A DNA stretch of 32,015 nt, taken from positions 1-32,015 of the forward strand of contig JTLS01000095.1 of the NCBI GenBank assembly GCA_000826855.1, read 5' to 3'. The position numbers and the translations under genes were made by a program. The notes beneath the pieces were generated by a model that was not told the origin of the DNA, did no database searches, and was given only the letters and a program-made list of their open reading frames with translations. Of this stretch, positions 1-32,015 are shown in pieces. This DNA is from Basidioascus undulatus (Eukaryota). How positions within the stretch are numbered: position 1 is the stretch's first letter; each line of letters opens with the position of its first letter.

Positions 1-560
1 AGGGAGGAACGGAGGAGGTTGATGAGGGAAATGGAGGGGTTGGAGGGAGGAGGGGAGAAGGTAGTGGAAGGGAAGGCGGGAAGCAAGGGGTGAAGAGGGA
101 TGGGGAAGGAGAGAGGAGGCAGGGGGAGAAGGACGTCCCGCCCACGCCGCCGGCCGCGAAGACACGGTATGGGACGGAGAGGGAGAGGGATGAGCGGTTC
201 GCTGATTAGGGTGGAGGGTGAGGGGCGGGGAGGGACTGGGTTGAATGGGTTTCTTGTATGAGTGGGGGAGTGGGAGAGGAGAGGGGGTGAGTGTTCTTGC
301 GTTCAGTGTGTGAATGGGGTTGTACATGTACGCTGGCCTTGGGATGTGGTTTATAAATCTTTGACTTTTTGCGTTGTGTGTGGGTGTTTGTGCTTGACTA
401 CTTTGGGCGGGGAGCTGTGTATTCAGAAGAAGGCTCACGGTGTTGCGAAGAAGTTTCTAAGGCTGTTTAACAGTCGTGCGTAACGATGGAGGGTATGATG
501 AATGAAATTTTGAGTGCCAGGTATCGTATGCTGAGATCGTAAGTTAATGCTGGTAACTCG

Positions 561-863
561 TGTCAAGGATAACGCCGGCAGTGACCTGGCGCTCGAATCG
601 CGGTAGCTGGGGGCTGGGATGCAGACGCTTGATCCCCTATGTTGCCCATACATCATCGTGCAGGGCGTTGGAGAGCTGGTAGGTAAGCAGAATGATAGGT
701 TATTAAGAGAACGTCGAGGCGAGATGAGATTCTCTCACGTCTTACTCGTGCTGCTAAGACCCGAAAGTAACACTTGCATATACTTTATACTCATACATAC
801 ACTGTCAGAGAGGGATATCATATGTAAGGCCTCATAGTAGGAGGAAGTGAATGAGGTGTGACC
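561..863 (-). mobile_element. Possible degenerate LTR (~300 bp) of a retrotransposon whose internal region would run leftwards off the window
   Basis: Bounded by TGTCA (561) and TGAC(C) (859-863). On the minus strand: TATA-like GTATAAAG (783-790), a CT-rich stretch, AATAAC, then ...CCTTGACA. No second LTR, TSD or RT/integrase coding sequence in the window. Confidence 0.3.
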
Positions 864-1265
864 GGAAGTATAAGGTCAGCAGCTGTTCAAGCGTGCCTCA
901 ACATCCTAATTCCAGTACACCATTTCCTCTTTGACATGGAAAACCCAGGGAGTCAATTTGTGATGACTTTAAACACTCAGTGTGGCTCAACACGTGCAGG
1001 GTCATTTACGGCAAGTCCGCTGTCAGAGGTCGAACATTTCAGTTGACCGTTGACTTGACAGCTTGATTATAATGCGCATCAAGTGCATAAAGCTCACAAA
1101 ACAGCACTAGGCTGAGCGCAGCAAAGCGCAGACTGTATGGGGTGAAAGTAAAGGAGGTGCCACAAACCTTTGCAGCACGTCTGTTCATCCTGTTTTTTTC
1201 TTTGCTTCGCCCCTTCATGATGAACCTCATACAATCCTCATATTACGAGGCAGTTTGAGCATACT

Positions 1266-1313
1266 CTCATATTCATACTCATACATACCCAAATTTATGA
1301 GTATGAACATGAG
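1266..1313. repeat. 18-bp inverted repeat (1 mismatch) with 12-nt loop
   Basis: CTCATATTCATACTCATA (1266-1283) versus TATGAGTATGAACATGAG (1296-1313). Confidence 0.85.
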
Positions 1314-2275
1314 TTTGAGCCGTACTTGCTGCTGAGCGGGCTCCACGGCGACGTGAAAACGTGTCACGTTTAAGCAAGGAGGCGCGGACGCCGGTGATAG
1401 TCCATCATGGTCCATCAAACAAGAAAGATTAAACGACTGTATATGTGCATGATGAGCTTGTGTGAGCAAATAAGTGAAGTGAGTTGAAACGAGAAACGTG
1501 GTAGCTCTCGACTGTCAGAGTTGTCAGGCCTCTGACAGCAGTGCGCTCGTCGACTTCCCTTGTCTCCTTCCTGTTCTCCTCACCACCGTCATCGTTCTCC
1601 ACTTACCACTCGCTGATCCTCGAGCCTGATACCAACACATCATGCTTGCTTCTTGCTCTCCCATTCTCGCTCGATTAATTCTATTGCCAGCGCGCACCTC
1701 ACTATTCGCGAGCTCCGCGAGCGCGGTGCGTTACTACGCTTCGCCGCTCGCTTCTTCGAGGTCCAAGCGGGCTGGGAGCCCGTATCTCAGGGCGATACAC
1801 GCCTGTCTGCCGAATTACGAGCAACCAATCTCACAGCACTCTTTGCACAGTGAGGCGTGCCCGTGGCCAGTTTTAAGGTCGATCAAGGTCCACTATCCCT
1901 GCGTGTGGAATGTTGGAGACTTTCAGAAATGCTGAACGTCTCGTAGACAAGCATCAGAGCGGCAGTCTTGCTTCCTTACTTCCTGTGCGCTTATTCAAAT
2001 ATAGCATTCGGAATACAAAGACGAATTCATTGAAACCACAATTCTTCTTCTGCGACAGATAAACAATGTCGATACCACCCATCCCCATCTGGTTACTCAA
2101 GCACATGGCGCCATCGGCTGGAAGGGAGAGGAGCAGGAGCAGGAAACTCGACAGCGACTGCGCGGGAGACTGTCAAAGCGCCGGGAGCATCCAGTACTGA
2201 GGGGGTACATAAGACTTCCGCTGGATCCAGAAGAAAAGGCGGCTGGTGCGCAAGGCAAACCGATCCGCGCCCCGC

Positions 2276-2325
2276 CTCATCGGCAGCCCCTTCATCGACA
2301 GCCTCTTCATCAACAGTCTCTTCAC
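2276..2325. repeat. Imperfect 15-bp tandem repeat x3
   Basis: CTCATCGGCAGCCCC / TTCATCGACAGCCTC / TTCATCAACAGTCTC. Confidence 0.75.
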
Positions 2326-2363
2326 CTTCCCTATCGTGGACGGCAGCGACAACAGCGTTGCCT

Positions 2364-2409
2364 CTCCTCCCCGCCGCGCCTCCTCCCCGCCGCGCCTCCT
2401 CCCCGCCGC
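2364..2409. repeat. 16-bp GC-rich tandem repeat x~3 in a promoter
   Basis: CTCCTCCCCGCCGCGC at 2364 and 2380, partial copy at 2396; ends ~30 bp upstream of the TATA box. Confidence 0.85.
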
Positions 2410-2437
2410 CGCACCCGCCCCCTCGCACCCGCTAAAG

Positions 2438-2445
2438 TATATAAA
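2438..2445 (+). promoter_or_regulatory. TATA box of the repeat-precursor gene
   Basis: TATATAAA followed by a CT-rich leader and an ATG at 2598. Confidence 0.7.
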
Positions 2446-2597
2446 TCCCAGTCCTCCTCCCTCTCTTTTCCCTCAGCGGACTACTCCTCTCACACCTTCA
2501 CGTCAGCTTACTCATTCAACGCAGCCCTGGTGGCCTCTTTGCACTTTCACTTTCACACGCTCGCTCTGCACACCACACACACATCCATCTCACAGCC

Positions 2598-3550
2598 ATG
2601 TTCACTGCCACCGCTTCCTCCCTCGCTCTTGTCCTCCTCTCAGCTGCCTCGATCGACGCCGGTCTTGTGCCGGTCCGCACCCGGCTCGCGCGCGGGGATA
2701 CCAACATCGCCAACAAGGTCGACACGAACTTGGAGTGAGCTTTCTGTCCCATTTGTTAAAGAGCTTGCTGACTGGGGCTGGCTCCGCATATCGCCTGCGT
2801 ATACAGTGTCGACATCGAGCAGTACAACTCAAAGCACTACCGCCGTACGCCCGACAACGGCCCGATCAACATCGGCAACCATGTAGACGTCGACTTCGAT
2901 GTCAGTCTTGTTCTCAATTCAATAACCATGCTGCTGGCGACGCTCAGTGTCTACTTACGCACCCGCAGGCCGACATTAGCGACTACAGCCATGACTCGCA
3001 CAAGTGGAACCGCCGCGGCCACGGGCCCATCAACATCGGCAACGATGTGAACGGTGAGCCGGCACAATTTGCCACATTGCATTTCGGCACTGACTGACCG
3101 GTTCTCTCCCCCTCATTCGCAGTCGACTTCCAGGCCGACATCAGCGACTGGTCCTCCTCGCACGACCACTGCAAGCGCGACGACGACGACGACGGCGATG
3201 TCAACATCAGCAACGAGGTCAACACGAACGTCAGGGCCGACATCGAGCGCTACGAGAACAAGTCGCACGGCGGTCACTGTCGCCGGCGCCGCGACACTGC
3301 CCAGCATGAGGACTCCACGGCTAAAGGTAAGCACTTGGGGTGACCTGAATACCCTCTATTAAAACTTACCGGGAACAATGATTTCACAGATGAGTCGGGC
3401 GACAAGGAGAAGAAGTACCGCAATGAGAAGTTGGAGGACAAAGGTGATTGTCTTTCAATCTTTTACTACTCCCCGTAGTCCCAGGGCTGACAAAGCTCCG
3501 GAGTTCTAGACAAGAAGAAGAACGAGTCCAAGCACTACTCCCGCGGTTGA
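2598..3550 (+). CDS. Secreted Kex2-processed repeat protein (KEP)-like peptide precursor, ~204 aa, 6 exons
   Basis: Exons 2598-2734, 2807-2900, 2969-3053, 3123-3326, 3390-3443 and 3510-3550 join in frame through GT-AG introns. Signal-peptide-like MFTATASSLALVLLSAASIDA, then four repeats (NI[AGS]NxV[DN][TV][ND][LFV]x[AV]DIxx[YW]) each ended by RR, RR, KR or RRRR, then a charged tail. Confidence 0.8.
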
Positions 3551-4367
3551 CATCGCCAAGGTCAACACGAACCTGGACGGTGAGTTGCGCCCTGATGGAG
3601 ACATTGCAATAATGACACCAATGACCTGTGGAGCAATACACTTGATCTGCAGGAGTACAAGGAGAGTAAGTACTAAGTGATGCTGGCAGCATGAGATGAG
3701 CGTGGACCGTGTAGCCGCGTTGTGTTGTGTTTTCTAGTCCGCTCGCGCTGGTCGCCCAATTTTGATGGTATTGAGTTTATTTAACTTTTGGGAGCTTGGA
3801 ACTACGATCCTTCGATGTTCGGAAGAAGAACACGAACGCGGTGGTCGAGTTAGCTCCTGGGGCTGCGTTGCAGTTCGGGTGCAGAAAACTCGGAGCTCAG
3901 GGATCAGCACGGGCAGAGGGCGCAGACTGCAGATAATTGTGGATATGATGATGGAGTCAGCGTAAAGGGTGTTCAGAACAACGTGTTGGGGGGTAACGGC
4001 CAGGGCATCTCCTGGCTTTATCTCGCTTTACGCGGCTGGTCTGGCTGCAGAACGTTTGTGGGTCTCGCACTTGTACGAGCACGGGGTTACGATTAATTCT
4101 GCATTGCATCTTCTGCCCGTGTTTTACTTTGGGTGGTGGTGAACCGCATATGAATTACCCCGGAGGCGTGCATTGATGTGAAGCCTCTCACGTTGTCATA
4201 CTCTGCGATTACAACTAAGCTTTAAGGCTGCGAGTAGGGGGGGATTCGATGGGATGGTGTAGCTCACTTCGGTGGTGGGTGAGTTTCGCTGATACGCATG
4301 GTCATGGTTGTGCTCGCGAAGATGCGGTGGATAGTCTAATGGGAACAGGCAAAAAGAAAGATAAAAA

Positions 4368-4446
4368 GGCAAGATAGGAAAGTGGTCAAATCCGCTAGCT
4401 TCAGGTGCTAGTCTTCGGTTCGTGGGTTCGAATCCCACTCTTGTCA
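4368..4446 (+). tRNA. tRNA-Leu(CAG), intronless, with atypical D-stem and short variable arm
   Basis: Acceptor GGCAAGA/TCTTGTC plus A73; anticodon stem CTAGC/GCTAG with loop TTCAGGT; T-arm GTGGG-TTCGAAT-CCCAC; T-run shortly downstream. Confidence 0.9.
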
Positions 4447-5007
4447 ACCTTTTGCCAATCTTTTCCCCCGCAGGGCTAGAAAACAACTCCATCGAGACGA
4501 AAGAGGCGGTAAGATAGATGTGGAAGGCCCTTCACGACTGTGGCTAGTCTAGCGTGTCCGCATTTTTGCTCTGAACAGAGATCCCGAACGAAGCCTCTTC
4601 CGTGGATGCAGGTCAGGCCGGAAAAAAAGAAGCAAAGCACATTGACGAATGTCAGTCCACAAAACATGCAGCGGGGGAGCGGGCTGTGGGCAAGAGCACC
4701 TTTCCTCGTCTGCAAACTGTACGCCCAAAACGCAGGTGCTATCCGAAGAGGTGGTGCAGCCGGACCATCAGGCGAATTTGAAATGAGCCACTATCCAGAT
4801 GTCCTTCTCTGTAGTTCACCTTGCGCTGCGAAAAAGCCAAGACCATCCTCGATAATTTTACCTTTTTCGTACTTGTGGTTGAACGGATAAGAAAATGCAT
4901 AAGCGGCGAGATGATCTACGCCCCATATCCCGTCGTGACCGATGCGCTTGAACATTGAATGATTAGCGCCTGCGCGAAATATCTGAATACAGACAGCAGT
5001 ACTCACT

Positions 5008-7301
5008 CGACAGCGTTCAGCAGGCCGCCGTACACGAAACGACCGAAATGTTGGGGAATGACTCGCTGTACGTGTTCGCGGAGCACAGCGGCACAGCGGT
5101 CGAAGCACTTGATCGCGGGGTCTTCCCACTGTTTGACGGAATCCATGATCATCGCAGCCTTCGACGAGAACGGGACGTTGTACGGCAGCTCGCGAGTGAG
5201 CGACCTGTGGAGATTCAATATGGTCAACAGTGCGGAACCCCACAGGGCACTATTGGACGGCCATACCTCTCGATGTGCTCGCGCACCTCTTCGAGGTTGC
5301 GCTCGGAGTTTTGCGACGCAGCCTTGTTGTCGAGAAGCCCATCCCGCAAGAACGACGGCTCGACGAGCGGCTGCAGGCTGATCGGCTTCGCGGCACGCGG
5401 TGCGGGGCTCGGGGTGGACGGTTTCGGAGCCGGCGCGCCGAAGGTGAACGGTTCTGCGGGAGCGGACTGCGCGCCAAACGCGGGCGCTGGTGGTGCGAGA
5501 GAGGAGGCGTTCGTCCGTTGCCCGTCCTCCTTCATCTCGCGCCTCGAAAAAGGTCGGAGGCGCGGAGTGGCGCTGCGGATCTCGCGCGCGAACTTTTTGT
5601 ACGCTTCGTTGAGCGTCTGCACCAAGCGCGCCTTCTCGGACGAACCCTGGATGTGCGCATCGAGGTCCTTGACAAAAGCCTGGATGAGTTCCAAGACTGC
5701 CATGTAAGGGTCGTCCGAAGCGGGCAGCGGGAGGTCGCCAGAGCAGCGCTCGTCTCCTGCAGGAGTGCGTGCAGCTCATCGCGCGTCGGGAGCCTGATTA
5801 GGGGAAGGTCAACGGTGTCAGCATGACCTACCACCGTAGCAGGCGGTGGGTTTGACGACGCACCGATCGCTGCGTGAGCAAGTCGCTGAGCCGACTCGTG
5901 AGGTTCTTGCTCCCGCGGCGCGTACCCGCTGCCGACCAAATGCGGTGCTCGTCGAAGTAGACGGTCTCCTTGCTACGGGCGTCGAGCCAGGAAATGCCCT
6001 TAGAGAGCTCCGCCGTCGCAGGCTGCCGCACGACGTAGCCGTGCTGGAGCCGATGCCGCTGCCCGGTAAGCACGTCGATCCAAGTCTGGTGGTCGCCTTC
6101 CTGGACGAGGTCGGGCTTCGTGAGGACGCCTGAGACAGAAAGAATGTCAGCACGGATCGGCCAAGGTAATGTCATTACATCACAGAACTCGCCGGTAGTC
6201 CGCTTGCCGTCCAGGTCGGCCCTCTTCGCAAGATGATGGGCTGATCTGCCAAGCAAGCGTCAGTACAATCGTAGGATTCACTGACAGCACAATCGAGGAA
6301 CTGGCTGGTTCTCAACGTTATCAGACATGGTCAAGGTAACGAGGATGAGGGCGTTCCCGGCGATGCGCGTCTCTACCAGAGACCGGATGAGCTCGATCTC
6401 CTCTCCGCGCCGCTGGAGATGATGCCTTATGACCTCCATCAGCGCCCGCGTCATGGTGCGTTCCTGGTCGCATACGCACCGGGCAGATCGATCAAGCACA
6501 GGTCCGTCTCGTCCGGGCCCGAGATATGCAAGCAGATTGTATTGCGCGAGAACGTGACGGGTTGAAGCTTCTTCTTCTCCGCCTCCCTGCGGAGCTGCTC
6601 AAGATCGCCGTTGACCCAGACCGCCCAGCTGTCGAACGCGCTCAGGTAGAGGATCGCCTGCTGCGCGTGCCGGATTCGGTCCTCGACCTCCGCAGGCTCG
6701 GAGAGCGCCGCGCCGAAGGGGACCTCGCGCACGGGGTCGCACGACGCCCCTAGAGGTCGTCGTACTCGAGCCGGAGGGAACTTGGCACGACCAGGGCTAG
6801 TCGGGCGCGGAGGAGGTCAGGTTGACCTCCGTCGGGCAGCTGCGCGATCGAATCCCCTTCAGAGTTGAGCCCGACACACAAGATGTGGTTCGCACGGAAC
6901 TCGACGAACAGTGTGCAGGTTCCCGAGGCCCTCGGAACCGTGATGCGTGAATTCGCCTCGATGACCGAGGATTTCTGGTTCCACCCCCGGCCAGCGTCAG
7001 CGATAAGCGATATGACATCGGTGATCGACCCCCGCGCTCTGATTCCCAATAACGACGGTTTGCGGGATATCCACGTCGAGTTGAGCCCTGTCCTCTAGCG
7101 CAGCGACATCATCATCAACCGGGACGTCAGCGATCAACATCCAACAGCGCAGCCACGTATGTGTACTGACCCTATGCTCCGCATTTCCCGGACCATGTTC
7201 ATCAACTTGCGCTTCTTCTCCGCATAGCGGTTCTTGCTCAGCCCGCCGCGAGGGAGCGCCCTCAGGCTTGACCGCCTTCGACGTGAAGCGAGATGCTCCA
7301 T
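5008..7301 (-). pseudogene. Mx-like/dynamin-related GTPase pseudogene, 3'-truncated
   Basis: Spliced motifs DIPQTVVIGNQSAG|KSSVIE (G1), PRASGTCT..CPTE (G2), LIDLPG (G3), VLTKPD (G4), and middle-domain TRELPYNVPF. In-frame TAG stops (~6797, ~6750) and several frameshifts; no recognisable GED after ~5000. Confidence 0.88.
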
Positions 7302-7871
7302 TGAAAGGACGATGGATGAGTGAGTCGTTCGTCAAGACGTGGGTGAGCGAGGGGATGGGTAGGAACAAAGGGGTGAGTTCGTTGGATTTGCATCCAGCCG
7401 TCGCGTGCGAAGTTATGCAATGCAGCGGGAGCGACAAGCGTTGTTATTATGCATAGTAATACATCCGTTCGTGGGTCTTGGGAAATCTACGTGGATTGAC
7501 GACAAAGAAACAGCATGAAGAGCTAGGAGTGGATGTTTGGAAGTAACGGCGGAGAGCAACCACCAGCGATCAATCGCTACATCTGAGCAATGCAGTAGCT
7601 GTTGCTTGCCTGCGATATCTTTCTGTCATCAATGTTTCGGGCTCCTTCTCACACCCGCACTCGACATTTCATAGCCCTTTGGTTGGTGTATGCATGCGTA
7701 GGAGGGGAAAGAAGAGGGGAGGGATAGCAAGCCGAGGAGTCGAACGCGTGCAGTACAACAACCACAGCCGGAAAGGACGGCCGGCCACGGTCGCAGCCAC
7801 AATAAAACGCCCACCCCAGACCCGCCGCATAGAAAGACACTGCGCGCAGCGTCGACCAGGTCGGGAACCGT

Positions 7872-8928
7872 TTACCGGTTGGACTTGGCGACACGCTCGA
7901 GCTCGTCCTTCTTCTTGATGGCGTACGAGTTCGAGGACTGGGACACAGGATTGTGTCAGTCTGGTTCGGGAAAGGAGGGCAGAGGAGGTGGGGAGGAGTG
8001 AAGACGCACGCCCTTGGCAGCGTTGATGAGCTCGTCCGCAAGGCACTCGGAGATGCTCTTGACGTTGCGGAACGACGACTCGCGGGTGCCGATCGTGATG
8101 AGCGAGACGGCCTGGTTGACGCGGCGGAGCGGGGAGACATCGACGGCCTGGCGACGGACGGTGCCCTGGGAGCCGATACGGGTCGAGTCCTCACGGGGGC
8201 CGGTGTTGACGATGGCGTCAACGAGAACCTGCGCACAAGCAATCACTCCACATTCAGTTTCCCGGGCTCTCTGGTGTGGCGCGGGGAGGGAAGGGGAAGG
8301 GGACAACGACCCACCTGGATCGGGTTCTGGTCGGTGAGGAGGTGGATGATCTCGAACGCGTGGGCGACGATCCGGACGGCCATCTGCTTCTTGCCGTTGT
8401 TGCGGCCGTTCATCATGAGCCTGTCCGCCGTGCCAACACCACACGCATCAGCTCTCGTCCCGCCCACGCGTCTTCCCATTAGATCCCGCCCCGCCCCTCC
8501 CTCCCTCCTCTTCGGATCGTTAGACGCACGAGTTGACGAGACGCTCAACGATGGGCATCTGGGCCTTCTTGAACTGCTTGGTCGCGTACCGGCCCGCGGT
8601 GTGCGGGAGGTAGACCGGGTTGCGGATCTGGATGTAGTCGGTGAGGGAGATGTCCTTCACCTCGACACTGTCGGCCCGTCCGCCTTCGATCAGCCGCTTC
8701 TTCTCCTCCGCCTGTCTCCTCCTTCGCTCCAGACGCACTCCTGCGAGTCCCACTTGCCGAACAGCTTGACGCCGGCGAGGCCGCCCTCAGCGGGGGCAGT
8801 GGCGGTCACTTCGGCCGGGAGGGTCTTGACAGCGGGGGCCACTGGGGCGCGGAGGACACGGCACAAGGGCCTCAAGTCAGTACGCGGACTCCCATGGCAC
8901 CGTCCACTGGCTCCAAATTGAACGCACT
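7872..8928 (-). CDS. RPS5: 40S ribosomal protein S5 (uS7), multi-exon, start codon split by an intron
   Basis: [100 protein letters not shown] = A(8928) + TG(8841-8840); stop at 7872-7874. Confidence 0.97.
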
Positions 8929-10590
8929 GTTGGGAAATCAAGGACTTGAAGAGCCCGGGAGAACCACCAGGTCAGCGTCTCGTGCTAGGGGGGCAGGGGG
9001 GAGGGAGGACAGCGCGTGGGCGCCTGGGGAGTTGCGCACAGAATTTGCCGGGCGGAACTGTGTGCGGCGGGGGTGTCCGGGGAAAGGGGATTTGAAGGCG
9101 GAGGGATAGACGCGGTGAGAAGGCAAAGGAAGAGGGGCGAGAGTCGAGGGGTCGAGGAGGAGGTGAAGGGGGAAGATCGAAATTTCGGGTCGAGGAAGGG
9201 ACGTCGAATTGGCGATTTCGTCGGGGAAAAGGGGGGGATCTGCACCGTCAGCACAACAACCACGACGACAACGGCGAGAATGGCGGCGGACCCGTGCAAA
9301 GTGAGCTTTCTTGAGGCCGGCGGAGCGATACACCCTTAGAGAGCTATCTCAACCTCGAATGGACTTCGATTTTGCCAGTCAGTTGTGGGGGGGGATATCG
9401 GTTGTTGTGAATTCGCCCTTTCGGCATTCAATCTGTCTCGCGAATTTGGGTGTCGGTACTTCAGGGCCGGTCTGAAATGCTGTCACCTGTCACTTCGACA
9501 CCACCACCCACAAAACACTTCCCTTTGCTTAAAAACACTTCAAGAATGCAGGATATCTATAGAATGAGAGTAAACGATGATCAATCTCGTGCATCGAGAA
9601 GGCCCCGCGGCATTGCGTGCAATTGTCGCCTCTGCCTCGGCTTCCTCCAGCTTCATCAGTTCATCTCCCTCGACTCAGTTGCACTAACGAAAGACTTTTG
9701 TGGGCGATGCTACCGCCTGAATGCGCTGGGTGAGCAGCATAATCGATAAGGTGAACCGCTTACCTCTCTGGACTTCGCACTCTCCTCATTCGACGATCGT
9801 ACCTTCACTCCTCACCCTACCGTGTCCGATCGTCCTTCTCTTGCGCAGTCCTTCCTGTCACCTACTCCTGACCTCGAAAAAGCACAACTCATTTCCCGCT
9901 GAGCTCTTCATTCTCGATGGCGCCAGCTCCCTTCGTGCCGCCCGCGCACACGCGCCCGCCCCTCGGCGTCTCACCGCGCTTCCCTCCCATATCGGAGTAC
10001 CCTTCGCCCGTCCCTCTTGATCGACGCTTCACGCGTCTGCTCCCGACTGCCGTCCCGCTGACGAAGGGTCCATTGTCTGGGACGCGCCTCTGGATGCGCA
10101 CTTTGCGAGGCGGGAGATGGACGAGCTGCTCGGAGACGCGCACATTCAGTGGGTGTTCACCCTCCTGTGCACTGCGACGGCGGTCGGGTCAAAGGCAGCA
10201 GGAGTGGAAGACCTTGACCGATGGGTTTCGAGTAATATGCTTTAGTTTTCGGTCTACCATGGCTATCAGATTTCCTCCAAAAGTGCGGCGCTTGCCACAC
10301 CGGAATCGAGCATGTCAGTGCAGTGTCTGCTGGACGCGACAGGGGATTTTGTTGCTGTACAGTCGGTGGGGCTCAGACAGAAAGGAAGAGGGCCTGTAGT
10401 TGCCCCGAAAATGCAAAATTTCGGTTACAGACTAACGCAGCCAAATACAGTTAAGCGAAACGTATGTGACATGATGCGGCGGACAGAGGTTATGGAACGA
10501 AGAGAAGAGCGGCGTATGGAACGACAAGAATACGCAATGCGAAGGTCGACAGCCTAGTCTCTCAACTCGCAATCACCGTGCAGTCGAACT

Positions 10591-12036
10591 TCAGCTGCTC
10601 GCGCGACGGGCGCGGCGGCGCGGCCAGATCCCAAACTCGCCGTGTCCACCGTGCGCGTCCTGGCGAAGGTCCGGCGCCAGCGAGTCGCGCTCGAAGCAGT
10701 CCATTCCGAGGAGGTCGAACGCGCTGGGCGTGGCGGACACTCCAGCGGCGAGGGCCTCGGAGGACTGGTTGGAGTCGCAGAAAGTCTGCACAGACTCGTG
10801 CGGTAACAGCGGGTAGCGGACGGGCACTAGATGGAGCGGGTCGAGAGGCGCTGCCGGTTGATAATAGGTAATTTAGCGTCCCTCGATCGAAACCGGTTGG
10901 GAGAGGGTAGAAACCCAACGTACCTGCTGCATGAGTGAAGCCATCGAGACTACGTGCTCTTCGCATTGGAGCGAGTGACGCGCACGCCTGCCGAGGATAC
11001 GCGAAGAGTGCGCAGGATAAGTAAGACAGCGAGAAGTCCATAGATGTACACCAGGGTCATGATCATCCTCAGCGGGACGAGCGCATAGGCGAAGACGAGC
11101 GACTGCCTGTGTTCCCCCACAGAGACGTCCTCCAACGTGAGTTCCATGTAACCCGACATGTAAGACATAATGTTGAGCGTCAGGCTCGTTTCGAGTTTTT
11201 GCATGACCTGCGGAGGGTCGTTGAAGGACAGAACAAATGATCTGGATTCATTAGAGGGAGTGAGCCTGCGCCTGTGCGCTTCCCAATGAGATACGAAAGA
11301 AGCCGCGGCCGAAGTCGAGTCGCGTCCTGTGATTTCAGCGTACACTTGGGTACTTCCCAAACGTGAGTGGAGACGCTCTAAATACCCGCCTGATGGTTCT
11401 CCTGCTGTCAACTGCACTGCGTTTCCAGTGCTCAGTTTGCAAACCTCTTGTCCACACCCCATTCTGTTTCTTCTGTGTGTATTGTTTGAGTACCAGCCCA
11501 AATTGACTTCTCTTAGTTCATTCTGAAACTACATGAATATATTCTGGGGTTGCTTTTCCTGGACAAGGATTCAATGTGACTGTACATCCTTCTTCCCGGA
11601 TGACGCTCGACCCAAGTTTCATTGTGCAGATATGTGTAGACGCCTGGGCCTCCTACGTCTATACCACAACAAACATACCAGAATATGGTCCAGTTCAACT
11701 GAGCAAGTACTGTACCGCAAAACAACGGATGGGCAAGCAGGGTTCGGAACACGCAGTTTCTCCGTCCGAGATTGAGCGACGGCAGAGTATCAACTGCGCG
11801 AGGGAGGATATCAAGAGTGCGCTGCCCTCGTCCTTCGGGCACCTTTTGAGTATCAGTTTGCAGTTGTTGCTGATGGAGCGATACTGAAAACCCACAGCGC
11901 GCCCGAGGAGCTGAAATCGAACATCGGTCGGTGCAGGCTGCGCTGTCCCCTCTGCTCGACTTCTAGACGGTAGAGGTCTGATAGCGGGAGAGGGGGACGG
12001 GGGAACCTCCTTTCGCGTGATACATTTCAGGTCCAT
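10591..12036 (-). pseudogene. Probable relic of an uncharacterised membrane-protein gene
   Basis: Consecutive minus-strand ORF pieces (11695-12036, 11513-11842, 10950-11501, 10591-10827) broken by stops or frame changes. One clear TM segment (YALVPLRMIMTLVYIYGLLAVLLIL) near the C-terminus, ending ...EFGIW. Function not recognised. Confidence 0.45.
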
Positions 12037-12454
12037 GGGCCATCATTACACCTAAACGTCGGAAGAAGAACAAAAGAGACGAGCGCGGTCGTAGCGTTCC
12101 CAGCGCAGGCTTTTTGGAGGCCAATGTCAGACTGGCAGTGCAAATTGAGAAGAATGTTCTCTTTCACAATCCCACATATGATTCCCATGTCTTTTTTTTA
12201 TGTTGAAAGCCAGCTTTCGGATAGTCGAGACGGTACTAGTTCAGAATGGAAAACCGTGCCGGGAAAGAGGAGGTTTCGCGAAAGTGAGAAATCTCTGGTC
12301 TTTGCATTGTGGCTTGTGAAGGCCCGGCTTCGCCGAATCAGAGCGGCGTGAATCGCTCGATCTCGCCGGCGCCCCTTGGCTGCTCATCACCACAACCTTC
12401 GTCCTCCCCATCGCCCGCCCCTTTCTCCCCGCTTCGACTTTCGGCACCGCCATT

Positions 12455-14778
12455 ATGCTGCGCCGGACTTCGACTCGCGTCCTGCCTCGTCAGGTCCCCA
12501 ACACCCGGTCGCTGGCCACCGTCGCGGACCCGCCCGTCCGGTGAGCGCCGCCGCTCTGCAGAGGCAGGAGAGGGAAGCTGGTAGCTGACTGTGAGGTGTA
12601 TGGATGTTTAGTCGGTATGGTGGTCTCAAGTGAGTTGTTCTAGTTGCAAATGCTGCTTGGGCTGACTTGCTGATGCTGTTCTTGCCGCCAGGGATCAAGA
12701 CCGGTTGCGTCTTCCTCCTTCCCGAGCGTTCCCAGCCCAGCACTCGCTCATGCAGCTCTTTGCACAAACAGCATCTTCACTAACGCCTACTGCCGCCACG
12801 ACCACGGCGTCAAGGGCGCCCAGTCCCGCGGTGACTGGCACAACACCAAAAAGATCATCGAGAAGGGCGACAGCTGGATCATTCAGACCATCAAGGACTC
12901 TGGTCTCCGCGGGCGCGGCGGTGCCGGTTTCCCCTCGGGTCTGAAGTGGAGTTTCATGAACAAGCCTGGCTGGGAGAAAGACCCTCGGTGAGTGCTGGAG
13001 TCGTGATGGTCTGGGCTGGGGGCGCGTGGGGAAGGTGGCTGATGGTGGGTGGGGCTCGCTGCAGGCCTCGGTACTTGGTGGTAAACGCGGACGAGGGCGA
13101 GCCGGGTACCTGCAAGGACCGCGAGATCATGCGCGGTGACCCGCACAAGCTCATTGAGGGCTGCTTGGTCGCTGGTCGTGCGATGAACGCCACTGCTGGT
13201 GAGTTACGCCGCGCACATAACCGCACCGTCTTTCCCCATATTTCTCAAACTCCATCCCCTTCTCCCAGCGTACATCTACATCCGTGGCGAGTTCCACCTC
13301 GAGGCTGCGCGGGTGCAGCAGGCGATCGATGAGGCGTACAAGGCCGGCTTCATCGGCAAGGACGCCTGCGGCTCCGGCTACGGCTTCGACGTCTACCTCC
13401 ACCGCGGCGCCGGCGCGTACATCTGTGGCGAGGAGACGGCGCTCATCGAGTCCATCGAGGGCAAGCAGGGCAAGCCCCGTCTGAAGCCGCCTTTCCCCGC
13501 CGACGTCGGCCTCTTCGGCTGCCCCACCACCGTCGCCAACGTCGAGACCGTCGCTGTCGCGCCCACCATCGCCCGCCGCGGCGCGGCCTGGTTCAACAGC
13601 TTCGGCCGCGAGCGCAACAGCGGCACGAAGCTCTTCTGCATTTCCGGCCACGTCAACAATCCCTGCGTCGTCGAGGAGGAGATGTCCATCCCCCTCCGCG
13701 AGCTCATCGACAAGCACTGCGGCGGCGTCCGCGGCGGCTGGGACAACCTTCTCGGTATCGTCCCCGGCGGCTCGTCCGTGCCGGTCATTCCCCCGAAAGT
13801 CTGTAACGAAGTTCTGTGAGTGCTTCGTTCGCATGGGTGCTGGATGGGAGGGCTCGGGGGCTGACGACGGGGCACTGGCGCGCAATCAGCATGGATTTTG
13901 ACTCGCTCAAGGACGCGCAGTCCGGTCTGGGTACGGGTGCCGTCATCGTCATGGACAAGTCGACCGACATCATCGCTGCCATTGCCCGCTTCGCCAAGGT
14001 ACCATATTCGATTTGGTTTCCCGTCGCCGCGCATCTGTTGTTTTTCTGACATCCTGTGTGACGCGCAGTTCTACAAGCACGAGTCTTGCGGCCAATGCAC
14101 TCCTTGCAGGGAGTGCGTCCCTTTCTCACCTTTGTAGGTTCCAGAGACCTCTCGCTCACCATTTACGAATTGGTTTCGCAGGGGCACCACCTGGATGTAC
14201 AACATGATGAACCGCATGAAGACCGGCCGCGCGGCGGAGCGCGAGATCGACATGCTTCTCGAGCTTACCAAGCAGGTTGAGGGGTACGTCTTTTTGCGCT
14301 CTCGGAATCGTCTTCGTGCGTAGCTGCAGTTCGCTGACATGCGTGGTCACGCATAGTCACACTATCTGCGCTCTCGTGTGTATAAACACTGCCGGGCCAG
14401 CAATGAGCATGATGCTGACGTTCTGTGTTAACAGGGTGACGCCGCGGCATGGCCGATCCAGGGTCTGATGCGTCACTTCCGTGAGTTGTTCATCGCTCTA
14501 TTCGGGCCGCTCGTGTGGCTTTGGTTGCTCACCGCTGCCATTCCGTTCCAGGGCCGACGGTCGAGGCGCGCATCAAGGAGTTCCAGAAGAAGAACGGCCC
14601 CGTCCTCTTTGGCGGCAAGCTCTTCAAGGACCTCCCTGAGGGCCTGGCGATCCCCGACAACCGGTTAGTCCCGCAGGGTCCTTCATCGTGTCTTGATCCA
14701 TACCGGTAACTAATTGGCTGGTCTCGCTTAAACAGCGGTGCGAGCATCGCGGCGAGCATTGAGCAGCCGACGGCGTAA
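12455..14778 (+). CDS. NDUFV1: NADH:ubiquinone oxidoreductase 51-kDa flavoprotein subunit (complex I, NuoF homolog)
   Basis: Presequence-like [66 protein letters not shown], and Fe-S motif [13 protein letters not shown]...HTICALGD. Includes 18-, 12- and 19-nt micro-exons; stop TAA at 14776-14778. Confidence 0.97.
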
Positions 14779-15345
14779 GGGGGGGACGGATAGAGCGGGG
14801 ATGATAGGCTTAGCGATAGCTTGTAAATGTAGTGCGACGTCTGATGATCAGACATCTTTTGATGACTCACGTGTGCGGGCGGCGGTGCGGTCCTCTTCTT
14901 CGTGAAGCGTTCCCAACTGCAATGGCAGGGTAGTGGCGGCAGATGGATGTGAGTTCGGAAGGATCGGGTGATAGTCCAGTTCGGCAACCAGTAGAGGGGC
15001 ATGGATCGTAAGATGTTCGATGATGTATCAGCTTTTGGTGATTTACTATGGAAGTCCAAGAGCAAACGTATCCAGTTTAGAACGCTGGTGGTCCGAAGGC
15101 AAATGTCAGCGCGGGCGCCAGCGCACAACAACTAGCGACGCGTCTGTGTCTGAACGGCAGCAGCTTTTATTTTTCCACAGAGCAGTGCAAGTTTTGCTCA
15201 TTATACTGTGCTTATTTCTTTCGACAAGATATGAGAGCGCGGCCATCAGTTGCAGACTTACGCAGCACTACGGCAAGGAACTATCTGACGCGTCGTCAAC
15301 GAAACCGGCCCGCGCCCGCTTTCTCCTTGACCTCCATCTCGCACG

Positions 15346-16902
15346 ATGCGGCTTCGAAGCATCTTGCCACTCACGCTCCTTCTTCTCGCACTCAACTACT
15401 TACCAATATCAACATGGGCGATCTCTGACGGTCACACTAACAACTGGGCTGTGCTCATCAGCTCTTCGCGGTATTGGTTCAACTATCGAGTTCGTCGCCC
15501 CCTGCACGCCTCGCCCACATAACACATGCTCATTCGATGACATTATCGCACTGCAGCATATGGCGAACGCTTTGGGAATGTGCGTTTTGCTGCCAGTTTC
15601 TGCTCTCCCGTGCTGACTCTCCGCCACAGGTACCGCACCGTCAAGCGCCTCGGCATCCCCGACTCCAACATCATCCTCATGCTCCCTGACGACGTCGCCT
15701 GCAATCCTCGCAATAAGTTCCCCGGCGCGGTGTACGCGAACAAAGATCGGAAGCTCGACCTGTACGGCGAGCGCGTGGAGGTGGACTATCGCGGGTACGA
15801 AGTGAACGTCGAAAACGTCATTCGACTCCTCACGGGTGAGTTGCTCATCATGCTCAGACCAGACATGCGCTAGTCCGCCTAGACTCATGGCCTCTCAGCT
15901 CCAATTCAATGCCTGCCGAATGTTCGCTAATGAGCGCGTCTTCCCATGTCCCAACTAGGCCGTCATTCTCCCTCTACACCTCGTTCGAAGCGTCTGCTCT
16001 CAGACGACCGCTCTAACGTCTTCGTCTTCATGACCGGCCACGGAGGCGACGAGTTCCTCAAGTTTCAGGACAACGAAGAGATCAGCGCCTTTGATCTCGC
16101 CGACGCGTTTGCGCAGATGCACGAAAAGAAGCGGTATGTTGGCGGCCTCTCATCTCTTCCGTTCCTGCACCGCCGCATAGTCGCTGACATGAGAACTCTC
16201 GTTCCAAGATACAACCGGCTGCTGTTCATGATCGACACCTGTCAAGCAAACACCATGTACTCGAAGCTCTACTCGCCCAACATCATCGCCACCGGGTCGT
16301 CTCCGCTTGGCAAGAACTCGTATTCTGTCCGCAGGCTTCATCTTCATCACACGCCTTCAGAAAGATCCTGACCGTCGAACTTACCGTCGCAGCACCACGC
16401 CGACAAGGAGATCGGTATTGCTGTCATCGACGCCTTCACGCACTTTACTCTCTCGCACTTGGAGAACATATGCAAAACGTCGAACGCCACGCTCAAGGGC
16501 TTTGTACGTTTCTGTCATCCTCCTGTATCTACCTTTGCTCATCCAAATGTGCAGTTCGACTCCTACGACCCCGTCGCAATAAAGTCCGAACCCGGCGTCC
16601 GGTCCGACCTCTTCAATGCCTCCCTTGCCGACGTCCTACTCACGGACTTTTTCGGCGGCGTCGCCCAAGTGGACGTGCTCCCCCCGCAGGAGGAACAGGA
16701 CGCCGACGATTCTGCTGTGCCTGGACGCGCGAAGGAGGCGCCGACGAGAGCAGAAGGAACAGACAGGACTCCGTGGACGGGAGAGCAGCTGGACCGGGGA
16801 AGAGATTTGCATGTGGACGGCGGGCAGAGTGTAAAGGCGTGGGTCGCAGTTGCGGTGGTCGCGGCGCTGTCCCTGTTGAGCTCGAAGATAGCAGTATTGT
16901 AA
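15346..16902 (+). CDS. GPI8: GPI-anchor transamidase catalytic subunit (peptidase C13)
   Basis: Signal peptide, [48 protein letters not shown], catalytic TGHGG and IDTCQANT, C-terminal hydrophobic anchor. Confidence 0.96.
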
Positions 16903-17075
16903 TGAAAGCATACGGGTCCCTGGACGTCTTGAGAGCGAATTGGCCCCTGTCCGAAACTATCTTCAGCCAAACGAGACGGGGACGCAGCCACGCACACACC
17001 AACGCCGTATCCGTGTGAAGCAAGCAATTGTAAGCGCAGCCTGTCGACAGCAATCCAAACGACATCATCTTCGTA

Positions 17076-19174
17076 CTAGACCTGTTTGCACAATCCCCGA
17101 CCCGCGCGAGCTTGCGCCTCGCATAGCCCGATTTCGACCGGCATAGCGAGCAGTGAAGCTACAACTATTCCCAAGCTATCTGCCAGGCCCACAACGCCCA
17201 TCGAAAACTCCTTCTCTTCCGGGCTCAGGTGAAGCTCCTCGCCCCGACTCCCCATGTAATAAAACGTGTTCACTGCGCCCATGCGACCAGGCCCACCAAT
17301 GATAGTCAGAGAGTGATTCAGGAGGCTTCCGCAAGACGCAATAGGCCACAAATCTCGACGAACCATAGGCAGAGCCGCCGCAGAGCCCCTCTATCGAGAT
17401 GAGCAAGATGACGAGATTGAGTGCGATGCTCTGCGGGAAGATGGCGAGCGCTGACTCCAGCGACAGCACGGCAAGGATGATGCACTGGAGGAAGGCGGGC
17501 AGCGAGAGAAGGTACGAGGGTATCGGCGGAACATGGAGAGTGTGCGAGGAGCGTGAAATGAAGACGAAGATTTGGTAGACGAGCTGCATACGAACGACTT
17601 CAGCTATCATCGACGCGCAAGAGGATGAAACAGTGAGACGAACCTGGTACAGTGGGTAATGGTCCTTCAAGTCCCGGATGAGATGACCCAGTATTGGGTG
17701 TTCCGAAGGGGATGCGGGAGGATAAAGAAGCGTCACCGCGACGCCTTGCTGCAAGCGGAATACCAAATGAGCGAGGTTGGAGAAAGCAAGCCGGACGAAA
17801 ACGCACATTGATGGTATATTCCGCGGCATATACCGTGAAGAGGGGAACCATGAACCGCCAGATTAGAGGTCGTGCGAGCGCGTACTTCGCTTTGAGATCT
17901 AGAGACCGCTCAGCCAAGACGACGAGCTCGGGCGCATCGAGCCGCTCTCCGGTCGGGAAAGGCGCGAGGTCGTCAGGTGGAAGAGGGACGTATGCCGCCG
18001 TCGATGTGGTCGGTGGGTGAGGAAGGATGGTGAAGTAGGCGAGAGACATGATGAAAGGGAGTAACGAGCACGCGACTAAGGCGCGGGTAACCCCCCAGCC
18101 GCGGATCAGCCACCAAAGGGCAGCGCCCACTGCGACCATTCCCCACATCGTACGGCATGTCAGAACGAAGCTTCGTAGAGAAGCGTAAGACGCGAAGAAG
18201 ACGAGAGTCTGACGGACCTATGCCGGCTGCACCGGTTCCGGTTGCGAAGTAGGCGATAGCCAGCGCGGACAGCGGTTTCCGACCTTCGCGACGGCTTGGG
18301 TCGTTCGATAAATTGGTGGAAAGCTGGAGGTATGTAAGCTCGCCGAGCCCTAGGGGACATGGGGGCCGTCAAACTCAATGTCCCCCAAGGAGTGTGGTAT
18401 CGGGAGCGGACGATACGCACCTGATGAGAAACTGGCAACGGCGATACCGGCGAGCCGACCAGTGACAGAAGATGAGACCGCCACGATAACCATGCCCACG
18501 AAGGACAAAATGCTGCAGGAGGGAATGCGCAGGCGATAGCGTGCAGGGCCAGTGGAGAAGTACTGTGATGGACTTGGCTGAGAGATACGCGTGAGTGCAG
18601 TATGGCGAAGACACTTACCGGCCAGCCAACTTTGGCGATCAACGCCGGTGTTATATTGGCGAACGCTACTACTCCTTTGGGTGTGTCCCTTGGAACCAGG
18701 TCTTTTGGAGAGTAAGCAGTTGAGTTCAGGATTCAGCATTGATAGAGCGACCACGCACCCAAAGCAGCCTGAAGTACGCGTTAAAGCTCATGTCAGACAT
18801 GGCGTTGGTACATCTCATTTGGTGAGTATACGTTTACCGAAAGTATCACCACATATAAACAGTTGTTGATGAGGCCGAACAGCACGAAGGCGATAGCGAC
18901 CCGTGCTCGAACATGGCCGGCCGCTTGAGGTCGATGCAGACGCTGATTGAGCAGGACGTACTCCCAGTTCGCTTGTAGAACGAATACTGGACTTACGTGA
19001 AGTCAATTCCGTGCTCTCCGCCACCCTTCCCGGCAAGAGTCCTTCTCGTTCACCATCGCCAGCTGCCGGCCTGTCGCTGGGGTCGTTCGCCTCCCAGTCC
19101 ACGCTTGCGCGATCCCAGCCTTGGCTGGTTCGAGCGGTATCGTCGGGCTCTGCAGCAGAGGGCATATCGGACAT
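17076..19174 (-). CDS. BTN1: Battenin (CLN3/BTN1 family) vacuolar membrane protein
   Basis: AFVLFGLINNCLYVVILS, ASFSSGLGELTYLQL, FATGTGAAG, FMVPLFTVYAAEYTINQGVAVTLLYP, YQLVYQIFVFISRSS, EGLCGGSAYVN, KEFSMGVVGLADSLGI. Start (MSDMP, 19174) is less certain than the core. Confidence 0.93.
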
Positions 19175-20733
19175 TTCAATTCCCCGGGACGCAATCGCCA
19201 TCCAATGCTGTATAGGCACGCGAGAGACGCGCAAGAGAGGGTGAGCGCAAGAGCCGAAAAGGTGTGTCGCACGTGTCGCTGTCGGACCCTCAGCATTTGA
19301 CGGATGTCAGACGCACGTCAGAAACCGGTGACACCCAGCAGTCTTTCGAACCCCTCCCCCCTCGAGAAAGCCTCTATGGAAGGCCGACATGAGCGAGATG
19401 GTGGGAATAAGCAACCGTCGTCCCATTCATTGTCATATGTGTCGGATTACTTGACAGAGCCATGCTGCAATCATTTTTCAGCCCTGCTGCGCGACTACTA
19501 CTGGCGCCTGCATCTAGACGAGCTTTCGATAGTCCATGTATTTTTCCTGGATGTGACTGCGTCTAAGTTGCTACATATCCGGATTCTGGTGGTCCTCTCA
19601 TGAACGAGGGCGGAGCGAGCGCCCGGCGATGCAATGGTTAAAGCTGGAGCTCAAGCATCGTAACCCTCGACAACTTCAGGCTCGTCGCAATGCGCCGAAC
19701 TCACTCAAGTGAAGACATTAAACGTTACTGAAAAGGTTGTGAAGGAAAACTTTTTAGCATCAGGCGGTTAGGCAGCGTCCACATTGCCAGAGTTCTTTCA
19801 CATCCCTGCTGCAGAAAAGCTACACAACCTCGACGCTGAGGCACCACTGGCTCCTTTTCTTTAAACTTCTAGACTCTTACTTAGGAATCCACCAATGTAC
19901 ATCGTTTCCTCTGAAAGCCCACTACCAAGCTGCCACCGTAGAGTTCAAGCGCCGGTACTCTCATGGGCCGGGCCGGCTCGGTCTCAGAGGTCCTTTGTTG
20001 GGGACAGTCACATCTACGTTCGTGTTAACCTCGTACAAGGCGGGCACACGACGAACTCGAGTCCCTGTCAAGCCTCAGGTCCAGCTTGTCCAGCGGCTTG
20101 TCGAGAGATGAGAAACAGCCTGCGATTGGTCAAACGCGGCTTATCGCCGCTGGCTATTTTCTTGGCTCGCGTTGCAGAGTCTTTGGCATGGTTCACTTGC
20201 ATTCCCAACTTCAGGCGCCCCTGAAGAAGATGCGGACCGAGGAATGGGAGGCGCCGACGGTCGGTGTCAAGTGCATGACGGGTGCGGCTGCGCGATGCAG
20301 GTTGAGACAGTTCGCAGTGTGCTTTCATTTTCTGCTGATCGGTCCCGGTTCTTCCCTTCGACTGTTACCCTTCGCCCTTCGCCGTTTTCAAAGTAGCTCT
20401 ATCTCGAATTTGTGCGCAGACTGCCTCAAACGCGCACTTGAAACTGCCAAGGCCGGGCTAAGTTCTTGATGCTGGAAGATCGTGTGGACGACTCGGAGGA
20501 CGCGAGGTGCAGAGATAAGAGGGCGGTGCCGACCGTCACGCTCGTCCTTTCTCTTCGCTCTTTCTCGTCGTCCGCCCTACTGAATATATACTTCTGCGCC
20601 TTATTTGTACGCCTCCTCGCTATCAGCCAGCCGCCACCCCCACGTCGAGCCTGGCGTTCACGTTCCTGGCCTAACGTTGACCGGCAACACACGAGCCCGA
20701 ATCTTCTCTCGGCCTGCCCGTGCCTTTATCGCG

Positions 20734-21315
20734 ATGCCCTCCTTCGCCCCCTCCTCGTCCTCCTTCTTCCTCCACCCTTACCCTCCCCATCGATCCCGCC
20801 CCATGACCGATCGCTCCCCGTCGCCCGCACGCTCCTCGGACTGTTCCTCCCTCGAGCGCCGCCTCAGCCGCACCACTCTCTCCTCGACTTCCTCCCACTC
20901 GTCCGCCGCCGTCCCCCCGAGCTTGGCCGCCAAGATGAAGGTTGCCAGCCTCGCCCTTATCCCTCCGAACGCGGACCGCGTCCGCAAGGCGCGCGGACTG
21001 GTGGTCGAGGAGTGCAGCGAGAGCGAGAGCGAGGGAGAGGAGGACGAGGACGAGGACGAGAAGGACCAGCATGTCCTACTCACTCCGTCTCTCCACCCGA
21101 CTGCCTTCGGGCACTCGCCATACGGCCTCGAGGAGGAGCACGCGCGCTGGCCAGTCCCCTCTGCGCCTTCCTCAGTTCTGTGCGTCTCCCCGTTTTCAAC
21201 ACTGCCTCACATCTTATCTTGTCCGCCCACTGAAATCACTCCAACCCAAAGCAGCTCCCTCCCCAGATCCGCCTCCTCGCACCCCCCCACCCGGCGCCTT
21301 CAGCTTGCAACCTGA
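20734..21315 (+). CDS. Hypothetical Ser/Pro-rich, acidic, probably disordered protein
   Basis: Codon usage like neighbouring genes (C/G-ending codons); TATA-like AATATATA ~20583; acidic run ESESEGEEDEDEDE; probable GTGCGT...AG intron ~21180-21254 that preserves frame. Confidence 0.6.
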   Translation: MPSFAPSSSSFFLHPYPPHRSRPMTDRSPSPARSSDCSSLERRLSRTTLSSTSSHSSAAVPPSLAAKMKVASLALIPPNADRVRKARGLVVEECSESESEGEEDEDEDEKDQHVLLTPSLHPTAFGHSPYGLEEEHARWPVPSAPSSVLCVSPFSTLPHILSCPPTEITPTQSSSLPRSASSHPPTRRLQLAT

Positions 21316-23208
21316 TAAACTCACCCCTCGTACCGGGGGTTCGTCACCACCCACCTAGGAGCATCATAGCCATGAATCCTAGAGAAGTTAAAACTTTAGT
21401 GGCTTCGAGATTCCCCAACCCTGATGCCAATCTATCACAGGAGTCCAGTCTCAGCGGCGTTAGCAGGCTGGGCAAAAACCAGGAATCACGGCATTTGCGG
21501 GGCATGAGTAGAACAGAGGGAGTGTGGGACAAGATATTTCTCATTATTTTAAAGTTTTAGTTGATTTCCAAATGAAGACTGCACAACCTGGGACTTCTGG
21601 AAAACGTACATGTATCGGTGGCCCTGAAACTGAACATCTCGCACCGGCCAGTACACATGCAATGCAGCAGTATGCAGATTGTGTATGCTGCTAGCCTTTT
21701 CCAGTTTGACGGTATATACAGTTCCGGGAAACTTCAAATTACCTAGGGGTCCCTCTTGTTGAAACTGCTTCCAGAATACCCCATGAGGCTACGTTCTAGT
21801 CCAACTGCCGTATCAGTTGACTCAACGGATGGGGCCTGCAACAGCCTGTGTGTGTATATTTAATATCAATGTTCCAAGCAAAATATCATCAGGTTCTCAC
21901 ATCGCGGCTATGATATGTTGGCCCTCAGCTGAAATGCAGACATAAAGAACCGATAACGCCAGTGCAGTCGGAAGAGGTCGTGCGAGCTGTGTGACAATGG
22001 GCTTTTGCAATGTCACTAAAGCCTGTATCTACTCAAGCTTGAACTTTAGACATTAAACCATGTCAATTCGTAAAATTCAACAATACAAGCCTCACAACAA
22101 CAACAGGCACCCCTACAGGTGGACAGGAGGCAGGGTGCCCAAAAGCTTGTATTCGTGAGCTGTGTGACGGGCATCAAATAGGCAGTGGGGTGGCCTGCCC
22201 TCAAGACACCCAGAATATATGTTAGAAGCTATCTGAAAGGCAATCGCCAATCCCCTCAGTTCTGTGGCGAGGCACAAGGGCCAGACCAGCCATGCTGCAC
22301 ACGAGCAGCTACCGATACAGCTGCAGCGGCCCAGAGAGCCAGAGCGAGGTTCCAGGCCATTCAAAAGTACATGCAATTAATCCGTCAAAGTTGATCCCCA
22401 TAGGGGCAGAATTGCGAGGACCGATGCAACCGCAAGGAGGAACGTCGCAACGGTGAGCACGTCCCTTTCAATGGCGAGCGTGAGCCCAGGAATGCAGCCG
22501 AGCGCCCGGGGGCCAGCGCCGCGCCACGAGCCGGGCGAGGCCCGCTAATCCCGCCGGTGCTTCCCGAAGCCGTCAGTGCGCGTGGAGCCACCGCGTGGGC
22601 CGCCACCAAAAGAGAGAATTGAGAAATGAAATGCGATGTGCAGACGAGGCTGTCCGCACAGAGGCAGACGCAATTGACACTCCAATGAGGGTCGGTCTTT
22701 TCCTATAGTTTGTTACAGCTCATGCCCCAATGATGCCGCTGGCTTGAAAGAGCAAACTGGACGATACTGCCGTCACCGCCCTCAAAGGTCCGCTTCGGTT
22801 CCGTCTTCCGATTTCATATAGAACAGAAGGACTTATTCGATAAATGATTGAAATTTCGATCCTCGTATTCTTTTCATGAATGCCTGAGGAAAGCGAAGCG
22901 CACCTCTGTTTATTGCAACAATTCGCAACAGTCCCCTCTTAGAGAAGACATTGACGCGCCTATCAAAGCGAGGCGTCCATGCGAGAATAGTACAAGAAAT
23001 ATGAATGCGGTTGCGAGCGTTGCGAGCCAGCAGTTGGCTCACACATGCGGAATAGCAAAGGAACGACCAGTTTCGCTCTGCGAAATATACCCAAAGTAGC
23101 ATCAAGCCCCAGCGGCATCAAGCGCGTAAGGCATCAAGCCCCAATAACGTAAGAGAGAGAAGGCGTCAAGCCATGTACGAGTGAGGGTAAGAAGTAAAAG
23201 GAAGGTGT

Positions 23209-24314
23209 TCAGGCCCATTCCCAGGTCATGTCGCTGGCACGACCGATGTTGAGGCCAGAGGCCGCGTTTTGGACGATACCCTCCACGAGAGCCAGGAACC
23301 CGGTCGACTAGGGTGAACGACACGAGCGAGAGTCAGCAATGTGACCCACAGCCCATAGACAGTGAGATGAACGCACAGTGAAGTCCAAGTCGCCCCAGAC
23401 ACACGCCTCGCAACGGTCAGTAACGGTCGCCGACACGGTGTTGCCACCGAGGTGCGCGTTGATCTTCTTGTTGCAGTAGCTGAGAAGAATTCCCAAATTT
23501 CAGATATATCCATTCTTGCGTAGTGCAATGCAAGACTCACGGGTTCTCGTTGGGGTTGCCGTTGTAACCCGGTGCAGAATCGAAGAGCTCGTGCGAGATG
23601 GCGACGATGAAGTCCGAGCCGGAGTTCGTCTCTCCGCATGCGCCCATACCCGGAGCGTAGAAGCTTATGGGTATGAAGTCAGCCTCGGCGAAACAGGCCA
23701 AAAAAACAAGACACATACGTGGCCTGGCCACTGAAACCGCTCGAACCCGAGGAGCCGCCAGACGAGGCGGAAGAAGTCTCTGCAAGCGCTGCGGAGGACG
23801 AGGTATCCTGTGTAGGAGTAGCCGAAGACGTCGGGGCGACGTAGGACGAAGTCGAGGTCTTGGTCGGGGGGACGTAGGACGACGTCGAAGACAAGGTAGG
23901 AGCAACGTAGGAGGACGAAGACGGGGTGTAGGCAGCCGACACGGTCGACGTGGCAACGGAAGTGGTATCAGAGGGCGTGCCCAACGACGCAGTTGAGGTG
24001 GTAGACGCAGAAAATGCCGAGGAACCCGAAGCGTAGTCGAGGGCAGCCACAGAAGCGGTAGGCCTGGCTTTGCACTTGCGCCCCCGCTTCTTCATGACGG
24101 GCGTGCCCGCGGCCCGCGCGACGTGACGGTGAGAGCGGCGATGGTGGGTGCTGTGGCCAAGCTGCGTGCTGCCAATCGGACGGGCCCTACGTGAATGAGA
24201 AGCGATCGTTAGTTCGAGGCGCCCACTGCGAGAGTCATGGATGCTGCGCGACAAGCACGAGACGACAGCGAGAAGGAAGGTGAGCGTGAAGAGCGTGACG
24301 ATGGAGATCTGCAT
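23209..24314 (-). CDS. Secreted expansin-like/loosenin-type protein (RlpA-like DPBB domain) with Ser/Thr-rich linker
   Basis: Signal peptide MQISIVTLFTLTFLLAVVS, basic KKRGRKCK motif, S/T linker, then SGQAT|FYAPGMGACG..DFIVAIS..NENP|YCNKKI..VTDRCEAC..DLDFT..MTWEWA*. Confidence 0.9.
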
Positions 24315-25090
24315 CTTGCTAAATCGGAATACGGGAACGTCGCAGAACGAAGGGGATGAACGAGTGACTGAAATGAGCGAATGTGATGCGGGTCGCGTGT
24401 GGCGGTGAGGGGTCGGCTCGAGGGGACAAGAGAAAGAACGGCGGGAATGGAGGGAGAGGATGAACGAGGAGACGATGAGAAGAGGATGAGGAAGGAGAAA
24501 GAAACGAAGATGGGAACATGGCTCCTTTATTTAGCAGAGCGGTCCAAGCGAGCCGAAGCCGTGATCCCTAAAATGGACAGCAGGCGGACAGGTCACTCCG
24601 TCCCACATTTACGGGGCGATGCGATGCAATACATAATACATGCGCGACCAGGGATTCGTGAGCGGTACACATGTTAGAGAAAGCGAAGCGCTGATCTGCC
24701 ACTCCGGAGGAGGCGAGGAAGCCGGAAATGGCAGTCGGGCGTCGAGAGCCAGACGAGGCTTGTCACGGTGAAAGTGACGTTGAGGACTGCAGTCGGGGCT
24801 GTGGCGATTTTCGTCGTGCAACGAACCCAGCGCGCCAATGGTCCGGGTGGAAGGCAAGAGTAATTGGGTATAGGAAACTCAGGCAGCGCCCACGGGAGCA
24901 TTGGGAGCGCGCGTGGGTGCTCCCTCATGATGCAGCGAACGCCACGAGCCACACGGAGACTGGACACATCTGCTGCTTAACACCGCTTTTCATTGTTCTT
25001 CACCGAAACATCATACGCTCATCCCTCCTCCTATTCTCCTCACACAAAAGTCCGAAGAAAGGGGGGGAAAACGAGACCGGCGACTCCAGC

Positions 25091-26239
25091 TTAGACGGTG
25101 CCAGAGTTGGTGATCTGATTTATACGTTGTGAGCGAATGATACGCTTGCGAAGACAAAATGACACTTACCTGGACCGGCTGGCGGGGCTTGCCGGAGGAG
25201 GAGCCCTGGCCCTCGATCTTCTTGACGAGGTCCATGCCATCGACGACCTCGCCGAAGACGACGTGCTTGCCGTCGAGCCACGAGGTGACGACGGTGGTGA
25301 TGAAGAACTGGGAGCCGTCTGTTCGTTGGCTCGGCAGTTAGCAACCACTTCCCAGTGCTTCGGCCGCTGCAGAAAGAACGCACTGGTGTTGGGGCCGGCG
25401 TTGGCCATGGAGAGGAGGCCAGGCTTGGTGTGGCGGAGCTTGAAGTTCTCGTCCGCGAACTGCTCAATTTGCCAGAGCAGCAATCAGTCTCAGTTCAGAC
25501 ACGCCAGAAGCCTCGACCGTAAACTGACCTTCTCGCCGTAGATGGACTTGCCGCCAGTGCCCTGGAAGCGCAGAGGAGTCAGCAACAAGTCACTGCGGAT
25601 TCAGACTGCAATCGTACGTTGTGGCGGGTAAAGTCACCACCCTGGAGCACTGCGCGTTGATACAGCGTTAGCGACATAACATGCAACGGGAGAGCTTGGG
25701 AGCTAACGCACTGAACTCCGGGATGATGCGGTGGAAGCCAGAGCCGGCGTAGCCGAAGCCCTTCTCGCCGCTGTTGTGTGGCCGCCCGACATGGTGGAAC
25801 GGGAAAGTTTGGGGTAGGAGGAGAGGAGGCAAGAAAAGACCCAGCGTTAGAAAACACTTTGCAACTCTTGTCCAGCATTTTACACGCACGTAGCGAGGGC
25901 ACGGAAGTTGGCCGCAGTCTTCGGGACAACGTCGTCGCTGTGGAAGAACGAGGACAATGGTCAGAATGAGCAGCGGTAGCAGCAGTAGCAACACGGCGAA
26001 CTAGAGCTTAAAGGTGATGCGGCCCGAACTAGAGAGAGCAATATTCGGTTAGACACCGAGGACAAGAAGCGGCAGTAGCACAGCGAACTCACGGCTGGCC
26101 GCCAATGGAGATGTCGAACTGCACCGACGCGGATCCTTCAGCGACCCATAGCCGCAACGAGGATGACACAGCTACTCACAAAGACGTTGGACATGATTCT
26201 GGCGGTCGATGCGAAGCGACGGGCGAAAGTGGGCATCAT
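25091..26239 (-). CDS. CPR1: Cyclophilin A-type peptidyl-prolyl isomerase with optional N-terminal mitochondrial presequence
   Basis: [89 protein letters not shown] across 9 exons. ATGs at 26239/26236 and 26194. Confidence 0.96.
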
Positions 26240-28129
26240 TTTGGGCGAGGTAGTGGGAGGAAGTGAAGATGGAAGGTGGAGGAACAACGCGCGAAGGGAA
26301 TTGGGAACCGGCAAAGGCTAACATCAGCTTAAGCTACGAGTGGGAGGGAATGGCACATGGCACATTGATACGCCCGCCTTCGGCCAGAAAGGCGGGCAGC
26401 ATGGCGACGTACGAGGATGTGATGTGCTTAGAGTGGAAGACGATGGGGAGAGGAAAGAAGCGGTGTGCTGGCGGAGGACAGACACAGGAGATGACGCAAG
26501 TGACCTGCACCGTGTCCAGCACAGTGACCCAGCGCGCTGTTACAGTACTTAGTACTCTAGTCTTCCGAGAGTCTCTTGCTCCGCTGCCGTCTATTTCGAT
26601 CCATTTCTTACAATCGTCTTCTGCGGGTCAATACACAGCTCAAATGCTCAAAACTTTAAAGTCACAGTGCTCGCCGACAGGCCTCTTGAGCTAAAAACAT
26701 GTCCGAGTCAGCACATCGAGAAGTACGCCATTGTTCCACCCAACTGACTTGTCCAATCTGCAAAGTGAGCATTAGTAGGAATAAAGTTTACGGGTGTTTA
26801 AGAAAAAGAATAAATACTCTTTAATGCTGGGACCAAGGAATAGTAACAAATTCGTGCAGTCTAGCTGCTGGGTTGATTTGCCTCAGGTGGAGCTGCAGCG
26901 TGGGGTTTCTGAGCATTGCACCTTTACGCAAGTCGCGATGCCTAGACCATGCTTTCCAAAACAATGCGCGGCCGATAGATCTTTTTGAAACTTTGTAGAT
27001 AATCGCCTCCAGCATCCAAGCGGACGCTAAATACTGACAGTACGGCACAACTCCGCGGTAGAGCTTACCGTAAGACTGTTGACGAAGCCGTAGATGCTCG
27101 GCGAAGGGACAAAATAGGGCGGGGTGGCATGTGTACACCTTCCTGAAACTCGCCACACTTGTACCTGATAGCGAACAAAGGCGAGAGAAGCAGCGGAGCT
27201 CCTACGCAGCGTACACGTCGGAATAGTCAACCATGACCGATGGGCACTGCCTCTAGCGCAGGTTGGAGACGTCTGGTACCCGAGACAGTGTAATTTGGTA
27301 GTAATGAGAGTATCTTTGCATTCTATAGAGGAAGGCTGTCACTTGGTGTACGACATGCTTGCCCGTTCGATCCATGCTACTAAACGTCTGGCCTGAGTCT
27401 TGATACTTGGATATTCTAAATTGCCGAATTTTAAATTCATTCAGTACTCGATTGTCATGCCCAAGGTTGCCAGACTTGAGAAGCGACAGAACGCGGGAGA
27501 CGAGCATTGCTCAACTTTGACCACTACGAGTGTCGAGGCGATCGATCACGCGGAAGTCACCTTGAAGGAGAATTTTATGAAATCCTAGTCCGTGATACCT
27601 ATCCAGTGCTGAAGGTAGGATCTCGCCGTTCTTCCATTCCTTCCAGTCAAACTGGACACAGCCGATTCTCCGATGCGTCGTTGGGGCGCTGGCACTGAAA
27701 AGCACAACTTGTTACCGACGTCCGTTCTGGGCTCTTTCTTATGTGTTTGTGTTGAAGCACATAACATCGGTTTTCAACACCGCCATGTGCACGTCCAACG
27801 GGACAGGGCCGTCCAGCGAGCGTAAACCGGTGCCGAGCTCGCCGCAGATTTATCCCGTAGGAAACGTCCTCACGCGACAGGCGGCTTTCGTCGCTGATTA
27901 GTGTGCTTGGTGGACTGAATGAGGCGCCAATTCCGTTAACGCTGGTCGTCCACCTTCTGATGTGGACACCTTCTGGGGCAGACCCGGGTTCCGTTGACCT
28001 AGAACTTCGAACCCCGTTGCTGGCCAAGCCTCGCGGCCGGCTTACCCCTCTCTCCCTTGGGCACTCGCGCTCAATATATCTTCCTTTTAAGCATTATTCA
28101 TCCCTAATAGTCCTCTCGCAGTACGCACA

Positions 28130-30551
28130 ATGCTCAAGCTCATTCATCCCGTGCTCGACCCCGTCCTGCTGCGCATCGCCACCATGCCCTGTTCCGCTTC
28201 TCTTAGCCTATAAGCGTCCGCGCCATTTTCATCCTGTTCACAGTCATCCTATCTATCCGCCCGCACCGGTCCTGTTCTACCTGCTCAGCATCCTCCATCG
28301 GATGCTACCGCCTCTCGCCGTTCCACCCGCTCGCCAAGATCGTCAGTCGCGGACTTTGGCTCGAATGTGCTGCTGCGCTGGCTAACTTTCGTTGGTAATC
28401 TTAGCCGGGTCCCACCATCGCCAAGCTGAGCATGTTCTGGCGTGCAAAGATCGCCTTCAACACCAACGGCCATCGTCGTTTGATGTAGCTGCACGAGAAG
28501 TACGGGGATTTTGTCCGGACCGGTGCGCCTGCTTTCCAGTTATTCTGGAGGAGCGCAGCTGAACTCATATATTTGGGGAGCCTTCAGGTCCGAACGAGGT
28601 TAATGTCCGTCACCCCCAGGCCGTCGCGATCGTGCATGGTCAGAACTGGGTGAAGGGCCCGAGCTACAACGGTGGATCACTGGCGTTGCTGAGCTGGCAG
28701 GCTGGCACTCTGACCGTTTGAAGGCCTCTTGACCAAGCTTGACGAGTTCAAGGGTGCATCACTGCATTCGACTCGAGTGAGGGAAGAGCATGACAGGCGA
28801 AGGAAGAATTGGGGGAGAGGCAAGCGCATTTGTATGTCCTCGTTGCCCGCAACCGCCATACTGAATTCGAAGCGGCGGAAGTCACACAGCCTTTACTTCC
28901 ACTGCGCTATCGTCGTACGTTCCCGGGACGGTAGAGCGCGCCCAGCAGCTTGCGGACCTGCTCGAGGAGGAGGCGAAGCAGACCGGTTGGGCCGATATTG
29001 ATCTAAGGTATGTATGCGAGGATGTTCGCTACGTGCTTTTGCCAAGGTTGGAGGATAAGCCAGCTCTATTCAAAGTGAGCAGGTTGTTCGAAAGCCGCGT
29101 GTACTTGCCCACGCAGAAAGGTGCATTCTCGAAAGAAGGTTGCCCGCGTCCCGAGTGGCCTGCGGGTGAGGATAAGGACTGAATGCGTTGCATCTTGGGG
29201 AACGGTACGGACCGTGAGCTTGAAGAACCCCTTCCCAAGGGTTTGTCGGCCATGATGTCGGTCGCCATTTAGCTCAAGGCGGTCTGTGCCTCCGAAGAAC
29301 CTGTGAGACGGGCAATGAGAAACACCGGTGAAGGCTGCGGCATGCAGGCCGACTCACAGAAACTGCAGCGTCTCTTGCCTTATCCCGCTTCTCAGAAGGC
29401 ATTCCACGCCGCTGTTTCGAGTGTGATGAACAGGAGGCTCGAGGAGGGGGCGAAAACCAAGGATATTTTCTCGCATATCATGAGTGCTCACAGTCGGAGC
29501 AAGGCAAAGCTCGGTCTGCTGACATTTCGGACGGCTCGTCGCAGATGTCCGATGACAGCGAAGACGACTACAGCAAGAAGCCCATGAGATTACTCTTTTC
29601 TCCGAAACTTTCCTCATCGTCGTTGCGGGTGCGTGACCTGGCAGAGTTTCAAACGAAGCCGCTCGCTGACGTCCGCGGATTTAAAGGGTCCGACACGACG
29701 GCCTTCACCCTCACGAAGGTCTTCTTCTACCATGATCCAGCACCCTTCCGTCCTGCGCGACCTCCAGGCCGAGCTCGACACCGCCGCGATCGAGCCGACG
29801 GACGTCGCGGGTCTCGCGAAGCTGCCGCTGCTCTCCGCGGTGATCGACGAGATGCTGAGGCTCGCTCCTGACGGTCTCATCGGGTTTTCGTGGAGGCCTC
29901 CCCCGGGCAGCGGAGGGGGGATGATTGGAGGAGTGTGCGGTTTTGCCTTTTTGCCATGGCAAGCGAGCGAGACCTGACGACCCGTTGCAGACTCGTTCCA
30001 GAGGGCACGACGGTGTACCTTCCCACTTACGTGCTGCACCGTGACGAGTGCAGCTTCGGAAAAGAGTGAGTTGCACTTTCTATTCTCTCCACCCCCTTTT
30101 GCTTTCGCTCACGTCAAACGCCTACCGTACCAGCGCCCACCTCTTCCGTCCTTCGCACTGGCTCGACGGCTCGTAGACCCCGCCCAACTCACATCCTGGT
30201 TTCTTCTCTTTCAGCAAAGGTGAGCTTCGATATCCACAGTCATCAGACGCAGTGGGACATGCATAAACTAAAGTTGTATTCTCCAGGCGTCTACAACTGC
30301 GTCGGCCGCCCGTTCGCCTTGAACGAGATGCGCATCGTCCTGCCCGTCCTGCTCAGCCGGTTCGACTTCGCGCCGGTTAAAGGATGGGAGCCGTTGCACT
30401 TCGAGGACAGCATTGGAGAACATCAAACGTGAGCATCTGGTTTCAGTAAAAAGTCCCACCGTAACTGACTTGGTGGTGGCTCTCTGTTCTGCTTCCCAGG
30501 GCGACGAAAGGCCCGCTCCCGGTGCGCATCACGCCGAGGAAGTCGCTTTGA
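28130..30551 (+). pseudogene. Cytochrome P450 pseudogene
   Basis: YRLSPFHPLAK, LHEKYGDFVRTGPNEV, HDRRRKNW, VAGSDTT (I-helix), EMLR (ExxR), heme motif FSKG|VYNCVG. Multiple stops and frameshifts; the E/F-helix exons appear on the opposite strand. Confidence 0.9.
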
Positions 30552-31223
30552 TCTGTTTCTGTTTCGCCTTCCGTCTGTCCTTCCGTCTGCACAGTCGAGA
30601 GGAAAGGGAAGTTGTATTTCTTGAAGATTCGAAAGATGGATCTGTATGATTCAATATGTGTTGTTCGAAAACCGCCAACCTCATTTGCAGCCGGTCCGGT
30701 TCTTGAGAAAGGCAGCCTGACCAGACGCATGTCGGTGTAGTCTGGAAAGCCAGACGGTCGACCTGATGTGAGCAGCGAGGCGAGCGCGCGAATTGACTTT
30801 GTTTGGATCGGGGGGTGGAAGGGGTCGACCGTCCACTCCCCCCCTCCCAAGATCCACATTCGTTCACTCGCTCTCGCTGCACGTGAGGGACGGTCTGGCT
30901 TTCGAGACCACGTCGGTGTGCTCCCTCCGTGCGTTTGGATAGCATACGCATTCAGCGCTCAAGGACCACGAAATGCACTTGGCTGTACGAGACGTCCGAG
31001 GAGATTGACTGGAGACGGAGATTAACTCTCGGGCTTTCGTATCCTCACCGGCGCAGTGCGAAAAGCCGACCACCAACTCCACTCCGGCCGCGTGCCAATC
31101 AACGCCCATCTGAACGTCGCAGTCTGCTGAGAATTGAATCCGATGAATCACTCCGCTCCATCTCACCTGGCACATTCACACACCCGTTCCTTTCTATCCA
31201 TCGGTCCGCATCGATATCCGCAC

Positions 31224-32015
31224 TCATGCCTCCCACTCCTGCACAGTCTCATAAAACTCCTTCGCGATCCTCTTGCTTGCGTCCACGCCCTTCTCGTCCT
31301 ATCGCCCGAATGCATGAATCAGTCCTCGAACAAGCTGAAAAGACAAGAAGAGGGTCGAAGAGAAGGAAGACGCAGACGCACAGCTGTGTCCCCGATAGCG
31401 CGTACGCAGAGGTATTTGCGCCCGAGGAGGAGCGACGCGTCCACCTCGCCCGTGAGCGGCGTGCCCTGCGCACCGTACACCTTTCCTCCGGACTCCTGGA
31501 CGATGACGATGCCTGCCGGGGGGTTCCACATTTCCGTCAATACACATCGCCCAGTCGAACAAGGACAAAGGGGGCAGAAGACGCACCGGCGCAGACGTCC
31601 CACTGCCAGCACCCGCTACCCTCCAACCCCTATCAGCATCTCTCCCGCCTCCAACCAAGCGCACTCACATCTCCCAATACGCGTCCAGCCCCCCCCTCGC
31701 AACCATACAATAATTCAGACTCGCGGCGCCCAAACTCCTGAGCCCGTGTGCCATGCGGCCCCCCTTCTTCGGCTCAGCGACGAGCCGCTCGAAGCTCCTG
31801 AGCTTCAGGGGAAGCGTGCGCTCCGTCCTGTCCGCGCCCCACTCGACGCCGAGGAGTGCGTCGGAGAGGTCGCGCAGGGGCGGGGCGGGCGCGGTGAGGG
31901 GGAGGCGGTGCCTTTCGTTTAGGTAGGCGCCCTTGTTTTCTATGGCGGAGTGGACGTTTCGACTGCGAGTGTTAGAAACGAGAGTGGTGGCGGACGGGAT
32001 GAAAGAGGAGACTCG
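31224..32015 (-). CDS. Inositol monophosphatase, 3' part (5' end outside window)
   Basis: GAYLN..LPL, GVEWGADR, RSLGAASLNYCMVARGGLDAYWEI|GCWQWDVCA|GIVIVQESGG, YLCVRAI, ending EFYETVQEWEA*. Confidence 0.93.

Follow-up and report, generated by a model that had tools for sequence, protein, structure and literature searches.

The closest described systems to the gene reported here are the Kex2-processed repeat proteins (KEPs), whose repeat types are as a rule restricted to a single genus according to two surveys (PMC6339444; PMC7329392). For most KEP peptides the function is not known, and in the literature surveyed Ustilago maydis Rep1, whose peptides make amyloid fibrils after KEX2 cleavage (PMC3133707), was the one structural case found. 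On the side of the protease, published work on Kex2 states that Arg is required at P1 and Lys or Arg preferred at P2, with an aliphatic residue at P4 and with Thr or Pro tolerated at P2 (PMC8528282).

The locus compared with these systems lies at 2598-3550 on the forward strand of the window, the whole 32,015-nucleotide stretch of DNA that was analyzed. The original prediction, made from the letters of the window, had proposed a hand-spliced, secreted precursor of amphipathic peptides resembling the Rep1 repellent system.

A six-exon gene for a predicted secreted repeat protein

Joining six exons across 2598-3550 (+) yields an open frame of 204 amino acids in which each intron boundary is GT-AG, each of the five introns (63-72 nt) carries a branch-like site, and GC3 of the coding sequence is 85%. 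Retention of any single intron (all five were tried) ends the frame prematurely, at 46-202 amino acids, and the same six-exon model was chosen by a simple gene finder based on codon usage, whose training set included these exons. The hand-spliced protein was recovered with the same text, and the sizes of exons 1-4 and the five intron positions are repeated in a paralog on another contig (C2702). On this evidence from the DNA we consider the gene to be real and to encode a predicted secreted protein of 204 amino acids with four repeats separated by RR or KR.

A TATA box is present at 2438..2445 (+), and the paralog has one upstream as well; directly before it, at 2364-2420, are three copies of a 16-nt GC-rich unit that the paralog does not have there. 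Exon 1 (2598..2734), read from the joined open frame, encodes a putative signal peptide (about amino acids 1-21; 2598-2660) placed by a hydrophobicity heuristic only, a propeptide (2661-2693) whose sequence ends in the monobasic site RLAR, and the first half of core 1. Both the frame and the paralog support the next four exons: exon 2 (2807..2900) with the end of peptide 1, RR (2841-2846) and the first half of core 2; exon 3 (2969..3053) with the end of peptide 2, RR (3011-3016) and the start of core 3; exon 4 (3123..3326) with the end of peptide 3, KR (3173-3178), all of peptide 4, RRRR (3281-3292) and the start of the tail; and exon 5 (3390..3443) with 54 nt of charged tail, the corresponding exon of the paralog being 273 nt. 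Exon 6 (3510..3550), placed by the frame, holds the end of the tail and the stop codon; all of these features lie on the forward strand. An N-glycosylation sequon is found by sequence inside the core of repeat 4 (3203-3211, +), in both paralogs. The hydrophobic N-terminus expected of a signal peptide is present as a stretch at amino acids 10-19 with a mean KD of 2.39, and the same heuristic detects no membrane segment further on. A Pfam search with four exon pieces returned no match.

Upstream of the gene, the segment 774-1547 contains inverted arms (1019-1036 and 1522-1539) and a 21-nt hairpin (1266-1313), as well as four CTGTCAG/CTGACAG words compared with only two in the other 29 kb, and pieces of it match four other contigs at 71-83%; it is possibly a decayed non-autonomous transposon. 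On the other side lies a tRNA-Leu(CAG), recognized by sequence at 4368-4446 (+). The neighbors within 4800-26000 are ordinary, including a dynamin-like gene (weak Pfam match), the complex I 51-kDa subunit and CLN3/BTN1, along with genes that we take from their translations to be ribosomal protein S5, GPI8, an expansin-like secreted protein and a cyclophilin. No peptide-tailoring cluster was seen among these neighbors.

A paralog with an intact fifth repeat

The paralog on C2702 has exons 1-4 identical in size to those of the window gene and the same five intron positions, one of them with a GC donor, and its repeat region is identical at 120 of 130 residues. Between the two genes dN/dS is 0.10 over the repeats (p 4e-11) and 0.32 over the signal and propeptide, and the introns share only 49-72% identity; by these substitution patterns the repeats are under purifying selection. 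All dibasic sites (RR, RR, KR and RRRR) are kept in the paralog, the point of conservation on which the proposed processing scheme had been staked. As the flanks of the two genes are unmatched, the C2702 copy is a dispersed duplicate and not an allele.

The paralog also possesses a longer charged tail, an intact fifth core and a seventh exon. Alignment to that fifth core places a relic of its first half at 3542..3579 (+) in the window, out of frame behind the stop codon and with its donor still present at 3580, and a relic of the seventh exon, corresponding to the second half of the core, at 3642..3676 (+), where the splice acceptor is lost. Small deletions have broken the fifth repeat across 3542-3676, putting it out of frame past the stop and removing the last acceptor. 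Because the lesions are separate and lie in two exons, sequencing error is an unlikely cause. Judged from this alignment, the window gene descends from a five-core ancestor and has been cut down to four cores.

Kex2 sites and predicted peptides

Across 17 gene models of the family described below, KR or RR occurs in every one of the 24 linkers between consecutive cores, compared with a mean of 10.7 and a maximum of 18 in 5000 rounds of shuffled linkers, and in 18 of the 24 both residues of the pair fall among the 16 that precede the core (5.3 expected). The first cores of these 17 genes are more varied, with four having KR/RR, seven a monobasic xxAR-type site within 8 residues, one starting straight after the signal peptide, and five following a long leader with no Kex2-type site close by. 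The genome carries one kexin gene, with S8-type catalytic motifs, a P domain and a membrane segment, which gave the single P-domain match above cut-off. Given dibasic sites in all linkers and a Kex2 encoded by the genome, the window gene is classified by sequence as a KEP with an undescribed core, and its expression, secretion and cleavage are very probable. The proposal of a secreted Kex2 precursor is borne out by these sequence criteria, namely the sites kept in the paralog, the complete set of linkers and the kexin gene. Its claim that each peptide is flanked by dibasic sites stands for RR, RR, KR and RRRR but not for the first site, which is monobasic (RLAR in the window gene and LRAR in the C2702 paralog, with an earlier VRTR as an alternative). 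Judged by the P1, P2 and P4 preferences of Kex2, RLAR is plausible though not canonical.

Cleavage at these sites would release four peptides, all on the forward strand. Predicted peptide 1 (2694..2840) has 25 amino acids, a net charge of -3 and an uncertain N-terminus, and spans intron 1; peptide 2 (2847..3010) has 32 amino acids and a net charge of -6, and spans intron 2; peptide 3 (3017..3172), with 29 amino acids, a net charge of -5 and a C-terminal Cys, spans intron 3; and peptide 4 (3179..3280) has 34 amino acids, a net charge of -7 and a C-terminal Cys.

Anatomy of the core

The cores follow the consensus P-[IV]-N-[IL]-x-N-x-V-[DN]-[TV]-[DN]-[LF]-x-[FIA]-x-[LI]-[ES]-[ED]-[FYW]-x-H. Within it, 88-100% of cores have a hydrophobic residue at positions 1, 3, 7, 11 and 13 (96-100% at positions 1, 3 and 7) and 75% have one at position 15; position 9 is Thr or Val, and positions 2, 8 and 10 are Asn or Asp in 81-96%. 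For all four cores of the window the 180-degree hydrophobic moment exceeds that of their own shuffles (p 0.0015-0.009), which upholds the reading of the cores as amphipathic and beta-type; across the family the moment is greatest at 180 degrees, with 45 of 48 cores reaching significance, a partly circular result in that these cores were picked by a profile. The alternation of hydrophobic and Asn/Asp residues is strong, as had been proposed, but it is not strict. Position 5, on the aliphatic face, is Asn in 46 of 48 cores, the polar face also carries G, A, S, K, H, E, Q and R, and the alternation breaks at positions 17-18, leaving the aromatic residue at 18 out of phase.

At the end of the core, the motif hydrophobic-[STDNQE]-x-x-[EDQ]-[FYW] is found in 34 of 48 cores, 23 of which have a strict cap residue. 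A helix N-cap with an N'-N4 hydrophobic pair (PMC4515027) has a similar pattern, which suggests that the core terminates in a helix-cap-like motif. The four window peptides contain 1-3 His each and are acidic and hydrophilic throughout, with net charges of -3 to -7 and GRAVY values of -0.66 to -1.49, and profile searches, in libraries that may not include Rep1, yielded no match linking the cores to it. The suggested likeness to the Rep1 repellent is not upheld by these values, and for peptides that are net acidic and hydrophilic a water-repellent coat would be less likely than a charged fiber or gel.

The core recurs in at least 20 genes

The same assembly (32 Mb, 2992 contigs) was searched with the exons, with other members and with DNA patterns, and the 23 loci obtained were then scanned with a profile, which detected 48 cores in 20 genes. 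Both counts are lower bounds and leave aside four weaker candidates under the threshold; further to these are one clear core on C669, a C1733 fragment and, on C601, a tandem pair of divergent genes. The core DNA patterns, which were designed from known copies, gave 21, 11 and 20 matches in the genome as opposed to 3, 1 and 0 with reversed controls. In addition, when 39 cores from other genes were made into a profile, it scored all four window cores at 5.2-19 bits, compared with 1.2 bits for the best of 740 decoy frames; core 4 ranked above the decoys but weakly, at 5.2 bits. The original prediction of a single precursor gene has therefore to be replaced by a large family of at least 20 genes in which the core is a module, often present once per protein.

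Eighteen of the 20 family gene models begin with a hydrophobic stretch, and none of the 20 has a later membrane segment. The models are automatic and rough, and the gene finder behind them had these same genes as part of its training set; C2277 yielded none, and those of C298 and C147, of the middle of C490 and of the end of C2297 are poor. Three layouts are found among them: 3-7 tandem cores (about seven genes); two cores with His/Lys-rich spacers between; and a single core, then an acidic stretch, then 250-450 residues in which Lys, Glu, Tyr and Pro abound and Cys motifs occur. The proteins contain 20-49% charged residues and up to 8% His. In the single-core proteins on C721, C687, C907, C2297 and C86 the same elements return: an acidic block, the motif HHGGY[WF]G, long repeats rich in Glu, Tyr, Lys and Pro, and an end rich in Cys. 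The parts of these proteins that were tested found no match in Pfam or the ESM Atlas.

The best pair of loci reaches 82% DNA identity across stretches of at least 300 bp, the C298 copy has a frameshift, and the copies on C147 and C1733 appear degenerate; this combination of low pairwise identity and degenerate copies fits birth-and-death evolution. Allelic copies were rejected as the source of the family, both on that best pair and because the window gene and the C2702 gene do not share flanks. Introns split 18 of the 48 cores at five positions in all, 11 of them at one common position, and each of the first three cores of the window has an intron position unique to it. The C601 locus (L060) holds two tandem secreted genes on the minus strand, near 3315 and 793, in which diverged cores are followed by KR-rich heptad-like repeats, and which possibly represent an older branch of the core family.

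Searches outside the genome

Comparison of exon 4 with longer proteins gave four candidates, none of which scored, and a search with a 27-row core alignment gave 7999 candidates, none at E<=10. A 13-row profile run against 1.84 billion representatives returned two matches (E 3-6e-4), both of them unrelated long repeat proteins. In JGI metagenomes, none of 127 core-pattern matches was confirmed, and the sole metagenome match to a DNA pattern (L065, 1283-1315) was dismissed as chance, lying inside a phage major capsid-like gene. The ESM Atlas had no usable match for two family members, and Pfam searched with 27 core segments gave four unrelated single matches, all under the cut-off. The nearest basidiomycete proteins to the complex I subunit exon in the window are 86-91% identical, with Mixia and Pseudohyphozyma closest and no supported clade. 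The host is accordingly a basidiomycete, probably a member of the Pucciniomycotina, and the databases searched seem to lack the proteome of any close relative. As the core is only 20 residues long and even these nearest housekeeping proteins are just 86-91% identical, the blank searches are weak evidence that the core has no homolog outside this genome.

No description of the core family was found in the literature, including full-text searches with core strings; two KEP catalogues may include a relative. Together with the lack of a Pfam match above the cut-off, this is in keeping with the initial impression of a family not recognized as described. Since genus-restricted repeats are the rule among KEPs, an unrecognized repeat is by itself ordinary.

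Proposed assembly of the peptides and alternative explanations

We propose a mechanism, which we judge to be evenly poised between true and false, in which the released peptides stack into beta-tapes triggered by pH or Ca2+ and single-core members attach long, charged, extensin-like tails to them through the core; assembly and a role for it, taken by themselves, are slightly favored. The precursor would stay disordered until cut in the late Golgi, where Kex2 would act at RR, RR, KR and RRRR and probably also at the monobasic site behind the propeptide, giving four peptides of 25-34 amino acids and a charged tail. Each peptide would present a strand of 13-15 residues with an aliphatic face, bearing one invariant Asn, opposite an Asp/Asn-rich face, followed by the helix-cap-like motif and a short His-containing end. 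Outside the cell, low pH or Ca2+ would screen the acidic face, and the strands would then pile up through their aliphatic faces as beta-sheet tapes or amyloid-like fibers, either on the cell surface or within the matrix. With the same core in about 20 secreted proteins, co-assembly could display long tails rich in Lys, Glu, His, Tyr and Pro. Precedents come from Rep1, a fungal KEP that gives rise to surface amyloid (PMC3133707, PMC4617103), and from acidic designer peptides of alternating pattern, among them (LE)8 and P11-4, which gel with Ca2+ or at low pH (PMC6473879).

Several observations speak against this mechanism. Strongly acidic peptides oppose in-register stacking unless their charges are screened, and the sequon in the repeat-4 core of both paralogs could block it. 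AlphaFold2 paired no cores within a natural precursor of four cores, whether given the single sequence or an alignment of 23 rows (pLDDT 47.5 and 51.3, respectively), although monomers are uninformative on this point. Five of 17 genes have no Kex2-type site shortly before the first core. In Coprinopsis, knockouts of six KEPs had no visible phenotype (PMC9769878).

The main rival, which we consider unlikely, is that the core is a docking strand that, in place of stacking on itself, joins a folded partner at its edge, be it a wall scaffold, a sorting receptor or a host protein, and so anchors or sorts the charged tails. The neck linker of kinesin-1 is a docking strand with an Asn latch, and it supplied the best PDB matches of the family profile (8tt7, E 0.003; a His-tagged construct, 0.0006). 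An invariant Asn on the buried face, the strand-then-capped-helix pattern (34 of 48 cores by the loose definition and 23 by the strict one) and the many single-core members would all suit docking. The kinesin match, however, drops to E 0.11 and 1.5 with core-centered profiles, which makes chance or convergence its likely origin and led us to reject homology, and the seven genes that give 3-7 cores each are closer to a bulk material than to a tag.

Less probable again is that the products diffuse and act on a receptor as signals or hormones. The layout of the precursor is that of alpha-pheromone and other KEPs (PMC6339444), and MiSSP8, a protein with KEX2-site repeats, affects hyphal aggregation (10.1101/218131). 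Conservation in the core, however, has a two-residue periodicity across 15 positions and no short epitope, copies within one gene differ greatly, and single-core members fuse the core to tails hundreds of residues long. Only marginally weaker, and improbable in our estimate, is the idea that the products are disordered hydrophilic protectants or binders of metals, minerals or ice surfaces, in which the Asp/Asn face and His tails act and assembly is secondary. The charge and His content of the family, its predicted disorder and a regular Asp/Asn face that could bind cations are compatible with such a role, which nevertheless leaves unexplained both the near-invariant aliphatic face at positions 1, 3 and 7 and the cleavage sites.

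A protein that stays uncut, its cores folding together in one chain as a beta-solenoid or sheet, could account for the Asn-ladder-like positions and the tandem arrangement, but KR/RR in all 24 linkers, linker lengths that vary widely, the many single-core members and the absence of any intrachain fold in the AlphaFold2 predictions render it very improbable. Finally, a precursor of cyclic modified peptides of the dikaritin RiPP type, which shares the signal peptide and Kex2-flanked repeats with Tyr, Trp or Phe (PMC7329392), is given hardly any likelihood. No UstYa/DUF3328 match was obtained among 30 window frames scanned (a genome-wide UstYa search was blank, as was its control, and is thus no sign of absence, and the gene sits 2.6 kb from the contig end), and the cores are much longer than those of ustiloxin.

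Returning to stacking strands, a more ambitious and rather doubtful version holds that the 20-residue acidic beta-core is a universal polymerization tag and that an extracellular fiber or gel, switched by pH or Ca2+, is built as a combinatorial kit, multi-core genes supplying Kex2-cut filler peptides and single-core genes supplying charged, Tyr/Lys/Cys-rich, extensin-like tails. If this were true, the family would form a surface polymer of fungi that differs from both hydrophobins and repellents. Co-assembly of the cores would amount to a new way of building fungal surface or matrix and to a natural tag for displaying cargo on fibers; if the cores do not co-assemble, this is one more lineage-specific KEP, a common thing.

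Comparison with known systems

Hydrophobins are recognized by an eight-cysteine pattern, which is absent here, the 204-residue protein having two Cys and no Pfam match. The tails of single-core members, with their Lys/Tyr/Pro repeats, have a composition like that of plant extensins and proline-rich wall proteins; the likeness is one of design only. Family parts (core segments and single-core parts were tested) had no Pfam match to extensins, chaplins or curli. The kinesin-1 neck linker (PDB 8tt7, 3kin) gives a weak profile match along the whole core and is an element of a cytoplasmic motor. A further likeness in design only is to the chaplins of Streptomyces, which pair short free assembly units with longer carriers (PMC3133707).

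The natural peptides of the core family look like designed pH/Ca-gelling beta-peptides. (LE)8 and P11-4 share with the cores the alternation of hydrophobic and acidic residues; they are synthetic and have neither a buried Asn nor a capped end, and the comparison is an analogy only (PMC6473879). Rep1 of Ustilago maydis is likewise a basidiomycete pre-pro-protein with amphipathic repeats of comparable length (34-55 amino acids) between Kex2 sites. It is described as one gene with established amyloid and surface activity, in contrast to a dispersed multigene family recognized so far from its DNA (PMC3133707, PMC4617103).

Like the KEPs, the window gene has a signal peptide (by heuristic), at least three repeats (four, and five in the paralog), KR/RR between the repeats and a Kex2 in the host. 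Long peptides are reported for basidiomycete yeasts in the KEP surveys and are predicted here as well, but those surveys give an average of 5.3 KEPs of all types per Basidiomycota strain, whereas at least 20 genes share one core in this genome (PMC6339444; PMC7329392). In a further difference, only about seven members of the family have three or more cores, the others having one or two fused to long charged tails. What stands out among these systems, as read from the genome, is the repeated use of a single acidic beta-core by at least 20 predicted secreted genes, often singly and with long tails.
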